Below, piece by piece: positions 1 through 64,000 of a DNA stretch of 64,000 bases. The notes below the pieces were generated by a model, which was not told the origin of the DNA, ran no database searches, and saw only the letters and a list, made by a program, of their open reading frames with translations. A program made the translations under genes and the position numbers. Positions within the stretch are counted from its first letter, which is position 1. Every line of letters begins with the position of its first letter. Location: the NCBI GenBank assembly GCA_965372715.1, contig CBDVDH010000011.1, positions 1-64,000 of the forward strand, written 5' to 3'. This DNA is from an uncultured bacterium (lineage in GTDB: Bacteria; B130-G9).

Positions 1-2620
1 GTGTAGAACTCGTATGTCCCATCGCCGTCCGTCGGCGCGAAATCGATACTGCCGGAGGTCCCAGTCTCGAATAGGCCGCCGTCTATCCAGCCCTGGTCCT
101 CGTAGTTGTACCAGAGCGCGACCTCAGCGACTCCTGACGACGGACTGTCACTGGCCGTGAAATCAATGACAATTGGTGTGGCGTTCGCGAATTGCGGGCT
201 CGTGCATGATGACTGAGGCGCGGTCGTGTCGTATCCGGTGGAATCGTCGGCTGTTCCCGGCGCTGCCTCGACATTGCCAGCGTTGTCGGTCGCTATCGTG
301 TAGAACTCGTATGTCCCATCGCCGTCCGTCGGCGCGAAATCGATACTGCCGGAGGTCCCGGACTCGAAAAGACTGCTGTCTGTCCAGCCTTGCTCCTCGT
401 AGTTGTACCAGAGCGCGACGGAGGCGATGCCTGAGACAGCGTCACTTGCCGCGAAGATCACAACGATCGGCGAGGAGTTCGCATACATCATGCTTGAGCA
501 GGAAGAAACCGGGGCAACTGTGTCATAGACTGTAGAGTCGTCCGCGGCCCCGGGTGCTGACTCTTCGTTGCCGGCGTTATCTATGGCTATCGTATAGAAC
601 TCGTAGGTCCCATCGCCGTCCGTCGGCGCGAAATCGATACTGCCGGCGGTCCCAGTCTCGAATAGGCCGCTGTCGAACCAGTTTCCTCCGTCGTAGCTAT
701 ACCAAAGTGCAACCGAGTTGATGCCTGACAGGCTATCACTCGCCGTGAAGTTCACGACGATGGGCGGGGAATTCGCATACGTCGGGCTCGTACAGGATGA
801 TTGAGGCGCGGTCGTGTCGTATCCAGTGGAGTCATCCGCTGTCCCAGGCGCCTCCTCGACGTTCCCCGCGTTGTCATTAGCGATCGTGTAGAACTCGTAT
901 GTGCCATCGCCATCGCCCGGCGCGAAGTCGAAGCTTCCTGAGGTTCCGCTTTCGGAGAGTTCGCTGTCCGTCCAGCCCTGGCCGGGATAGTAATACCAAA
1001 GTGTAACCGAGTTGATGCCTGACAGGCTGTCGCTCGCCGTGAAGTTCACGACGATCAGCGATGAGTTCGCATAAGTTGGGCTGGTGCAGCTGGAAGAGGG
1101 ATTCGTTATGTCATAGATGGTTGAATCGTCTCCGCTGCCTGATGGCCCTGCTTCCGTGTTCCCGGCGTTGTCCTGCGCTATCGTCTGGAAGTAATAGGCG
1201 CCCTCACCGGATGGTGCGTTGAAGTCGAACGTCCCTGAAGAAGAGCCGGTCCTTAAGTCATAGTATATCCATGAGCCGCCGGCACCAAGCTTGTAATGGA
1301 GTTCTGTGGTTTTTAGGCCACTTCCCCCCGTATCGGAGGCTGTGAAGCTCACGGTGATGACCGGCTGGGTGCTGTATTGAGGGCTGCTGCAACTTGAGGA
1401 GGGGGCCGTTGCATCATAGACAGTTGAATCGTCCCCATCGCCTGAAGGCCCCGACTCTTGATTGCCCGCATTGTCCTCCGCGACAGTCTGGAAGTAATAG
1501 GTGCCCTCGCCATCAGACGGCACAAAATTAAACGATCCGCTCGCACCGGATTCGTTCGCATAATAGGTCCAAGAACCGCCCGAGCCATACTTATAGTGAA
1601 GCTCCGTCTGGTCGAGCCCACTCCCTCCGGTGTCTGATGCATTGAAGTCCACAGTGATGTTTGAACTGCTGGTGAAGGAGGGGCTGGTGCAGCTGGAAGA
1701 GGGATTCGTTATGTCATAGATGGTTGAATCGTCTCCGCTGCCTGATGGCCCTGCTTCCGTGTTGCCCGCGTTGTCTTCAGCTATCGTCTGGAAGTAGTAT
1801 GTCCCCTCGCCATCAGAGGCTGTGAAGCCGAATGTCCCGCTCGCGCCAGTCTTGTCTCCGTGATATGTCCACGAACCCGACTCATACTTGTAATGCAAAT
1901 TCGTCCGGCAAAGCCCGCTGCCTCCGGTGTCTGATGCATTGAAGTCCACAGTGATGTTTGAACTGGTGGTGAAGGGCGGGCTGCTGCAGCTTGAGGAGGG
2001 GGCGGTTCCATCATAGACAGTCGAGTCATCTCCATCGCCTGACGGGCCAGCCTCCGTGTTCCCGGCGTTGTCCTGCGCTATCGTCTGAAAGTAATAGGCG
2101 CCCTCGCCATCCGTCGCTGTGAACTCGAAACCAGCGGCTGTGAAGCCAGAATCGACGCTGTGCGTATCATCGGATTGCCCGGTGTCGGTCCATGTGCCCC
2201 ATGGCCCGAACTTATACCATAGCGCGACTGAGGCCAGTCCAGAGCCTCCTGTATCGGAAGCCGAATAGCTGACCGAAATCTCGGGCGAGGTTGAATATGT
2301 CGGCGAGGCGCACTGGCTGGTTGGGGGGATCTCGTCAAGTAACGTGCAGCTGTCGCCATCGCCCGAGGGCCCTGCCTCGACATTGCCGGCGTTGTCTCGC
2401 GCCACCGTCTGGAAGCAATAGGTACCGGGGCCGTCCTCTGGCCAGAACGCGAACGAACCAGTCTCACCACAGCTGATCATTCCGGCAGTGGCCCAGTCAC
2501 CCGAATCAAACTTATACCATAGGTTCACCCAGCGAAGGCCGGACCCACCAGTATCCGACGCCTCGTATGTAATCGTTATGATCGGAGGGTCATCGAAATC
2601 CGGCGAGTCGCACGTGCTTT
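1..2620 (-). repeat. Intragenic tandem repeats of ~294-330 bp (at least 8 units)
   Basis: TAGAACTCGTA... recurs at 4, 301, 595 and 889. Blocks at ~1081-1160 and ~1684-1763 are near-identical, as are blocks near 1381 and 1981. Confidence 0.9.
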
Positions 2621-4835
2621 GAGGCGCGGTCGCATCAGGGTCATAGTGGCAGCCCATATCGACGGTTCCGCTATCAGTCGTCCCGTCGGTTCTTGTTGTG
2701 AGGGCATCCAGGCCCAGGTTGGCGGCCGTGTCGCTGCCGGCGTCAATGCAGGGGCTGTTCGCGCCCTGGCCGGCCGCGATGCAGGAGAGATAGTAATCTG
2801 CGTGCGGCCCCGTCACGAACAGTGGATCATCGGTGATATTGCAGCCTCCTCCAGTCCAGTCCTGAATGCAGCAGTAGTTGGGTGTCGAGCCGCTGTGTAT
2901 TTGGGTGGTCGCATTACCCCAAATGACACAGTCGGTGACAGTTCCGCTACAGCAAAACAGCCCACCTCCTGAGCTTCCGCCCAAATTGTCGGTGATTGTG
3001 CAGGATGAGATCACCCCATCGCAGTACGTTAGTCCGGCGCCATAGGTATCGGCCGAGTTGCCGCTGATAGTGCATCCGTGAATAGTCCCATCGCAGTAAC
3101 CCAGTCCGCCGCCCTGGCTTGCCGAGTTGTCAGTGATTGTGCAGGTCGAGACAGTCCCGCCGCAGGTAAACAGTCCGCCGCCGTAAGTGCCTGCTGAGTT
3201 GCCGCTGATCGTGCATCCACGAATAGTCGCAGCGCAATAGCTCAATCCGCCGCCGGATTCGGTCGCCGTGTTGTGGGTTATCTCGCAATCCTGGATAGTT
3301 CCGTCGCAGTTGTGAAGCCCGGCCGCGCCCAGGGCTGTGTTGCGAGTGATCGTGCAGCTAGCGATGGTCCCATCGCAATCGCTGAATCCGCCGCCAGAGC
3401 TTTCGGCTGAGTTGTCAATTACTACGCAACAACTGATGTCTCCCGAACAGTTGCATAACCCGCCGCCATGGATGCTGGCGGAGTTGTTGCTGATCGTGCA
3501 GGTCGAGACAGTCCCGTGACACTGATGCAGCCCGCCGCCATAGCTACCGGCTGAGTTGCCGCTGATCGTGCATCCGTGAATAGTCCCATCGCAGTAACCC
3601 AGTCCGCCGCCGTATTGGGTCGCCGTGTTGTGGGTTATCTCGCAGGCCTGGATAGTTCCGTTGCAGCTGTAAAGCCCGGCCCCGTACGTGGCTGTGTTGC
3701 CAGTGATCAGGCAGCTAGCGATGGTTCCGTGGCAATCCCTGAATCCGCCGCCATAGCTACCGGCCGAGTTGTCAATTATTACGCAACAACTGATGTCTCC
3801 CGAACAGTTGTATAACCCGCCGCCAAAGTATTCTGCTGAGTTGCCGCTGATCGTGCAGTTGGTTATTGTGCCAGAGTGCCAGCCCAGGCCGCCGCCTAAG
3901 TCTCCCGAGTTGCCGCTGATCGTGCAGTCCTGAATAGCCGCATCGCAGTAATGCAGGCCGCCACCATTCAGAATGGCTGTGTTGGTACTGATCGTGCAGC
4001 CATAGATAGTCCCATCGCAGTAAGCCAGTCCCCCGGCATAGTTCCCTGAGTTGCCGCTGATCGTGCATCCGTGAATAGTCCCAGCGCAATCATACAGTCC
4101 GCCGCCATATTCGGATGCGGAATTGCTGCTTATCGTGCAGCTTACGATAGTCCCGTCACAGCCATACAGTCCGCCGCCATTCAAAATGGCTGTATTGGTA
4201 CTGATCGTGCAGCCATAGATAGTGCCATCGCAGGACATCAGTCCGCCGCCGGTGTTTCCCGAGTTGCCGCTGATCGTGCAATAGGAAATGGCCCCGTGGC
4301 ACGAATTCAGCCCGCCGCCGGACGAGTCTGCCGAGTTGCCGCTGATCGTGCAATAGGAAATGGCCCCGTGGCACGAAGCCAGCCCGCCGCCGGACGAGTC
4401 TGCCGAGTTGCCGGTGATGACGCAGCGGCTAATGGACGCCATAGAATTCGCGCTCCCATATATCCCGGCGCCGTAGGCGAACGAACCGTTCGTGATCGTG
4501 AAACCGGAAAGCTCACAGGTCTCGTCCTCCGCGCCCGCGAACCTAACGACCGAACCGGCGGCGCCGCCGTCGATGATCGTCGAATCGACGACATCCGGGT
4601 CCTCGGGGTCCTCAGAACGCAAGATGATATTTTTATTGCCGAAGTGGATGTTCTCGTAATAGGTCCCCGGATGGACGACTATTGTGTCGGCATCGACAAC
4701 GCCATCAATCGCGTCCTGAATCGTGGCGAAGTCGCCCGACCCGTCCTCATAGACGTGATACTCCGCCGCCTGAACAGTCAAAACCGACGCGAACAGAACG
4801 ACAACAACCGCCAAAAGCGTAGAAAATTGCCTCAT
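1..4835 (-). CDS. Very large secreted protein (>1600 aa, C-terminus outside the window): signal peptide, right-handed beta-helix repeats, then tandem ~100-aa Ig-like repeats
   Basis: Absent from the ORF track because it has no stop in the window. ATG at 4835 with GGAGG upstream reads MRQFSTLLAVVVVLFASVLTVQAAEYHVYEDGSGDFATIQDAID...VHPGTYYENI. Repeats of ~23-24 aa (GGGLxxCxGxIxxCTISGNS). The same frame gives DMGCHYD at 2660 and TSGSIDFAPTDGDGTYEFY at 59. Confidence 0.9.
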   Translation of the reverse strand, partial: MRQFSTLLAVVVVLFASVLTVQAAEYHVYEDGSGDFATIQDAIDGVVDADTIVVHPGTYYENIHFGNKNIILRSEDPEDPDVVDSTIIDGGAAGSVVRFAGAEDETCELSGFTITNGSFAYGAGIYGSANSMASISRCVITGNSADSSGGGLASCHGAISYCTISGNSADSSGGGLNSCHGAISYCTISGNSGNTGGGLMSCDGTIYGCTISTNTAILNGGGLYGCDGTIVSCTISSNSASEYGGGLYDCAGTIHGCTISGNSGNYAGGLAYCDGTIYGCTISTNTAILNGGGLHYCDAAIQDCTISGNSGDLGGGLGWHSGTITNCTISGNSAEYFGGGLYNCSGDISCCVIIDNSAGSYGGGFRDCHGTIASCLITGNTATYGAGLYSCNGTIQACEITHNTATQYGGGLGYCDGTIHGCTISGNSAGSYGGGLHQCHGTVSTCTISNNSASIHGGGLCNCSGDISCCVVIDNSAESSGGGFSDCDGTIASCTITRNTALGAAGLHNCDGTIQDCEITHNTATESGGGLSYCAATIRGCTISGNSAGTYGGGLFTCGGTVSTCTITDNSASQGGGLGYCDGTIHGCTISGNSADTYGAGLTYCDGVISSCTITDNLGGSSGGGLFCCSGTVTDCVIWGNATTQIHSGSTPNYCCIQDWTGGGCNITDDPLFVTGPHADYYLSCIAAGQGANSPCIDAGSDTAANLGLDALTTRTDGTTDSGTVDMGCHYDPDATAPQSTCDSPDFDDPPIITITYEASDTGGSGLRWVNLWYKFDSGDWATAGMISCGETGSFAFWPEDGPGTYCFQTVARDNAGNVEAGPSGDGDSCTLLDEIPPTSQCASPTYSTSPEISVSYSASDTGGSGLASVALWYKFGPWGTWTDTGQSDDTHSVDSGFTAAGFEFTATDGEGAYYFQTIAQDNAGNTEAGPSGDGDDSTVYDGTAPSSSCSSPPFTTSSNITVDFNASDTGGSGLCRTNLHYKYESGSWTYHGDKTGASGTFGFTASDGEGTYYFQTIAEDNAGNTEAGPSGSGDDSTIYDITNPSSSCTSPSFTSSSNITVDFNASDTGGSGLDQTELHYKYGSGGSWTYYANESGASGSFNFVPSDGEGTYYFQTVAEDNAGNQESGPSGDGDDSTVYDATAPSSSCSSPQYSTQPVITVSFTASDTGGSGLKTTELHYKLGAGGSWIYYDLRTGSSSGTFDFNAPSGEGAYYFQTIAQDNAGNTEAGPSGSGDDSTIYDITNPSSSCTSPTYANSSLIVVNFTASDSLSGINSVTLWYYYPGQGWTDSELSESGTSGSFDFAPGDGDGTYEFYTIANDNAGNVEEAPGTADDSTGYDTTAPQSSCTSPTYANSPPIVVNFTASDSLSGINSVALWYSYDGGNWFDSGLFETGTAGSIDFAPTDGDGTYEFYTIAIDNAGNEESAPGAADDSTVYDTVAPVSSCSSMMYANSSPIVVIFAASDAVSGIASVALWYNYEEQGWTDSSLFESGTSGSIDFAPTDGDGTYEFYTIATDNAGNVEAAPGTADDSTGYDTTAPQSSCTSPQFANATPIVIDFTASDSPSSGVAEVALWYNYEDQGWIDGGLFETGTSGSIDFAPTDGDGTYEFY

Positions 4836-5009
4836 TCTCTTGCCCTCCAAAGCAAATCTCGTTTACAGGATGCTTGGGTCCGATGGGCGGGAGAACTCGG
4901 AGTGAGGCGCCCAAACCACACGCGACATGTGCCCGCTCATCAGGCCGTTCATAAAGCTAAAATGGTATCTAGCCACAAGCAGTTCACGATATCAATATCC
5001 CCGAGGAGA

Positions 5010-5250
5010 CCCGAAAAATCAGATTGACCCAAGCGGGGCTTTGGCCCTTTGGAGTGCGTCCGCCGCGCGGCGGATTTCATTGCCGGTGACCTGGCTCCGC
5101 CCTCTGATAAGTCGCTCTTCTGACATTGCGGGGGGCGATCCAGGGAATAGGATGTTGTCAGTCAGAGCCAGTGCCGCGTCAAGCCGCGGCCAGCGAAAGC
5201 GGTGTCAAGCCGCCACCGCACTCCAAAGCACCCAACAGGTGCAGGCGTTC
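5010..5250 (+). repeat. ~240-bp REP-doublet (REPIN-like) element, copy 1
   Basis: TTTGGAGTGCGTCCGCCGCGCGGCGGATTTCA (5048-5079) and AAAGCGGTGTCAAGCC...GCACTCCAAAGCACCC. Both ends are homologous to 33885-34115 in the opposite orientation. Confidence 0.75.
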
Positions 5251-5295
5251 ATACCACGGTAGGATTGGGGCACTCTCTGCTGGGCTGAACCGTGT

Positions 5296-6027
5296 TTACT
5301 TCAGCGCGGACAGTTCGATTATCTTGCCGACGCCGACCTCAATATAGTGGTCACCGAATTCCTCTTTGAAGAGGTTTCGGGCAAGATCGCCAGAGCAGTG
5401 GCACGGCCCAGCCCATTCAACGCCTAGCTCTTTGAGGCGAGCTATAAGCCGTTGTATGGTCTCCTTGCTCGCTCCGCCAAGATGGAAGCCGCCCGTCACC
5501 AGAAATCTCTTTGCTTTTGTGGTCTTCCGGGCGACCGCGACCATTTTCTCGATGCCAGGGTGTGCGCACCCGCTGATGACCGCGGTTACGGAGGGCGTGG
5601 TTATCACAAGCGCCTGCTCAAGTATGAAACCATCGACCTGCCCTGTTGTAAAAATTCCATCGAACACCTCTCTCGCTCCGTCAACCTCAACGATTTTCGC
5701 GCCGAGCGAGGATACCTTTTTCTTGAACCTGGACGGAAACGAGGCGGGCAGATATACCGAGACATTGGGGTTCGTGCCCAAAAAGGCCCACAGACCATCC
5801 GTGTGATCTCCGTGGATATGCGACAGAACCACGACGTCGATCGACTTGGGATCAATATGAAGGGCCTGCATGTTGGAAAGCAGAATCTCGCCATTGCCGC
5901 CCGTGTCGAACAGGATTGTTTTCTCAAGACCGGTTATGACGCAGCCAAATCCCCAATCGGTCTTCAACCCCTTACGGTAGGGGTTATTGTCATAGACTAT
6001 TGTTATCTTAATGTCCCCCGGAACCAT
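5296..6027 (-). CDS. MBL-fold metallo-hydrolase (7,8-dihydropterin-6-yl-methyl-aminobenzene-phosphate synthase-like family)
   Basis: LFDTG, SHIHGDH (HxHxDH), GCAHPG, GGFHL and PCHCSG motifs. Likely start is ATG 6027. Confidence 0.85.
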   Translation of the reverse strand: MVPGDIKITIVYDNNPYRKGLKTDWGFGCVITGLEKTILFDTGGNGEILLSNMQALHIDPKSIDVVVLSHIHGDHTDGLWAFLGTNPNVSVYLPASFPSRFKKKVSSLGAKIVEVDGAREVFDGIFTTGQVDGFILEQALVITTPSVTAVISGCAHPGIEKMVAVARKTTKAKRFLVTGGFHLGGASKETIQRLIARLKELGVEWAGPCHCSGDLARNLFKEEFGDHYIEVGVGKIIELSALK

Positions 6028-6369
6028 TGTCCGTCGCCATACTTCTGATGCCTCCCGGAAAAACCAAACGCCCACCTGCCCCCAATACAACACAGAATAT
6101 AAGAAAGCCGAACAAACATCTGCCTCGCATACCACTTTTATACTAGCCACAAGCTCTCAAAAACTGCAATAGTGGATGCGAGGCTCCTCGTAAGGCGGAA
6201 ACTAGCGAAAAGGGATCAGGCAGCCGTTCATCTGTCGGTTCTGCCAATGCGAGTCTTGAGATATTTAGCGCTAAAGCTTTGCTCGCCGTTGTTCGATAAG
6301 TACATTTTGGACCTGGCAGCGAGACGACGCACCTTATGGCACGGCACCGTGGAGAAATGGGAGTGTGAG

Positions 6370-7407
6370 ATGAGGCGCAGTGGTCTTCTGCTATTTGTGA
6401 CAGTTGTGGTCATCGTGGGTGTGACCGGTTCGGCCTACGCGGCGACTCCGCCCAGTCTCAAGCTTGTGCCCTACAATGGCGGCTTCTTCTCCATCAATAT
6501 CCCCCAAGGCTGGCAGATTATCACGGCTGGCCAGTGCAGCGCGTTCGCTCTCGTCGTTCGCGACCCCAAGAACCCACTTCGGCAGGTTTTCTTCTTCGGC
6601 GAGGTCGGGCCGGTGTATATGAGCGAACGGCAGCGGCAGATAGACAACCAATACATGGCGATGGGTGGATACCCCGTCACATGGATCGACATGCCGGCTG
6701 TGGCGCCCTTTACGCCCGGCAACTTCATTGCCAACTTCGGCAAGATTGCCGCCAGCCGCATTGGCCAGCAGTTCATGCCTCAGGCGCCCAGGCTTGAGCG
6801 TTTTCAGCTCATCAGCGAGACTCCGTTACCTTCGCTGGTTTCGGGCGGCCAGGCGGCTTTGGTTCGCGGGCTGTTTCTAAAAGATGGCAGGGTCGGACAG
6901 GGACAGTTCGTTCTCACGGTCGGCACCTCGTTACCGATGATGGGCGGGCCCGGCGTAGGGATCGCGCACGGCTTCTTGGTCGCGGGCATAACGGCGCCCA
7001 AGCGTGAATTCGCGGCCATACAGGGGATTCTCACCAAGTCGTTCGAGAGCTTCAACCTCTCACAGAGCTATGTCCAGAATTGCCTCCAGCAGCAAGCCCA
7101 GGCTTGGGATGGCGTCCGAAAGGCGGGACAGACGCTGCGCGAGTCGTCAGATATCCTGATGAAAGGCTGGACGGAGCGAAATAAGACATACGACATCATC
7201 GCTGAAAAGCGGTCGGACGCTATGCTGGGCAAGGAGCGCCTCTACAACCCGAGCACCGGCGAGGTCTATGAGTTTGAGAACGGCTTTTTTGACAAGTACA
7301 ACCTACACCGCCAGCGCTATGAGATGAGCAACCTTCAGCTGTTACCGGGCGACAGCTACGAGCTTTGGATGCAGGCCGCCAAGGATGGCCAGCAGCACCT
7401 GCATTAG
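6370..7407 (+). CDS. Secreted hypothetical protein
   Basis: Signal peptide MRRSGLLLFVTVVVIVGVTGSAYA followed by a long open frame. Confidence 0.7.
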   Translation: MRRSGLLLFVTVVVIVGVTGSAYAATPPSLKLVPYNGGFFSINIPQGWQIITAGQCSAFALVVRDPKNPLRQVFFFGEVGPVYMSERQRQIDNQYMAMGGYPVTWIDMPAVAPFTPGNFIANFGKIAASRIGQQFMPQAPRLERFQLISETPLPSLVSGGQAALVRGLFLKDGRVGQGQFVLTVGTSLPMMGGPGVGIAHGFLVAGITAPKREFAAIQGILTKSFESFNLSQSYVQNCLQQQAQAWDGVRKAGQTLRESSDILMKGWTERNKTYDIIAEKRSDAMLGKERLYNPSTGEVYEFENGFFDKYNLHRQRYEMSNLQLLPGDSYELWMQAAKDGQQHLH

Positions 7408-8302
7408 CAGCTAGCCTAGCCGGGGGCAAAGGCCGCGATCCACACGACCAAGAATAACGTAATCGCAGCAGCTACTGCGAGCACCACCTCAAGACTGAGC
7501 CTCATACACCATCTCCCTGCTTAATCAGAGCTCCCCATCGGCGCAACCTGCCGCCGGGTGTGTCCTCGAATTTCTGTCCTAAAAACTGCGAGAATCTCGC
7601 CGGGTTCCTTCCCTCACTTCTTGAGCTCAGGTTGTCAGACAGCAGCTCGCCGAACTCGTTACTACTGCATAACCTTCCACTGCTATACTTTGCCGAAAAA
7701 GCCGCCTTTCGTCAAGGTGCGGAAGAGCTCCAGATGACAGGAATAAATGGGCAATGTTCAAGACATTCTGCCGGAAGAGAATGGTTCCCAGCCGACTTGA
7801 TGACAGTCAGGCAATCCGTTGGCTCAGAGCGAGGTCAGGGTGATTTGTGGAGGAAGTTGCCAGAGGGGCGTGCCAATGTCTCCAGGGTCAGACCGGCCGG
7901 GCGTGTGAATGTCCTCAATAACGTACCTTATTCGTCTTATTTCACTATGAAGCGGCGATTCAGCATTTGCTGAATCTGTGCATTATAATGAATCTCACCG
8001 GCGCGTAGCGCCTTTGATGATTCCGCGAACTAGAACTCATTAAACGCAGAACGCTGAGGTCTCATATTATGCTCAGCTTCGAGAGAAGGTAGTTCACGCG
8101 CTCGTAGGCATCGCGCTGAAGCATTTCGCGCTCCTCTCCTACAGCCTCCTCAAGTTGCGGAAAGCCGACGATTCGTCCGTGGGGGGCACCGGCCGGTCAA
8201 AGGACGATGTGCTCGGACGTCGGGTGGACCAGTGGTACGCAGGCGTGAGATGTTCGGTCACGCAATTCAAGGGTCATTGACATGGCTATTTCCAATGTTG
8301 GG

Positions 8303-8361
8303 CTCGAACCGCGAGCATCAGCCGCGCCGTCCTCGGCGTCGGCTGGAAGGCATTGTTGGGC
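8303..8361 (-). other. Integron attC site (59 bp)
   Basis: Minus strand GCCCAAC-aatgccttcCAGCCGacgccgaggacggcgCGGCTGatgctcgcg-GTTCGAG: RYYYAAC inverse core, paired L boxes and a GTT core. GCCCAAC is the reverse complement of the cassette's 5' core GTTGGGC (9995-9989). Confidence 0.8.
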
Positions 8362-9196
8362 ATTCGTATTCAGCTTCTTTCTCTAACAATAGCATCTGTT
8401 TGCTGGATAGGCCACCCATCCCCTCGCGCGGAAGATCCTTGGGGATCCTATTGACTCTTGGGTCCACAGAATCGAACCCCCCAAATGGTCTTGCCATCCG
8501 CCTGCGTGCCAATTCCACATATTCTGGGTTAAGTTCGATTCCTATGCAGCGTCTGTTCAGAACTTGGCACACTCGCAGCGTGGTACCGCTGCCGAAAAAG
8601 GGATCCAGGATAAGGTCGCCCTCGCCGGAGGACGCAAGCACCATCCGCGCGACCAATGCTTCGGGCTTTTGAGTTGGGTGGTCCTCCCTTTCTGGATTCG
8701 AGTAGTGAACGTGCGAAAATGTCCATACGTCGCCAGGATTTGCGCCAGCCATATTGTTTCGATCCCGGTAATACTTCTGCGGAACCCGGACAGCATCCAG
8801 GTTAAACTTGAAGTCGTCTGTCTTGGCAAACATGAGAATGTCGTCGTGGCGGGGAGAAAACCCCCGTGTTCTTCCCATGCCTTGCGTGTAATGCCACGTT
8901 ATCCAACTATTGAAGTACATCCCCAATCGTTGATCCAGAATGTCGTACAGGTACGAGATGAACCTGAACCCCATGAATACGTAAATGGTGCCGCGAGGAG
9001 CAAGTATGCGGCACGACTCCTGCAACCATGTCTTAGAGAACTGAAGATACTCCCGGAACCCCTTGATGTCGTGGTTATTGCCGTAGTTTTTTCCCAGGTT
9101 GTAGGGAGGGTCGGCGATGATAAGATCAACCGACTCCGAGTCTATCATTCTCAGTAGTTTGAGAGCGTCGCCAGTCTTTATCTGGATGTCACTCAT
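8318..9196 (-). CDS. Site-specific DNA methyltransferase, N4/N6 beta class
   Basis: ADPPY precedes HPTQKP and LDPFFGSGTT. ATG 9196 overlaps the REase stop. The stop codon lies inside attC. Confidence 0.92.
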   Translation of the reverse strand: MSDIQIKTGDALKLLRMIDSESVDLIIADPPYNLGKNYGNNHDIKGFREYLQFSKTWLQESCRILAPRGTIYVFMGFRFISYLYDILDQRLGMYFNSWITWHYTQGMGRTRGFSPRHDDILMFAKTDDFKFNLDAVRVPQKYYRDRNNMAGANPGDVWTFSHVHYSNPEREDHPTQKPEALVARMVLASSGEGDLILDPFFGSGTTLRVCQVLNRRCIGIELNPEYVELARRRMARPFGGFDSVDPRVNRIPKDLPREGMGGLSSKQMLLLEKEAEYECPTMPSSRRRGRRG

Positions 9197-9965
9197 CGGT
9201 CTTGATCCAATCATACGTTTTGGCCAGCTCAAGCCATTCAGCAAAGCCTTTCTTGGAGCGGATGAACTTCCTGTCAAGAAGCTGACAGAACTCCCATGTT
9301 GTTCGTTTGGTCGAGGTCACATAGTGAATGTCCCTCACCTGTAGCTGGCCGCTACCGAGGGCAGGATTGTAGCTGATGTCGGCGCTGGACAGGTACTTCA
9401 GATCGTATGCGTTGTAGGCCACCACTTCCATAATGCCGTCCATCAAGCCTGTTGTGCCGTTCTTCGTGGAGTACACCTTATGCTTCAAGGAGAGAATGAT
9501 GAAGATGTAGTCGGGGTCCTCGACGTATGCAGTTCTGACCCTCTTAAATGCAGTGATATTGGGAGATTTCCCACTCGATTTAATGTCTTCTGCAGTAGCC
9601 TTGACATCCACCTCTGCGGTAATCCCGCTTTCGGTTTTTCGCTGTCTCTTGAACTGCAGAATCACGTCCGCCATGTAGAGTCGCTCTTTTGTCTCTACGT
9701 TGATGAGGGAATACCGGTTGTTCTTATCCTCAAGGACGTCTTGAAAGATCTCGACGGCCCAAGCCTCGACGAATGGCCCGGCAATCTTATTGATGTTCTC
9801 CATCGGTAGGCCGAGCTTCAGATTCGTATTGATCACGATTCTGTTCCTCCCGGCCTCAATGGCCTCTTTCATGATTCCCTCGATTGAGGCCGTGACAAAC
9901 GCGGAGCACTCCTCGTAGTCTTCGCACTGCTCGGGTATCTTGAACGTAATGTCTTCGTACTTCAC
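9189..9965 (-). CDS. Putative type II restriction endonuclease (PD-(D/E)xK fold)
   Basis: FVEAW...ADVIL...EVDVK catalytic-like pattern. Overlaps the MTase gene and is lower in GC than its neighbours. Confidence 0.7.
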   Translation of the reverse strand: MKYEDITFKIPEQCEDYEECSAFVTASIEGIMKEAIEAGRNRIVINTNLKLGLPMENINKIAGPFVEAWAVEIFQDVLEDKNNRYSLINVETKERLYMADVILQFKRQRKTESGITAEVDVKATAEDIKSSGKSPNITAFKRVRTAYVEDPDYIFIILSLKHKVYSTKNGTTGLMDGIMEVVAYNAYDLKYLSSADISYNPALGSGQLQVRDIHYVTSTKRTTWEFCQLLDRKFIRSKKGFAEWLELAKTYDWIKTDE

Positions 9966-9988
9966 TTGTCAAGTCGCCTTTGTTTTAT

Positions 9989-10145
9989 GCCCAACAGATT
10001 GATCCGCATAACATGCGGAATTTTGGTTTCCGGCCCGCATAACACACCATTGGAGCGAGTGCCAAAGACGCGCTATGCCCTTTATGTTCATTTGGTTGCG
10101 CCATGTCTCGCGGTTTATTATGACATCTTATGCGGATCGGCATAA
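9989..10145 (-). other. Putative attI region of an inverted-type integron
   Basis: Core GTTGGGC (9995-9989). GATCCGCATAA (10001-10011) and TTATGCGGATC (10128-10138) form a perfect inverted repeat, with another CCGCATAAC at 10035-10043. Lies directly 3' of the intI remnant. Confidence 0.6.
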
Positions 10146-10163
10146 AAACCTCCCGAAGTTACT

Positions 10164-10262
10164 TCAGAGCCCGTCCACCGGACTGCGAACGCCCGACGGG
10201 CCGCGGTTGAGGACATGGGTATACATCATCGTCGTTTTAACATCCTTCTCCTGCCGCTTCAT
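10164..10262 (-). pseudogene. intI: Integron integrase C-terminal remnant fused in frame to a probable hicA start
   Basis: Translates as [32 protein letters not shown]. [15 protein letters not shown]..GVRSP.D is the typical IntI C-terminus, including the catalytic Tyr. Confidence 0.8.
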
Positions 10263-10450
10263 ATAGCGATTTGTTTCACATCATGCTTCTCGGGTACGTC
10301 CTCCATCGCCATTGACAGGTACGCATCCTTGATATTCTCCTCCAATTCCTCGACGGTTTCTCCTTGCGTCATAATCTCCGGATGCTCGAGCAGTTTGCCA
10401 AGCCAGAATCTGCCCTCCTTCCAGTAAATCATAGTCATTTTCGTGTCCAC
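10259..10450 (-). CDS. hicB: HicB-family antitoxin (orphan)
   Basis: 63 aa with [24 protein letters not shown] before the GTG start. Confidence 0.8.
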
Positions 10451-10748
10451 GATAGTTCCTCCCGCAAATAGTGCACCATTCCTGGGGTTGCCTGTAACAC
10501 GCTCAATTCCCCCGTCGTGAAGTAATCAGCTGCTTCCTTCAAGGTCAGCGACTTGGTCATTCGTAAAGCCTCTTCTCTGAGGAGAGTACCGCATAATCGG
10601 GGGCTGAGGTCAAGAACGAGTCACCCGTTTCAGCGCCCTTTTCTCGAGGTTGGTGAGTAACGCGGGAGCGGACCGAAGCGGCAGTTGAACTGTGCAGCAT
10701 GCATGGCATTCGACACCACCCCGAGTCGCTCAGCTGCGGCCCTGCTTG

Positions 10749-11036
10749 TCATTTCCAGCGCTTCTGAGCAATGCGCCAGGGATGCAGCGCGACGATGTAG
10801 AAACCGGCTTTTACCGCGGGATCGTTTTGGGCGATCTCGTTTGCCTCGTCCCTCGATTCGACCTCGAAGACCGCCATCCCACCCGCCTTGTCCATGAACG
10901 GGCCGCCCATTACCAGCTTTCTCGCCTCGAAGTTCTTGCGCAGATATGCTATGTGGCGTGAAATGTGCTCCCCGTCCGGGCCTTCTTTGCGCCAGCTCGG
11001 CCCTTTTGAATAGATCACCGCGACGTGCATTTGCAT
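10749..11036 (-). CDS. YciI-family protein
   Basis: H-IAYL, GGPF, GGMAVF and DPAVKAG motifs. GGAGG RBS. Confidence 0.8.
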   Translation of the reverse strand: MQMHVAVIYSKGPSWRKEGPDGEHISRHIAYLRKNFEARKLVMGGPFMDKAGGMAVFEVESRDEANEIAQNDPAVKAGFYIVALHPWRIAQKRWK

Positions 11037-11231
11037 CTCCTCCCGATGTTGTCTTGCGTGAATGATGCTGAAACCAGTATTCTGGCCATAATCTGCCTCG
11101 CCTACAGTAACGCGCAATAATCGGTGTTACAACCTATTGCCTTGCTCCGAATGAATAGATCGCCGACGATGGATCACGCTGAGGGCAATCGTTTGGCCTT
11201 CTGTCAAAGTGTGGTGTCGAGCCACCACCAA

Positions 11232-11263
11232 TGAAATCCGCCGCGCGGCGGACGCACTCCAAA
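11232..11263 (+). repeat. Single REP-like palindrome (same family as 5048 and 34048)
   Basis: TGAAATCCGCCGCGCGGCGGACGCACTCCAAA is identical to 34048-34079. Confidence 0.8.
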
Positions 11264-11462
11264 GGGGCAGCCATCCAGCCTGACGCCTGACAATCTGATT
11301 ACTGGCCCGCTTATGCCTTCTCGTCCGCCCTAGTCCGCCAGACGGCGAACGAAGGAGGATTCGCCCATCTCCCCTGCGGGGGAGACACTTCCGCCACCTT
11401 GCTCTCTTCGTTTCGCCTCGGCTATAATGCCCCTTCGTTTTGAATCAGTGTGAGAGGTAGGA

Positions 11463-12281
11463 ATGAATATACTTCTTGTGAACGACGACGGGATACATGC
11501 AGAGGGCATCGTGCGCCTCGAGGAGTCGCTTTCTGACTTCTGCGACATCTATGTCGTGGCGCCCGAGACTGAGCGGAGCGCGTGTTCTCACAGCATCACG
11601 CTTCGGCGGCCGGTTTTGGCAAAGCAGCTCTTGGAGCGCAAGTTCGCGGTTGACGGCGTGCCGGCAGATTGCGTCAATCTCGCTCTTCTGAAGCTCTTTG
11701 CCGACGTTGATTTCGACCTCGTGCTCTCCGGCGTCAACAACGGCCACAACACCGGCGAGGACGTCAGCTACTCGGGCACCGTGGCCGGCGCGATTGAGGC
11801 CGCGATGCTTGGCAGGCGAGCGATGGCCCTTTCGGTCGGCCATTCTGAGCGTCCCGACTTCGGCCCTGCGTGCGAGTTCACGAGGGATTTCGTGAGGCGC
11901 TTTTCGATGAGCGATCTTCCGCCGATATGTTTCTTGAACATCAACTTTCCGCTCGGCGCCGGGCCGTTTCCGGTTATGGTGACGAGGCAGGGCAGGCTGC
12001 ATTTCGAGAATAGTGTCGTCGAGGTTGAGGACCCTACTTCGTCGGACGGAACGCCGGAGGGCGCCCGGAGGTTCAGGATAGGACGGACAACGGAGCACGA
12101 CCGAGCGGCGGAGGGCACGGACGTTCACGCAGTGTGCAACGGCTTCATCTCGATAACGCCCATGAACGTTGACCTCACTGACGAGCGCGCGCTCAACACG
12201 ACCGAACGGCTTCTGAGGTCTGCGCTCGCCGTTGTGAAAGAGCCTGCATCGAGCACGAAGATAACCGAGAGAATGGGTTAG
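11463..12281 (+). CDS. surE: 5'/3'-nucleotidase SurE
   Basis: [16 protein letters not shown] and [22 protein letters not shown] motifs. Confidence 0.95.
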
Positions 12282-12282
12282 G

Positions 12283-12999
12283 GTGACCCGGATGTTCAAA
12301 TGGCTCGCATCGATTCCGCATCAGCTCGTTGAATGGACGATTGCCTGGGCAGATTCCGCCTATAGCGTATGGGCGCTGTTCTTGCTTGCGTTCGCCGAGT
12401 CCAGTTTTTTCCCGATACCGCCCGACGTTCTACTCATCGCAATCGGCATGGCGAAGCCGGAGTCGGCCTTGTGGCTGGCGCTAGTCTGTACCATCGGTTC
12501 CGCCACTGGTGGGATGTTTGGGTTTCTCATTGGTAGGGTCGGCGGGCGGCCGCTGCTTCTGAAGATCTTCAAAGAGAAGAAGGTCAGCGTGGTTGACAGA
12601 TACTTCGAGAAGTATGGCGTAATGGCCGTTGGCGTCGCGGGATTTACGCCCATCCCCTACAAGGTCTTCACGATCTCGGCGGGCGCCTTCAGGATGAATT
12701 TCCCCAAGTTCGTCGTTATCTCGGTGATCAGTCGAGGCGCTAGGTTCTTTCTCGTTGGGCTTGTCCTGATGTTCGTCTGGCCGCTGGTTCGAGACTCACT
12801 GCCGAAGGAACAGCTGATGAGCTATCTCAACTACTTCTCGGTCGCATTCATAATCCTCTTGATCGGCGGCTTCTATTTTGTGAGAGTAATGGGGAAACGT
12901 CACGCTCGAAGGTCCAAAGAGCAGGAGGCCGGGAATGCAGGGGAGGTTGGCGGCCAAGAGGCGGGCCCGGCGGAACCTTCAGGCGGGTCAGGTTCGTAG
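12283..12999 (+). CDS. YqaA/DedA (VTT domain) membrane protein
   Basis: [20 protein letters not shown] and SRGARFF motifs. Confidence 0.9.
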
Positions 13000-13010
13000 G
13001 TAATAGGCGT

Positions 13011-13088
<78 letters not shown>

Positions 13089-13671
13089 CTATCCAGCGGC
13101 CATTCCGGTGATTCTCACTCTCAAAATCCACCCTTTCCCCCAAATCGGTTAAGTCCAGTTCTTAGCGGTGTTCCCGGATTGCCCTAGTCGCAGCTATAGC
13201 GCATATATAGCACTTTTCCGGAACGCGGTAAAAAGAGGCAGTGCGCGCTGAAAGGGGGTCGTGGAGGAAAATCACTACCTTTGGGAGCACGGCTATACTG
13301 CTATTGAGCCGCCGATACGTAGCGCATATATAGCACTTTTACCGCGAATCCCCCTCGCGCATCCCTCGACCAGGCTAGCCACAACCCCCAGCCGAATCGC
13401 TGGACGCCGTTCCACGCTAGGTCAAGCACACCTAGCGGCAGGGTTATACCCCCGGTTCCGCGCGTGCCTGACCTTTTGACGTAAGCGATCATCCAGGCTC
13501 GAACTCTCCTTCCGGCATATCTTGCTCAAATCCGGTTTCACCCAGGGTCTCGAACTCTGTCTCATCGAAATCGAGACCGTAAGCCCATTCAGGATGAAGT
13601 ATCGAGCCTCCGTAGCCTCGCGTGATTATACAGCTATTCAAACCATATCGTTTGCTTGCGTCACCTTTTGA

Positions 13672-14358
13672 CTAGGCCGTCGGTTTCTTCAGCTCGCGAA
13701 CTTCGACCGGGATTAGCTTTTCCTCCTCACCCGGTTCCTCGTATTCGTATTCTGTGCCGTCAGGAATCGGCGTAGCACCTTCGATTAGCATCGGCTCAAT
13801 CCCATAAGCCGCGCGGTCCTCACGACCCGTCGGTTGACCGCTGTATAGGTCGCAGTAAACAATCCGACCCGTCGGCGGAGGTCCGCCAAACTCTGATTTT
13901 TCCCGACAAATGAGTTGACGAATAATGCCGTCGTCGGGCAAGTGTACCACCTCGTCACGGCCAATCAGCAAAACCTGAGGCGCGCGCATCTCTTGCAGAC
14001 GTGCCTCAATCAGCGCGTCGATCTCGATCTTTGCAGCCGGTTTTCCTTCGGCCCGATCGCCTAGTTCTTTCGCAGCGATTGTATCGCCTTGAAGTGCTTT
14101 GCGGAGCTGCGCCAACATAACCGCATAAGCAAAGTTCTTGTCTGTTTGCAAGTTCTCGACCTTTGTTGTGCCGTCATCTTGCAGTATCTCAACGCTGGCC
14201 TCTTTTGCACTAAGCAAATCACGGGCCGCCTCGCTCAGATACTTCGTTTTCGGGGGTCGGCCCTTCGGGTTACCACTTTGGCCAGGCTTCCACGCGTGTT
14301 CCTTCAAACCAGCAAGTTGCCGCTCACGGGAACTCAGTTTATCGTTCTCTTCAGTCAT
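13672..14358 (-). CDS. Terminase small subunit-like protein (DUF5681-type N-terminal motif)
   Basis: WKPGQSGNPKGRPP and ALQGDTIAAKELGDRAEGKP, followed by a long acidic C-terminal extension. Confidence 0.7.
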   Translation of the reverse strand: MTEENDKLSSRERQLAGLKEHAWKPGQSGNPKGRPPKTKYLSEAARDLLSAKEASVEILQDDGTTKVENLQTDKNFAYAVMLAQLRKALQGDTIAAKELGDRAEGKPAAKIEIDALIEARLQEMRAPQVLLIGRDEVVHLPDDGIIRQLICREKSEFGGPPPTGRIVYCDLYSGQPTGREDRAAYGIEPMLIEGATPIPDGTEYEYEEPGEEEKLIPVEVRELKKPTA

Positions 14359-14606
14359 CCCTTATATCCTTTCTTCAAAAATAGGGCCAGGAGGAAAGAC
14401 CGTAGCCAATCCCCCCAGCCAAAAAACAAGGAGTCACAGTCAAACTCATCTGTCAAACTCAATACATATCGGAGCGTCGCTATACACTCCGAATCGCGTG
14501 CGTTTTGCGATTTTCTATACAGTTGCCGAGCAATGCGATCAAGCGCCTCTTGATCGCCATCTTCCTCAGCTTGCTGGCCTCTCAGAATCAGCTCAATGAG
14601 TTTCAT
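14355..14606 (-). CDS. Hypothetical 83-aa protein translationally coupled to the TerS-like gene
   Basis: GAGGA RBS. Its stop overlaps the terS start (ATGA). Confidence 0.55.
   Translation of the reverse strand: MKLIELILRGQQAEEDGDQEALDRIARQLYRKSQNARDSECIATLRYVLSLTDEFDCDSLFFGWGDWLRSFLLALFLKKGYKG
14377..14420 (-). terminator. Terminator-like hairpin A upstream of terS
   Basis: RNA GGCUGGGGGGA-UUGGCUACGGUCUU-UCCUCCUGGCC followed by CUAUUUUU. Confidence 0.6.
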
Positions 14607-14615
14607 TTATTCCTC

Positions 14616-14661
14616 AAAAAAAGTGGCCGGGGAAAAAGACCGTAGCCAATTCCCCCGACCA
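14616..14661 (-). terminator. Terminator-like hairpin B upstream of the 83-aa ORF
   Basis: RNA UGGUCGGGGGAA-UUGGCUACGGUCUU-UUUCCCCGGCCA followed by CUUUUUUU. A TATAAT lies upstream at 14721-14716. Confidence 0.65.
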
Positions 14662-14757
14662 AAACCAAAGGAATCGAATCAAGGGGCCCTACGCCTTGAT
14701 ACACGCCAAAGCATTATTATACGCTCTCCAACCCACGGAGGTTCGAGAAATGAGAGG

Positions 14758-15591
14758 TCACTTTTTTCCGCCTAGCATACTCCGCAGCGATCGCTTCTTG
14801 CGCGGCGCAGGAGCTACCACTTTGACAATCGGTCGTGTTCGCGCTGCCCGCTCACGGTCACGCTGAGCCGTTTCTGCATCGAAACCAGCAGTTACCGCTT
14901 TGAACTCCGCCGTCCTAGCTTCCCTTTGTGCTCTTGCAACGTCGGACTCAGGCCAAAATATGGACACGACGCTAGGCAATAGTTGCAACGCACTGATGAC
15001 AAGCTCCTGGTCCGGCTGCGCAAGCCCTGCAATTTTCAAGAGGTTGTCTGCAAAAACGACGGGCGCGGTATCCAAACGTAGTTTCTGTTGTAGATAATAC
15101 GCAAGCGCCAGCTCGGGGATACGTTGCCCGCCAACAGCACGATAGCCACCTTCCGCAAGCACTACGATATACGGCGTGTTCCCGTGCCCAAACTTCATGT
15201 TCGTCTTGAGAATGTAGGAGCTATCGTCGAATATCTGCGCGGCTTGCGCCATGTCAGACGCCACGACCTCACCGCCAAGCTGATTCTTGAGCTTCGCAGC
15301 CTGCCACGCGTAGAGGCAGGCAAGCCGTTCGTTGAAAAGTGCCAACTCGGTCAGGCTAAGCCAATCTCTCAAGCGCTCGTCTTTTGCGGCTCCCGAAACG
15401 TCGTATTTGGCCTGGTCCGGCGCGAGCGTCAACCAGCCAGCCACGGAATAGCCATCCTGCGTAATCATGTGTGTCGTGCAAAGGTCCTCAGGAAAACCAA
15501 CATAACCGCCCTTCCGCTTACTGACATCCGCCTCGAGGCCCTCATCCAAAAACTGGATGCGCTGGCGAATGATATGTCCGATCAAGTTCAT
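14758..15591 (-). CDS. Hypothetical protein of the satellite (277 aa, basic C-terminal tail)
   Basis: AGGAGG RBS and ATGA overlap with the upstream ORF. No family recognised. Confidence 0.7.
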   Translation of the reverse strand: MNLIGHIIRQRIQFLDEGLEADVSKRKGGYVGFPEDLCTTHMITQDGYSVAGWLTLAPDQAKYDVSGAAKDERLRDWLSLTELALFNERLACLYAWQAAKLKNQLGGEVVASDMAQAAQIFDDSSYILKTNMKFGHGNTPYIVVLAEGGYRAVGGQRIPELALAYYLQQKLRLDTAPVVFADNLLKIAGLAQPDQELVISALQLLPSVVSIFWPESDVARAQREARTAEFKAVTAGFDAETAQRDRERAARTRPIVKVVAPAPRKKRSLRSMLGGKK

Positions 15592-15788
15592 GCCGGTGCC
15601 TCCTGCATCAATTTTGAGAACCCCTGCGCCGCGCGGTCGATGTCCGAAAGACCGCGACTCTCCTGAATGCGCGTCAACCCTTCCGTGAGCTTCACAATTC
15701 CTGCCTCACAAATCCTCTCAGTGTTGGAATGGCCATACAACGACATTTGCCCGCTCAACGCTATACGCTCCTTCTGTTCCTTTGTCAT
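15588..15788 (-). CDS. Small hypothetical protein (66 aa)
   Basis: AAGGAG RBS before ATG 15788. Coupled to the 277-aa ORF. Confidence 0.6.
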   Translation of the reverse strand: MTKEQKERIALSGQMSLYGHSNTERICEAGIVKLTEGLTRIQESRGLSDIDRAAQGFSKLMQEAPA

Positions 15789-16180
15789 ACTGTTACTCCT
15801 TTGTAACTTGTGTTTCAGCACGTCCCTGGCAGGCGTGCCTTAATCCCAAAATATAGCTTTCAATAAGCGCCTCGGTCCATACCACTTCCTCGTATTTGCG
15901 ATTTCTTTCAATTTATAGCGTCGTGCAACTGCGTTGTTCGTGGCCGAATATCATGCACAAATATGGCCTATTTGCCGACGATTATTAGGCACTTTACCTA
16001 TAACACAAACGCTGACTCTCACATCCCGCTCCAGAAGCCAATCGACGTTCCATTTCTACTTTACACAAGAGCATATTATCAGAACCAACTGCACGCTGCT
16101 ACCCCGGTGCATTGCAGCGTCCCAGTTTTTGGAGGCCATCCGCCTCGCGGGCAAAGTGTTGATTCAGTCATCTCAGCGTT

Positions 16181-16495
16181 GTCGTTACCGTCGTTACCGA
16201 CGTCACCGTCGTCACCAACTTTGCAGCCGTGTGGCTTACTTCCACAGCGTGACGTCACTAACGACACTAGTTTCTCTTATATATATACTTTTGCGCGTAC
16301 ATAACTGTATGTGCATATTTAAGATTCTTCTTTTCTCCAGATTCCCACAGGTCACGTATATATATACACCAGAATATACCGTCGTTACCGTCGTCATCAA
16401 TGTCCTTGTGGCCGTGTAGCCACAGTTTGGCGCGACGGTAGCGCTTTTTTACCGACGTCACTACCGTCGTTACCGACGTCGTTACCGTCGTTGTT
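16181..16495. repeat. Putative replication origin: 9-bp iterons flanking an AT-rich core
   Basis: G(T/A)CGT(T/C)ACC-like units at 16181, 16190, 16199, 16208, 16251, 16381, 16390, 16454, 16466, 16478 and 16487. (TA)n tracts lie in 16270-16380. Confidence 0.75.
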
Positions 16496-18928
16496 GACCC
16501 AGTCAGGTTCCTGTTCAGGTTCCTGTTTACACCAAAGGTGAATCATTCGTTGCTTGCTATGTATCTGTCTGCAATAGACATTGGCGTTCTCCAGTGGCCT
16601 TTGAAGAGCTTTGATATTCTTGACGAGTCGTGCTGCGTCTATAGGCCATGACTTCGGCGGACGTTGCGGGTCAAAGTCGGCATGTCGAGTTAGCACTTGA
16701 TATAGTTCAGTTGGGGACCCTTTGAACTCATGGTTGAACAGTTGGTTTAGGAAGTTGAGTATAGTTGAGGCGAGGATGTTACCTTCCACGATGTCATCGA
16801 GATTGTCGGACGCATTGCTTCTGTATGCTTCGTAGAACTCTGCGTCGTCGTGCCCGAGTGCTCTAGTAACGGCTATGCCCCACCGGGCAGCGTCGGCCAT
16901 CCTATATCGTTCTGTGAGTTTCACGTCGGGATAGATACCGATGGCCTTGCCGATGATGTCGAGCAATGCCCCGAATATGCGCGGCTTGGCTGCCATGAAC
17001 CCGTCCCGGAATGCTTGTTCATCTTCTGGTTGTGTCAGGCGCTCCAGGTGAATAGAGAGGCACCGGTCGAGCAGATCGGGTTGCCTGACGATATTATCGA
17101 TGCCGTTTAAGATAAAAACGGGTTGGAATACGCGCACGATGTCATCGTCGTCCGTGTGCAACTTGCGCTTAGTCTCCCCGGCTCCCGTTATCGCAGAGCT
17201 TATCAGGTCGGATAGATTGACTCTGATATAGGTCAGGTTGTCGAGTATCACGACGCGGTTATGGCAGAGGTAGTGCGTCAGCTTCCCTAAGTCGTAGATG
17301 TCCCGGCAGCTTGGCGATACGGACGGGTCGATGAGTTCACGCAAGGCCCACGCCGCCGATGACTTGCCGCTCCCCTCTGTTCCGTTGAGCACGAGCGCGA
17401 ATGCAGGCCGCTCTGTCAACACGATGCCGCCGACGAGGAATGCCAAGACAAGAAGCCGATGTTTGGCTTCTGTCTCTGCGTCTCCGAGCGACGGCAAGAA
17501 CTGCCAAAGCTCATCGATATGGCCGCCTCGTTCGGGATTGCATTGTTGCCTTTGATGCTTGTATCGTTTGAAGATGGGATGCTCCATTATTTGGAACTCC
17601 CAGCCACTCGGTCTGATCGTTACGGTCTGCCATTTATCGTTGACAAGATCATATCGGACAGTCCGCGATTCGGCTTCGGTCATCGCTCTACAGTGTAGTG
17701 TCCGCTGCCCCTCTGCTATCGCCTCGAGCGCATCACGGACATCGACAACCGTTGAACGGCCTACGGGCCTGTCTGTTGTATGCTGTAGGAACAGCTTGCC
17801 CAGGTCGGCTCTGACGACGGCGCTCCTGACTGGTGCAATCTCAGCGTGAGTAGTCTGTTGGAACTCCGCGTATGTTTCGCCGAACTGGTCATGGAACACG
17901 ACATATCGCTTCTTGGCTAGCCGGAACAGCGCTGTCTTGTCAACGACATGCTCAGGCTTCTCATCCTTTTTGCTTGTCGTGGCTGTCGGCTTTTCGACCT
18001 TCGCGGCAGTGTCCTCCTGCTTTCGGAACCATTGGTCGAGGTCCCCACCGCCGACAACGAAGTCAGTTACGTCGTGGACACCCGTCGGCAATCGGAACAC
18101 CAGCACGTCCGGGAACTGCGCTTGCCACTTTTTGGCCATTGCCTGACCCGGCTCATCGGCGTCAGGTATCAACACGACTCGGTCGAACTGCGTAACGAGG
18201 CCTCTCAATTGCTTGCTGATTTGCTGAGCCGACCCTATCGCCACCGCCGACATTGCGAGCTCCTGAAGGACCAGGCCCGCGTCAAACTCACCCTCACAGA
18301 CACACAAAGTCCGGGGATCACCGGGCAGATAGTAAAGCGTCTTCCGGCTTTCGCCGACCGCCTTGTATCGGTCCTGACTGTCTTTCGGTTTCAGGCGGCG
18401 GATGTTGACTCCTATCACGTCCGCGCCCGTGACCCAGGGAATCGTTATGCCCATGATAGCCTTATTGTTGCCAACAGGTTGATAATCCGTCTTGTTGTAT
18501 CCGAGGCGCATCATCTTGATCGTCTCATCCTTGAGTCCTCGGGCGTGTAGATAGTCGAGCGCCTTTTTGCCCTTGTCGGTCCACAGTTGCGCCTCACAAT
18601 TCTTGACGAAATCAGCGGCGAATGTCATCCAGACGAAGCGTGTTTTTTGGCTTGGGTTCTGTGGTGTCGTCTGAGCTGGCAGCACTTCGCCAAGATATTC
18701 CTTTGCTTCTGGGAAGGTCATCCCGCGTCTCTCTTTCAGATACGCGTAGATGTCACCGTTCTTCTCGCATCGCCGACAAGCCCATCGGTCAGTACCGCTG
18801 TGATTGAGTTGAACCCTGAAGCGGTCTTTACCTCCGCAGAAAGGACACGGCCCATGCCATTCGCCGCCGCCTGCTCCAGAGACTTTAGCGAGTTTTACGT
18901 CTGTGCCTATCAGATCGAGTAGAGTCAT
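16397..18928 (-). CDS. Primase-helicase replication protein (Zn finger + Toprim + P-loop ATPase)
   Basis: CPFCGGKDRF...CRRC zinc finger, CEGEFD and PDADEPG Toprim motifs, Walker A GTEGSGKS and VILDN Walker B. GGAGG RBS before ATG 18928. Confidence 0.88.
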   Translation of the reverse strand: MTLLDLIGTDVKLAKVSGAGGGEWHGPCPFCGGKDRFRVQLNHSGTDRWACRRCEKNGDIYAYLKERRGMTFPEAKEYLGEVLPAQTTPQNPSQKTRFVWMTFAADFVKNCEAQLWTDKGKKALDYLHARGLKDETIKMMRLGYNKTDYQPVGNNKAIMGITIPWVTGADVIGVNIRRLKPKDSQDRYKAVGESRKTLYYLPGDPRTLCVCEGEFDAGLVLQELAMSAVAIGSAQQISKQLRGLVTQFDRVVLIPDADEPGQAMAKKWQAQFPDVLVFRLPTGVHDVTDFVVGGGDLDQWFRKQEDTAAKVEKPTATTSKKDEKPEHVVDKTALFRLAKKRYVVFHDQFGETYAEFQQTTHAEIAPVRSAVVRADLGKLFLQHTTDRPVGRSTVVDVRDALEAIAEGQRTLHCRAMTEAESRTVRYDLVNDKWQTVTIRPSGWEFQIMEHPIFKRYKHQRQQCNPERGGHIDELWQFLPSLGDAETEAKHRLLVLAFLVGGIVLTERPAFALVLNGTEGSGKSSAAWALRELIDPSVSPSCRDIYDLGKLTHYLCHNRVVILDNLTYIRVNLSDLISSAITGAGETKRKLHTDDDDIVRVFQPVFILNGIDNIVRQPDLLDRCLSIHLERLTQPEDEQAFRDGFMAAKPRIFGALLDIIGKAIGIYPDVKLTERYRMADAARWGIAVTRALGHDDAEFYEAYRSNASDNLDDIVEGNILASTILNFLNQLFNHEFKGSPTELYQVLTRHADFDPQRPPKSWPIDAARLVKNIKALQRPLENANVYCRQIHSKQRMIHLWCKQEPEQEPDWVNNDGNDVGNDGSDVGKKALPSRQTVATRPQGH

Positions 18929-19083
18929 AGTGCAACCTCCCGGTCTAGTGGCGCGGCCTTGCAAAATAGGACTTGACATTGGGGATCGAAGGAGCGTATT
19001 GTTGACTTGATGGTTTTCACGTCTTCGGCCTTTTCCCGGTAGCACGGGGCGGGCCGAGGACGTTTTGCTTTTTGTCTAGTCAT
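18925..19083 (-). CDS. Putative 52-aa leader ORF coupled to the primase gene
   Basis: MTRQKAKRPRPAPCYREKAEDVKTIKSTIRSFDPQCQVLFCKAAPLDREVAL*. Starts 4 nt after the xis stop, and its TGA overlaps the primase ATG. Confidence 0.5.
   Translation of the reverse strand: MTRQKAKRPRPAPCYREKAEDVKTIKSTIRSFDPQCQVLFCKAAPLDREVAL
18973..19002 (+). promoter_or_regulatory. sigma70-like promoter antisense to the primase leader
   Basis: TTGACA (18973-18978), 18-nt spacer, TATTGT (18997-19002). Confidence 0.6.
19009..19073 (+). ncRNA. Candidate ~65-nt antisense (countertranscript) RNA
   Basis: Follows the promoter. Hairpin ACGUCUUCGGCC...CCCG-GUAGCA-CGGG...GGCCGAGGACGU has a G-U pair valid only on +, then UUUGCUUUUU. 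Confidence 0.5.
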
Positions 19084-19087
19084 TGCA

Positions 19088-19288
19088 CTATCGCCCGGCG
19101 TGCAGTTCGACCGGCTGTCGCTCTTGTTCCTCTAGCCATTTCTGAATGGCTTTGGGTCGAAAACCGAGCTTGCGCCCCCCGCCAATCTTAATGTGCGGGA
19201 TTCGACGCTGCGAGGTCATCTCGTAAATCGTGCAAACCTGCACTCCAAGCACGTCCGCGACCTCTTGACTATTCAGTAGTTTGTCCAT
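19088..19288 (-). CDS. Excisionase/AlpA-like HTH DNA-binding protein
   Basis: LLNSQEVADVLGV..TIY....RIPHIKIG....F....I..WL. GGAGG RBS. Divergent from the integrase. Confidence 0.88.
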   Translation of the reverse strand: MDKLLNSQEVADVLGVQVCTIYEMTSQRRIPHIKIGGGRKLGFRPKAIQKWLEEQERQPVELHAGR

Positions 19289-19416
19289 TTCCAACCTCCA
19301 CAAACAAGTTTGATTGAAAGTCATCTTGAAAACTCTTGCTTCAGAGTAACAAACTGTCTTATACTGGTCTTAAATGTGTAAAGAAGCAGTGTTCGCATAG
19401 GCTGGAGCGTCGCTAA

Positions 19417-21036
19417 ATGGTCAAGAAGAAGAGACCCCAAATCGCGTCAAACATCGATCTGTTTGAGGGGCTGAAAAAGCATCTTGCGGAGCATTTTGAG
19501 ACGATACAAGAGCCGGGAATAGTCCGCCCATGTATTATCGTTGTTGATCGATCTAATCCGCCCGTTTGGCTCCAGCCAGTTACCACTTTCCCTAAGGACC
19601 CACAGAAGCCAAAAGAGCTGGGAAGGCTTCAGTTTTGGCGCGCATCATCGAACCGAATCGACTGGGATTCGGAGCACTTGAAGTTGATCAATGGGGGCGC
19701 GAGGGCGCTTCATGGCGCGCTTTTCCCGAATGCTCCGCCGATGGAGAATGAGCGAAAGCACGGCAGCTTGGTCCTGGTGTTCACCTTCGACCTTGCGAAA
19801 TGGCGGCCTCCCCGAGGGCGTGAATATGACTGGGCGCGCGGACGTTTTGAGTGCTACTGCCGTCGATGCGGACAGTTCTTTTTGGGGGGTCACAAGAGAG
19901 ATAATCATTGTTCACAATGCAGACGATACAACTCAAAATATGTCAAAGGAGGGACTCAAATGGCAATCTTCAAGCGCAAGACGAAGGACGGCAGTTTCCT
20001 CTATTATGTCTCATACCGCGACCCCTCTGGTTGCTGGAGACGTGAATCGACGCGCCTGAGCAACCTCAAGGCCGCTGAGCGATTTCTTGAGGCCCGCAAA
20101 ACCGCCGTAGCTGAGGGCCGGTTCCTCGATGTCAAGGACAAGGCCCGGATAACGTTTGCGGAGCTAGCGAAGGATTATCTCAACTATGCGCGCCAGGCCG
20201 GTCGCAGCCCCGAGCGCGCCGAATATGCGCTCAAGCCGTTGCTTATCTTCTTTGGCGCGAACACCCTCGCCTCGGAGATCAAGCGCGCGAACGTTGAGGA
20301 CTATCGGGATAGCCGGTCGCAAGAGGTCAAGCCTGGGACGGTTTTCCGAGAACTGACTACGCTGCGAGCCTTGTTCAATCGAGGCGTCGAGCGTGACCTG
20401 TTACCTGGCAACCCAGCGGCCCGGATCCGAATGCCCAAGCTGAAGGGCCGTCAACGGCTCCTGTCCCAGGATGAGATTGAGGCGCTTCTGAGGGCTTGCC
20501 AGTCAAGTAAGGCGAAGTACCTCTATGATGCTGTCAAGTTGTGTCTCCTGACTGGTCTGCGAAAGTCCGAACTGCTTTGGCTCCGCTGGGCCGATCTTGA
20601 CTTGAAGGACCGGGTCCTGGTCGTTGAACACGGCAAGGGAGACAAGCAGCGCATGATCCCGCTGTGTGAACAAGCTGTCGAACTACTGAGGCGCCTGGCG
20701 AGGGATTCCGAGTTCGTTATCAATGACCAGGGCCGTCAGATCAAGAGCATCCGCCGGTCCTTCAACTACGCAGTAAAGAAGACCCAGTTGCCCGATGTCG
20801 TCTTTCACGATCTCAGACACCAGTTCGGCTCGATGCTGGCAGCCTCGGGGGCCGATCCGTTTTCAATCAGAGCGCTTCTCGGACACTCGGACCTGAAAAC
20901 CTCGATGATCTATGTCCACCTCAGCGGCGGCAAGCTGCGCCGCGCGGTGGAATCGCTGCCGGAATTGACCCCGAAAACGGAGGCAGTGCGCGCCTCTGAA
21001 TCGGGTCAAAATTATTCCGCGGTCGGAGGGGCCTGA
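19417..21036 (+). CDS. int: Tyrosine integrase (core probably starts at ATG 19960) with an in-frame 181-aa N-terminal Zn-ribbon region
   Basis: GLRKSEL, HGKGDK, FHDLRH and LLGHSDLKTSMIY catalytic motifs. AAGGAGG at 19946-19952 precedes ATG 19960. The upstream part has CRRC...CSQC. Confidence 0.93.
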   Translation: MVKKKRPQIASNIDLFEGLKKHLAEHFETIQEPGIVRPCIIVVDRSNPPVWLQPVTTFPKDPQKPKELGRLQFWRASSNRIDWDSEHLKLINGGARALHGALFPNAPPMENERKHGSLVLVFTFDLAKWRPPRGREYDWARGRFECYCRRCGQFFLGGHKRDNHCSQCRRYNSKYVKGGTQMAIFKRKTKDGSFLYYVSYRDPSGCWRRESTRLSNLKAAERFLEARKTAVAEGRFLDVKDKARITFAELAKDYLNYARQAGRSPERAEYALKPLLIFFGANTLASEIKRANVEDYRDSRSQEVKPGTVFRELTTLRALFNRGVERDLLPGNPAARIRMPKLKGRQRLLSQDEIEALLRACQSSKAKYLYDAVKLCLLTGLRKSELLWLRWADLDLKDRVLVVEHGKGDKQRMIPLCEQAVELLRRLARDSEFVINDQGRQIKSIRRSFNYAVKKTQLPDVVFHDLRHQFGSMLAASGADPFSIRALLGHSDLKTSMIYVHLSGGKLRRAVESLPELTPKTEAVRASESGQNYSAVGGA

Positions 21037-21120
21037 GGAAAACCCATAGCGCATATATAGCACAGTGCTTTTCTTGACTGTTGGAACAGCGGCCATATAG
21101 CGGTGGTTTGGCGTGCCGAA

Positions 21121-21172
<52 letters not shown>

Positions 21173-21255
21173 GCCATTTAGCAGTCATTCCTGGCGATTT
21201 CACCCTGAGAGTGGCCTTCTTGTGCTCTCCCATTGGCTCTGCTCGGGGCGCGGCG

Positions 21256-22104
21256 TCAGCCGGCGCGCCGCTCGGAGGCCTCGAAGAACGCCTCCTGGAC
21301 GCGCCTCGTAATGGGGCCTGGCGCGCCTGAGCCTACGGGCTTGCCGTCGAGTTTAACTACTGGCGTGACATCGACTGTTGTGCCTGCGAGCAGCAGTTCG
21401 TGGGCCTTGTGCAACTCATCCTCAAAGACGGTGCGCTCGTGGCAGGGAATACAGAGCTTGTCGCAGATCTCAAGGACGGTCTGGCGGGTGATGCCGGCGA
21501 GTATGTAGTTGCACAGCGGAGGTGTGATTAGCTCGCCCCTCGAGACAATGAAAACGTTGCTGTGCGTCCCCTCCTGCACGGCCCCATCCCTGACGAATAT
21601 CGCTTCCAGCGCCCCCGCTTCCTTGGCCTTCTGATGCGCCAGCGTGTTCGGAAGCAGGGCCACGGTCTTTATGTCGCACCTCGACCAGCGTTCGTCGGGC
21701 ACCAGGATAGCCCCCACCCCGCTCTCCAGGTCGGCATCGTTCGACGGGAATGGTCTTGCATCGGCGAACACAGTAAGAGGGGTGTCGGCTGGTGGGAACC
21801 GGTGGCTCCGAGGCGCTACGCCCCGGGTCACCTGGATATACACAATTGCGCTGTCCTTCGTCAGGCCGTTTTCGGCGATGAGCCGTTCGGCGACCTCAGG
21901 CAGCTCGCCGAACTCAGCCCTGGCGAATCGCATCTCGCGAGCATTCCGCTCCAGCCGCCGGATATGGTCCTGCGTCCTGAATAGCTTCCCATGAAAACTC
22001 CGGACCACTTCGTAGATGCCATCGGCAAACAGAAAGCCCCTGTCGTCGGGGGAGATGGCGACTTTGTCCTTATCTATGAACTCTCCGTTGAAATAAGCGA
22101 TCAT
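21256..22104 (-). CDS. dat: D-amino-acid aminotransferase (PLP fold IV)
   Basis: DRGFLFADGIYEV, CDIKT, EGTHSNVF and ILAGITR motifs. Confidence 0.88.
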   Translation of the reverse strand: MIAYFNGEFIDKDKVAISPDDRGFLFADGIYEVVRSFHGKLFRTQDHIRRLERNAREMRFARAEFGELPEVAERLIAENGLTKDSAIVYIQVTRGVAPRSHRFPPADTPLTVFADARPFPSNDADLESGVGAILVPDERWSRCDIKTVALLPNTLAHQKAKEAGALEAIFVRDGAVQEGTHSNVFIVSRGELITPPLCNYILAGITRQTVLEICDKLCIPCHERTVFEDELHKAHELLLAGTTVDVTPVVKLDGKPVGSGAPGPITRRVQEAFFEASERRAG

Positions 22105-22200
22105 TGAGCCTCCTTAATCCTCTCCGTCCAGATTTCCTCTACCGTCAAACCATTCCAGCGGGTCTGGTTGATCACGGTAATGGAAGCCCTAGTTTCCTGT

Positions 22201-22776
22201 CTATTCGGGCGAGGCAACGGCCAAGACGAGCAAGTCATTGCCAGAAGGCGTGCCCAAGACCTTCCCTTGCTGCTTCATCTCCGTCAATATCGCGTCAACT
22301 TGCATAGGTATCAGTTCATAGGCTGCCCCCGTCGAGAAGTCGACGCCGATTCCTATCAAACCTCCCAGAAGCAGATTTCCCCACACCCACCCGTTAACCG
22401 TGCGCACCAGGATCACCTCGTGAGGGAAATATCCCTCTTTCTGAAAGCGAATGATCACGCTTTTCGTCTTCCGAGGTATCTCTAAGACAAACGGGGTCTT
22501 CTCATTGATTGTCTCTTTCTTCACTATGCCAACCTTGGTAGGTCCATCGGCAGCGGTTGTCCTGAACTCAACTCTCTCTTTATCAAATTGGATTGTGACT
22601 TTGACATCAGAGGGGTCGGAATTGATAGGAATCTTCTGCTTTGAGCCACAGACAAGACTCGCGCAAGCGTGGGTCAGCAACAAGGCTACGATTATCAGAA
22701 GAAACATACAGCAAGTTGTTGAAATACGGTGAAACACAATATCCTCCTTGCGGCTCTGCTTGCGTTCGCTGTTCAT
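22201..22776 (-). CDS. Putative lipoprotein (PEGA-like)
   Basis: Lipobox-like THAC, INSDP, KEGY and WGNLLLGGLIGIGVDFSTGAAY. Confidence 0.7.
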   Translation of the reverse strand: MNSERKQSRKEDIVFHRISTTCCMFLLIIVALLLTHACASLVCGSKQKIPINSDPSDVKVTIQFDKERVEFRTTAADGPTKVGIVKKETINEKTPFVLEIPRKTKSVIIRFQKEGYFPHEVILVRTVNGWVWGNLLLGGLIGIGVDFSTGAAYELIPMQVDAILTEMKQQGKVLGTPSGNDLLVLAVASPE

Positions 22777-23062
22777 AAAGAAGTGATGGATGGTTCTCTC
22801 TTCTCCACCTTACCGCGCAAGCTACATGCCCCGCAACTATAGCGCTCGCCGCCAGACGCCGTTATTTCGCGTTGAAACGGAAGTAGGGGTCTTCTATTCT
22901 CAGGGAGCCAACGTCGTGCGTGGCCTCCACATAGCCGAGTGTCGAATCGCAATATCTTCTGCACTCTTTGCATAACGCGGTCCGGTCCCTTCGCAGGATC
23001 AGCATCGAGATGAATGGTCACTTAAGGCTCGGTTCCGCGATAGATAACTCCCCGCCTGGCCG

Positions 23063-24511
23063 CTACTTGCGCCAGAACTCGGGGACGAGGAGGATTATGA
23101 TTGTGTATATCTCGAGGCGGCCCAGGAGCATGCACCATATTAGGAGCCACTTGCCGAGGTAGGGTATGTGGGCGTAGTTCTCGACGGGGCCGACGAGGCC
23201 AAGCCCGGGGCCGATATTGCCGATTGTGGCCGCAACCGCCCCGACTGATGTTATGAGATCGACGCCCATACTTGACAGCAGGACGGCGGAAACGGCAAAC
23301 AGACCCATGTAAAGAAGGACGAACCCCAGGACGCTCCTCATGACGGCCCTGGACACGGGCTTGCCGGCGATCTTTACGTATCTGACGCCGTGGGGGTGAA
23401 CCATCGTGAAAAGCTCTTTGTAGATGTATTTGAGGCAGAGCATGATGCGGAGGCACTTCATGCCGCCTCCCGTCGAGCCGGCCGAGGCGCCGATGATCAT
23501 GCAAAGCAGGAGGATGAGCTGGGACATGGCGGGCCACTGGCCGTAGTCGGCCGTGACGTAGCCCGTGGTGGTAATGATCGAGACCACCTGAAAGGCCCCG
23601 TAGCGAAGCGCCTCGCCCAGGGTGTCATAGACGGCGCCGTAGATGTTGAGGCTGACGACGGCGATAAGGACAAGCACGGCGCCGAGGAAGAAGCGGCACT
23701 CAGCGTCCCGCCAGAAGGCCAATGGCTTGCCCCTTAGCATCTGATAATGAAGCGCGAAGTTGATGCCAGCGAGCAGCATGAAGACTATGATGACGATATC
23801 GAAGTAGAGGCTCCCAAAGTGGGCAATCGAGGCGCTCTTGGTTGAGAATCCGCCGGTGGGCATTGTTGTGAACGCATGACACACGGCGTCATAGAGGCCC
23901 ATTCCGCCTAGCATGAGGAGCCCGATTTCGGCCGCGGAAATCAGCGCATAGACCTTCCAGAGCACCATTGCGGTGTCCCTGATGCGGGGCCTGAGCTTGT
24001 CGGGGATGGGGCTTGGCACCTCGGCCTTGTAGAGCTGCATTCCGCCGACGCCCAAGAAGGGCAGGATAGCCACCGACAGGACGATGATGCCCATTCCGCC
24101 CAGCCACTGGATGAGGCTCCGCCACAGAAGAAGCCCCTTTGATACCGCCTCGATATCGGTCAGGACCGACGAGCCAGTCGTTGTGAAGCCCGAGACCGAT
24201 TCAAAGAAGGCATCGACGAAAGTATTGAACGCACCGCTAAGATAGAAGGGCAGCGCGCCGAAGAGGCCTATAGCTGTCCAGCCAATCGCCACGATCGCCA
24301 TTCCCTCGCGCTGGCTGATGTGCTCTACCCTCACGCCCCTGAAACATGCGTAAAGCAGCGCCCCGGCGATTATCGTTATTCCCATCGACGCCGAGAGGGG
24401 AATGATGCTCTGGTCCATGTAGAAAAGGCCGACCAAAAGGGGGAACATCATCGTCAGGCCCAGGAAAAGGACAAGTATCCCAACGATACAAAGGACGTAA
24501 CGCCAGCGCAT
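23063..24511 (-). CDS. trkH: Trk potassium uptake membrane protein
   Basis: FFESVSGFTTTG, QWLGGMG, GSTGGG and GRLE motifs. Confidence 0.95.
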   Translation of the reverse strand: MRWRYVLCIVGILVLFLGLTMMFPLLVGLFYMDQSIIPLSASMGITIIAGALLYACFRGVRVEHISQREGMAIVAIGWTAIGLFGALPFYLSGAFNTFVDAFFESVSGFTTTGSSVLTDIEAVSKGLLLWRSLIQWLGGMGIIVLSVAILPFLGVGGMQLYKAEVPSPIPDKLRPRIRDTAMVLWKVYALISAAEIGLLMLGGMGLYDAVCHAFTTMPTGGFSTKSASIAHFGSLYFDIVIIVFMLLAGINFALHYQMLRGKPLAFWRDAECRFFLGAVLVLIAVVSLNIYGAVYDTLGEALRYGAFQVVSIITTTGYVTADYGQWPAMSQLILLLCMIIGASAGSTGGGMKCLRIMLCLKYIYKELFTMVHPHGVRYVKIAGKPVSRAVMRSVLGFVLLYMGLFAVSAVLLSSMGVDLITSVGAVAATIGNIGPGLGLVGPVENYAHIPYLGKWLLIWCMLLGRLEIYTIIILLVPEFWRK

Positions 24512-25864
24512 CTATTTCATCGCGAGGATCTTTTCGACCTTCGGGACAGCCTGTCTTCTGGCGAACACTATGATTCTGTCGTCGGGTTCGATGACGCTGT
24601 CGCCGGAGGGGATGATCACCTTGTCGCCTCGCATTATCGCGGTAACGAGCACGCCTTTGGGGAACGAGATTTTCTTCAAGGGCTTGCCAACGATGTCCGA
24701 AGTCTCTAGGGCCACGGCCTCCATCACCTCCGCCTGTTCGCCCTTGATGGATATGGCCGATAGCACTTTGCCTCGCCGAATGTGCTGCAAGATAGTGTTT
24801 ATCGCGGAGAGGCGGGGGCTGACTACCTGTTCGAGGCCAATCGTCGTCATCAGCGGGAAGTAGCTGAACGTGCTGATCTTTGCGACGATCTTTCGCGCGC
24901 CCATCTGTTTGGCGAGCAGCGCGGCCAGGATGTTCGTCTCCTCGTCGCCCGTCAGCGTGATAACGACATCCATATCCTGTATGTTCTCTTCGCTCAAGAG
25001 CGCCTGATCGGAGCAATCGCCGTTGAGCACGACTGTTTTGTCCAGCTGTTCAGCAAGCACTTCGCATCGGTCAGGGTCCTTTTCGATTATCTTGGTCGAG
25101 ATCGACTTGTCCTCGAGTAAAGCAGCCAACCTGAAACCTATCCGCCCTCCGCCCGCGATCAGGACCCGGCGCAGCGGCTCGGCGTGCTTGTCGAAGGCGG
25201 AGAGTGTGTCCAGCAGGTTCGCCTCTTCGCTGATGAGATAGACCAGGTCGCCCGGCTTTAGCCGGTCATTGCCCCTGGGGATTATTAGCTCCTCGTCCCG
25301 AACCACGGCCGCGATAAGAGGGCTTGGTCTTCCAATCTTGGCGGAAATCTCAGAGAGGCGAACGCCAGCCAGCCGCGCCTCCTTGTCCAAGTGTATCCCG
25401 ATGAACTTGACGCGGCCGTCGGCAAACTCGCCTACGTCAACGGCTCCAGGGACGCTCATTAGCCGCTCAATGGTCTTTACAACCTCGATTTCCGGGTTGA
25501 TTATCGTGTCGATATGAGGCGGCCGATCGCGGAAAGTGTCGTGATAATTCTCGAAGTCGGCGTCCCTTATGCGGGCCAGCTTCTTGACTGACTGCGACAT
25601 TGTGTCCGCGACGAGGCACGCCGCGAGGTTCGTGTCGTCGCTGTTGGTTACCGCAAGCAGAATCTCAGCCTCTTCGATGCCCGCCTCTGTAAGGACCACA
25701 GGGCTGCTCCCAGACCCAGTTATGACCTGAACGTCTATGCTGTCCGAGACGCGCCGGATGGCCTCGGGGTCAATGTCGATTACCACAACGTCCTTGTTCT
25801 CATGGGCCAGGCGGCTTGCGATGTGAAAACCGACCTCACCCGCGCCAACGATCACGACTTTCAA
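24512..25864 (-). CDS. trkA: Trk potassium uptake NAD-binding subunit
   Basis: Two RCK domains with GAGEVG and GGGRIG. Confidence 0.95.
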   Translation of the reverse strand: MKVVIVGAGEVGFHIASRLAHENKDVVVIDIDPEAIRRVSDSIDVQVITGSGSSPVVLTEAGIEEAEILLAVTNSDDTNLAACLVADTMSQSVKKLARIRDADFENYHDTFRDRPPHIDTIINPEIEVVKTIERLMSVPGAVDVGEFADGRVKFIGIHLDKEARLAGVRLSEISAKIGRPSPLIAAVVRDEELIIPRGNDRLKPGDLVYLISEEANLLDTLSAFDKHAEPLRRVLIAGGGRIGFRLAALLEDKSISTKIIEKDPDRCEVLAEQLDKTVVLNGDCSDQALLSEENIQDMDVVITLTGDEETNILAALLAKQMGARKIVAKISTFSYFPLMTTIGLEQVVSPRLSAINTILQHIRRGKVLSAISIKGEQAEVMEAVALETSDIVGKPLKKISFPKGVLVTAIMRGDKVIIPSGDSVIEPDDRIIVFARRQAVPKVEKILAMK

Positions 25865-26057
25865 CTGGCCTACTCCCTCGTAGTTAGCACCAACTCAGGC
25901 CTAGCCTTACTATACACAATCTGATGAGTCAATTGTTGGGGATGAGGAGTTTCCCCATTGGGGGAACGGGAGAAAGGGAGAAGCGGATTGCGCGCCCAGT
26001 TGGTGCGCGGTGTCGGAAGGGGCCCAGCTAGACTATCGAATATGCAGCTGGCCTAGA

Positions 26058-27125
26058 TTACTTCCTGGGCCACATCTCGCGCGTGTATTCGATGAGCTCG
26101 TTCCCGTCCAATTCCTTCGTTGTGTTTCCACTCCTGACGTAGAAGCGCTTCCGGCTAGACTTCCTATCAATCAGGAAAGTGGGCCCGGAACCAAGCTCAA
26201 CCGTCACAACACATATCTCCCTTCCATCTTTCGTCTCTCTTCGAGGATGGACGGAGGTAAGGCAGGCGTTGCCCAAGCATTTGCCGAGGGTATTCATAAG
26301 ATGCTGCTGAAATCCATCCCAATTCGGGCGGCTTTTGAATGTGGCGTAGTCCTTATCAAGACCCAAACAGGAACCATCATCACCAATCCCTATCAGAAGG
26401 TAGCCGCCTTGCCTGATGTTCAAGAATCCTGCGACAGCTTTCGCTATTGCTTTCTCAAGGTCCGGGTTGACATTATCCAGCTTATAATCCCATCTCAGTG
26501 AGGCCTTTCGTTCCACGCATGAGCCCTCGTCCTCGGCAAGTAGTTGTTCGAGGGTCTTCGCTTCCTTGTTCGGGAAGCTGCCGGATTCCCGAGCACTTCG
26601 TTTCTCAAGATACTCCCGGCCACTGATGGTCAACGTGAATTGGTAGAGGCCCGCCGACGCAGCGATGGTTCTTCTTATGAGGCTTCTGTTCTCCAAATCT
26701 AGCAGAAAACGCCAGAACTCATCTCCGTCTCTCGTAAAAGCCATGAAATAATCAGTCAAGCGATTGACACGCACCTCGGAGCTGGAGTGCCGCTTCGCAC
26801 GATTCGCAGCCAGCTGCAAGAACCTCGTGATCCGCTCCGCCTCCGTGCTAGGGGCAAGCTTTTGAAAGGACTCAATCGTGTCAGTCTGGATTCTCAGCAA
26901 ATCCTCATCGGATTCTGCTAGCTCGCATCGCTCCCTTGCCAGTCCCGAGAGCAGATGGAGCTCACTCCTAATTGCCGCATTGCTTGTCCTGAGGTTCACC
27001 TGAGCTTGTAGAGTGATGCAATACTTGCCGCAACGGATGCAATCCACCTGCCAAACAGAAAACTTAGATAGGACCGCTATCGCTTGTCCATCACAAAGTG
27101 GGCACTTTTTTGGTGGCGTGAGCAT
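26058..27125 (-). CDS. Zn-ribbon/winged-helix protein with a C-terminal Schlafen AlbA_2 domain
   Basis: CPLC...CIRCGKY at the N-terminus. EDEGSCVERKASLRWD, AGFLN..GGYLLIGIGDDG and FYVRSGNTT at the C-terminus. The start is uncertain (27125 chosen). Confidence 0.8.
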   Translation of the reverse strand: MLTPPKKCPLCDGQAIAVLSKFSVWQVDCIRCGKYCITLQAQVNLRTSNAAIRSELHLLSGLARERCELAESDEDLLRIQTDTIESFQKLAPSTEAERITRFLQLAANRAKRHSSSEVRVNRLTDYFMAFTRDGDEFWRFLLDLENRSLIRRTIAASAGLYQFTLTISGREYLEKRSARESGSFPNKEAKTLEQLLAEDEGSCVERKASLRWDYKLDNVNPDLEKAIAKAVAGFLNIRQGGYLLIGIGDDGSCLGLDKDYATFKSRPNWDGFQQHLMNTLGKCLGNACLTSVHPRRETKDGREICVVTVELGSGPTFLIDRKSSRKRFYVRSGNTTKELDGNELIEYTREMWPRK

Positions 27126-27531
27126 ATCAACCACGTTCCATCTCCGTCCTTTGGTTCCGTTTGGGGTGTATCTGTCTAGTCCCTTAAAGAAACAACTTCC
27201 CACAGACAGACAATTCGATCAAGCTCATTTCGTGAACTGAAGAGTCACTTGGATCCGAAGAGATAACTCAATGTTGAAGGGATTCGCCAAAGATGAGAAT
27301 CGAGGGCAAATGCTTGGTCATGGGTTCACATCTCCCTCAATCGCTTTGCGATTGATGGCGGGTCGCTCAGATTGCGCAGCGATATGAGCGGCGAGGCGCG
27401 CCCTTCGCGGTGAGTAATAGCACGCTTGGGGACTGCTCCTCGCAGCCTCCTCTTCGACCTCACGCACGCAGAGGCCGCGCATACATAGCTCCCTTTCGCG
27501 GAAGACACCGAGCACTTCGGCTCTGGCTACC

Positions 27532-29193
27532 TCACGGAATGGGATAGTGATAGCCCATATCCACCGTGCCCGTATCCGGTGTCTCGTCGGCCTGCGTCGT
27601 GCGATCAGAAAGGCCGGCCTCGGCCGCTGATTGGCTCCCGGCGTCTATGCACGGACTATCGGGATGCAGGTAGTATTCCCCCAAAGGCCCGACAACAAAC
27701 ATGGGGTCGTCGTGGATATTGCCGATGCCGCCATCAGAGTCCTCGATGCAGCAGTAGGTTGCTGAACACCCATACAGGTCATCCCCATTCGCCCAGATGA
27801 TGCAGTCGATTACTGTCGGCGAACTATCCCAGTCTTGGTATATCCCTCCGCCATGCGGTGCCAAGTTTCCGGAGATAGTGTTGTTTGAGATTCTGGGTGA
27901 AGAAGTCTCGTGGCAGGATATCCCACCACCACGGCCTGCCGAGTTCCCCGTGATAATGTTGTTCTCAATGTATGCTGAACTCGTGTCGCAATGTATCCCA
28001 CCACCATCGTAAGTAGCCGAGTTCTCCCTAATCGTGTTGTTCTCAATAGTCGGCGAACTCTTCGAGCAGGATATCCCACCACCACATTGCGCCACGTTAC
28101 CCAAGATAGTGTTGTCTGAGATTATTGGTGAGTTTCCGAAACAGTAGATCCCACCACCACGGGCTGCCGAGTTCCCCGTGATAATGTTGTTCTCTATGGT
28201 AAGCGGGCCACCCACTGTGCAGGATATCCCACCACCACGGGCTGCCGAGTTCCCCGCGATCGTGTTGTTTGAGATTGCCAGGGACGAAGCATTAGAGGAT
28301 ATCCCACCACCCACGCCATCTACCAAGTTACCGGCGATGATGTTATTCTGTATTGTTAGTGAACTCTGGAGTGCATATATACCACCACCGCCTCCTGACG
28401 AGCTGGCGCCAGTTATCGTGAAGCCTTTGATGGTCATGATGGTCAAACCACGAATCCCTGCGCAGTAGATAACGTGGCGTGCATCCTGCTCTGCGTCCAG
28501 AATCGTGCTATCAGCGCCTTCTCCTGAAAGGGTAAGGGATACATAGTCCTTCATGCTCAGCGGGAACGTCTCGCCGTTGGTTGAGGCGGAGTAGGTGCCG
28601 GCTGCCACGTGGATGGTCACAGGATTCGCCTCGGAACTCTCCACGGAGGCGAGCGCATGAGTTATCGTTTTCCACGGGAAGCCTTCAGACCCGTCGTTGT
28701 CATCGTCACCGGCTTGCGCGTCAACGTAATAATGCGATGCAGGTGAGGCGCCAACTGTGAATGGGGCCGAACTCAGGTCGCTTACCCACTGCATCGTGCC
28801 CGCTCGCGTGAGAACGGCCGCGAAGTTATAGTCCCCCTCATCGCTTATGGGAGGCATTGAGCAAGGCACGTCAAACCAGAAGAAGGGTGTCCGATTCATA
28901 TTGAATGAACTCGGTACATAGATCTCTGGAATCCACGCCTCAAGGTTCCCCGACCAGCCGTTCTGGCCATAAGGGCTAAGGGTATAGAGCCCGCCGTCAG
29001 GCGTCAGCAAACCGACATACACGTCAACGGACATCCCGGCGTTGAGGTTCTGAGCGGATAGGCTCACCTCGATCGCATCGCCGGACTGATACGTCTCGGC
29101 GTCCGTGTAGATGGTGATTGATGGCCCAGCGATCGCCGCGACCGACAGCAACGCAACGACCCCAAGGATGATGCATGCAACTGCTGTTCTCAT
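27532..29193 (-). CDS. Secreted DUF1565/right-handed beta-helix protein
   Basis: Signal peptide, YYVD..GDD..DGS...PWKTITHAL, GETFPL, GGGI repeats and terminal DMGYHYP. Confidence 0.88.
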   Translation of the reverse strand: MRTAVACIILGVVALLSVAAIAGPSITIYTDAETYQSGDAIEVSLSAQNLNAGMSVDVYVGLLTPDGGLYTLSPYGQNGWSGNLEAWIPEIYVPSSFNMNRTPFFWFDVPCSMPPISDEGDYNFAAVLTRAGTMQWVSDLSSAPFTVGASPASHYYVDAQAGDDDNDGSEGFPWKTITHALASVESSEANPVTIHVAAGTYSASTNGETFPLSMKDYVSLTLSGEGADSTILDAEQDARHVIYCAGIRGLTIMTIKGFTITGASSSGGGGGIYALQSSLTIQNNIIAGNLVDGVGGGISSNASSLAISNNTIAGNSAARGGGISCTVGGPLTIENNIITGNSAARGGGIYCFGNSPIISDNTILGNVAQCGGGISCSKSSPTIENNTIRENSATYDGGGIHCDTSSAYIENNIITGNSAGRGGGISCHETSSPRISNNTISGNLAPHGGGIYQDWDSSPTVIDCIIWANGDDLYGCSATYCCIEDSDGGIGNIHDDPMFVVGPLGEYYLHPDSPCIDAGSQSAAEAGLSDRTTQADETPDTGTVDMGYHYPIP

Positions 29194-29493
29194 GTCTTCC
29201 CCTATCCTGTTTCAGTAGTAGATTAACTGACTGATAGTCAGTCTATGTATATCACAACCTTCCCGTTTTGGATAGACAATCCCGGCGGAGCCGTGCGGTT
29301 GGTGGTTGCGGCCTCCGAGCGGTAAGTTGCCGATTCTTTCCGGGAGATGTGTGTTTTCCTGACGGCAATGACATCGGAGGGCGGCTCTTGAGCCGCCCCT
29401 ACCGCACATCGGCAGCCCCTACAACATATCGGCAGGCTGGAAAGCCCGCCCCACACCGCCAACGAAAACCGGTAGGCTGGACAGGCCGAGGAT

Positions 29494-30564
29494 TTATACG
29501 TGGAAGCGGAACTGGATGATGTCGCCGTCGGCGACGACGTGGTCTTTGCCCTCGAGCCTGACGAGCTTTTGGGCCTTCGCGTCGCGCATCGAGCCGGCCT
29601 TGACGTAATCGTCGAATGAAAGGACCTCGGCCCTGATGAAGCCGCGGGCCATATCCGTGTGGACGGTGTCGGCGGCCTCGACGGCTGAGGCGCCGGCCTT
29701 GAGCGGCCACGCTCGGACCTCTTCGTCGCCGATTGTGTAGAAGCAGATCGTTCCCGTCGCTTTGTATGACGCCTTGATGATGCGTTCTTGGGCGAGGGAG
29801 GTCAGGCACATATCTTCCATGAACATGGCTCGGTCGTCTTCGTCAAGCTCCAGAAGCTCTCGCTCGAGTCGCGCGCAGAGGGCTGTTACGGTGGCGTATT
29901 TCGGGGCCGTCTGCTCGAACTGGGCTGTGATCTCGTCGAGCCGTGCCGTTGCCGCGTCCTTCTCGTCAACGTTCAGAACGATCAGGAGCGGCCTAATAGA
30001 GAAGAACTCAATACTGTGAATCGGTTCTCGCTCTTCTGGGCGAAGCTCGAGTCGCAACAGGGGCTTATTGCCCTTCAGGTGGCTGAGGCACTTGAGGATT
30101 ACGTCGCGTTCTCTTACGAGCTCGTCGGACTTGGCCTTTCGATACGTGACGTCGATCTTCTCGACACGCCGCTCGCAGGTCGCGATGTCCCTCTCGAGCA
30201 TCTTGTCAAGGAAGAGCATTGTGTCGCGCTGCGCATCTATCGAGTCGAGAATGTGAGGGACGTTCGGGTTCTCGAATCCACGAACTACGAGCGCGAGAAC
30301 GGGTGCGCCCTTGACGGGGTTCAGGCATGGCGTCACTGGGTCTTCGTCTCCAGTCTCGTGCATTTTGGGATCGAGATACTCGATTTTGGCCCGAACCTCT
30401 TTTGGCTTCTGAAAGTCATTGAACAGCCTGTCCAGGCGCTCGTCAGGCACGGGCACGGTGGCGAGGTCTCCCGAACGGGCGTGCGCCCGAGAAGACTGCT
30501 CGCAGACCGCCTCGAAGACGGACGTTTTGCCCACCTTTGGGAAACCGCAGAGTCCGATCCTCAA
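29494..30564 (-). CDS. ychF: YchF-family (Obg-like) ATPase, divergent
   Basis: GFPKVGKT, VPVPDERL, EVRAW, HTDMARGFIRAEV and RLEGKDHVVADGDII. Confidence 0.85.
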   Translation of the reverse strand: MRIGLCGFPKVGKTSVFEAVCEQSSRAHARSGDLATVPVPDERLDRLFNDFQKPKEVRAKIEYLDPKMHETGDEDPVTPCLNPVKGAPVLALVVRGFENPNVPHILDSIDAQRDTMLFLDKMLERDIATCERRVEKIDVTYRKAKSDELVRERDVILKCLSHLKGNKPLLRLELRPEEREPIHSIEFFSIRPLLIVLNVDEKDAATARLDEITAQFEQTAPKYATVTALCARLERELLELDEDDRAMFMEDMCLTSLAQERIIKASYKATGTICFYTIGDEEVRAWPLKAGASAVEAADTVHTDMARGFIRAEVLSFDDYVKAGSMRDAKAQKLVRLEGKDHVVADGDIIQFRFHV

Positions 30565-30575
30565 TCGATCACCCC

Positions 30576-31967
30576 TTACGTGTTCTCAGGTTCTTCATAA
30601 TCCGGATGTCTCTCGGCAGCGCTGTTGGATTCGCCCGCTTGCGCCTCGCCTGTATTCCCCGCCTTGGTCGTTTTTTTGCAGAAGTCGGGCAGCCCAAGCC
30701 AGTTGACAAACACGGCGAGGAGGAAGAAGAGGAGGCACGCCAGGATGACAATGTGCTCCTTTTTCACGCAGGGCGGCTTGTCGATCATGAGGGTCCCGAC
30801 AATGTGACGCATCGTTTCGAGGAGCGTGCCGGCCGAGTGTTGGCACAAGAAGCTGCGGCACGGGACAGATATGCCATTGATCTCCAGTATTAGGAAGTAG
30901 TATCTGTTGGATGAACCGACGATGGCGGGAAACTCAAACACGGCCTTGTGCCGCTTGTTTTCGCTGCCGAGATAAGAAGGCTTGCCCTCCCTTACAACCT
31001 CGTAGTCTTTGATGTCAACGTCGGCCAGCTGCCGGACGGATAGGCCGGGCGGGAGGTTGAGCGATTCATTGGCGGCCCCGCAGTATAGCGCCTCAAAGAC
31101 TAGGTCATAGCGCGCCGGCCTGTAGTTGATCCAGGCCGCTCCGTTTGGCGCCAGGTTTGTGTTGGTGGCGAGGAGCTTTGGCGCCTGCTGCGGATCGCAA
31201 TCCGGCGAAGTGAAATAGAAGCCATATTGCTTGAATCTCGAGTCTTCGATTGGCTCGAAGTCGAAGGTCGTGACTTGTTCATTCGAGATGTCCTTGGCGT
31301 AAGTCTCTCGAGTGAGGAGGTCGCTTTTGGGATCATCCATAGAGAGAAGGTGGAAAATGAGCTTGCATTCGCTTGGCTGCGAGCCACCGCCGAGTATTGT
31401 GGTTACGCCGCAAAGGCCGTTGTCGGTGGCGGCGAACGTCTGACCGGCTATGTGGGCGAGGGGTATCTCAGAATCCTTGAAGACATTGCCCAAGATGTCC
31501 CTGGTCTGTGTCCAGGCAGTTCTTTTTGAGTATTTCTCTTGGCAAACCGCGGCGGCCCAAAAAGTGGACCTTGGAGTCGGCCTTTGCTTAAGCTCGATAT
31601 GCTTGGGCTTTTTCAAGAGCTCATATAGCTTGCATCTTACATCTAGGGGTGCGCCACGTATGAAGGGGGCAACAAGTTGGTCGTCAATTGAGAATGAGAT
31701 TTTGTGAAGGTGAGAATACTCAGATTGGAAGAGCTGACCGAGCTTGCCAGAGAGGTCGCGTGTCCAGGGCAAAGCGAGTGTAGCATGAGGTCCTCTGGGT
31801 GGATAAGATGCTCCGTCGAAGGCTATGGCAGAGGAGAATCCGAACGACAAATGGAACGCGATGACACCGACGCCGAGGGCAAGCGCCGCGGCAAATGCTA
31901 CCCACGCCCAAGTTTTTGACTTCACGACAATAGCAGGCCTCAGGTTGTAAACAAGTTCCGCGTTCAC
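30576..31967 (-). CDS. Hypothetical membrane protein (N- and C-terminal TM helices)
   Basis: Long ORF with two hydrophobic segments. Overlapping ORFs are short. Confidence 0.65.
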   Translation of the reverse strand: MNAELVYNLRPAIVVKSKTWAWVAFAAALALGVGVIAFHLSFGFSSAIAFDGASYPPRGPHATLALPWTRDLSGKLGQLFQSEYSHLHKISFSIDDQLVAPFIRGAPLDVRCKLYELLKKPKHIELKQRPTPRSTFWAAAVCQEKYSKRTAWTQTRDILGNVFKDSEIPLAHIAGQTFAATDNGLCGVTTILGGGSQPSECKLIFHLLSMDDPKSDLLTRETYAKDISNEQVTTFDFEPIEDSRFKQYGFYFTSPDCDPQQAPKLLATNTNLAPNGAAWINYRPARYDLVFEALYCGAANESLNLPPGLSVRQLADVDIKDYEVVREGKPSYLGSENKRHKAVFEFPAIVGSSNRYYFLILEINGISVPCRSFLCQHSAGTLLETMRHIVGTLMIDKPPCVKKEHIVILACLLFFLLAVFVNWLGLPDFCKKTTKAGNTGEAQAGESNSAAERHPDYEEPENT

Positions 31968-32338
31968 AAAATCTTGGCGGACTCACCACTAATACCAAAC
32001 ATATTGAAAGCAGGTCAAATTGATCTCATTCAAATAGAGCGGCGCGTAAGAATCTTCCAACGGATTTCTTGAAAGCTTCCGATTTAGACATTAGTTTAAT
32101 CCCGTGATGATAGCAGCGGTGAATCTCTCAAGTTTGGTGCTTAGTCGTTTTGATATTTCTGCCCGTATCTTCACTGGACTGCTTTTTGCTCGTTGGTCCT
32201 TTTGGGCAGGGGTCTAACCTGCGCAGGCCTTAGTCCCCTTTTACGGGGGGCTTGGGCTACCTCTTTCGGCTGAAGTGATGCAGTTAGTTTTGGTCCTATA
32301 TCTCAGAAACCGTTTCGCGCCTTGGAGGCTTTTCAGAA

Positions 32339-33748
32339 GTGAATAACGTGTGGGTTCGCACTCTTCGACGCGTGAAGCGAATGATAAACCAGCACAGCTT
32401 CGAGACCTGGCTCAAGAGCATGCGCTACAACGGTTACAAAAAAGGGGTGTTGCGACTGACCGTATCGAACGAGTCGCACAAGAATTGGGTCAACGACAAT
32501 TACCTTTCGCTGATACGTGTTGCTGCGAGAGATGTCTGCAAGCGCGACGTTGATGTTCAAATAGAGCTGAATGGCTCCCCCGACCTTGGGCAAGAGAAGT
32601 CGCAGGCGAGGCGGTTCGCATTTCAGGCTCCTTCGGGTCAGATCAAGACAAGGAGAGTGTCGCTTCCTCCCACAAACGGCAGTTTCACATTCGAGAGCTT
32701 TGTCTCAGGCGGGTGCAATGAGTTCGCCCAGGCGGCATGCCGCAAAGTGGCTCAGAGCCCCGCGGCAGCATACAACCCGCTTTTCATCTATGGTCAACCT
32801 GGAGTGGGGAAGACGCATCTTTTGTGTGCGATTGCCCACTACGTCAGGAGCAACCACCAGCAGCTTTCGGTCCTATACCAGACAGGTGAGGATTTCACCA
32901 ACAACCTGGTCGAGTCGCTAGCCACCAAGCAGATGGCGGGTTTCAGGGCCAAGTATCGCTCCTTGGATGTTCTACTCATCGATGACGTTCAGTTCATCCA
33001 GGCAAAGAACAAGACCCAGGAGGTGTTGTTTCACACTTTCAACGCGCTTTACGATCTCGGACGCCAGATCGTCATTTCTAGCGATCGGCATCCTGGACGG
33101 CTGCACTTCGTTGAAGACAAGCTCGTCTCGAGGTTTGGCTCCGGTCTTGTGGTTGATCTAGCGGCGCCCGACATGGCACTTAAAGTAGAAATCCTGCGCA
33201 AAAAAGCCGAGAAGGCGAAGTTCCGTTTGCCTACTGAAATCGCTTACTACATTGCGAGCAGGTCGCCTTCCAGCGTTCGCCAGCTTGAGGGGTTGCTGAC
33301 GAGGGTGAAGGCCTATACCGAGCTGAAGTTCTTACCGGTTACGCTCGAATCGGCAAAAGCGGCGCTCAGGGGATACGGCAATGGCGATGACGGCTCATTA
33401 AACGGCCTATCTGTCGAAGTAATCCAGAGCAAGGTCGCCTCGTATTGCGGGTTGAGACTTGAGGAACTCGTTTCCCGCGATAGAGCCCGAAACGTCGTCA
33501 GGGCGCGGCAGGTCGCGATGTATCTTTGCCGGGAGCTACTCAAGGAGTCGTACCCGAAGATCGGTAAGAAGTTCTCTGGGATGTGCCACGCGGCGGCAAT
33601 TCATTCGTATAAGCTCATTGCGAGCAGATTGAAGACAGACCCTGTTCTTGGACACATCGTTGATGCGCTCAAGAAAGAGCTCAACGGCGCGAAGTCAGAC
33701 GGCAACGGCGACAGGCAATCTCTCATTGGATTGGACGCCAAACTATAA
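32339..33748 (+). CDS. dnaA: DnaA-family replication initiator (probably a paralogue)
   Basis: Domain I (FETW), YNPLFIYGQPGVGKTHL, LLIDDVQF, SVRQLEG and ARQVAMYL. The recognition helix is atypical. Confidence 0.9.
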   Translation: MNNVWVRTLRRVKRMINQHSFETWLKSMRYNGYKKGVLRLTVSNESHKNWVNDNYLSLIRVAARDVCKRDVDVQIELNGSPDLGQEKSQARRFAFQAPSGQIKTRRVSLPPTNGSFTFESFVSGGCNEFAQAACRKVAQSPAAAYNPLFIYGQPGVGKTHLLCAIAHYVRSNHQQLSVLYQTGEDFTNNLVESLATKQMAGFRAKYRSLDVLLIDDVQFIQAKNKTQEVLFHTFNALYDLGRQIVISSDRHPGRLHFVEDKLVSRFGSGLVVDLAAPDMALKVEILRKKAEKAKFRLPTEIAYYIASRSPSSVRQLEGLLTRVKAYTELKFLPVTLESAKAALRGYGNGDDGSLNGLSVEVIQSKVASYCGLRLEELVSRDRARNVVRARQVAMYLCRELLKESYPKIGKKFSGMCHAAAIHSYKLIASRLKTDPVLGHIVDALKKELNGAKSDGNGDRQSLIGLDAKL

Positions 33749-33884
33749 CGGGCGTGACGCTCGAGACTCTGTCTTCCCGCACGACACCGCTCAAGTTCCC
33801 CGGGTGGGGACTTGAGTGAGCTGGCATCCTGTCCGGGGGGCGGCCAGCCTAATGGTCGATTGGCACGGCCGCGACCGGTTTCTG

Positions 33885-34115
33885 GCTTGCACCCGCTGGG
33901 TGCTTTGGACTGCGGTGGCTTGACACCGCTTTGTTACGCGGCGGCTTGATGCCGCGATTGCTTCATTCGGTCGTTGTGACAACTGACGTCTATCCGAAAC
34001 TAGGGATTGAGAAGCGATCTTGGTATGTCGCGTCAAGCCGCGACGATTGAAATCCGCCGCGCGGCGGACGCACTCCAAATGGCCCTGCCCGCAAGGCTCA
34101 ATCTGATTTTTCGGG
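33885..34115 (-). repeat. ~240-bp REP-doublet element, copy 2
   Basis: Its reverse complement matches both ends of 5010-5250. Confidence 0.75.
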
Positions 34116-34261
34116 GCGTCGAGGTCGGCAGCCTTCAATGCAATCCATCGGGCCTCGCGCTGGATGTTGACATTCCGGCTAAGTAGCACTATATAGAAAA
34201 CGCTCTAGGATGATGGCTCATAAGTAACGTTTCAGGAGTGATTTTTGCCCACGGGGGCGCG

Positions 34262-37200
34262 ATGAGCAACAAGGCCAGCTATGGAATCATAGATGGGCGC
34301 TACGAGGTTCTCTCCGAGAGCGGTAAGGGGGGCTCCAGCGTCATTTACAAGGTTTTCGACAGGAACCTGGGGCGCGTCCTTGCCCTGAAGGAGCTTTTCC
34401 TCGGTCAATCTGTGGGTCCGGGTTTCGTCTGGCGGTTCAAGCAAGAATTCATGCTTACGGCCCGTCTCCGGCACCCTCACACCGTCAGCGTCTATGATTT
34501 TGGGGTGAGGGACGAGCACAAGTATTATTTCACGATGGACTTCGTAGAGGGGCGGTCAATCCTCGAATGGTGCGCGAAGCGAGGTCCGGATGATATCGCT
34601 GCGCTTCTCTTGCAGGTTTCCATCGCACTGTCCTACATACACGGACAGCGAGTCGTCCACGGCGACATAAAGCCGAGCAATATCATTGTTCGCTCAAAGC
34701 CCCCAACGGGCGAAAACCTGCCCCTTTCGGGCTCAGACCTATATGATTCTGGCTTTGTGACTCTGATGGACTTCGGTCTGTCGAGCGCGCTTTCGGCGCC
34801 GTCGCTGCGCGTTGGCGGAACGGTTGAATACATGGCTCCTGAGCGATTTGTGGGCTCGGGGGCAGACGTTCGGTCAGACCTGTATTCGCTCGGCGTTCTG
34901 GCCTACCAGCTCTTCGCGAAGGAGCTGCCGTTCTCATCGGACACCATCGAGGGCTATGTTGAGCATCACATGCGCACCGTGCCCGCGTCTCTTTCATCAG
35001 TGGTTCCCGATGTTCCGCCTCTTCTATCGGAGATGGTTGATAGTCTTCTGGCGAAGAGACCGGCTCAGAGGCCCAGCTCGGCATCTACGCTCTGTGGCAG
35101 CTTGGTTGAGATATTGGGTTCTCGAGTGCCCAAGACGTTCGCCATCAGCCCTGATGTTCGACCGAATCAGCTCTTTGGTCGGGACGAAGTCCTCAAGAGG
35201 TCCTTGAGGTTCATTCTGGGTTGGCTTTCGAGTGAGTCCTTTGCACAGATGTTTGACGAGGAGCCGCCATATTCGGCCCATGAGCGCCAGGACAGCTGCC
35301 TTGTTGTTCTGGCACAGGGCACAAGTGGTTCCGGTCGAAGCGCGTTTCTAGAGGCGTTGAAAGCTGAGCTCCAGCTTTGTGAACTGAACACAATGGTATC
35401 CCCTTCAGGTGCTCAAAACCTTGACGCTGCAAGCTTCCTGTCGGCGACGCTCAGAAGCGCCGGGCTTTCGCTCGACCGCGGCGAGGCAGCGGGTTCTGAA
35501 GATCCGGCGCCCACTTCAGCCGATGGCCTCCCGCGCGGCGATTCTTCTGCTCGCCAACCGCTGAATGAACTCGGCGAGTGGTCCGGCGCTTCTCGGCAGC
35601 GGCTCGCGGCGCGATTCGTTGATTGTGTTGCTTCGGCCTGGCAGACCAAGCCGCTAGTGTGGCTGGTGGACGACTTCGATCTCTGGGACGACGGATGCAA
35701 AGCGGCGCTTTCCTTTCTAGTGCGGTCTGCGGCTGCCGCGAAAGCTGGTCGGAGATTGGCAGTAATCTTGACGGGAGGGCCGGCTGCCGATTCGGACCTT
35801 GCCCAACTGTCGGACAGTGTTGTGCTAGAAAAGGTCCAACTCTTGCCGCTCGACGAGTCACAGATTGCCTCGTTGATTGACGCATTATTCATACCGAACT
35901 CCTTCAGCCGGGAAGCCGCGTCGGGTCTCTTAGAGAAGACCGGCGGGCTGCCGATATTCTTGAGCCAGTGTATGGAGTCGCTTCTTCAGGAGGGCATTGT
36001 TTATTTCTCCGACGGCTGCTGGGAGCTGCGAGAAGAGCGTTTTGCCGATTTCTCTGCGCCAAGTAGCCTGGCTCAGGTTTTTGAGTCGAGGCTTTCCCGG
36101 ATTCCTGCTCGAGCGATGTCGATACTTCTTAAGGCCGGGGTCTTGGGCGAGCCGTTCGCGCCCACGCTGATCGCCGATTTAGGCGGGATGTCTCCCCTCG
36201 CGACACACGAGAGTCTGGAAGAGCTCATCAGGCACGGGTTGCTGGTCGATGCGCAAACGGAGAGCGACGTCGTGTCCTATTGTCTGGCGAGCCCTGTCCT
36301 GGGCGAGGTTGTTGCGGCAAGCCTATCGGACGAGGAAAGATGGGCTATACATCGCCTCATCGCTCAGAACTGTGACGCGTTTGCGACGTCGCTTACGACT
36401 GGCGGCTCGGAAGCCGGGCCCGGTGCGGTTGAGCTGCCGCCGTGCGAGCCTGCTCAGCTGAGGGCAACGTCCGCTATTCACGCATCTATTGCTGGCCTGT
36501 CCGACCTGCTGGTCCGGAATTATGAGGAGGGGTGTGGCTTTCTTCTTGGCCGGTTCAGATATGAGGAGGCCAAGCTCATATCGGACAAGATGCTGGCTGT
36601 GGTGAGAAAAGACGCTGAGCCCGGGCATCTTGAGCCAATCCTTCTTAGACTCGGATACCTTAACTTCGTTCTTGGAAATCACGACGAGGCCATCGATGCC
36701 TTCAATGAGGGGGTTTCGCTTGCCAGCAAGCGGGAGGGTTCTCTTCGGGACGAGGTGCTGGCCACGTGCAGACTTGGCGTGATCTACTGTGGCCGCGGCA
36801 AGTTCGATGAGGCTCGAGAGCTCTATCAGGCGCTCATTGAGCGGCTGAAGCTCATGTCGAAGAAGGCGTCAGAGGATGGCGGCGCGGCTCTCAGAGCTTA
36901 CCTTGCGCGTCTTTTTACGTTCCTGGGCCAGACTTTTTTCGCACAGTGCGATTATGACAAGGCCAAATCTGAGCTCACATCTGCGCTAGACCTGGTCCCA
37001 GAATCGGTCTTGAAAGCTCTTTCCGAAGGGGATGATGGTTGTGGCGGGGCCATCGCGGCCGAGTGTGATTATCTGCCGCGACTGTTCCGGAATCTTGCGA
37101 TAATCGATGATACCGCCGGTCGCTATCAAGATGCGCTCAAGCTCAGCACAAATGCAATTCGCGCAGGCAAGCTGCTTGGGGATACGTCTGAGCACGCTCG

Positions 37201-39766
37201 CAATCTCGTTACGCATGGAACCATCAACCAGCATCTAGAGAATTACAAAGAGGCCGAGAGGTCTTACAAAGAGGCGCAGGACTGTTTTGTGAGGGAAGGC
37301 TTCAAAGAGGGTCTTCTAGTGGCGCACAACAATTTGGCGTCGATTCTTGACCTGCGGGGCCGACCGAAGGAGGCGGCGCTGCAATGCACCAAGGCGCTGG
37401 CGATAGCAAAGGCCCTTGGCAACAAATATGCTATGGCTCGGATTCTGCCGCACCTCGGGTCGGCGCTGCTCGAGCAGGGCTGGTTGGGTGAGGCGAAACG
37501 GAGAATCGATGAGGGTCTGGAGCTGTGCGAGGAGAACGGGTTCCGGGAGGCTGGCGTGCTATGCCATTGCTTCAGGATCGAAGCGCTGCTTGCCCAGGGA
37601 GACATTGACGGAGCGAGAGCTTCGGTATCGCGTGCGCTTGAGCTCTCAAAGGAAATCGACAGCGAATACGATTTTCTGAAGGGACAGCTCGCTCAGGCGA
37701 GTGTTTTCAACGCCGAGCAGGATTTTGGGAAGGCAAGCGAAACGGCTTCCGGCGTTCTTGCCAAGGCCAAACATCTCAATCTGATGGACATCGCGTGCGC
37801 ACATCGGCAGCGCGCTGTGGCGGCTTTGGGGCTTGGTGAGTATGACTCTGCGCAGCGCGATGCTTCTAAGGGGCTTGCGACGGCGCGCGGCGCGGGCGCC
37901 ATCCGTGAGGAGGCCCTCTGCCTCGCGCTTTTTTCGCGAGTTGAAGAGGCTAAGGAAAACTGCCCGAAGGCAATTGAGCTCGCCAGCGAGGCGCTGAAGA
38001 TATTTAAGCAGATGGAGGCTTTTCTAAAGATCGGTGAGACCGCTGAGTATCTTTCTGGATTGTTTTTGCGCACCGAGAACCGCTCTGACGCGCTGCTCAA
38101 CCTGGAGCTTGCAAGGGACCAGTTCGTTGGCCTTGACATGAAGGAGGAGGCGGCCCGGATTGATGATAAGATCGAAACCCTGAGATGGGGTGATCGAGGC
38201 GAGGTTCAGCGGGGCTCCCTGGCGGTCAAAGCGCTCTACAAGGTTACCCGTCTCTTTGAGTCGCTGCTTGATCTTGACGAGCTGCTCAACCGGGTGATGG
38301 ATGCGGTCATCGAAATACTCGGGGCGGAGCGGGGCCTGATCATGTTGAAGGACCCAGAGACCGGCGTCCTTCAGACGCGCGTGGCACGCAAAGTTGACAA
38401 GCAGACAATTGAGGACGTCACCCGGATAAGTAAGAGCGTTATTCAGCGAGTGGTTGACCTGGGCAAGCCACTCGTAACGACCGATGCGCAGAGCGATCCC
38501 AGGTTCCACGAGAGCAAGAGTGTGTCGCTTTACGACATCAGGTCGATCGTCTGCGTCCCGATCATCATAAATGGCGAGGTCGGCGGGACAGTTTATGTGG
38601 ATAGCAGCCTCTCGGCGACCGTGTTCAACAAGCAGGACCTATATCTGCTCTCGGCGTTTGCAGCGCAGGCGTCGATGGCGATTGAAAAGGCGATGCTGCT
38701 TGAGGAACTTCAGCTCAAAAAAGAATCGCTCCAGGTGGAAAACATAGACCTGAGGGATGCCATCGCGACTCAGCTAAGTTTCGAGAATATCGTTGGGGAC
38801 AGCGGCCTGATGCAGGATGTATTCAAGAGAATAAAGCAGGTTGCTGATACCCAGGTGGCTGTGCTAATCGAGGGCGAGAGCGGAACAGGAAAGGAGCTCG
38901 TCGCTCGCGCCATTCATTACAATGGCGCAAGGAAGGACGGGCCATTTGTGAAGATAAACTGCGCCGCAATCCCTGAAAACCTGATGGAGAATGAGCTCTT
39001 CGGGCACGAGAAAGGCGCCTTCACGGGCGCAGATGAGCGCAGAATCGGGAAGTTCGAGGTGGCTGACACGGGTTCGCTCTTCCTCGACGAGATCGGAGAC
39101 CTCCCGGTCGGGCTTCAGGCGAAGCTGCTCACCGCAATCGAGAACAAGGAGTTTCAACGAGTCGGTGGAACGCAGACCATCCACGTGAACGTTAGAATCC
39201 TCACCGCAACCAACCGCGATCTTCTAAGGCTCGTCCAGAAGCGGCGGTTCCGCAAGGACCTATATTATAGGGTCAACGAGGTCCCTATTAAGATCGCGCC
39301 TTTGAGGCAGCGCAAAGGGGACATCCTCCACCTGGTTCATCACTTCATCAAGAAGTATACTCAGGACCGTTCATTGCCTGTGACTAGCATCGAAAAGGGC
39401 GCGCTTGCGGTTCTCATGGAGTATGACTGGCCCGGCAACGTGCGCGAACTGGAAAGCGCGGTCAAGCGGGCCTTGATGGATGCTTCCGGCAACAGCCTGA
39501 AGAAGTCCTGCTTCGAGTTCCTGCCTACCGGCGGGTCCGGCTCGCCTGCGTCGCGAAGCGACAAGGTCGCCCAGTTCGTTGACGGGCTCATCGAGGAGGG
39601 GATGACTCTCAAGCGGATGCTGGCGATTATGGAGGAAGAGGTGCTCAGGCGCGCGATTGACACGGAGGGTTGGAGCATAAGAAAGGCCGCTCAAGAGCTA
39701 GGAATATCAAGGAATACATTGAGGAGTAAGCTCGTAGCCTTTGACATCGAAGTACCTGGGAGTTGA
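34262..39766 (+). CDS. Ser/Thr kinase - AAA - TPR - GAF - sigma54 activator (Fis HTH) fusion
   Basis: [14 protein letters not shown] and APE kinase motifs. GTSGSGRS and WLVDD, then TPR-like helices and a GAF (SIVCVP). [28 protein letters not shown] and a C-terminal HTH. Start is either 34238 or 34262. Confidence 0.92.
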
Positions 39767-39769
39767 GCC

Positions 39770-41224
39770 ATGAACCAGAAAGCCCTGGACACAAGATTTG
39801 AGAAGAGTTTCCCACGACTGCCCAGCCAAATATCGATCAGCGCGGACGGCTCCTGCACGGCCGCATCCTTTCCTAGCGGCATCGTTATCCTCATTGACTC
39901 GGACGGCGGCGTGCTGTGGGAGCACAACGTGGGCAGCAGCGCAACAAGTATCGACATGACGCCGGATGGGGAGTACGTTTATGCATCCACTAAGGACGGT
40001 CTAGTCATCTTTGACAGGTCAGGCAGCGAGGTGAGGCGTGTCAAAGAACATCTTCAGAATGCCGTGTTGTCTTCCGATGGCAGGTTCGCGTTCTTGGGCT
40101 CCGAGGACGCTGCCAAACACGTTTCGTCCGTCTCGTTCTACGATGCAACCAGAAAAGCCCTTCTAAAAAGGCAACCGGGCGCCGTGGTCTGGAAGGAGAA
40201 GTTCGAGGAAGCATACCATTTCATGGCCGGCGCTCGCGATGGTTCGATGGCAGTCCTGGGTTTTGCGCGCCGCATTCTCATTATCGACGCTGAGCAGAGG
40301 GTCTTGCTGGACCACAAGACAACGTCGAGCATCAAGGGGCTTGCCGTGCTTCCCGACGCCTCGGCTGTGTTCTTCTCAACGTTCGATGGGCGTGTGATTG
40401 GGCTCCAAATGGACGGAAGCCAGACCTATCTGGCCGAGACAGACGAGGAAATCGCCGCGATTGACTGCGATGCCACTGGCGAGTGGATTCTCGCTGCGTC
40501 GAAAGCAAAACCGGTGCTGTTGTTGCTTGATTGTGACGGAGAGATCGCCTGGCGCTTTCCGGTGCCCAGGCGCCCAATTCACGTTCGGCTCACCGACAAC
40601 GCGTCGCTCTTTGCTGTCTCATGTGCGAACGACGAGCTGCTCGTCTGCAACAACTACTACGTGAGTCCCGCGAAGCGAGTCGAGCGGGCCTTGGAGCTTA
40701 TCAACGATCCTGACTATTCTAGCATCTCTCTCAACGCGCTTGCGCGCTCCTCAACTTTGGGCTTGACCCCTCTGGTCAATGCGATCAAGGACGACACAGT
40801 CTCCGAGAGCAGCCACAAACTGATCGGCAAACTCCCCGAGGAATTGCTCTCTCATTTCGTCGAAGCGATCGTTTCAGATGAGAACCCAGACCGCTTATTT
40901 CGGTGCCTCGCGGTATTCTACTCGCGTGCGTTGCCGTTCCTGTTGCGGAATCTTGGCGACCTCTCGGAGACTAAGAGACGGGACTTCTACGGGCGTCTAG
41001 CGGTTTCTGCGGCGAGCGCCCAGGATGCAAGACTGTATGACCTCTTGGGGCTTCTTCACCTCCGACTTGGCGAGCTCGAGCCCGCCGTCAAGCATTTCTA
41101 TGAGGCGGTCAGGATGCCGGATTGCCCTGAGAAGGCGACAGACCATTTGAAGGAGGCGATTGAGGCGCTCAAGCAATCCAAATCAACTGAGAGCATAGAC
41201 CAGCTGTTCACGACATTTATGTAA
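39770..41224 (+). CDS. Beta-propeller (WD40/PQQ-like) protein with C-terminal helical/TPR region
   Basis: Repeated ISADG/MTPDG/SSDG blades and LGLLHLRLGE..AVKHF. Starts 3 nt after the kinase gene. Confidence 0.75.
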   Translation: MNQKALDTRFEKSFPRLPSQISISADGSCTAASFPSGIVILIDSDGGVLWEHNVGSSATSIDMTPDGEYVYASTKDGLVIFDRSGSEVRRVKEHLQNAVLSSDGRFAFLGSEDAAKHVSSVSFYDATRKALLKRQPGAVVWKEKFEEAYHFMAGARDGSMAVLGFARRILIIDAEQRVLLDHKTTSSIKGLAVLPDASAVFFSTFDGRVIGLQMDGSQTYLAETDEEIAAIDCDATGEWILAASKAKPVLLLLDCDGEIAWRFPVPRRPIHVRLTDNASLFAVSCANDELLVCNNYYVSPAKRVERALELINDPDYSSISLNALARSSTLGLTPLVNAIKDDTVSESSHKLIGKLPEELLSHFVEAIVSDENPDRLFRCLAVFYSRALPFLLRNLGDLSETKRRDFYGRLAVSAASAQDARLYDLLGLLHLRLGELEPAVKHFYEAVRMPDCPEKATDHLKEAIEALKQSKSTESIDQLFTTFM

Positions 41225-41393
41225 GGCGGGTGTGGGGCGGGCTTTCCAGCCTGCCAGAACGAGGGGTCTCACCCGGCGATACGCCAAAACAATGGCATGA
41301 TCGATACGGAAAGCGGGCCAGAAAGCCTACCCCACGCCCCATCGGGACCTTAGTTTATGAATAATCCAGGACAGATACGGAGAGCAACTGCGG

Positions 41394-42413
41394 ATGACAG
41401 AGGGACTAACGGGACGTGATTACGTAAAGGCCGCTTTCAAACGACAGCGTGTTGACAGGTTCTGCGCCTATCCAGTTCTCGGCGCGGTCAACGCGAAGTT
41501 CTGTGGGATAACTATCGAGCAATTCCTGACGGATGCGGCGAAGTTCGCTGCTGCTCAGCTGGCGGCTTATGAGCGCTTTGAGCCGGATATCGTCGTTATG
41601 ATGGCCGATCTCGTGATGGAGCCGGAGGCGATGGGCCAGAAGGTTGACTTTTTTGAAGACCGGATGTGCCAGCAGCGAGGCTACCTCGTCGATGAGAAGT
41701 CGAGGTTAGCTCATTTGGAAGTGCCCGACCCCAAATCTGACGCTAGAATGCCCTATTATCTTGAGGCGTGCAGCCGCGTGGCTGAGGCCCGGATAGATGC
41801 GGCCCTGGGTGGCGTCATAAATGGGCCCTGGTCGCTCGCGTGCGAGCTGCGCGGCGCGGAGAAGCTCCTCCTGGACACCTTCGATGACCCCGATTTCGTC
41901 AAGTCCCTGATGGAGTTCACGACCGAGGTCTGCAAGGTCTTTGGGGAAGAGGTCGGAAAGACCGGCGCGGGCGTCAGCTTGTCTGAGGCGCCGGCGTCGT
42001 GCAGCCTCATCTCGCCCGCAATCTACAAGGACTTCGTGGCGCCGTATCACAAGCAGGTTGTCGATCATTTCAAGGCTCAGAAGAAGGGCATCACGATTCA
42101 CGTCTGCGGCTTCATTGACCCAACCATGGGGATGCTCGTCGATACCGGCGCAGCCGCCATCAGCTTTGATGCGCCGTCGTCGCTAGAAAAAATGCTGTCG
42201 GTCGCAAATGAAAGAACCGTCGTGATCGGCAATGTCCCGACGACGGTGTTCCTGAATGAGGATAGAGATGCGATCTATCGGGAGGTGCAGAATTGCAGGG
42301 ACGCCGCCGGGGACGTGAACGGCTACGTTCTGGCGTCCGGCTGCGAGGTCCCAATTCCGAGCTCGGCAAGGAGCATCGAGTATTTCATGGAGGCCGCCAG
42401 GCAACCTAGATGA
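41394..42413 (+). CDS. URO-D family / MtaA-CmuA-like methylcobamide methyltransferase
   Basis: EPEAMG, GPWSLA..LRG, IHVCG and ASGCEVP Zn-ligand motifs. Confidence 0.85.
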   Translation: MTEGLTGRDYVKAAFKRQRVDRFCAYPVLGAVNAKFCGITIEQFLTDAAKFAAAQLAAYERFEPDIVVMMADLVMEPEAMGQKVDFFEDRMCQQRGYLVDEKSRLAHLEVPDPKSDARMPYYLEACSRVAEARIDAALGGVINGPWSLACELRGAEKLLLDTFDDPDFVKSLMEFTTEVCKVFGEEVGKTGAGVSLSEAPASCSLISPAIYKDFVAPYHKQVVDHFKAQKKGITIHVCGFIDPTMGMLVDTGAAAISFDAPSSLEKMLSVANERTVVIGNVPTTVFLNEDRDAIYREVQNCRDAAGDVNGYVLASGCEVPIPSSARSIEYFMEAARQPR

Positions 42414-42435
42414 GGTATGAATGTGCCGAATTGGC

Positions 42436-42545
42436 TTGTAGGGGCGTGGTCTCAGACCCGCTCGCCTCTCTGAATCCAATCAAACGCGGGGCCCTTGACA
42501 CGGCAATCAATTGGGACGGGCGGGTCTGAGACCACGCCCCTACAA
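42436..42545. repeat. GTAG-type REP inverted doublet
   Basis: TTGTAGGGGCGTGGTCTCAGACCCGCTCG...CGGGCGGGTCTGAGACCACGCCCCTACAA. Related units lie near 29390-29455, 41230-41335, 45720 and 59750-59825. Confidence 0.8.
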
Positions 42546-43574
42546 ATCAACCGACAAATCAGTGGCGCCCTCGGTATCCGTGGCGACGAAGCAGACTACG
42601 CGGTGCGTGCTTGTAAGTCTCCTTAGAGTTGGGTGAACAGCTCTGCATTGCTGAGTGGCATCCGGACATCGCGGATGGAACTGGCAGCCTGGGATGACTG
42701 CCGCCCCATCGGGCAGCTCGCCGGGGATTACCTGAAATGAGGTCCGACTCGTGCCAGCGCGCCTCTTCTCCTCGCCGGGCAGTGGGGGGATGCAGGCCAA
42801 CAGCGCCCTAGTGTATGGGTGCTGCGGGTTCTCGATGATCTCCTTGGTTGTGCCGACCTCGACAATCCGTCCGAGATACATTATCGCTATCCTATCGCAC
42901 AATTGCGACAGCAAGGTGAGGTCGTGCGACACGAAGACCAGGCTGAGTTGATGCTTGGGTCGAAGCCCGGCAAGCAACGCGATGATCTGTGCCTGGACGG
43001 TGACGTCGAGCGAGGACGTCGGCTCGTCGGCGAGAATTACAGATGGTTCTGAGGCAAGCGCGATTGCGAGTATGACGCGCTGCCTCATCCCCCCTGAGAG
43101 CTCGTGCGGGTATTGCCCTAGCCTCCGGGCGGGGTCCGGTATCCTCAGGTCGCGTAGGAGTTCAGCCGCTTGGTCTCGTGCGGCCCTTCGACCCGCATGC
43201 TGATGCAACCGGATACACTCCACGAGCTGAGAGCCAACCGTGAAGACGGGGTTCAGCGCAGTCATCGGCTCCTGAAAGACCATCGCGATTCGCCGCCCAC
43301 GAATGCTCCGCATCTCTGCCTCGGAGAGCTTAACGAGGTCTTTACCCTCAAACAGGATCGATCCGGCCGTTACCCTGGCCCCGGGCGGGAGCAGCCTCAT
43401 TATCGAGAGCAACAGCATCGTCTTGCCGCAGCCCGACTCGCCGGCTACGCCCAAGCACTCGGCCCCGCGCAGACTAAGATCAAGACCCCGCGCGGGGCGC
43501 ACCACACGGCCCCGTGTGGGTATCTCAGTCTCAAGACCCGTAATCTCAAGCTGTGCAGGACCCTGGGTTTTCAA
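42540..43574 (-). CDS. Peptide ABC transporter ATP-binding subunit (OppD/DppD-like)
   Basis: GESGCGKT, LSGGMRQR, LADEPT, HPYT and GCQFHPRC. Confidence 0.93.
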   Translation of the reverse strand: MKTQGPAQLEITGLETEIPTRGRVVRPARGLDLSLRGAECLGVAGESGCGKTMLLLSIMRLLPPGARVTAGSILFEGKDLVKLSEAEMRSIRGRRIAMVFQEPMTALNPVFTVGSQLVECIRLHQHAGRRAARDQAAELLRDLRIPDPARRLGQYPHELSGGMRQRVILAIALASEPSVILADEPTSSLDVTVQAQIIALLAGLRPKHQLSLVFVSHDLTLLSQLCDRIAIMYLGRIVEVGTTKEIIENPQHPYTRALLACIPPLPGEEKRRAGTSRTSFQVIPGELPDGAAVIPGCQFHPRCPDATQQCRAVHPTLRRLTSTHRVVCFVATDTEGATDLSVDL

Positions 43575-43813
43575 GGTTCGCTCTCGAAAGATGTATGAAC
43601 GCCATCAGAAAACTACCGGGTCATCTTACAGAAGAGCTTGCTGAGGTCAAGAGGTGGTTCCCAGCTGAGATGGCAAGTTCCAACCGCTAAGGCTAACCCG
43701 TTTGGTGTGGATTTGCCGCGCGTCCGGGAGTTCATGCGGTGTAGTGCAGAAGCGCCTCAAAGCGTGCCCGCCGGATGCCGGATTCCGCGTAGGAGCTTGC
43801 CGCTGCGCTCGAA

Positions 43814-43842
43814 CTTGACAGGCGCTGGCTTTTTGGGTAATA
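43814..43842 (+). promoter_or_regulatory. sigma70-like promoter upstream of the 44111 gene
   Basis: TTGACA, 17-nt spacer, TAATAT. Confidence 0.4.
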
Positions 43843-44110
43843 TACAGACGCAGGGATAAGATGAGGGGCTGATCTTGTGGAGGATAGTAGGATCGCCGCA
43901 ACTGGCAGCATCTGAGCTTTCTTTCGGAGGACGTTGCGAGATTTGTAGATTCTCTGCCTCATCGCATTCGCTCTGTGAGACCTCGGTGTTCTTCAGCTAG
44001 CGGTGCTGCAGAGAAGGGCAAGGGTAGATAGCGCCTGCAAATGGAGTCTTGAATCCCGGCGCTAACAGAGGGCTATTCGTCTTAGCCACGAATACTAAGC
44101 AGGAGAGGTT

Positions 44111-45667
44111 ATGGTAGGAAGGACTGTTGTTCGCACCATTACATCGATCTTTTTGGTGGTTTGCGTGGTCTCGGTCTCGACCGCGACCGACTATTATGTT
44201 GACGGGACGTTCGGTGATGATGGCCGTTCTGGGCTGACTTGGGATGACGCTTTCGTAACGATTGGCAAGGCGATGGCTTGCTGCTCCGGAACTTCGGCGG
44301 ACGCTATCCACGTTGCCGCCTCAACCTATTCGGAGTCAGTCACTTTCAAATCGTGTGTGGCTCTTCTGGGAGGGTATCCGGCCGGAGGCGGCACACGCGA
44401 CTCTGGATACAACGTGACCGTCCTCGATGGAGGCAGCTCCACAAGGCCCTTAACATTCCAGTCGGTATCGGACTGTAGGATAGACGGCTTCACCATACAG
44501 AATGGGTATTCCAGCAGCGGAGGCGCGGTCTATTGCGACCACTCGTCGCCCACGATAGAGTATTGCACAATTTCTGACAACACGGCGACCGATGGCGGCG
44601 GCCTATACTTTGACGGGTCCTCCCCGACGATTCTGGATTGCGAGATATCGAGCAACTCGGCGAGCGGGGATGGCGGCGGTATATTCTGCGACGGCTCGTC
44701 TCCCATTATACGAGACACGGTCATCGACGGCAACACGGCCGGCGAAAATGGGGGCGGGATGTTCTGCGATAACTCCTCACCGCCGGACACGAAGAACTGC
44801 CTCATCAAGTCAAACTCCGCGGGAGAAGATGGCGGCGGCGTCTTTTGCGACAACTCATCCCCCACGTTTCTCAATTGCACGTTCTCCTTGAACGAGGCGG
44901 ACGGGCTTGGTGGAGCGCTCTTCCTTGGCTCCGAATGCTCACCAGTTGTGGTCAATTCCATACTGTGGGGCGACGAGCCGGACGAAATCTGGGGACACGA
45001 GGAGAAGAAGAACTCGCTTGATATTACATACTCAAATGTTCACCAAGATGGCTTTGGTGATGGTGATTGCGGTCCGGACGACAACAACAACATCAACTGC
45101 GACCCCTATTTTGAATCCAGGGGAGGCGAGACCCGACATAACGGTTTCTTTCTCGATCAGGGTGACAGTCCTAGCGTCAGCAGCGGAGACACTGAAGTAA
45201 ACCCGTACGGGGGAAGCTCAAATCTAGAGTACGTAACTGATGTCGTCGGTTACCTTGATATGACGAGCGGTGACGAGGTGGACATGGGTTATCACTATAA
45301 GACCGAAGACTCCACCTACATAGAAATGGTCTCGTTTGAGGCCCTCGCTGTTGGCCACAGCATCGTCCTTCGCTGGGAGACCGGCGCAGAGATCAGAAAC
45401 GCGGGCTTCGCGCTCTTCAGGGAGATCGCCGGGACGCAGGATTACAGGCTGATCAGCAATCTGATCGCCGCCCAGGGCACACCAGCCTCCGGCGCCTCAT
45501 ACAGTTACACCGACAATGGCGTTGAGCCCGGCATCACCTACAATTACTGGCTGGTTGACATCGAGACCAGCGGCGCCTGGACCGCGCACGGGCCGGTGTC
45601 CGCGCGGTTACCCGGAGCGTTCACGTTCGCTACGGAGTCTGAGGCGGCACAGCTGCTGACAGGATGA
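44111..45667 (+). CDS. Secreted beta-helix protein with conserved C-terminal WETGAE domain
   Basis: Signal peptide, GGG..CD.SSP repeats, DMGYHY and LRWETGAEIRNAGFALFR...HGP. Confidence 0.88.
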   Translation: MVGRTVVRTITSIFLVVCVVSVSTATDYYVDGTFGDDGRSGLTWDDAFVTIGKAMACCSGTSADAIHVAASTYSESVTFKSCVALLGGYPAGGGTRDSGYNVTVLDGGSSTRPLTFQSVSDCRIDGFTIQNGYSSSGGAVYCDHSSPTIEYCTISDNTATDGGGLYFDGSSPTILDCEISSNSASGDGGGIFCDGSSPIIRDTVIDGNTAGENGGGMFCDNSSPPDTKNCLIKSNSAGEDGGGVFCDNSSPTFLNCTFSLNEADGLGGALFLGSECSPVVVNSILWGDEPDEIWGHEEKKNSLDITYSNVHQDGFGDGDCGPDDNNNINCDPYFESRGGETRHNGFFLDQGDSPSVSSGDTEVNPYGGSSNLEYVTDVVGYLDMTSGDEVDMGYHYKTEDSTYIEMVSFEALAVGHSIVLRWETGAEIRNAGFALFREIAGTQDYRLISNLIAAQGTPASGASYSYTDNGVEPGITYNYWLVDIETSGAWTAHGPVSARLPGAFTFATESEAAQLLTG

Positions 45668-46193
45668 TCCTCGCGTCGGCATAAGGAGGCTGGCACATAA
45701 CATAAGGCGGTGTTACCACTGTAGGGGTAGGCCGCCGTGCCTACCCTTCCAGAATAGAACCACGAATGAACACGAGGGCATGCTCTCCTCTTTTCTTCGT
45801 GTCCCTTAGTCGCAGATTCCGCCGAACGGCGAATGCCCTTCGTGGACACTCTCTCTCATCCCTCATCCAACGCACCGTTGCCACCCAGCAGCCGCGTTCT
45901 CGCCGAGTTCCGACAGCTTGACGGTACCCGTTTTTTCGGTCATACTTAACCGAGTGGGACAGCGGAACAGAGGGTAGGGTGCCGAGGCAGCGCAACAGGC
46001 CTCCTTTCCTACCACCTGATTCACTCCGTTGGGCGGGCGCCCAATATGTCCTTCCTCATTGAATAGACTTTTTATTAGATGTTTTTGTAACGGAATTGGA
46101 CATCGGAGGCGGGACAACGGCGAGGCAATCGACGGCCCTCAAATCAATCGAACGGCCAACGGCCAACGACCAACTATTAGATAGGAGACCCCT

Positions 46194-48728
46194 ATGAGAC
46201 TTCGGACAACTGTGCTGATGATTGCCATCGCCGCGGTCTTCGCGGTCATGGCGGCCAGCGCATTCGCTGATGACTATTATGTTGCGACTACTGGCAGCAA
46301 CACGACAGGTGATGGGTCGTCGGGGAATCCCTGGCTGACTATTACCTACGCTCTGGCGCATGTTACCGGCAGCGCTGCGAACCCGCACACGATCCACATC
46401 GCGGCGGGCAGGTATGATTCGAGCATCAGGGAATCCTACCCCCTCAATATGGAAAGTTACGTCTCGCTCTCGGGCGCCGACGAGGCCACGACAATCCTCG
46501 ACGCCAAGAATGTGGGATACCACGTCATCTTCTGCTTCGTAAAAAAGAACTTCACAATCGAGAACCTGACGATCACCGGCGGCAACGCAAATGCTTCAAG
46601 CGGCATGGGCCACTCCGGCGGCGGCATCTTCTGCATAAGCAGTTCTCTGACGCTGACCAACTGTACGATCAGGGGCAATAGAGCCCATTACGGCGGCGGC
46701 ATCTACTGCGACGACAGTTCTCCGACGCTGACCAACTGCACGATCAGCGGCAACAGGGCGACCTACCGTGGCGGCGGCATCGATTTCTACTACTTCTGCT
46801 CTTCGACGCTGACTAACTGCTCGATCACTGGCAACTGGTCGGGCGAGTCCGGCGGCGGCATCCACTGCGAATACGGCGATTCGCCATCGCTGACCAACTG
46901 CACGATCGCGGACAATGATGCGGATGCCGGCGGCGGCATATACTGCGACGACTCAAACTGCCAGCCGACGGTTCTGAACTCGATCCTTTGGGGTGATAGC
47001 CCAGATGAGATTGCGGGTGTTACGAGCGGCGTTTCGGTCACCTACTCCGACGTCGAGGGCGGCTGGTCTGGCACGGGCAACATGGACGATAACCCGCTCT
47101 TTGTCGCTGGTCAAGATGGAGACTATTACCTCTCACATGAGGACATCGACGGGGTCGATTCCCCCTGCATCGACGCCGGTTATGGGGCATTGGACGACTA
47201 CGGGCTCTATCCGATGACCACTTGCGCGGATGGCCGTACGGACGGGAATGACGATGGGGATTCGAGCACAGGTCCGATAGACATGGGCGTCCATTACGCC
47301 GGGCTTCTCGAGTACTACGTTGACGCCTTAAGCGGTAACGATAGCAATAGCGGACGCGATTGGGACGACGCCTTCGCCACGATAGGAAAGGCAATCGAGG
47401 AATGCTCGGAGTCGTGGCTATGGTATCACTGCAACATCCATGTCGCCGCCGGAACGTACTATGATAACATCGAACTGGACAGCCATCTAACACTGTTGGG
47501 CGGCTATCCGACGGGTGGTGGCACGCGGAACCCGGCCGCGAACGAGACCTCCATCGACGGCGGCGCTGTTGACACTGTCGTTACGATTGACTCCAAGACC
47601 GATGTGATGATTGATGGCTTCACGATTCAGAATGGCAGCGCGACCTACGGGGGCGGCATCTATTGCAGGGGCAGCGACCTGACCGTGACAGCCTGCATGA
47701 TCTCCGACAACGCCGCGAGCGAATTCGGAGGCGCCATTTACTTCGAGGCCAGTTCCGTTGAGATGAGCAATTGCATAGTCATGAACAACGCTGCGGAGGT
47801 TGGCGGCGGGATGTTCTGCTATGACGAGAGCTCTGTTGAGCTCTTAAACTGCATGATCGCTCATAACATGGCTGATTATGGCGCAGGGATCTATTGCTGC
47901 AGCGATTCTTCGGCATCACTCACGAATTGCACGATTGCGGATAACGTTGCGAGTGGCTCTGTGGGCGGCATCTATTCCGAGGGATTCTCATCCGTCGAGG
48001 TGCTCAATTCCATCATCTACGATAACGAGCCGGAACAGCTCTTTGTAACGCCGACAAGCTCGATCGCTATCACGTATTCCTGCGTGCAGGGCGGCTACTC
48101 CGGAACTGGCAATATCGACGAGGACCCGGGGTTTGTGCCGACGTCCGACCCACCATTCGAGTATTATCTCGCCCATACAGGCGCACAGGCGGGCGATTCG
48201 CCGTGCCTCGACGCCGGCTACGGCGACGTAGCGGACTACGGCCTCGGAGGGACCACAACTTGCACCGACGGCCGCGAGGACGGCGACGACGACAGCAACG
48301 GCGCCACCGGGCCAATCGACATGGGCTACCACTACCCCGCGGGCTACGATGGCGAGGGCGATACCTCGATCAGCCTCACGTCGTTCGACGCGCGGCCTGC
48401 TGGCGGAAGCATCGTCCTGACCTGGGAGACGGGCGCCGAGATCAACTGCGCAGGCTTTGCTCTCTTCAGGGAGATCGCCGGCACGCAGGACTACAAACTG
48501 ATAAGCGATCTGATCCCAGGACAGGGCGCCTCATCCTCCGGCGCCTCATACAGCTTCACCGACAATGACGTCGAACTGGGTATCACCTACAACTATTGGC
48601 TGGTTGACATCGAGACAAGCGGCGCCTGGACGGCGCATGGGCCGGCGTCTGCGAGGCTCCCGGTTGTCCTGCCTCCCTGTGTTGTTGAGCCCACAACCGA
48701 CGGCGTTCAGCTCTCAACGGCTCGGTAA
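46194..48728 (+). CDS. Secreted DUF1565/double beta-helix protein with WETGAE domain
   Basis: Two beta-helix modules, each ending in GPIDMGxHY. The C-terminal domain is near-identical to that of the 44111 gene. Confidence 0.9.
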   Translation: MRLRTTVLMIAIAAVFAVMAASAFADDYYVATTGSNTTGDGSSGNPWLTITYALAHVTGSAANPHTIHIAAGRYDSSIRESYPLNMESYVSLSGADEATTILDAKNVGYHVIFCFVKKNFTIENLTITGGNANASSGMGHSGGGIFCISSSLTLTNCTIRGNRAHYGGGIYCDDSSPTLTNCTISGNRATYRGGGIDFYYFCSSTLTNCSITGNWSGESGGGIHCEYGDSPSLTNCTIADNDADAGGGIYCDDSNCQPTVLNSILWGDSPDEIAGVTSGVSVTYSDVEGGWSGTGNMDDNPLFVAGQDGDYYLSHEDIDGVDSPCIDAGYGALDDYGLYPMTTCADGRTDGNDDGDSSTGPIDMGVHYAGLLEYYVDALSGNDSNSGRDWDDAFATIGKAIEECSESWLWYHCNIHVAAGTYYDNIELDSHLTLLGGYPTGGGTRNPAANETSIDGGAVDTVVTIDSKTDVMIDGFTIQNGSATYGGGIYCRGSDLTVTACMISDNAASEFGGAIYFEASSVEMSNCIVMNNAAEVGGGMFCYDESSVELLNCMIAHNMADYGAGIYCCSDSSASLTNCTIADNVASGSVGGIYSEGFSSVEVLNSIIYDNEPEQLFVTPTSSIAITYSCVQGGYSGTGNIDEDPGFVPTSDPPFEYYLAHTGAQAGDSPCLDAGYGDVADYGLGGTTTCTDGREDGDDDSNGATGPIDMGYHYPAGYDGEGDTSISLTSFDARPAGGSIVLTWETGAEINCAGFALFREIAGTQDYKLISDLIPGQGASSSGASYSFTDNDVELGITYNYWLVDIETSGAWTAHGPASARLPVVLPPCVVEPTTDGVQLSTAR

Positions 48729-48874
48729 TATCGCCTGCGTGGTGGCGCGGATTCTTGAAGGGGCTGCAAATCCCGCCCCACGGCAGCAGCGAATCCCTTT
48801 TCATCGCTTCCGCCGTTTCCGTTGTAGGGAAACTTCTCAGAGCTTGCCGTGTTGATCTTGGTGTAATCCTGATG

Positions 48875-48920
48875 TTGACTGGTGATTTTGCGGGGTGATA
48901 TATTCGAGATATGTCGAATA
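48875..48920 (+). promoter_or_regulatory. arsR promoter and palindromic operator
   Basis: TTGACT (48875), 18-nt spacer, TATATT (48899-48904). The palindrome TATTCGA-gatatg-TCGAATA (48901-48920) overlaps the ATG. Confidence 0.65.
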
Positions 48921-49240
48921 ATCGAAATGACGAAGTAAAGAAAATCGCGGATGTGATGAAGGCACTGTCAAATCCCAGCCGACTACAAGTCCTTCTGCGG
49001 CTCGTCTCATGCTGCCCTGCCAAAGGCAACTGCAAAAACGACGAGGTCTGCGCGTGTGTCGGTGAGATCGGGCAGCACCTAGAGATTTCACCTTCTACCG
49101 TCTCTCATCATTTGAAAGAGCTTCGAAATGCTGGGCTCATCCTGATGGAGAGACGCGGGCAGCGGGTCGAGTGTTCGATTGATTTCTCGACCGTGCAAAA
49201 CCTAGTCGATTTTTTCAATCGCAACCTTAAACAACATTAA
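48911..49240 (+). CDS. arsR: ArsR/SmtB-family metalloregulator, Cys-rich
   Basis: KALSNPSRL, SCC...C...VCACVGEI and STVSHHLKELRNAGLI. Confidence 0.9.
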   Translation: MSNNRNDEVKKIADVMKALSNPSRLQVLLRLVSCCPAKGNCKNDEVCACVGEIGQHLEISPSTVSHHLKELRNAGLILMERRGQRVECSIDFSTVQNLVDFFNRNLKQH

Positions 49241-49287
49241 CGTATAGGCGGACAGCAGCACGAGAGAACAGACTCAAGGAGGAAGAG

Positions 49288-49395
49288 ATGCCAGACAAGA
49301 CAATCGAGTGGGAGCGACTCTTGGGTGAGGCGGAGAAGACCCGCTCAAGATGCGCCAGAACAGAGGGTGAGCTAGACAAGGAGGCGATGATATGA
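49288..49395 (+). pseudogene. Short ORF resembling the DUF2703 N-terminus (remnant 1)
   Basis: AAGGAGG RBS, MPDKTIEWERLLGEAEKTRSRCARTEGELDKEAMI*, ATGA overlap with the 49392 gene. Confidence 0.45.
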
Positions 49396-50015
49396 GCCAT
49401 TCAAGCAAAAAGAACGAGCACGTCAACGAATTGGCCAGTTCCGGGGAATGCGGTCCCGGATGTGATTGCGGCGCTCCGGCGCGTAGCAAAAAGTACAAGG
49501 TCATTGTCAGCCTTATTGTTGGTGTGGCAGCAGCAGCCGTTGTGGCTTTCGGTTTCATAAGAGAAGCAGGAACCGAGAATAATGGTGAGGAACAGGCGTT
49601 CGCGGCCACCCTGGAGCAGCATGAGGAATCCAAGCTCTGGGGCCAGTCGCTGGATTCACTTGCCTCTCTTAACAAGCTGGCGGCTGCGAAAAACGCCGTG
49701 TTTGTTTTTCTTCCGGCCGAAGACGAGGCGCAAGTTACGGTCATAAAAGAGGAAATCGATAGTGCGGTAAGCAAAATCATCTCTGGCGGAACAACCACGG
49801 CAGTCTATACTCTTGAAAAGGACGCGCAGGACTATGCACAATTGGCGAAGCGGTTTTCCGTTCCATGCGTGCTGGCCCTGGTAAAGGGCCGAGGTATGGG
49901 GGTAGCTGAAGGCGAAATAACAGAGGAAAAACTGATGAAGGCGTTCGTCACCGCCTCGCGGCCGGCTTCATCCGGTTGCTGCCCGCCTGGTCGTGGCTCG
50001 TCTGGTTGCCGATAG
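49392..50015 (+). CDS. Membrane-anchored thioredoxin-like-fold protein with Cys-rich termini
   Basis: CGPGCDC at the N-terminus, one TM helix, FSVPC and GCCPPG...GC at the C-terminus. Confidence 0.7.
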   Translation: MSHSSKKNEHVNELASSGECGPGCDCGAPARSKKYKVIVSLIVGVAAAAVVAFGFIREAGTENNGEEQAFAATLEQHEESKLWGQSLDSLASLNKLAAAKNAVFVFLPAEDEAQVTVIKEEIDSAVSKIISGGTTTAVYTLEKDAQDYAQLAKRFSVPCVLALVKGRGMGVAEGEITEEKLMKAFVTASRPASSGCCPPGRGSSGCR

Positions 50016-50030
50016 AAGGAGAGATACCAG

Positions 50031-50744
50031 GTGGAATGGATTCAGTCAGCGTCCGAATGGATCAAGGCGACGTTTCATGACGTTGGAATGAGTCCGATAG
50101 CGTTTCCATTGGCGTTTCTTCTTGGCCTGGTCAGCGCTGTGGCAAGCGCCTGTTGCACGCTTCCTGTTCTCGGGGCTTTAGTCGGATACTCAGGAACGCG
50201 AAAACAATCTAGTCGCCGGACCAACCTGCTCGCTGCGTTCTTCTTTATGATTGGGAGTGTTGTCTCACTTCTCATTCTCGGGGCAGTTGCAGGTTTTGTC
50301 GGCCAGGTTGCTCAAATGTCTCTCGGCAGGTATTGGAAGGTCTTTGCCGGTATCATGGCCATTGTCTTCGGACTCGCCACACTTAAGTTGCTGCCCTTTA
50401 AACTGCCGCAAAAACAGGGCAGAACCGGCGACCAGCGGGGCGGCCTTCTTGAGGCGGCATTGTTTGGCTTCATCATGGGTGGGGCCGTCAGTGTGTGCTC
50501 GTTGGCCTGTAATCCCGGGATTTACATCATCCTGGGCGCGGCTGTGCTGCAGGGATATACCGTCTGGATGTCAGGGGTCCTTGCTGCCTTCGCCATTGGA
50601 TTCAGCCTCCCTTTGACAGCTCTCGTTCTGGGCGTCTCTTTTGGAAAAGCAGCCGTCAAGGCAAAAAAGGTGGAGAGGGTGATTCGAGTCAGCGCAGGAA
50701 TAGTGCTGGTCGGCGTCGGCTTCTATTTTTTGAGCACATTTTGA
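50031..50744 (+). CDS. ccdA: CcdA/DsbD-type transmembrane thiol-disulfide electron transporter
   Basis: About 6 TM helices, with ACCTLP in TM1 and CSLACNP in TM4. Confidence 0.8.
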   Translation: MEWIQSASEWIKATFHDVGMSPIAFPLAFLLGLVSAVASACCTLPVLGALVGYSGTRKQSSRRTNLLAAFFFMIGSVVSLLILGAVAGFVGQVAQMSLGRYWKVFAGIMAIVFGLATLKLLPFKLPQKQGRTGDQRGGLLEAALFGFIMGGAVSVCSLACNPGIYIILGAAVLQGYTVWMSGVLAAFAIGFSLPLTALVLGVSFGKAAVKAKKVERVIRVSAGIVLVGVGFYFLSTF

Positions 50745-50815
50745 GCCGGTGACCGGCTACTTCTCGCGAAAATGGCTCATAGCCGTACCATAGAACAGAT
50801 TTTAAGGAGGAAAAG

Positions 50816-50956
50816 ATGCCAGACATGATAATAGAGTGGCAGCCCCTAGTGGATGAGGCGGACAAGACGCACGGGATCATCCCCCCAGGGCTGATCGTTC
50901 GGGCGGGAGTTGAGGCGGCGGCGGTTCATTTCGGCGCCGATGTTTTACCACGTTAA
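50816..50956 (+). pseudogene. Short ORF resembling DUF2703 with an internal deletion (remnant 2)
   Basis: AAGGAGG RBS, MPDMIIEWQPLVDEADKT-HGIIPPGLIVRAGVEAA. DNA similar to 49265-49340. Confidence 0.45.
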
Positions 50957-50970
50957 CGTTCAGGAGACTC

Positions 50971-51666
50971 ATGATGAATCGAACAGGTAATGCTCAAGAA
51001 CGAGCGGAACACCCCTCAGAGCTGCGCGGGGGGAATGCTGGAGGCGATCGCCTGCATAGACCAGCGCTTAAGACCGTCTTATTCGTTTTGGTTCTGCTCA
51101 CAGGGATTGCGGTCGCCGGCTATACAGTCTTGAATGGCCAGTGTGGCCTGGCAACAGGCGAACCTACAGGCAGCGATGAGGTGGCCAGCAGCTGCAAGGG
51201 ATGTCCATTGGCGCATGGGCAGTCCGGCAGTCCTGGTAGGGATCCATGTCTGGCGGCGCCCTCTCAAATGAAACCGGGTGGATCACCCTCGAGCAAGGCT
51301 GTCATCTTTTTGCTGCTTGCTGGCGGCGATTCTGAGGCGTCGAACCGCGCCTCGCATGTGCTCGACTCGGTAACCGCGGGGCTACTCGCCGCGAATCGCC
51401 CTGTTCTCTCACTGACTCTTCGAGAGGGAGACAAGGGATACGACCAGATGATCGAACATTTCTCTGTTACTTCCCTACCGTGCGTCATCACTCTGAGTCA
51501 AGGGTGCCAGTCGTCGGTGGTCAAGACCCCGGACATTGCGGAGAATGTTCTCTGTAGGGCATTCGTCAAGGCCATTGGGGATTGCGGAACAGACTCCACC
51601 GGTCAGAGCAGTCCCGCGTGCGGCGCCACATCCCTGAGCAGTCCGCAAGCGCCCAAGGGCAGATAG
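50971..51666 (+). CDS. Paralogue of the 49392 protein (membrane-anchored, Cys-containing)
   Basis: One TM helix, CKGC, AVIFLLL...TL...Y.Q....FSV..LPCV and AFVKA align with the 49392 protein. Confidence 0.65.
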   Translation: MMNRTGNAQERAEHPSELRGGNAGGDRLHRPALKTVLFVLVLLTGIAVAGYTVLNGQCGLATGEPTGSDEVASSCKGCPLAHGQSGSPGRDPCLAAPSQMKPGGSPSSKAVIFLLLAGGDSEASNRASHVLDSVTAGLLAANRPVLSLTLREGDKGYDQMIEHFSVTSLPCVITLSQGCQSSVVKTPDIAENVLCRAFVKAIGDCGTDSTGQSSPACGATSLSSPQAPKGR

Positions 51667-51791
51667 AACAGTGATGCAAGCTTGAATTGGTCAGACTCTC
51701 TCTGCGTCGAGCGTGAGCCTGGCGGTTCTACCTGCCACTAAGAGATTGACCTGATTCTCAAGTTGTCGGATGAGAACGATAAGAGACCAAA

Positions 51792-52985
51792 ATGAGCGAG
51801 GAGCAAACAGACGAGACCGTTGAGCCGGCGCGCAATAGGGCTACGACCGAGGATGATCCGGGAGCGAAGCCATCCTCTGGCACCGTTTGTTGCTGCACGG
51901 CGCTGGGTGCGCCGGGAAGAGGCGGATCCTACAAGGAGAAGCCACATTGGATGAAAGGCTCAGCTCAAACGGTCGTTGGCGACGTGCCGCAAGTGTCAAC
52001 ACGGCTGCAATTTAGAGACCATCTCGGCGCCTTTGTGAAGAGGCTCGCCATTCGCCGGATGCATTATAGAGTAAAGCCGGGACTGTATGCCGTCGGCAAT
52101 CCCGGACCCGAGTCGCTAGTGTTCGTCTCCGCGAACTACAAGATGAGCTTCGACCGACTGCGCTCTGAGCTTGGGGGCCTCGACGCCTGGATAGTGGTGC
52201 TCGACACAAAGGGCATCAACGTTTGGTGTGCGGCTGGCAAGGGCACTTTCGGCACGGATGAGCTCGTCAATCGCCTCGAGCAAACGCGGCTGCCTGAGAT
52301 CGTGTCGCAGCGCAAACTCATTGTGCCCCAGCTCGGCGCGACCGGCGTCTGCGGGCACGAAGTGAGGCGCCGCACGGGCTTTTCTGTGGTCTTTGGGCCC
52401 GTGCGAGCCCACGACATACCAGCGTTTCTTGAAGCGGGGATGACCGCTACACCGGAAATGAGGCGCGTGAGATTCGCTCTTCGTGATCGCCTGGTTCTGG
52501 TCCCAACTGAGCTCATGATTTTTGCCAAATTTGTCATTTTGATCGCGGTTATCCGCTTCCTCGTGGCAGGGCTTGGCCCCGGACTATTCTCAATCGATCG
52601 AGCCCTTTCCATTGGCCTCGGCTCTACCATGCTGAAGTGCGGCGCGCTCTTGGCAGCCTTGGCCATAACTCCGATCTTACTGCCGTGGCTCCCTGGCCGT
52701 GCATTCGCGCTTAAGGGGGCCTGGGTTGGCTTGGCCATGGCGCTGGTAGTGAATGGATATGAATTGGCCCGGCCCGGGCACTTCGATAGCTGGCTGACCG
52801 GCGTCGCATTGCTGTTTCTCATGCCCGCTGCTGTGAGCTTCTGCGCCATGCTCTTCACCGGCGCCTCAACCTACACTTCGTTTTCAGGGGTGAGGCGCGA
52901 GATGAGAATAGCTGTGCCGATCCAGCTTACGGCAGCCGTCTTGGGCGTCGCATTACTTGTGGCGAAGAACCTCTTGGAAACATGA
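51792..52985 (+). CDS. hgcA: Mercury methylation corrinoid protein HgcA
   Basis: PGLYAVG, ANYKMSFD, cap helix GINVWCAAGKGTFG, PQLGATG, C-terminal TM domain and FTGASTYTS.SGV..EM. Confidence 0.96.
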   Translation: MSEEQTDETVEPARNRATTEDDPGAKPSSGTVCCCTALGAPGRGGSYKEKPHWMKGSAQTVVGDVPQVSTRLQFRDHLGAFVKRLAIRRMHYRVKPGLYAVGNPGPESLVFVSANYKMSFDRLRSELGGLDAWIVVLDTKGINVWCAAGKGTFGTDELVNRLEQTRLPEIVSQRKLIVPQLGATGVCGHEVRRRTGFSVVFGPVRAHDIPAFLEAGMTATPEMRRVRFALRDRLVLVPTELMIFAKFVILIAVIRFLVAGLGPGLFSIDRALSIGLGSTMLKCGALLAALAITPILLPWLPGRAFALKGAWVGLAMALVVNGYELARPGHFDSWLTGVALLFLMPAAVSFCAMLFTGASTYTSFSGVRREMRIAVPIQLTAAVLGVALLVAKNLLET

Positions 52986-53006
52986 CACTGTCTGTCGAGG
53001 ACGAAG

Positions 53007-53294
53007 ATGAAGAAACATCGCTATCTCGTTAACGTTGTGTCGCTGTCTTTGGACGCCGAGAAATGTGTCGGATGCGGGACCTGCATGCAGGTCTGCCCGC
53101 GCGAGGTTTTCGCCATAGAGGGCGGCAAGGCCGCTATACTCGATCGGGACGCCTGCATGGAATGCGGGGCCTGCGCGCTGAACTGTCCGGTCGAGGCGCT
53201 CTCCGTCGATGCCGGCGTAGGCTGCGCGTACGCGATAATCGTGGGCGCCTTACTGCGCAGAGACCCCTCATGTGGCTGCTGCGGCGGCGAATAG
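53007..53294 (+). CDS. hgcB: Mercury methylation ferredoxin HgcB
   Basis: Two CxxCxxCxxxCP motifs (CMECGACALNCP), GVGCA and C-terminal CGCC. Directly after hgcA. Confidence 0.95.
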   Translation: MKKHRYLVNVVSLSLDAEKCVGCGTCMQVCPREVFAIEGGKAAILDRDACMECGACALNCPVEALSVDAGVGCAYAIIVGALLRRDPSCGCCGGE

Positions 53295-53299
53295 AGCAC

Positions 53300-53806
53300 T
53301 TCGTGTCGCTTCGTTGATTTCATCGCGCTCGAAAGCTCTGCCTCGGCGGCATCGCTCAGGCGTCGTCCTGACCTGGGCGACCGGCGCGGAGATCGATAAC
53401 GCTGGCTTTGTCCTTTTCGCTCTATGGACATCACTACAAGCTGCGAGACGCGGGCGTTCTGCTTTATTCTGATACCAACCGGGGGCACGAGGAGCAGGAC
53501 GATGACGAGGGGCCAGTGCACGCGGTTCGGACCACGGAGGGCTTCTGGACGAGCAAGTTCGAGGTGACGTAGGCGCGGTATGAGCGTATGGTGGGTAAGA
53601 ATCCGTCCAATTTTAGGGGGCGCAGTCGTCCTGTTGAAGAAGTGTCGTGGGATGATGCTGTCGAGTTCTGTCGCAAGCTTTCTCCTCAAACCGGCGCCAT
53701 GTATCGGTTGCTGACTGAGGTAGCGTGGGAGTATGCTTGTCGGGCAGGAACGACGACGCGGTTGTATTGGGGTGACAGAGGAATTCAATGCCGGGTCGAG
53801 AGATAG
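53300..53806 (+). pseudogene. Decayed fragments: WETGAE-domain piece followed by an FGE-sulfatase (C-type-lectin-fold) piece
   Basis: VVLTWATGAEIDNAGFVLF, then [31 protein letters not shown]...[14 protein letters not shown]...EYACRAGT with an in-frame TAG and truncation. Confidence 0.7.
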
Positions 53807-53836
53807 TTCATTCGTATTTGGAGGAGGTGATGCCCG

Positions 53837-54280
53837 GTGGGCTTGACCAAAGTAACAACCAGGTTAACCAGCTTTACCAATCCCGAGAAGTTCTATGAGG
53901 AGGTCTTCCTTGTGGATACGGGAGTAACCGACTGCATGGCCCCGGCAGATGAGTTGGACAAGCTCGGCCTCGAGAGGGTTGGCAAGATGTCCTACGAGCT
54001 CGCAAACGGTAAGGTTGAGGAATACTTCTTTGGCCAGGCAAGAATCGAGTTCATGGGCGAAACAACCGCAGGCAGGATTGTATTCGGGGAACACGGCTCA
54101 GAACCGCTTCTCGGCGTTACAGCTCTTGAGTCTGTCGGTATCATTGTTGACCCGGCAAATAAGACGCTGGTGCGCCTCCCCGCGATTCCGCTGAAGTATT
54201 GCCGGGAGAGGATCATTATTGGAGACGGTCGGGGCCTGCGCGCTCTGCCTCCCAGTTGCGATAAGAACAGAGATGGCTGA
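53837..54280 (+). CDS. Clan AA aspartyl protease-like protein
   Basis: FLVDTG, LANG and EPLLGVTALE motifs. GGAGG RBS. Confidence 0.8.
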   Translation: MGLTKVTTRLTSFTNPEKFYEEVFLVDTGVTDCMAPADELDKLGLERVGKMSYELANGKVEEYFFGQARIEFMGETTAGRIVFGEHGSEPLLGVTALESVGIIVDPANKTLVRLPAIPLKYCRERIIIGDGRGLRALPPSCDKNRDG

Positions 54281-54485
54281 AGAGAGGCTTCCGAGGTTGG
54301 ACAGGTCCGCGTTTTCCGTGGTACCTTTGGAGGAGGCGGACGACGATTTGGAATACTGGCTAGGCAAGACGCCTGAGGAGCGCCTGTCTGCCGTTGAGGT
54401 CAACAGATGGTTGGTTTATGGCTACGATAGAGCTACATCGCGACTTCAGAGAGTTCTTGAGGTTGCTGAGCTCGAACGGGACTAG
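54273..54485 (+). CDS. Small protein, possible antitoxin partner
   Basis: YWLGKTPEERL..VE...RLQRVLEV. Overlaps the nucleotidyltransferase gene. Confidence 0.6.
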   Translation: MAEERLPRLDRSAFSVVPLEEADDDLEYWLGKTPEERLSAVEVNRWLVYGYDRATSRLQRVLEVAELERD

Positions 54486-54867
54486 ATATCTCCTCGTCGG
54501 TGGGCACGCCGTCGGATACTATGGTCATCCGCGTGCCACGGGAGACATGGACATCTGGATCGCCGTGGACGAGGAGAACGCTAGGAGGGTCGCCCGGACT
54601 GTCCGGGAATTCGGAATGCCGGCTAATCAGGCAAAGGAATCGCTGTTCATGGAATCCGGAAAGGTGATTCGGATGGGAGTGCCGCCTGTTCGGATCGAGT
54701 TGCTGACTGGAGTTTCTGGTGTGGAGTTCGACGACTGCTTCGAGCAACGAGAGATTGTAGAGATCGACGGGGTCCCCATCAATATCATCTCTCTGGCGAT
54801 GCTCAAGAGGAACAAGAAGGCAAGCGGCCGGTTGAGGGATTTGGAGGACCTACGGCATCTGCAATGA
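54418..54867 (+). CDS. Nucleotidyltransferase-family protein
   Basis: YLLVGGHAV..YG.PRATGDMDIW and NKKASGR.RD..DL. Confidence 0.8.
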   Translation: MATIELHRDFREFLRLLSSNGTRYLLVGGHAVGYYGHPRATGDMDIWIAVDEENARRVARTVREFGMPANQAKESLFMESGKVIRMGVPPVRIELLTGVSGVEFDDCFEQREIVEIDGVPINIISLAMLKRNKKASGRLRDLEDLRHLQ

Positions 54868-55261
54868 CAATCCAGGCGTGTCCGAAGCCGCCGTGTATTC
54901 CCGTGCCTAGGGTCTGCCGGGGGCGCAAGAGGAGAACATATAGGAGTCCTGGCGGCGCCTCTATATAGCCCTCAAACTCGTAGAGCAACCCAATCGTTGG
55001 GACTTCGGCGGCCTGGCTCAACTTATGGTCTCGGACCATCAGCTTTTCCCCCCAGAGACATTAGTTCGCATACAGTTTTTCCTAGATATTGTGCAGCCCC
55101 TTCAGGGCTGACAGGTGATTTTGCCGCCTCTGATCCGCAGGTTAAAACCTACGGCTACTCACCTTGCTCCCTTTCAGGGAACTGAAGGATTCCAGCCTTG
55201 AACTGCCAACGGTCAACCGGCAATGGCATTCGCCGCGCGGCGAACGCCCTACACTGCCAAC

Positions 55262-55795
55262 TTAGCTGGCCTGCTCGTAACCGCGTTTGGCGGCGGCGAG
55301 GTTCAGTTCCAGGAACTGCTTTTTCTTGGCGAAGTTCTCCTCAATCACGCCCAGGACCGTGTCGAACTTGACGACTTTGGTCAGTGCGACATAAGCACCG
55401 AGCGCGACCATGTTGGCCGCCTTGCCGTTGCCCAGTTTGAGGGCGATCTCATTCGCTGGGACGGTCTCGATCCGAATGTCGGTTCTGTCCGAAGTCGTAT
55501 CAATCAGCGATCGATTGATGAGCAGAAGCCCGTTTGGGCTGACCCTTGGGCCGAATTTGGCCAACGAGGGCTTGTTCATGACGACAACGGTGTTAGGGTA
55601 ATCGATGATCGGGGAACCGATGGGGTCCTCGGACACAATGACTGTGCAATTGCACGTGCCGCCGCGCATCTCAGGTCCGTAAGAGGGTATCCAGACGACT
55701 TCCTTGCCCTCTTTTAGCCCTGAAAGCGCCAAGAACTTCCCGAACAGGAGAACGCCCTGCCCGCCAAAACCCGCTACTATTAACTCTGTAGTCAT
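55262..55795 (-). CDS. 2-oxoacid:ferredoxin oxidoreductase gamma subunit
   Basis: AGFGGQG, PSYGPEMRGG and ANMVALGA. Confidence 0.93.
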   Translation of the reverse strand: MTTELIVAGFGGQGVLLFGKFLALSGLKEGKEVVWIPSYGPEMRGGTCNCTVIVSEDPIGSPIIDYPNTVVVMNKPSLAKFGPRVSPNGLLLINRSLIDTTSDRTDIRIETVPANEIALKLGNGKAANMVALGAYVALTKVVKFDTVLGVIEENFAKKKQFLELNLAAAKRGYEQAS

Positions 55796-55849
55796 TCTAA
55801 TCCCACCATACAATTACTTGTTGATTTCGTACTCTACAGAAACTCGGCA

Positions 55850-56608
55850 TCAAGACTTGACCTCATCGCCGTTAGGTGACTTGAAGACGCCCAACGGGAA
55901 GTAAGGAACCATGTCCTTTGCCACCCTCTCCTGGGCCTGCTTCGGCGTCATGCCCCAGTTCGTTGGGCACGTCGAGAGCACCTCGACGAATGTGAAGCAT
56001 CTGTTTGCCACCTGAAGCTCAAACGCTTTCTTGATCATCTTTTTTGTCTTGATGATCTCCTTCGTGGAATGTGCCGAGGTTCTGGCGATAAACCCATCCG
56101 TCTTGAGGCTCGAGAGGATCTCACACATCCGGATTGGCCAGCCGATGTGCTCAACATCCCTGCCATAAGGCGACGTTGTGGTCACCTGACCCGGCATCGT
56201 AGTAGGCGCCATTTGCCCGCCTGTCATCCCATAGACTGTGTTGTTGATGAAGATCACTGTGATCTTCTCGCCTCGATTGCAGGAGTGCACAATCTCGGCC
56301 ATCCCGATCGAGGCCAGGTCGCCGTCGCCCTGATACGCAAAGATGATCAGGTCCGGTCGTGCCCTCTTGGCGCCTGTCGCAACCGCTGGAGCGCGGCCAT
56401 GAGACGCCTCAAAGAAATCAGTGTTGAAGTAGTTGTAGGCCAAGACCGAGCAGCCGACCGGCGCGATGCCAACGGTGCGCTCCTGAATCCCGAGCTCGTC
56501 GATGCACTCCGCAATGATCCTGTGGACTATCCCATGAGAACAGCCCGGGCAGTAATGTGTAACCACGTCCGCAAGTGCTTTTGGCCTCTTGAAAACGACC
56601 TTCCTCAT
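55850..56608 (-). CDS. 2-oxoacid:ferredoxin oxidoreductase beta (TPP-binding) subunit
   Basis: HYCPGCSHG, YQGDGD, YGMTGGQ and STCPTNW. Confidence 0.93.
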   Translation of the reverse strand: MRKVVFKRPKALADVVTHYCPGCSHGIVHRIIAECIDELGIQERTVGIAPVGCSVLAYNYFNTDFFEASHGRAPAVATGAKRARPDLIIFAYQGDGDLASIGMAEIVHSCNRGEKITVIFINNTVYGMTGGQMAPTTMPGQVTTTSPYGRDVEHIGWPIRMCEILSSLKTDGFIARTSAHSTKEIIKTKKMIKKAFELQVANRCFTFVEVLSTCPTNWGMTPKQAQERVAKDMVPYFPLGVFKSPNGDEVKS

Positions 56609-57681
56609 CTTTTGTCCACCTCCTCACCCTTCACAATCTTTTCAATCTGCTTGATGATCTCGTCAGGCGTCGGGATTATCCCGCCGGTCCGGCCGTAGAA
56701 GTGGACCGGCCTTGTCCCCTCGAGCGCTATCTTCACATCGTCAACCATCTGCCCGGTTGACATCTCTATGCAGAAGACCGATTTGGCCTCTTGAGCCGCA
56801 TCGTAAAGCTGCTTACATGGGAACGGGAAGAGGGTTATGGGCCTGAACAGACCTACCGAAATCCCCTCCTTCTTGAGCATCTCTATCACAGTCTTGCATA
56901 TCCTGGCCATCGAACCGTAGGCGGCAATCAGAACGTCATACTTGCCGTCGCAGTTGAACAGCTCCCAGCGGAGCTCGTCCCTGGCCATCGCCTCGTATTT
57001 TGCCTTTAGCTCCCAGCTGTTCGCCTCGAGCTTCAACGGGTCGAGATAGAGCGAGTTTATGATGCTTCGCTCTCTGTCGCCCTTGTAGCCCGTTGCCGCC
57101 CAGGTCTTCGGCGGCAGCTTGACCTCTTTCTTCTCCTTGAACTCAACCGGTTCCATCATCTGGCCGATCATCCCGTCGCCTATGACCATCACAGGGTTCC
57201 GATACTTGTCGGCCAGGTCGAAGGCGTCCATGATCAGGTCGGCCGCCTCCTGAACCGACGCTGGCGCAAGAACCAGTATTCTAAAATCGCCGTGGCCTAG
57301 TCCCCTCGTGGCCTGCCAATAGTCCGACTGTGCTGGCAAAATGCCGCCGAGTCCGGGGCCGCCACGGACGATGTTGACAACGACAACAGGAAGCTGGGCC
57401 CCCGCTATGTAGGACAAGCCCTCCGACATCAGACTGATGCCAGGGCCGGAGGACGACGTGAAAACTCGCTCGCCAACACCCGCCGCCCCATACAGCATGT
57501 TGCTCGCAGCGACCTCGCTCTCGGCCTGAAGGTAGCAACCTCCGACCTGGGGAAGCCGTCGCGAAAGGTATTCGGGTATCTCATTCTGCGGCGTAATCGG
57601 ATACCCAAAGAAGAGCGTGCAGCCGGCCATTATCGCCGCCTCTGCAAGCGCCTCGTTTCCTTTCATCAAGATTTTAGCCAT
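56605..57681 (-). CDS. vorB: 2-oxoacid (ketoisovalerate-type) :ferredoxin oxidoreductase alpha subunit
   Basis: MKGNEA, GYPITPQ, QAESE, TSSSGPG and RGGPGLG. Confidence 0.9.
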   Translation of the reverse strand: MAKILMKGNEALAEAAIMAGCTLFFGYPITPQNEIPEYLSRRLPQVGGCYLQAESEVAASNMLYGAAGVGERVFTSSSGPGISLMSEGLSYIAGAQLPVVVVNIVRGGPGLGGILPAQSDYWQATRGLGHGDFRILVLAPASVQEAADLIMDAFDLADKYRNPVMVIGDGMIGQMMEPVEFKEKKEVKLPPKTWAATGYKGDRERSIINSLYLDPLKLEANSWELKAKYEAMARDELRWELFNCDGKYDVLIAAYGSMARICKTVIEMLKKEGISVGLFRPITLFPFPCKQLYDAAQEAKSVFCIEMSTGQMVDDVKIALEGTRPVHFYGRTGGIIPTPDEIIKQIEKIVKGEEVDKR

Positions 57682-57744
57682 ATAGCCAACCCCTTCTGTT
57701 CTTGAGGGTTTACTGTGAAATCAAGAATTCGCAGGTTTTCGTGC

Positions 57745-57966
57745 CTATTTATACACCTCTATGGCCACGTCCGGGCAGGAAATCGCGCACATACCGCAAC
57801 CAATGCAATCCTCCGGACGAACCGCCTCGGCGTAGAAGTAGCCCTTCGAGTTTATCTTGGTGGACATTGCCAAGACATCCTTCGGGCAGGCCCCAATACA
57901 CAACTCACAACCCTTGCAGCCCTCTTTGTCAATCTCTACACGTCCGATCGCTTTAACTTCTGGCAT
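57745..57966 (-). CDS. 2[4Fe-4S] ferredoxin (delta subunit)
   Basis: CKGCELCIGACP and CIGCGMCAISCP. Confidence 0.92.
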   Translation of the reverse strand: MPEVKAIGRVEIDKEGCKGCELCIGACPKDVLAMSTKINSKGYFYAEAVRPEDCIGCGMCAISCPDVAIEVYK

Positions 57967-58693
57967 CGCTCCCTCTCTTCGATATGGCTGCGTCTGGTCC
58001 CGTCATCTCCCAGGGCAGCAAAACGTATCTCTCCATGGCAAAAACCGGCGTGGATAATTCAGCAGCGTCCAGCCTCTCCGCTACCGATTTCTCCGCAGAA
58101 ATGAACCTTACATCAACACCGAGCCGCCTGGCAAGACGCTCAGCGACTTTGTAGCCTTTAAGCACCATCTCCGGCGTTGTCTCCCGCAGAAGGTGAGTGT
58201 TGGAAACAACCCCAGTAACTCGCAGATTAGATGCGTCCTCTATTCTATGCAAAACGCACTCGCTGCCATCCGTATCTCCTGTAAAGGGCCGATTCGCGTT
58301 GACTACCGCGAGCAGATCGTAATCGATTTCGTCTGCCTCATCGAACAACGAGGCGAGGACCCGGCTGCCGGCCGCCTCGCCTCCGACGTCAAGGACTACG
58401 CTGGCGCCCTCGTCGTGTATGGCGCCCGCTATGCCCGGGAGAATAATCGGAAGGTCGGCCCAGGCCTGCTCGCCCACGGGCGCTATGAGCTCGATGTCCG
58501 CGCTGCTGAGAATCTCGGACGCCTCTCTGCTCCTAAAATACGGGTTCACAATGTCGAGGTCGGCTATCTTGACCCGCTCATTATAGCCTCTCAAAGCAAG
58601 GGCAAAGTTCAACGAGACCTCCGTCTTACCGCTCCCATAGTCACCGACGAAGATGGTCAATCTTTTTGTGCGAAAACGAATGGTCCGCTCCAT
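57953..58693 (-). CDS. P-loop ATP-binding protein heading the oxidoreductase operon
   Basis: GDYGSGKT, DLDIVNPYFRSR and DVGG. Confidence 0.85.
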   Translation of the reverse strand: MERTIRFRTKRLTIFVGDYGSGKTEVSLNFALALRGYNERVKIADLDIVNPYFRSREASEILSSADIELIAPVGEQAWADLPIILPGIAGAIHDEGASVVLDVGGEAAGSRVLASLFDEADEIDYDLLAVVNANRPFTGDTDGSECVLHRIEDASNLRVTGVVSNTHLLRETTPEMVLKGYKVAERLARRLGVDVRFISAEKSVAERLDAAELSTPVFAMERYVLLPWEMTGPDAAISKRGSDARS

Positions 58694-58829
58694 CAATTCC
58701 AACTATACATAATTCAGCAGGAAGGGCAAATACTTTTGTATGAGATAGCTGATCTGCTGTTATCTCCGAAGGAATCCTTGAAGAAAGCGAGTGTTACCTA
58801 TGAATGTTCAGACTGCGAAACCCAATAGA

Positions 58830-59420
58830 TCATCTCCCGCGGTCGCCGCGCCGCCGGTCCCGAAACAGCATGAACCTGACGATGAGGTCAGCGGCCTTCC
58901 GAATTAAAACCGCCAACAACTTGTCGAGGAGAACCATCGGCCGTCCGACGAGGTAGGATGGATTCATGGACGCTAGAACCGCTCTTGAGAACGGCACGAA
59001 ACCTACGTTCGGGATATGGGCGAGGCGCCTCAAAGAGCGCACGAGGCACGCCAGCGCAATAGCCCTGACGCCGACTCGCACTGCTTTCTCTTTTTGCAGC
59101 AGGACGCATAGGGCGTAGCGTTCTACTCGCAGTTGCCTGACAAGCGACGGACTTAGGGCGAAGCTGACGGCGCCGACCCGCCGGGCAGTGATGATTCTCT
59201 GCACTCTATCAAGGCCTTCAAGGCCTCTTGCGATGTCATGCTGCGCGCAGAGCGTGATCGATACATCGGGCACGAGGCGCAGAGTGTCTGCAATTGCCTC
59301 TCGAAGGTGATCGATGTCCGAGGTCAATAGTATCAACGCTTTTGACAACTGCCCCCGCCCTTCTGTTGAGAAAAAATCATATTGTGGCCGTAGTAGCCTC
59401 GCCAATTGCGCCAAATGCGC
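58830..59420 (-). CDS. Hypothetical protein (start uncertain)
   Basis: Open frame. The upstream extension in the ORF track runs into a REP element. Confidence 0.4.
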   Translation of the reverse strand, partial: AHLAQLARLLRPQYDFFSTEGRGQLSKALILLTSDIDHLREAIADTLRLVPDVSITLCAQHDIARGLEGLDRVQRIITARRVGAVSFALSPSLVRQLRVERYALCVLLQKEKAVRVGVRAIALACLVRSLRRLAHIPNVGFVPFSRAVLASMNPSYLVGRPMVLLDKLLAVLIRKAADLIVRFMLFRDRRRGDRGR

Positions 59421-59524
59421 CAACGCATCTATTATACTATAGCACGCGCTATAGCACGCGGCCGGACTTGTGTAGCGCAGGAGTCTCACCCAATAATCAC
59501 ATTGACGGAAGCTCGTTCTGGCTT

Positions 59525-59693
59525 TTTGGACTGCGGCGGCTTGACGCCGCTTTCTTTTTGGTGGTGGCCTGACACCACGCTCTGATAGACATCTATTGTG
59601 AACTTGGGGGCCGCGATCCGGAGAATAGGGCTTCCTCCAACAGTGTTCATGCCGCGGCAAGTCAAAGCGGCGTCAAGCCGCCGCACTCCAAAA
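59525..59693. repeat. REP inverted doublet (TTGGAGTGCGGCGGCTTGACGCCGCTTT family)
   Basis: Arms at 59525-59553 and 59664-59693. Confidence 0.8.
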
Positions 59694-60193
59694 TCACCCA
59701 ATGGGTGCAACTCGCAGACGGACCCCTGTCAAACACATCACCTTTAGAACGGGCGGTGTCTCAGACCTCGCCCCTACGCAACTGCAACGACTTATGACCC
59801 AGCCTCAGAAGGCCTGCCCCACACCGATTGAGAGTCACCGCCTCGGATTATTCCGGTTACCGGTTATGTGGCCTCAGTCACAATGACTGTAAAATGAAGT
59901 GCGCTTTGAGCACAGGAGTGCCCGCGGCAAGCTGCAACAGATTCGCGATGGACGGGATTGGACCTCTATAAGCGGGCGCAGTATCCGCTCCCCTTTTCTC
60001 CTCTTCGCCGTTTGCCCCGCGGGGAACTTTTCTAGTGGTGTTGACGAAAAGCCAACGATGTTGCTATATTATGCTGGAGTTGATTTTGTGACTCAGATTC
60101 GGATACTGAGAGAGGTTTTTGTCGCGAACGACAATGGCAAGATTCGCGGGCGACTGTCAATAAATAAGGATATTATCCACCGGAGGGATATGA

Positions 60194-61303
60194 ATGGAAG
60201 ACAGACTGGAACGCCCTCAGAAGCCTAAGGTGCTCATTGTTGATGATGAGGAGACGATCCTTAGGATGTTCAAGAACCAGTTCAGAAAGGACTACGAGAT
60301 AGCCATCGCGGCCAGCGCGGAGGAGGGTCTGAAGATATTGGCTGATTTCGAGGCGGACGTAGTCGTCTCGGACCAGAAGATGCCTGGGATGAAGGGCGTT
60401 GATTTTTTGGTGCAGGTCAAGGTTACGCACCCCCATGCGGTGAGAATGCTCCTCACGGGCTATACGGATGCCGAGGTTGCAAAGGACGCCATCAACAAGG
60501 GCGAGGTTACTGCTTATATCGACAAGCCGTGGGAGCGGGACAAGCTCCGGCAGCTCATCAACAAGTCAATAGAGCAGCAGCAGCTGGTGCTCGGCAAGAT
60601 GATGACGCACCTGGAGACCGAGATGCAGACGCAGTTTCATCGCGACTTCAAGGATGCCGGCATCAAGGTGGAGGCGCTGAGTTATGACGAGAAGCAGCTC
60701 GCGATCCGGAAGCGGCGGGAGGACTTTGTTGGAGCCTTCAAGCTGGGCGAGAAGGAATACGTTGTCGAGGCGTCGTTCGTGTTGTTCCCGCGGACGCCGA
60801 GGAATCTCTTCATGCGGGAGATAGCCAAGATTGCCAATACTCCCGAGGACCTCGCGGATATAGGCAAGCTGTTGGGCGACAAGGTTGAGACAGAGGTTCT
60901 TGACGTCCAGGGGACTTTCAAGTTCTGGTTCGAGACGCGAGCCATGTGGCGCCGGTCGCTGCGGGTGACCAGCAACGTTACTTATGCCACGAGATGGCCG
61001 ATGAGTCGTGTCGATTTCAAGCGGCTCTATTCTGGAATGGAGACAGCGCTTCGGATTGGTCAGAAGATCGAGTCGCTGTCAAAGGCGTCTTTCCGAGGCG
61101 AGCGATTCAAGTTCACGATCGAACCGGTTTACATATTCGGCTCGTTGGACATAAGGAAACACAACAGAAACGTGTATCGATTCGATCAGTTTCTATACGG
61201 ACACCCGACCACATTGACTGGATCGCTCGTCGCCGCGGACCTGGGCGGCCTTTATGAGAACCTCGATCGCGAGAAGGACGTATTCCTGCGCGCCAGCGCT
61301 TAA
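60194..61303 (+). CDS. Response regulator with an unrecognised C-terminal domain
   Basis: LIVDDE, SDQKMP, LLTG and KPW motifs. Confidence 0.88.
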   Translation: MEDRLERPQKPKVLIVDDEETILRMFKNQFRKDYEIAIAASAEEGLKILADFEADVVVSDQKMPGMKGVDFLVQVKVTHPHAVRMLLTGYTDAEVAKDAINKGEVTAYIDKPWERDKLRQLINKSIEQQQLVLGKMMTHLETEMQTQFHRDFKDAGIKVEALSYDEKQLAIRKRREDFVGAFKLGEKEYVVEASFVLFPRTPRNLFMREIAKIANTPEDLADIGKLLGDKVETEVLDVQGTFKFWFETRAMWRRSLRVTSNVTYATRWPMSRVDFKRLYSGMETALRIGQKIESLSKASFRGERFKFTIEPVYIFGSLDIRKHNRNVYRFDQFLYGHPTTLTGSLVAADLGGLYENLDREKDVFLRASA

Positions 61304-61450
61304 GGGCTCGGTGCACACATCCGAGACGTAGTTGCGCGGCAGTTTCTTCCCGAGCGTCAGGATGCCGGGCACATTTGTTCACGTGCTGCTGTTGTGTTTG
61401 AGAATGAGCGGACCTTGCCAGAAGTGAATCATGGGATATAGAGCGAGAAG

Positions 61451-62377
61451 TTGAGCGATAAGATCGATGAGGCAGTCGGGGGGCGTGTTCGTGAGGATGA
61501 GTCACCGATCAGACCACTGGGCAAACGCCAGCAGTTTGCTGTTTCGGTTAGCACGGCTGCTGAGGTTTATCACGAGATAGGCAACGCCCTGAGTGTGCTC
61601 GTTCCCAAGCTAAGGCTGCTTAGACAGCATTTTAAGCAGATTACCGAGCTCTTGGGCGAGTTTGGCAGGATTGACCCCGACGCGCCTGCAACGGAGGTGA
61701 GGCGGGGCGTTCTCCGGTGTCGGAAGCTTGCCGATAGCGGCCCTGGAATTGACCGCCACATCAAGAAGGTGGCCGGCGCTTTTGATCCTTGCTTCAGAGA
61801 ACTGGAAGTTGTCAAGATAGCGTCCGAGCATCTTAGGGGAGGGAAGAATGCTGGAACGGTTCGAGCGCCCATTGACGCTCGAGAAGAACTGGAACACATC
61901 GTTGACCTTTTCAAGGAACATCTCAAGGAAGTAGAGGGCATTGGGATCGACTTCGTGGAGGGTTGCAGCAAGAAAGGCGGTAAGTCGATTGAGATAGCCT
62001 GTACCCCCGAGGAGTTCTCATACATCCTTAAGAACCTCGTGCGCAACGCTGTCGATGCGATCAATGAGAAACGGTGCCTGGGCGGGTATAAGTCTGGTGA
62101 GGAACTCCAAATCCAGCTTGGGACGTCTAGGAGCGATGGCTATGCGCGGATAACGTGTCGAGACAATGGCATAGGGATGAACGAAAAGCTCAGGGAGAAG
62201 ATCTTTGACCCGTTCTTCACAACCAAGTCGCACTCGAAGGGGACTGGCGTGGGGCTCAGCATTGTCAAAGAGATCGTTGAGAAGCGAGGTGGCACGATCA
62301 AAGTGGAAACCCCGGGGGGTGAGACGATATTCGTCATCGATCTGCCCTTGCATGAAAGGTCTGGCGATGGAAAGTAG
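61451..62377 (+). CDS. Histidine kinase without a sensor domain
   Basis: HEIGNAL, NLVRNA, DNGIG, FDPFFTTK and GTGVGL. Confidence 0.88.
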   Translation: MSDKIDEAVGGRVREDESPIRPLGKRQQFAVSVSTAAEVYHEIGNALSVLVPKLRLLRQHFKQITELLGEFGRIDPDAPATEVRRGVLRCRKLADSGPGIDRHIKKVAGAFDPCFRELEVVKIASEHLRGGKNAGTVRAPIDAREELEHIVDLFKEHLKEVEGIGIDFVEGCSKKGGKSIEIACTPEEFSYILKNLVRNAVDAINEKRCLGGYKSGEELQIQLGTSRSDGYARITCRDNGIGMNEKLREKIFDPFFTTKSHSKGTGVGLSIVKEIVEKRGGTIKVETPGGETIFVIDLPLHERSGDGK

Positions 62378-63863
62378 CGAGTCGCCCACGCGCTACAAGC
62401 TCTTGGTCGTTGATGATGAGCCTCATGTCCTTGAGACAATAATCGACGTTCTGGAGGATAGGGACCGGGACGGACAACTGGAGTTCTTCTCGGCCACAAG
62501 CGGTGAGGAAGCTCTCGAGATGCTCGAGGACCGTCAGGGCGAGATCGACCTCGTGCTTACTGACCAGCGAATGCCTGGCATGTCAGGCGCGGAGCTTCTG
62601 GAGATAATCCACGAACGCTACCCGCTGATTGGTTCAATAGTCATCTCCGGTTTTGCTGAGTTTGACGACATGCGCAGCGCTTTCAGGTCTGGGATATTCG
62701 ACTACATCAAAAAACCCTATGACGAGGACCACCTGTGTGGGGTGGTCAAATCCTCGCTGGAGAAGACAGAGTTGAGGCGCCGTAATGCCCACCTGGTCGA
62801 GGAGTTGAAAGAGGCCAACCGATTACTCGAGCAACGTGTCAACGAACGCACTATGGACCTCAAAAATAGCCTCGAATGGCTGAAAAGCATGCAGCAGCAG
62901 CTGATCCAGTCGGAGAAGATGTCCTCGCTCGGGCAGCTGGTCGCTGGCATCGCACACGAAATCAACAACCCGGCGACGTCTGTCTATGCGGGAGCCGAGG
63001 CGCTGGAGAGTAACGTTGAGGAGCTGCTGATCTTTGTTGAGCGATACAAGGATTTGCTGAAGGCAACGCAAGACGGTGACACGGCTACGACCAAGGAGCT
63101 CACAGAGGAGCTTTCGGACGCGGAGGAAGACGTCGATTATCTTCTGGAGGAGGGCCTCCCGTGGAGCATCAGGTCGATGAAGGAGGGCGCGGTTCGGATA
63201 AAGGACATTGTCCGCAATCTCAAGACGTTCTCGAGAGTCGATGAGGCTGAGGTGAAACACTCCGACGTCAACGAGGGCATCAGAACGACCGAGAAGCTCG
63301 TGCATCATGAATTCAAGAACAGGATTGCCGTCAACGAGGAGTTCGGAGACATTCCGCAGCTTGAATGCTACCCTGGTCAGCTCAATCAGGTCTTCATGAA
63401 CTTGCTGGTCAACGCGGCTCAGGCGATTGAAGGTGAGGGCACAATATGGATAAAGACCATTGCGGAGAACAACAGCATTGTCGTGAAGATAAAGGATACG
63501 GGAAGCGGGATACCGGAGAACTCGCTCAAGGACATTTTCAACCCGTTTTTTACGAGTAAGCCTGCCGGTCAGGGTACGGGGCTTGGCCTCTCGATAAGTT
63601 ACAGTATTGTCAAGAAGCATGGCGGGGACATTAGGGTCGAAAGCGAGCCGGGCGCCGGCACGGAGTTCACGATCATCCTGCCATTCGATGGCATTCAGAA
63701 GGCCAAGGAGATGGCGAAGGAGGATAGGGATTCCGCTCGCAGTCAGTATGAGTTCATGGATGTATCGCGCATCGAGGAACTTGAAAGGGAGCTCGCCCAG
63801 ATAGATGCAGGCCCGGGCACAGCCGACGAGCGGCCCGGAGAACCGAGCGACGATAGCGATTAA
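62367..63863 (+). CDS. Hybrid receiver-histidine kinase
   Basis: VVDDE and TDQRMP in the receiver. AHEINNP, NLLVNA, DTGSG and GTGLGL in the kinase. Start is ATG 62367. Confidence 0.92.
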   Translation: MESSESPTRYKLLVVDDEPHVLETIIDVLEDRDRDGQLEFFSATSGEEALEMLEDRQGEIDLVLTDQRMPGMSGAELLEIIHERYPLIGSIVISGFAEFDDMRSAFRSGIFDYIKKPYDEDHLCGVVKSSLEKTELRRRNAHLVEELKEANRLLEQRVNERTMDLKNSLEWLKSMQQQLIQSEKMSSLGQLVAGIAHEINNPATSVYAGAEALESNVEELLIFVERYKDLLKATQDGDTATTKELTEELSDAEEDVDYLLEEGLPWSIRSMKEGAVRIKDIVRNLKTFSRVDEAEVKHSDVNEGIRTTEKLVHHEFKNRIAVNEEFGDIPQLECYPGQLNQVFMNLLVNAAQAIEGEGTIWIKTIAENNSIVVKIKDTGSGIPENSLKDIFNPFFTSKPAGQGTGLGLSISYSIVKKHGGDIRVESEPGAGTEFTIILPFDGIQKAKEMAKEDRDSARSQYEFMDVSRIEELERELAQIDAGPGTADERPGEPSDDSD

Positions 63864-64000
63864 ACCGTTCGCATGTAGGCCGACCTGGCGGTCAAAGAGC
63901 TGCCTCGCCGCGTAATAGATGCCAAAGACGATCGCCGGCACGAATAGCAGGTTAGCTGCGATTGCGACGTCAACGCTTCTGCCGAAAAGAAGCATCAAGA

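Follow-up and report, generated by a model that had tools for sequence, protein, structure and literature searches.

The island and its genes

The window (the whole 64,000-nucleotide stretch of DNA that was analyzed) carries an island of ~8.1 kb, i.e. 12.5% of its length, which is integrated at a tRNA-Pro gene, differs from the host in base composition and looks like a replication-capable element. Its ends and principal genes are the following:

13037..13086, plus strand: left att copy, a 50-nt direct repeat inside tRNA-Pro(CGG) (13011-13088); left end of the island
16177..16495, no strand: origin-like region at the primase 3' end, where 9-nt repeats of the TACCGTCGT type flank an AT-rich block (about 16270-16375)
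16397..18928, minus strand: primase gene, identified by profile domains, with a start confirmed by the homologue N-termini
19088..19288, minus strand: xis, an excisionase-type HTH_17 gene (TIGR01764 excise, 3.7e-09)
19417..21036, plus strand: int, a tyrosine integrase gene (Phage_integrase match, 6.9e-33), divergent from xis
21121..21170, plus strand: right att copy, a 50-nt direct repeat that duplicates the 3' part of the tRNA; right end of the island

The island has the features expected of a phage satellite (PICI or P4-like): its integrase gene and att repeats mark integration at a tRNA gene, it encodes an excisionase-type HTH protein, and its primase-type initiator gene lies beside an origin-like region. 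Family searches among the remaining island ORFs revealed no helper capsid-hijacking or packaging families, and four small or unknown island proteins could be capsid or packaging hijackers. One island ORF carries DUF5681, a domain of unknown function, and an Atlas search with a 277-aa island protein gave no match.

The xis gene more likely starts at the ATG at 19288, which is preceded by GGAGG at a distance of 6 nt, than at 19324, the start of the longest ORF, and it ends with the TAG at 19090-19088. Its HTH_17 product matches phrog_66 ('excisionase and transcriptional regulator') and may be a regulator in its own right. The primase contains a Zn-ribbon and a Toprim domain in its N-terminal part and a P-loop motif in its C-terminal part, and its domains (Zn_Ribbon_Prim, Toprim_2, DnaG-like) are not those of a plasmid RepA-type initiator. 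The search for primase homologues yielded 22 hits, only three of them close (P0002-P0004, 54-59% identical), and phage proteins matched only at about 30% identity or less. All four homologue N-termini that were compared begin with M-T or M-N and hence, as weak evidence, an ATGA overlap with an upstream ORF is possible in each of them. The Shine-Dalgarno (SD) context GGAGGTTG is strong and common to primase and xis, and the primase could be started independently from its own SD.

A putative promoter-terminator pair facing the xis-primase operon

The spacer of 159 nt that separates xis from the primase gene contains, together with its immediate borders, the following features:

18925..19083, minus strand: 52-codon ORF that fills the spacer; a stop-free frame and candidate coding sequence
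18927..18935, minus strand: 3' arm UUGCACUAU, located 3' of the primase SD and reaching into the AUG as far as its U
18936..18940, minus strand: primase SD, GGAGG, 7 nt upstream of the ATG, as read from the sequence
18973..19002, plus strand: promoter-like site TTGACA-18-TATTGT, facing against the xis-primase operon
19009..19073, plus strand: predicted antisense RNA of about 62-65 nt, deduced from the promoter and hairpin sequences
19019..19063, plus strand: terminator hairpin with three G.U pairs on this strand (A.C mismatches on the minus strand)
19064..19073, plus strand: U-tract TTTGCTTTTT, directly 3' of the hairpin
19083..19091, minus strand: 5' arm AUAGUGCAA, which runs across the xis stop to the A of the leader AUG

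These features are present in the spacer and they are rare by the counts that follow. The plus-strand promoter-like site on which a previous annotation made from the letters alone (the sequence-only reading) had built its proposal lies at 18973-19002, with TTGACA at 18973-18978 and TATTGT at 18997-19002 separated by 18 nt, the -10 hexamer matching at only 4 of 6 positions. Scanning the 12-22 kb region for promoters gave 12 hits versus 5.4 +/- 2.6 in shuffled sequences, and this site was the sole 10-of-12 match there. Six such matches, this one included, occur on both strands of the whole window (128 kb of strand), and three of the other five are located in gaps upstream of co-oriented ORFs, so that the pattern is somewhat predictive in this genome. 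From these six hits in 128 kb of strand, the chance of finding a 10-of-12 promoter that ends at most 60 nt upstream of a given site was calculated to be about 0.003.

The hairpin at 19019-19063, which is followed by UUUGCUUUUU, is the strongest terminator-like hairpin in the 64-kb window and has the lowest energy among the terminator-like sites listed there. A 78-nt fold over this hairpin reached -37.1 kcal/mol (z -4.81), and none of 200 shuffled sequences folded equally well. The structure is markedly asymmetric, since it reaches -32.2 kcal/mol on the plus strand versus -24.2 kcal/mol on the minus strand (~8 kcal/mol better on plus), and no U-tract lies 3' of the hairpin on the minus strand. 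Hairpin and U-tract were found where the sequence-only reading had placed them, but instead of the single G-U pair that it had counted there are three, all of them working on the plus strand. Similar terminators follow the island's own genes at 14385-14420 and 14624-14661.

Promoter and hairpin are separated by a gap of 16 nt. Only three promoter-terminator pairs within 120 nt were found in the window, that at 18973-19063 being by far the best, and such a pair was found in none of 296 control segments (four from each of 74 related loci). Because the promoter and the terminator form a strong pair, the fold is biased to the plus strand and the controls are empty, we infer, soundly as far as in silico evidence goes, an RNA of 62-65 nt antisense to the xis-primase spacer; the earlier suggestion of a ~65-nt plus-strand RNA, with its promoter and one-directional terminator, is to this extent well founded. 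The predicted RNA would consist of a 10-nt 5' tail, one long imperfect hairpin and a U-tail. Its complementarity to the operon mRNA is complete, and the duplex would span roughly positions +11 to +75 of the 52-codon ORF, ending about 70 nt before the primase SD. A duplex that starts near +11 is predicted to lie inside the footprint of the initiating ribosome, an R1-like place to block translation of the ORF.

At the gathering score, Rfam gave no match in the spacer, the only matches in the window being tRNA-Pro and its duplicate at the att site, and when hits with E up to 10 were allowed the spacer matched only LhrC, at 17 bits versus a cut-off of 110. The Rfam search thus revealed no homology of the predicted RNA to CopA or other curated antisense RNA families, and no match in the spacer to P22 sar, lambda OOP, P4 CI RNA or the PLE small RNA. 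Inspection by eye revealed no U-turn (YUNR) motif in either loop.

The spacer ORF, the complementary arms and the related loci

The stop-free ORF of 52 codons that the sequence-only reading had described from the xis stop to the primase start is present on the minus strand (19083-18925). It begins with an ATG 4 nt downstream of the xis stop and terminates in a TGA that overlaps the start codon of the primase gene in the sequence ATGA, the primase SD sitting within its final codons. Shuffling of the spacer produced a coupled ORF of at least 50 aa in 116 of 5000 cases and of at least 25 aa in 1045 of 5000. The codon score of the ORF was within the top 5% of 2000 stop-free shuffles, i.e. mildly coding-like, and its frame was the best of the six; with host-trained codon usage it scored below all 242 in-frame windows. 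Its SD is poor. A word search of protein collections found neither a homologue nor the ORF's own sequence, the Atlas search gave no usable match, and domain searches assigned it to no protein family. When compared with 1.84 billion representatives, the ORF gave one borderline match, the 288-aa protein P0024 (E 9e-4, four stretches), which was taken as compositional and rejected as a homologue. As a part of the proposed switch, the leader ORF thus keeps its ATGA coupling geometry, but it has neither a homologue nor a good SD.

Two further functions for this ORF were considered and rejected. A type I toxin-antitoxin system was discarded since the peptide is basic rather than hydrophobic. A -1 frameshift cassette was considered on the basis of an A-run in the mRNA, a 5-nt spacer and a hairpin, with the primase frame, which is open from 19075, as the -1 frame; it was ruled out because the A-run is the mirror of the terminator U-tract, the primase frame scores below the leader frame across the spacer, and three N-terminally aligned homologues start at the same Met without extension.

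The two 9-nt arms, AUAGUGCAA at 19091-19083 and UUGCACUAU at 18935-18927, are perfectly complementary, as had been proposed, and shuffling produced 9 nt complementary to the start region of the primase gene in only 12 of 1000 cases. The probability of the resulting stem was 0.98, 0.33, 0.04 and 0 when 181, 211, 251 and 445 nt of mRNA, respectively, were folded. In the minimum-free-energy fold of the 211-nt leader the 9-bp stem is unused and the fold itself is ordinary (z -0.59, 53 of 200 shuffles), and the stem leaves the primase SD uncovered. The idea of a start-sequestering stem therefore retains a rare complementarity, but its probability depends on the length of mRNA folded and the SD lies outside it. 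Three copies of TAGTGCAA occur in the window, all of them in the island (14205, 18928 and 19083), and the third copy, at 14205, is intragenic and has no obvious regulatory position. When one mismatch was allowed, 9 of the 24 matches in the window fell in the island, and the total was not above chance (24 vs 30.8 expected). A MITE-like insertion bounded by the 9-mers was rejected, no target duplication being seen in the flanks, and so was an mRNA transcription attenuator, as no U-tract follows any minus-strand hairpin in the spacer.

To place the spacer among its relatives, 80 related loci were fetched, all of them distant: most N-terminal matches show about 26-37% identity, and short segments reach about 50% at most. 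Two were dropped, one with a match from residue 345 (L076) and one with no start codon (L012), and the starts in the remaining 78 loci were assigned by a heuristic. Antisense terminators and promoter-terminator pairs were counted in the 74 loci with enough flank, coupled ORFs in 77, and upstream HTH_17 genes in the 77 that have an upstream ORF (all but L009). An HTH_17 gene precedes the primase in none of these 77 distant loci, which have a helicase gene there instead. Antisense terminators were found upstream of the primase in 20 of 74 loci, versus 25 of 74 for sense terminators and 26 of 74 for antisense terminators within the gene, and short coupled ORFs occurred at the chance rate (14 of 77 vs 11.1 expected). 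The arrangement of promoter, hairpin and ORF is not conserved in these distant loci, whose gene order differs. The spacer DNA had no match in the 80 loci, elsewhere in the window or in the phage and plasmid collections.

A candidate antisense control of primase synthesis

We propose, with moderate confidence and from a single sequence, that a convergent antisense RNA gene in the spacer may damp primase synthesis. This small gene would have a sigma-70-type promoter at 18973-19002, a start near 19009 and an intrinsic terminator at 19019-19073. The most likely role of its RNA would be a dosage-dependent, negative and post-transcriptional control of primase synthesis, and two routes can be envisaged: the RNA might keep ribosomes that have finished xis from reinitiating at the spacer ORF and thereby interrupt the translational relay to the primase, or the long duplex might be cleaved, with loss of the primase portion of the mRNA. 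Synthesis of the RNA, its pairing with the mRNA and repression by one of these routes are all inferred from the spacer features, and xis would be left untouched. Because such an RNA could not cover xis, it would trim the primase dosage rather than silence the element, acting as a copy-number or leak damper and not as the master off-switch of the island; and because its target is located downstream of xis, transcription of the operon must be controlled elsewhere. Given this position of the target, it is an overstatement that the satellite is silenced by an antisense RNA rather than by a repressor.

It seems rather unlikely that the spacer holds a full three-part R1-type switch as the main silencer, in which the RNA would block a real leader peptide and translation of the leader would open the 9-bp stem masking the primase. 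All of the parts are in the sequence, the complementarity and the long coupled ORF are rare in shuffles, the 5' arm falls exactly on the xis stop and the leader start, the stem is highly probable in the 181-nt fold, and domain searches found no repressor-like domain in the other island proteins. However, the stem probability drops to 0 by 445 nt and the minimum-free-energy fold lacks the stem, the SD is not covered, and any ribosome finishing xis would open the stem without the leader, since it would pass over the 5' arm at the end of that gene. Moreover, the leader has no homologue, coupled ORFs in relatives are about as frequent as expected by chance, a regulatory role of the HTH_17 protein itself is conceivable, and the RNA would not be the sole silencer because it could not repress xis. 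From the switch as originally put forward, the antisense RNA part stands in silico, but the leader peptide and the masking stem are not established. We likewise consider unlikely, and slightly behind that switch, a translation relay from xis through the leader ORF to the primase that would be gated at the leader by a dosage-proportional cis-antisense RNA, with a long-range stem pairing both start sites.

The terminator might instead be a transcription insulator, which would stop stray antisense transcription from the primase gene before it reaches xis (antisense) and int (sense), the promoter match being fortuitous or weak and no regulatory RNA being involved. A strong, one-directional terminator, the int gene downstream on the same strand at 19417, a -10 hexamer of only 4/6 and an 18-nt spacer would all fit, but a promoter so near is improbable by chance (about 0.003) and the pair is absent from the control segments, and we regard this explanation as improbable. 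Mere coincidence, with the spacer being ordinary intercistronic DNA in which no feature is functional, is less probable again: the analysis concerns one sequence, the pattern search behind the sequence-only reading was free, and the leader mRNA fold is ordinary, but the four features are jointly rare. Below coincidence we place transcriptional interference, whereby polymerase collision or occlusion over 65 bp would lower the read-through from xis to primase and the RNA would be incidental. A convergent promoter does lie within the operon, and a target between xis and primase would uncouple the two genes; nevertheless, a strong terminator 16 nt past the promoter leaves a very short collision zone, and the three G.U pairs point to the fold of a plus-strand RNA as the object of selection. 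Least probable is that the 9-mers are inverted DNA sites for an island protein, bracketing the spacer, rather than the arms of an RNA stem. The restriction of all three TAGTGCAA copies, and of 9 of the 24 one-mismatch matches, to an island that makes up 12.5% of the window would speak for such sites, but the matches are not above expectation in the window, the intragenic copy has no evident regulatory place, and the base composition of the island is unlike that of the host.

Among the closest parallels to the damping RNA that we favor is the CopA/tap/repA system of the IncFII plasmid R1. In this system, as presented in PMC8053102, the leader of the initiator mRNA houses an antisense RNA gene that has a promoter and a terminator of its own, a short ORF runs up to the initiator start, and the antisense RNA is targeted to the 5' end of that ORF; control by antisense RNA plus leader peptide is described there for R1, IncI1/IncB and IncI2. 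In contrast to R1, the island RNA has no sequence or Rfam similarity to CopA, the initiator is a DnaG-type primase and not RepA, the element has a tRNA gene as its integration site and an operon headed by an excisionase gene, and the masking structure is only a candidate. CopA of R1 has two hairpins and tap has 24 codons, compared with one hairpin and 52 codons in the island. The IncI1/IncB antisense RNAs (ColIb-P9 Inc RNA and pMU720 RNAI) are about 70 nt long and have a single dominant stem-loop, much like the predicted island RNA. In those plasmids (ColIb-P9 Inc RNA-repY-repZ and pMU720 RNAI-repB-repA) the leader ORF is coupled to the initiator, as is proposed for the island, and control requires the target loop to form a pseudoknot with a site beside the initiator SD, according to PMC8053102. 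No convincing complementarity for a pseudoknot of this type was seen by eye in the island leader, and the two systems share no homology.

P22 sar is a short RNA transcribed against its operon from a promoter in an intercistronic gap, and the P4 CI RNA provides satellite immunity by RNA instead of protein. Unlike the predicted duplex, which would end well before the primase SD, sar covers the downstream ribosome-binding site directly, and P4 CI, also unlike the predicted island RNA, is processed out of the sense leader and exerts its effect on termination. A small RNA has been reported in the PLE satellite which, going by the title of that report, differs in acting on phage and satellite genes (bioRxiv 10.1101/2022.04.08.487710). 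Leader-ORF coupling to an initiator in an integrated element is found in the mobilizable island SGI1, where, as described in PMC7826253, RepA is translated only via the overlapping leader ORF S004 and an inverted repeat extends over both the stop of the leader and the start of the initiator gene. SGI1 differs in its control by helper-plasmid activators, its IncN2-type RepA and its local stem, compared with a candidate stem spanning 147 nt in the island, and the main text of PMC7826253 does not contain the word 'antisense'.

Antisense RNA combined with a coupled leader ORF is characteristic of plasmid replicons, and a literature search on phage satellites, PICIs, antisense or small RNA and primase found no report of such a circuit. 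To our knowledge, phage satellites and similar islands are controlled by repressor or activator proteins and, in P4, by the sense-derived CI RNA. Antisense control of the island primase is a prediction from one sequence; if real, the spacer RNA would be plasmid-style antisense control in a previously unreported form. A simple search rule for uncultured genomes would then follow, namely to look for a convergent promoter with its terminator in the gap upstream of an initiator gene. Should the translation relay be true, xis and primase would share a transcript and yet be set independently, without a protein repressor of replication. If true, the circuit before the island primase would show how integrated elements keep replication off, and also how copy number can be limited after excision, separately from excision itself.

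Layout of the island

The island spans about 8.1 kb and is delimited by two identical 50-nt direct repeats, at 13037-13086 and at 21121-21170, the left one being the 3' portion of a tRNA-Pro(CGG) gene (13011-13088). It carries the following genes.

19417-21036, + strand, tyrosine integrase
divergent from the integrase, xis, an HTH_17 excisionase-type gene
18928-16397, - strand, primase of 843 aa with Zn-ribbon and Toprim domains
four other ORFs, small or unknown, one of them with DUF5681

Two observations support ATG 18928 as the primase start: a GGAGG stands 7 nt before it, and the N-termini of three of the four close family members align there. For xis the most likely start is ATG 19288, in the same GGAGGTTG context. 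Since none of the island genes was recognisable as a capsid or packaging gene, the label satellite is plausible rather than demonstrated. At its N-terminus the integrase is extended by ~250 aa (19417-20166) that fall in no confident family and give weak zinc-binding-type matches only (HypA, E 0.0049; zf-C2HE, E 0.66). The C-terminal 540 aa of the primase (residues ~300-843; 16397-18028) match no Pfam family, are 25% identical to a phage primase/helicase and contain a GxEGSGK P-loop-like motif invariant across all four primase homologues.

The 9-nt repeats TACCGTCGT and CACCGTCGT flank an AT-rich block (~16270-16375) within 16177-16495, a region that straddles the primase stop at 16397 and resembles an iteron-bearing replication origin beside its initiator gene. 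Copies of a 21-nt repeat (TAGCGCATATATAGCAC...) just inside the left att (13197-13217 and 13320-13340) and the right att (21047-21067) may serve the integrase or the excisionase as arm-type binding sites. Two copies of a 66-nt direct repeat, 74% identical (14370-14435 and 14610-14675), each contain, on the - strand, a terminator-like hairpin and its T-run, and they follow successive small genes of the island.

A predicted RNA convergent with the primase operon

The sequence-only reading had proposed an antisense RNA, a coupled leader ORF and a start-sequestering stem in the spacer between xis and the primase, and when the sequence was re-read its four features were all found in place.

18973-19002, + strand, promoter-like site TTGACA-18-TATTGT
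19019-19063, + strand, hairpin, then TTTGCTTTTT
19083-18925, - strand, 52-codon ORF
19091-19083 and 18935-18927, - strand mRNA, 5' and 3' arms of a 9-nt complementarity

The promoter-like site is the sole 10-of-12 match in 12-22 kb. The whole window has six such matches, both strands counted, and of the remaining five, three are found in gaps that precede co-oriented ORFs. The hairpin begins 16 bases downstream of it, and a 78-nt segment containing the hairpin folds at -37.1 kcal/mol (z -4.81; equalled by 0 of 200 shuffles), the lowest energy among the terminator-like sites listed across the window. Three G.U pairs on the + strand become A.C mismatches on the - strand (-32.2 versus -24.2 kcal/mol), and the U-tract follows the hairpin on the + strand only. 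Terminators of a similar kind stand on the - strand after the island's own genes (14385-14420 and 14624-14661). Only three promoter-plus-terminator pairs at most 120 nt apart occur in the window, the other two being weak (promoter 9 of 12; -18.5 and -13.4 kcal/mol), and no such pair was present in four 330-nt segments at each of 74 related loci, even with looser thresholds that admit the window's two weak pairs. These features and the rarity of their combination make a + strand RNA of ~62-65 nt a reasonable prediction. The promoter, the one-directional hairpin and their rare pairing speak for the proposed antisense RNA, which is itself predicted from sequence, and we give a convergent small RNA gene in this spacer about an even chance.

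Close homologues of the primase were three only (P0002-P0004; 54-59% identity), and a scan of genome contigs with a primase match gave 80 loci, all of distant relatives. No alignment to the spacer was found in phage or plasmid DNA or in these 80 loci, and Rfam gave no match to it. Terminator-like hairpins lay antisense to the primase leader in 20 of 74 distant loci, in the sense direction in 25 and antisense inside the gene in 26, the first being no commoner than either control. The nearest ORF upstream of the distant primases was helicase-type in 35 of 77 loci (AAA_25 17, DUF3987 10, D5_N 8), on the same strand and mostly with a gap of 100-250 nt, and HTH_17 (E up to 1e-4) in none of the 77. 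Locus L003 has two tandem primase-like ORFs (5860-6738 and 7627-8790), not one long fused gene.

The spacer ORF and the 9-nt complementarity

The 52-codon ORF begins 4 nt past the xis stop and ends in an ATGA overlap with the primase start. Spacer shuffles yielded a coupled ORF of at least 50 aa in 116 of 5000 cases and of at least 25 aa in 1045, and short coupled ORFs precede distant primases about as often as chance predicts (14 of 77 versus 11.1 expected). With island-trained codon usage its frame outscores the other five; the ORF stands at the 11th percentile among 70 in-frame windows, and only 0.7% of 140 off-frame windows score as high. With host-trained usage it falls below all 242 in-frame windows. 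Of 2000 stop-free shuffles, 5% equal its score. Pfam, PHROG and NCBIfam gave no family match, an Atlas search no match, and a protein collection no word-sharing homologue, its own sequence not being returned either; the sole borderline match among 1.84 billion representatives is probably compositional. All four primases, P0002-P0004 included, begin with M-T or M-N, so the ATGA overlap could be kept in each, which is a small hint of conservation; A-initial second codons are common in any case. The SD of the ORF is poor, so that it would need ribosomes coming straight from the end of xis to be translated. In the - strand mRNA at 19063-19075, a five-A run, a 5-nt spacer and the strong hairpin resemble a -1 frameshift cassette whose -1 frame is that of the primase, open from 19075; this arrangement probably just mirrors the + strand terminator.

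The 9-nt complementarity is perfect, and a 9-nt stretch complementary to the region of the primase start appears in only 12 of 1000 shuffles. Its 5' arm lies on the xis stop and the leader start, and the stem would cover the bases between SD and AUG, leaving the SD itself uncovered. Nevertheless, its probability falls with folded length, from 0.98 (181 nt) to 0.33 (211 nt), 0.04 (251 nt) and 0 (445 nt), and the 211-nt leader's minimum-free-energy fold, which is ordinary (z -0.59), lacks it. Since all three exact copies of the 8-mer TAGTGCAA in the window (14205-14212, 18928-18935 and 19083-19090) lie inside the island, the 9-mers might instead be a protein-binding DNA motif, a possible reading, although the 24 one-mismatch copies (9 in the island) do not exceed the 30.8 expected by chance window-wide.

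Proposed control of the primase and known systems

Pairing of the predicted RNA with the mRNA would extend over about +11 to +75 of the spacer ORF and stop ~70 nt short of the primase SD; as predicted, the RNA can neither reach xis nor directly mask the start of the primase. Post-transcriptional negative control of primase dosage, proportional to gene copy number, appears to be its best-supported role. The RNA could block (re)initiation at the spacer ORF and so break the relay from xis through the leader to the primase, or, equally well, the 65-bp duplex could be cleaved. The 9-nt stem would not depend strictly on the leader, because a ribosome finishing xis would open the 5' arm, and coupling of the primase to the leader may be non-obligatory, because the primase has a strong SD of its own. 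Control of operon transcription must come from another source, of which the HTH_17 protein and a helper are possible examples. Given these points, silencing of the element by RNA in place of a repressor was overstated: xis would be left untouched and the operon must have another transcriptional control. Taken together, the observation was confirmed and its interpretation partly supported, the full switch of antisense RNA, leader and stem being possible but unlikely.

The predicted spacer RNA is reminiscent of P22 sar, lambda OOP and P4 CI, and PLE reportedly has a satellite small RNA. The control logic proposed for this spacer is that of R1 CopA-tap-repA, IncI1/IncB and IncI2 (PMC8053102). In the integrated island SGI1, a leader is coupled to the initiator and an inverted repeat covers the initiator start, and the main text makes no mention of an antisense RNA, in contrast to the one predicted here (PMC7826253). 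The present element belongs to none of these plasmid and SGI1 families: RNA homology is lacking, a primase serves as initiator, and the whole lies in an integrated island, downstream of an excisionase gene. A literature search found no report of an antisense RNA preceding a satellite primase. If real, convergent RNA control before an island primase would be a variation on antisense and leader-coupled control that is already known.
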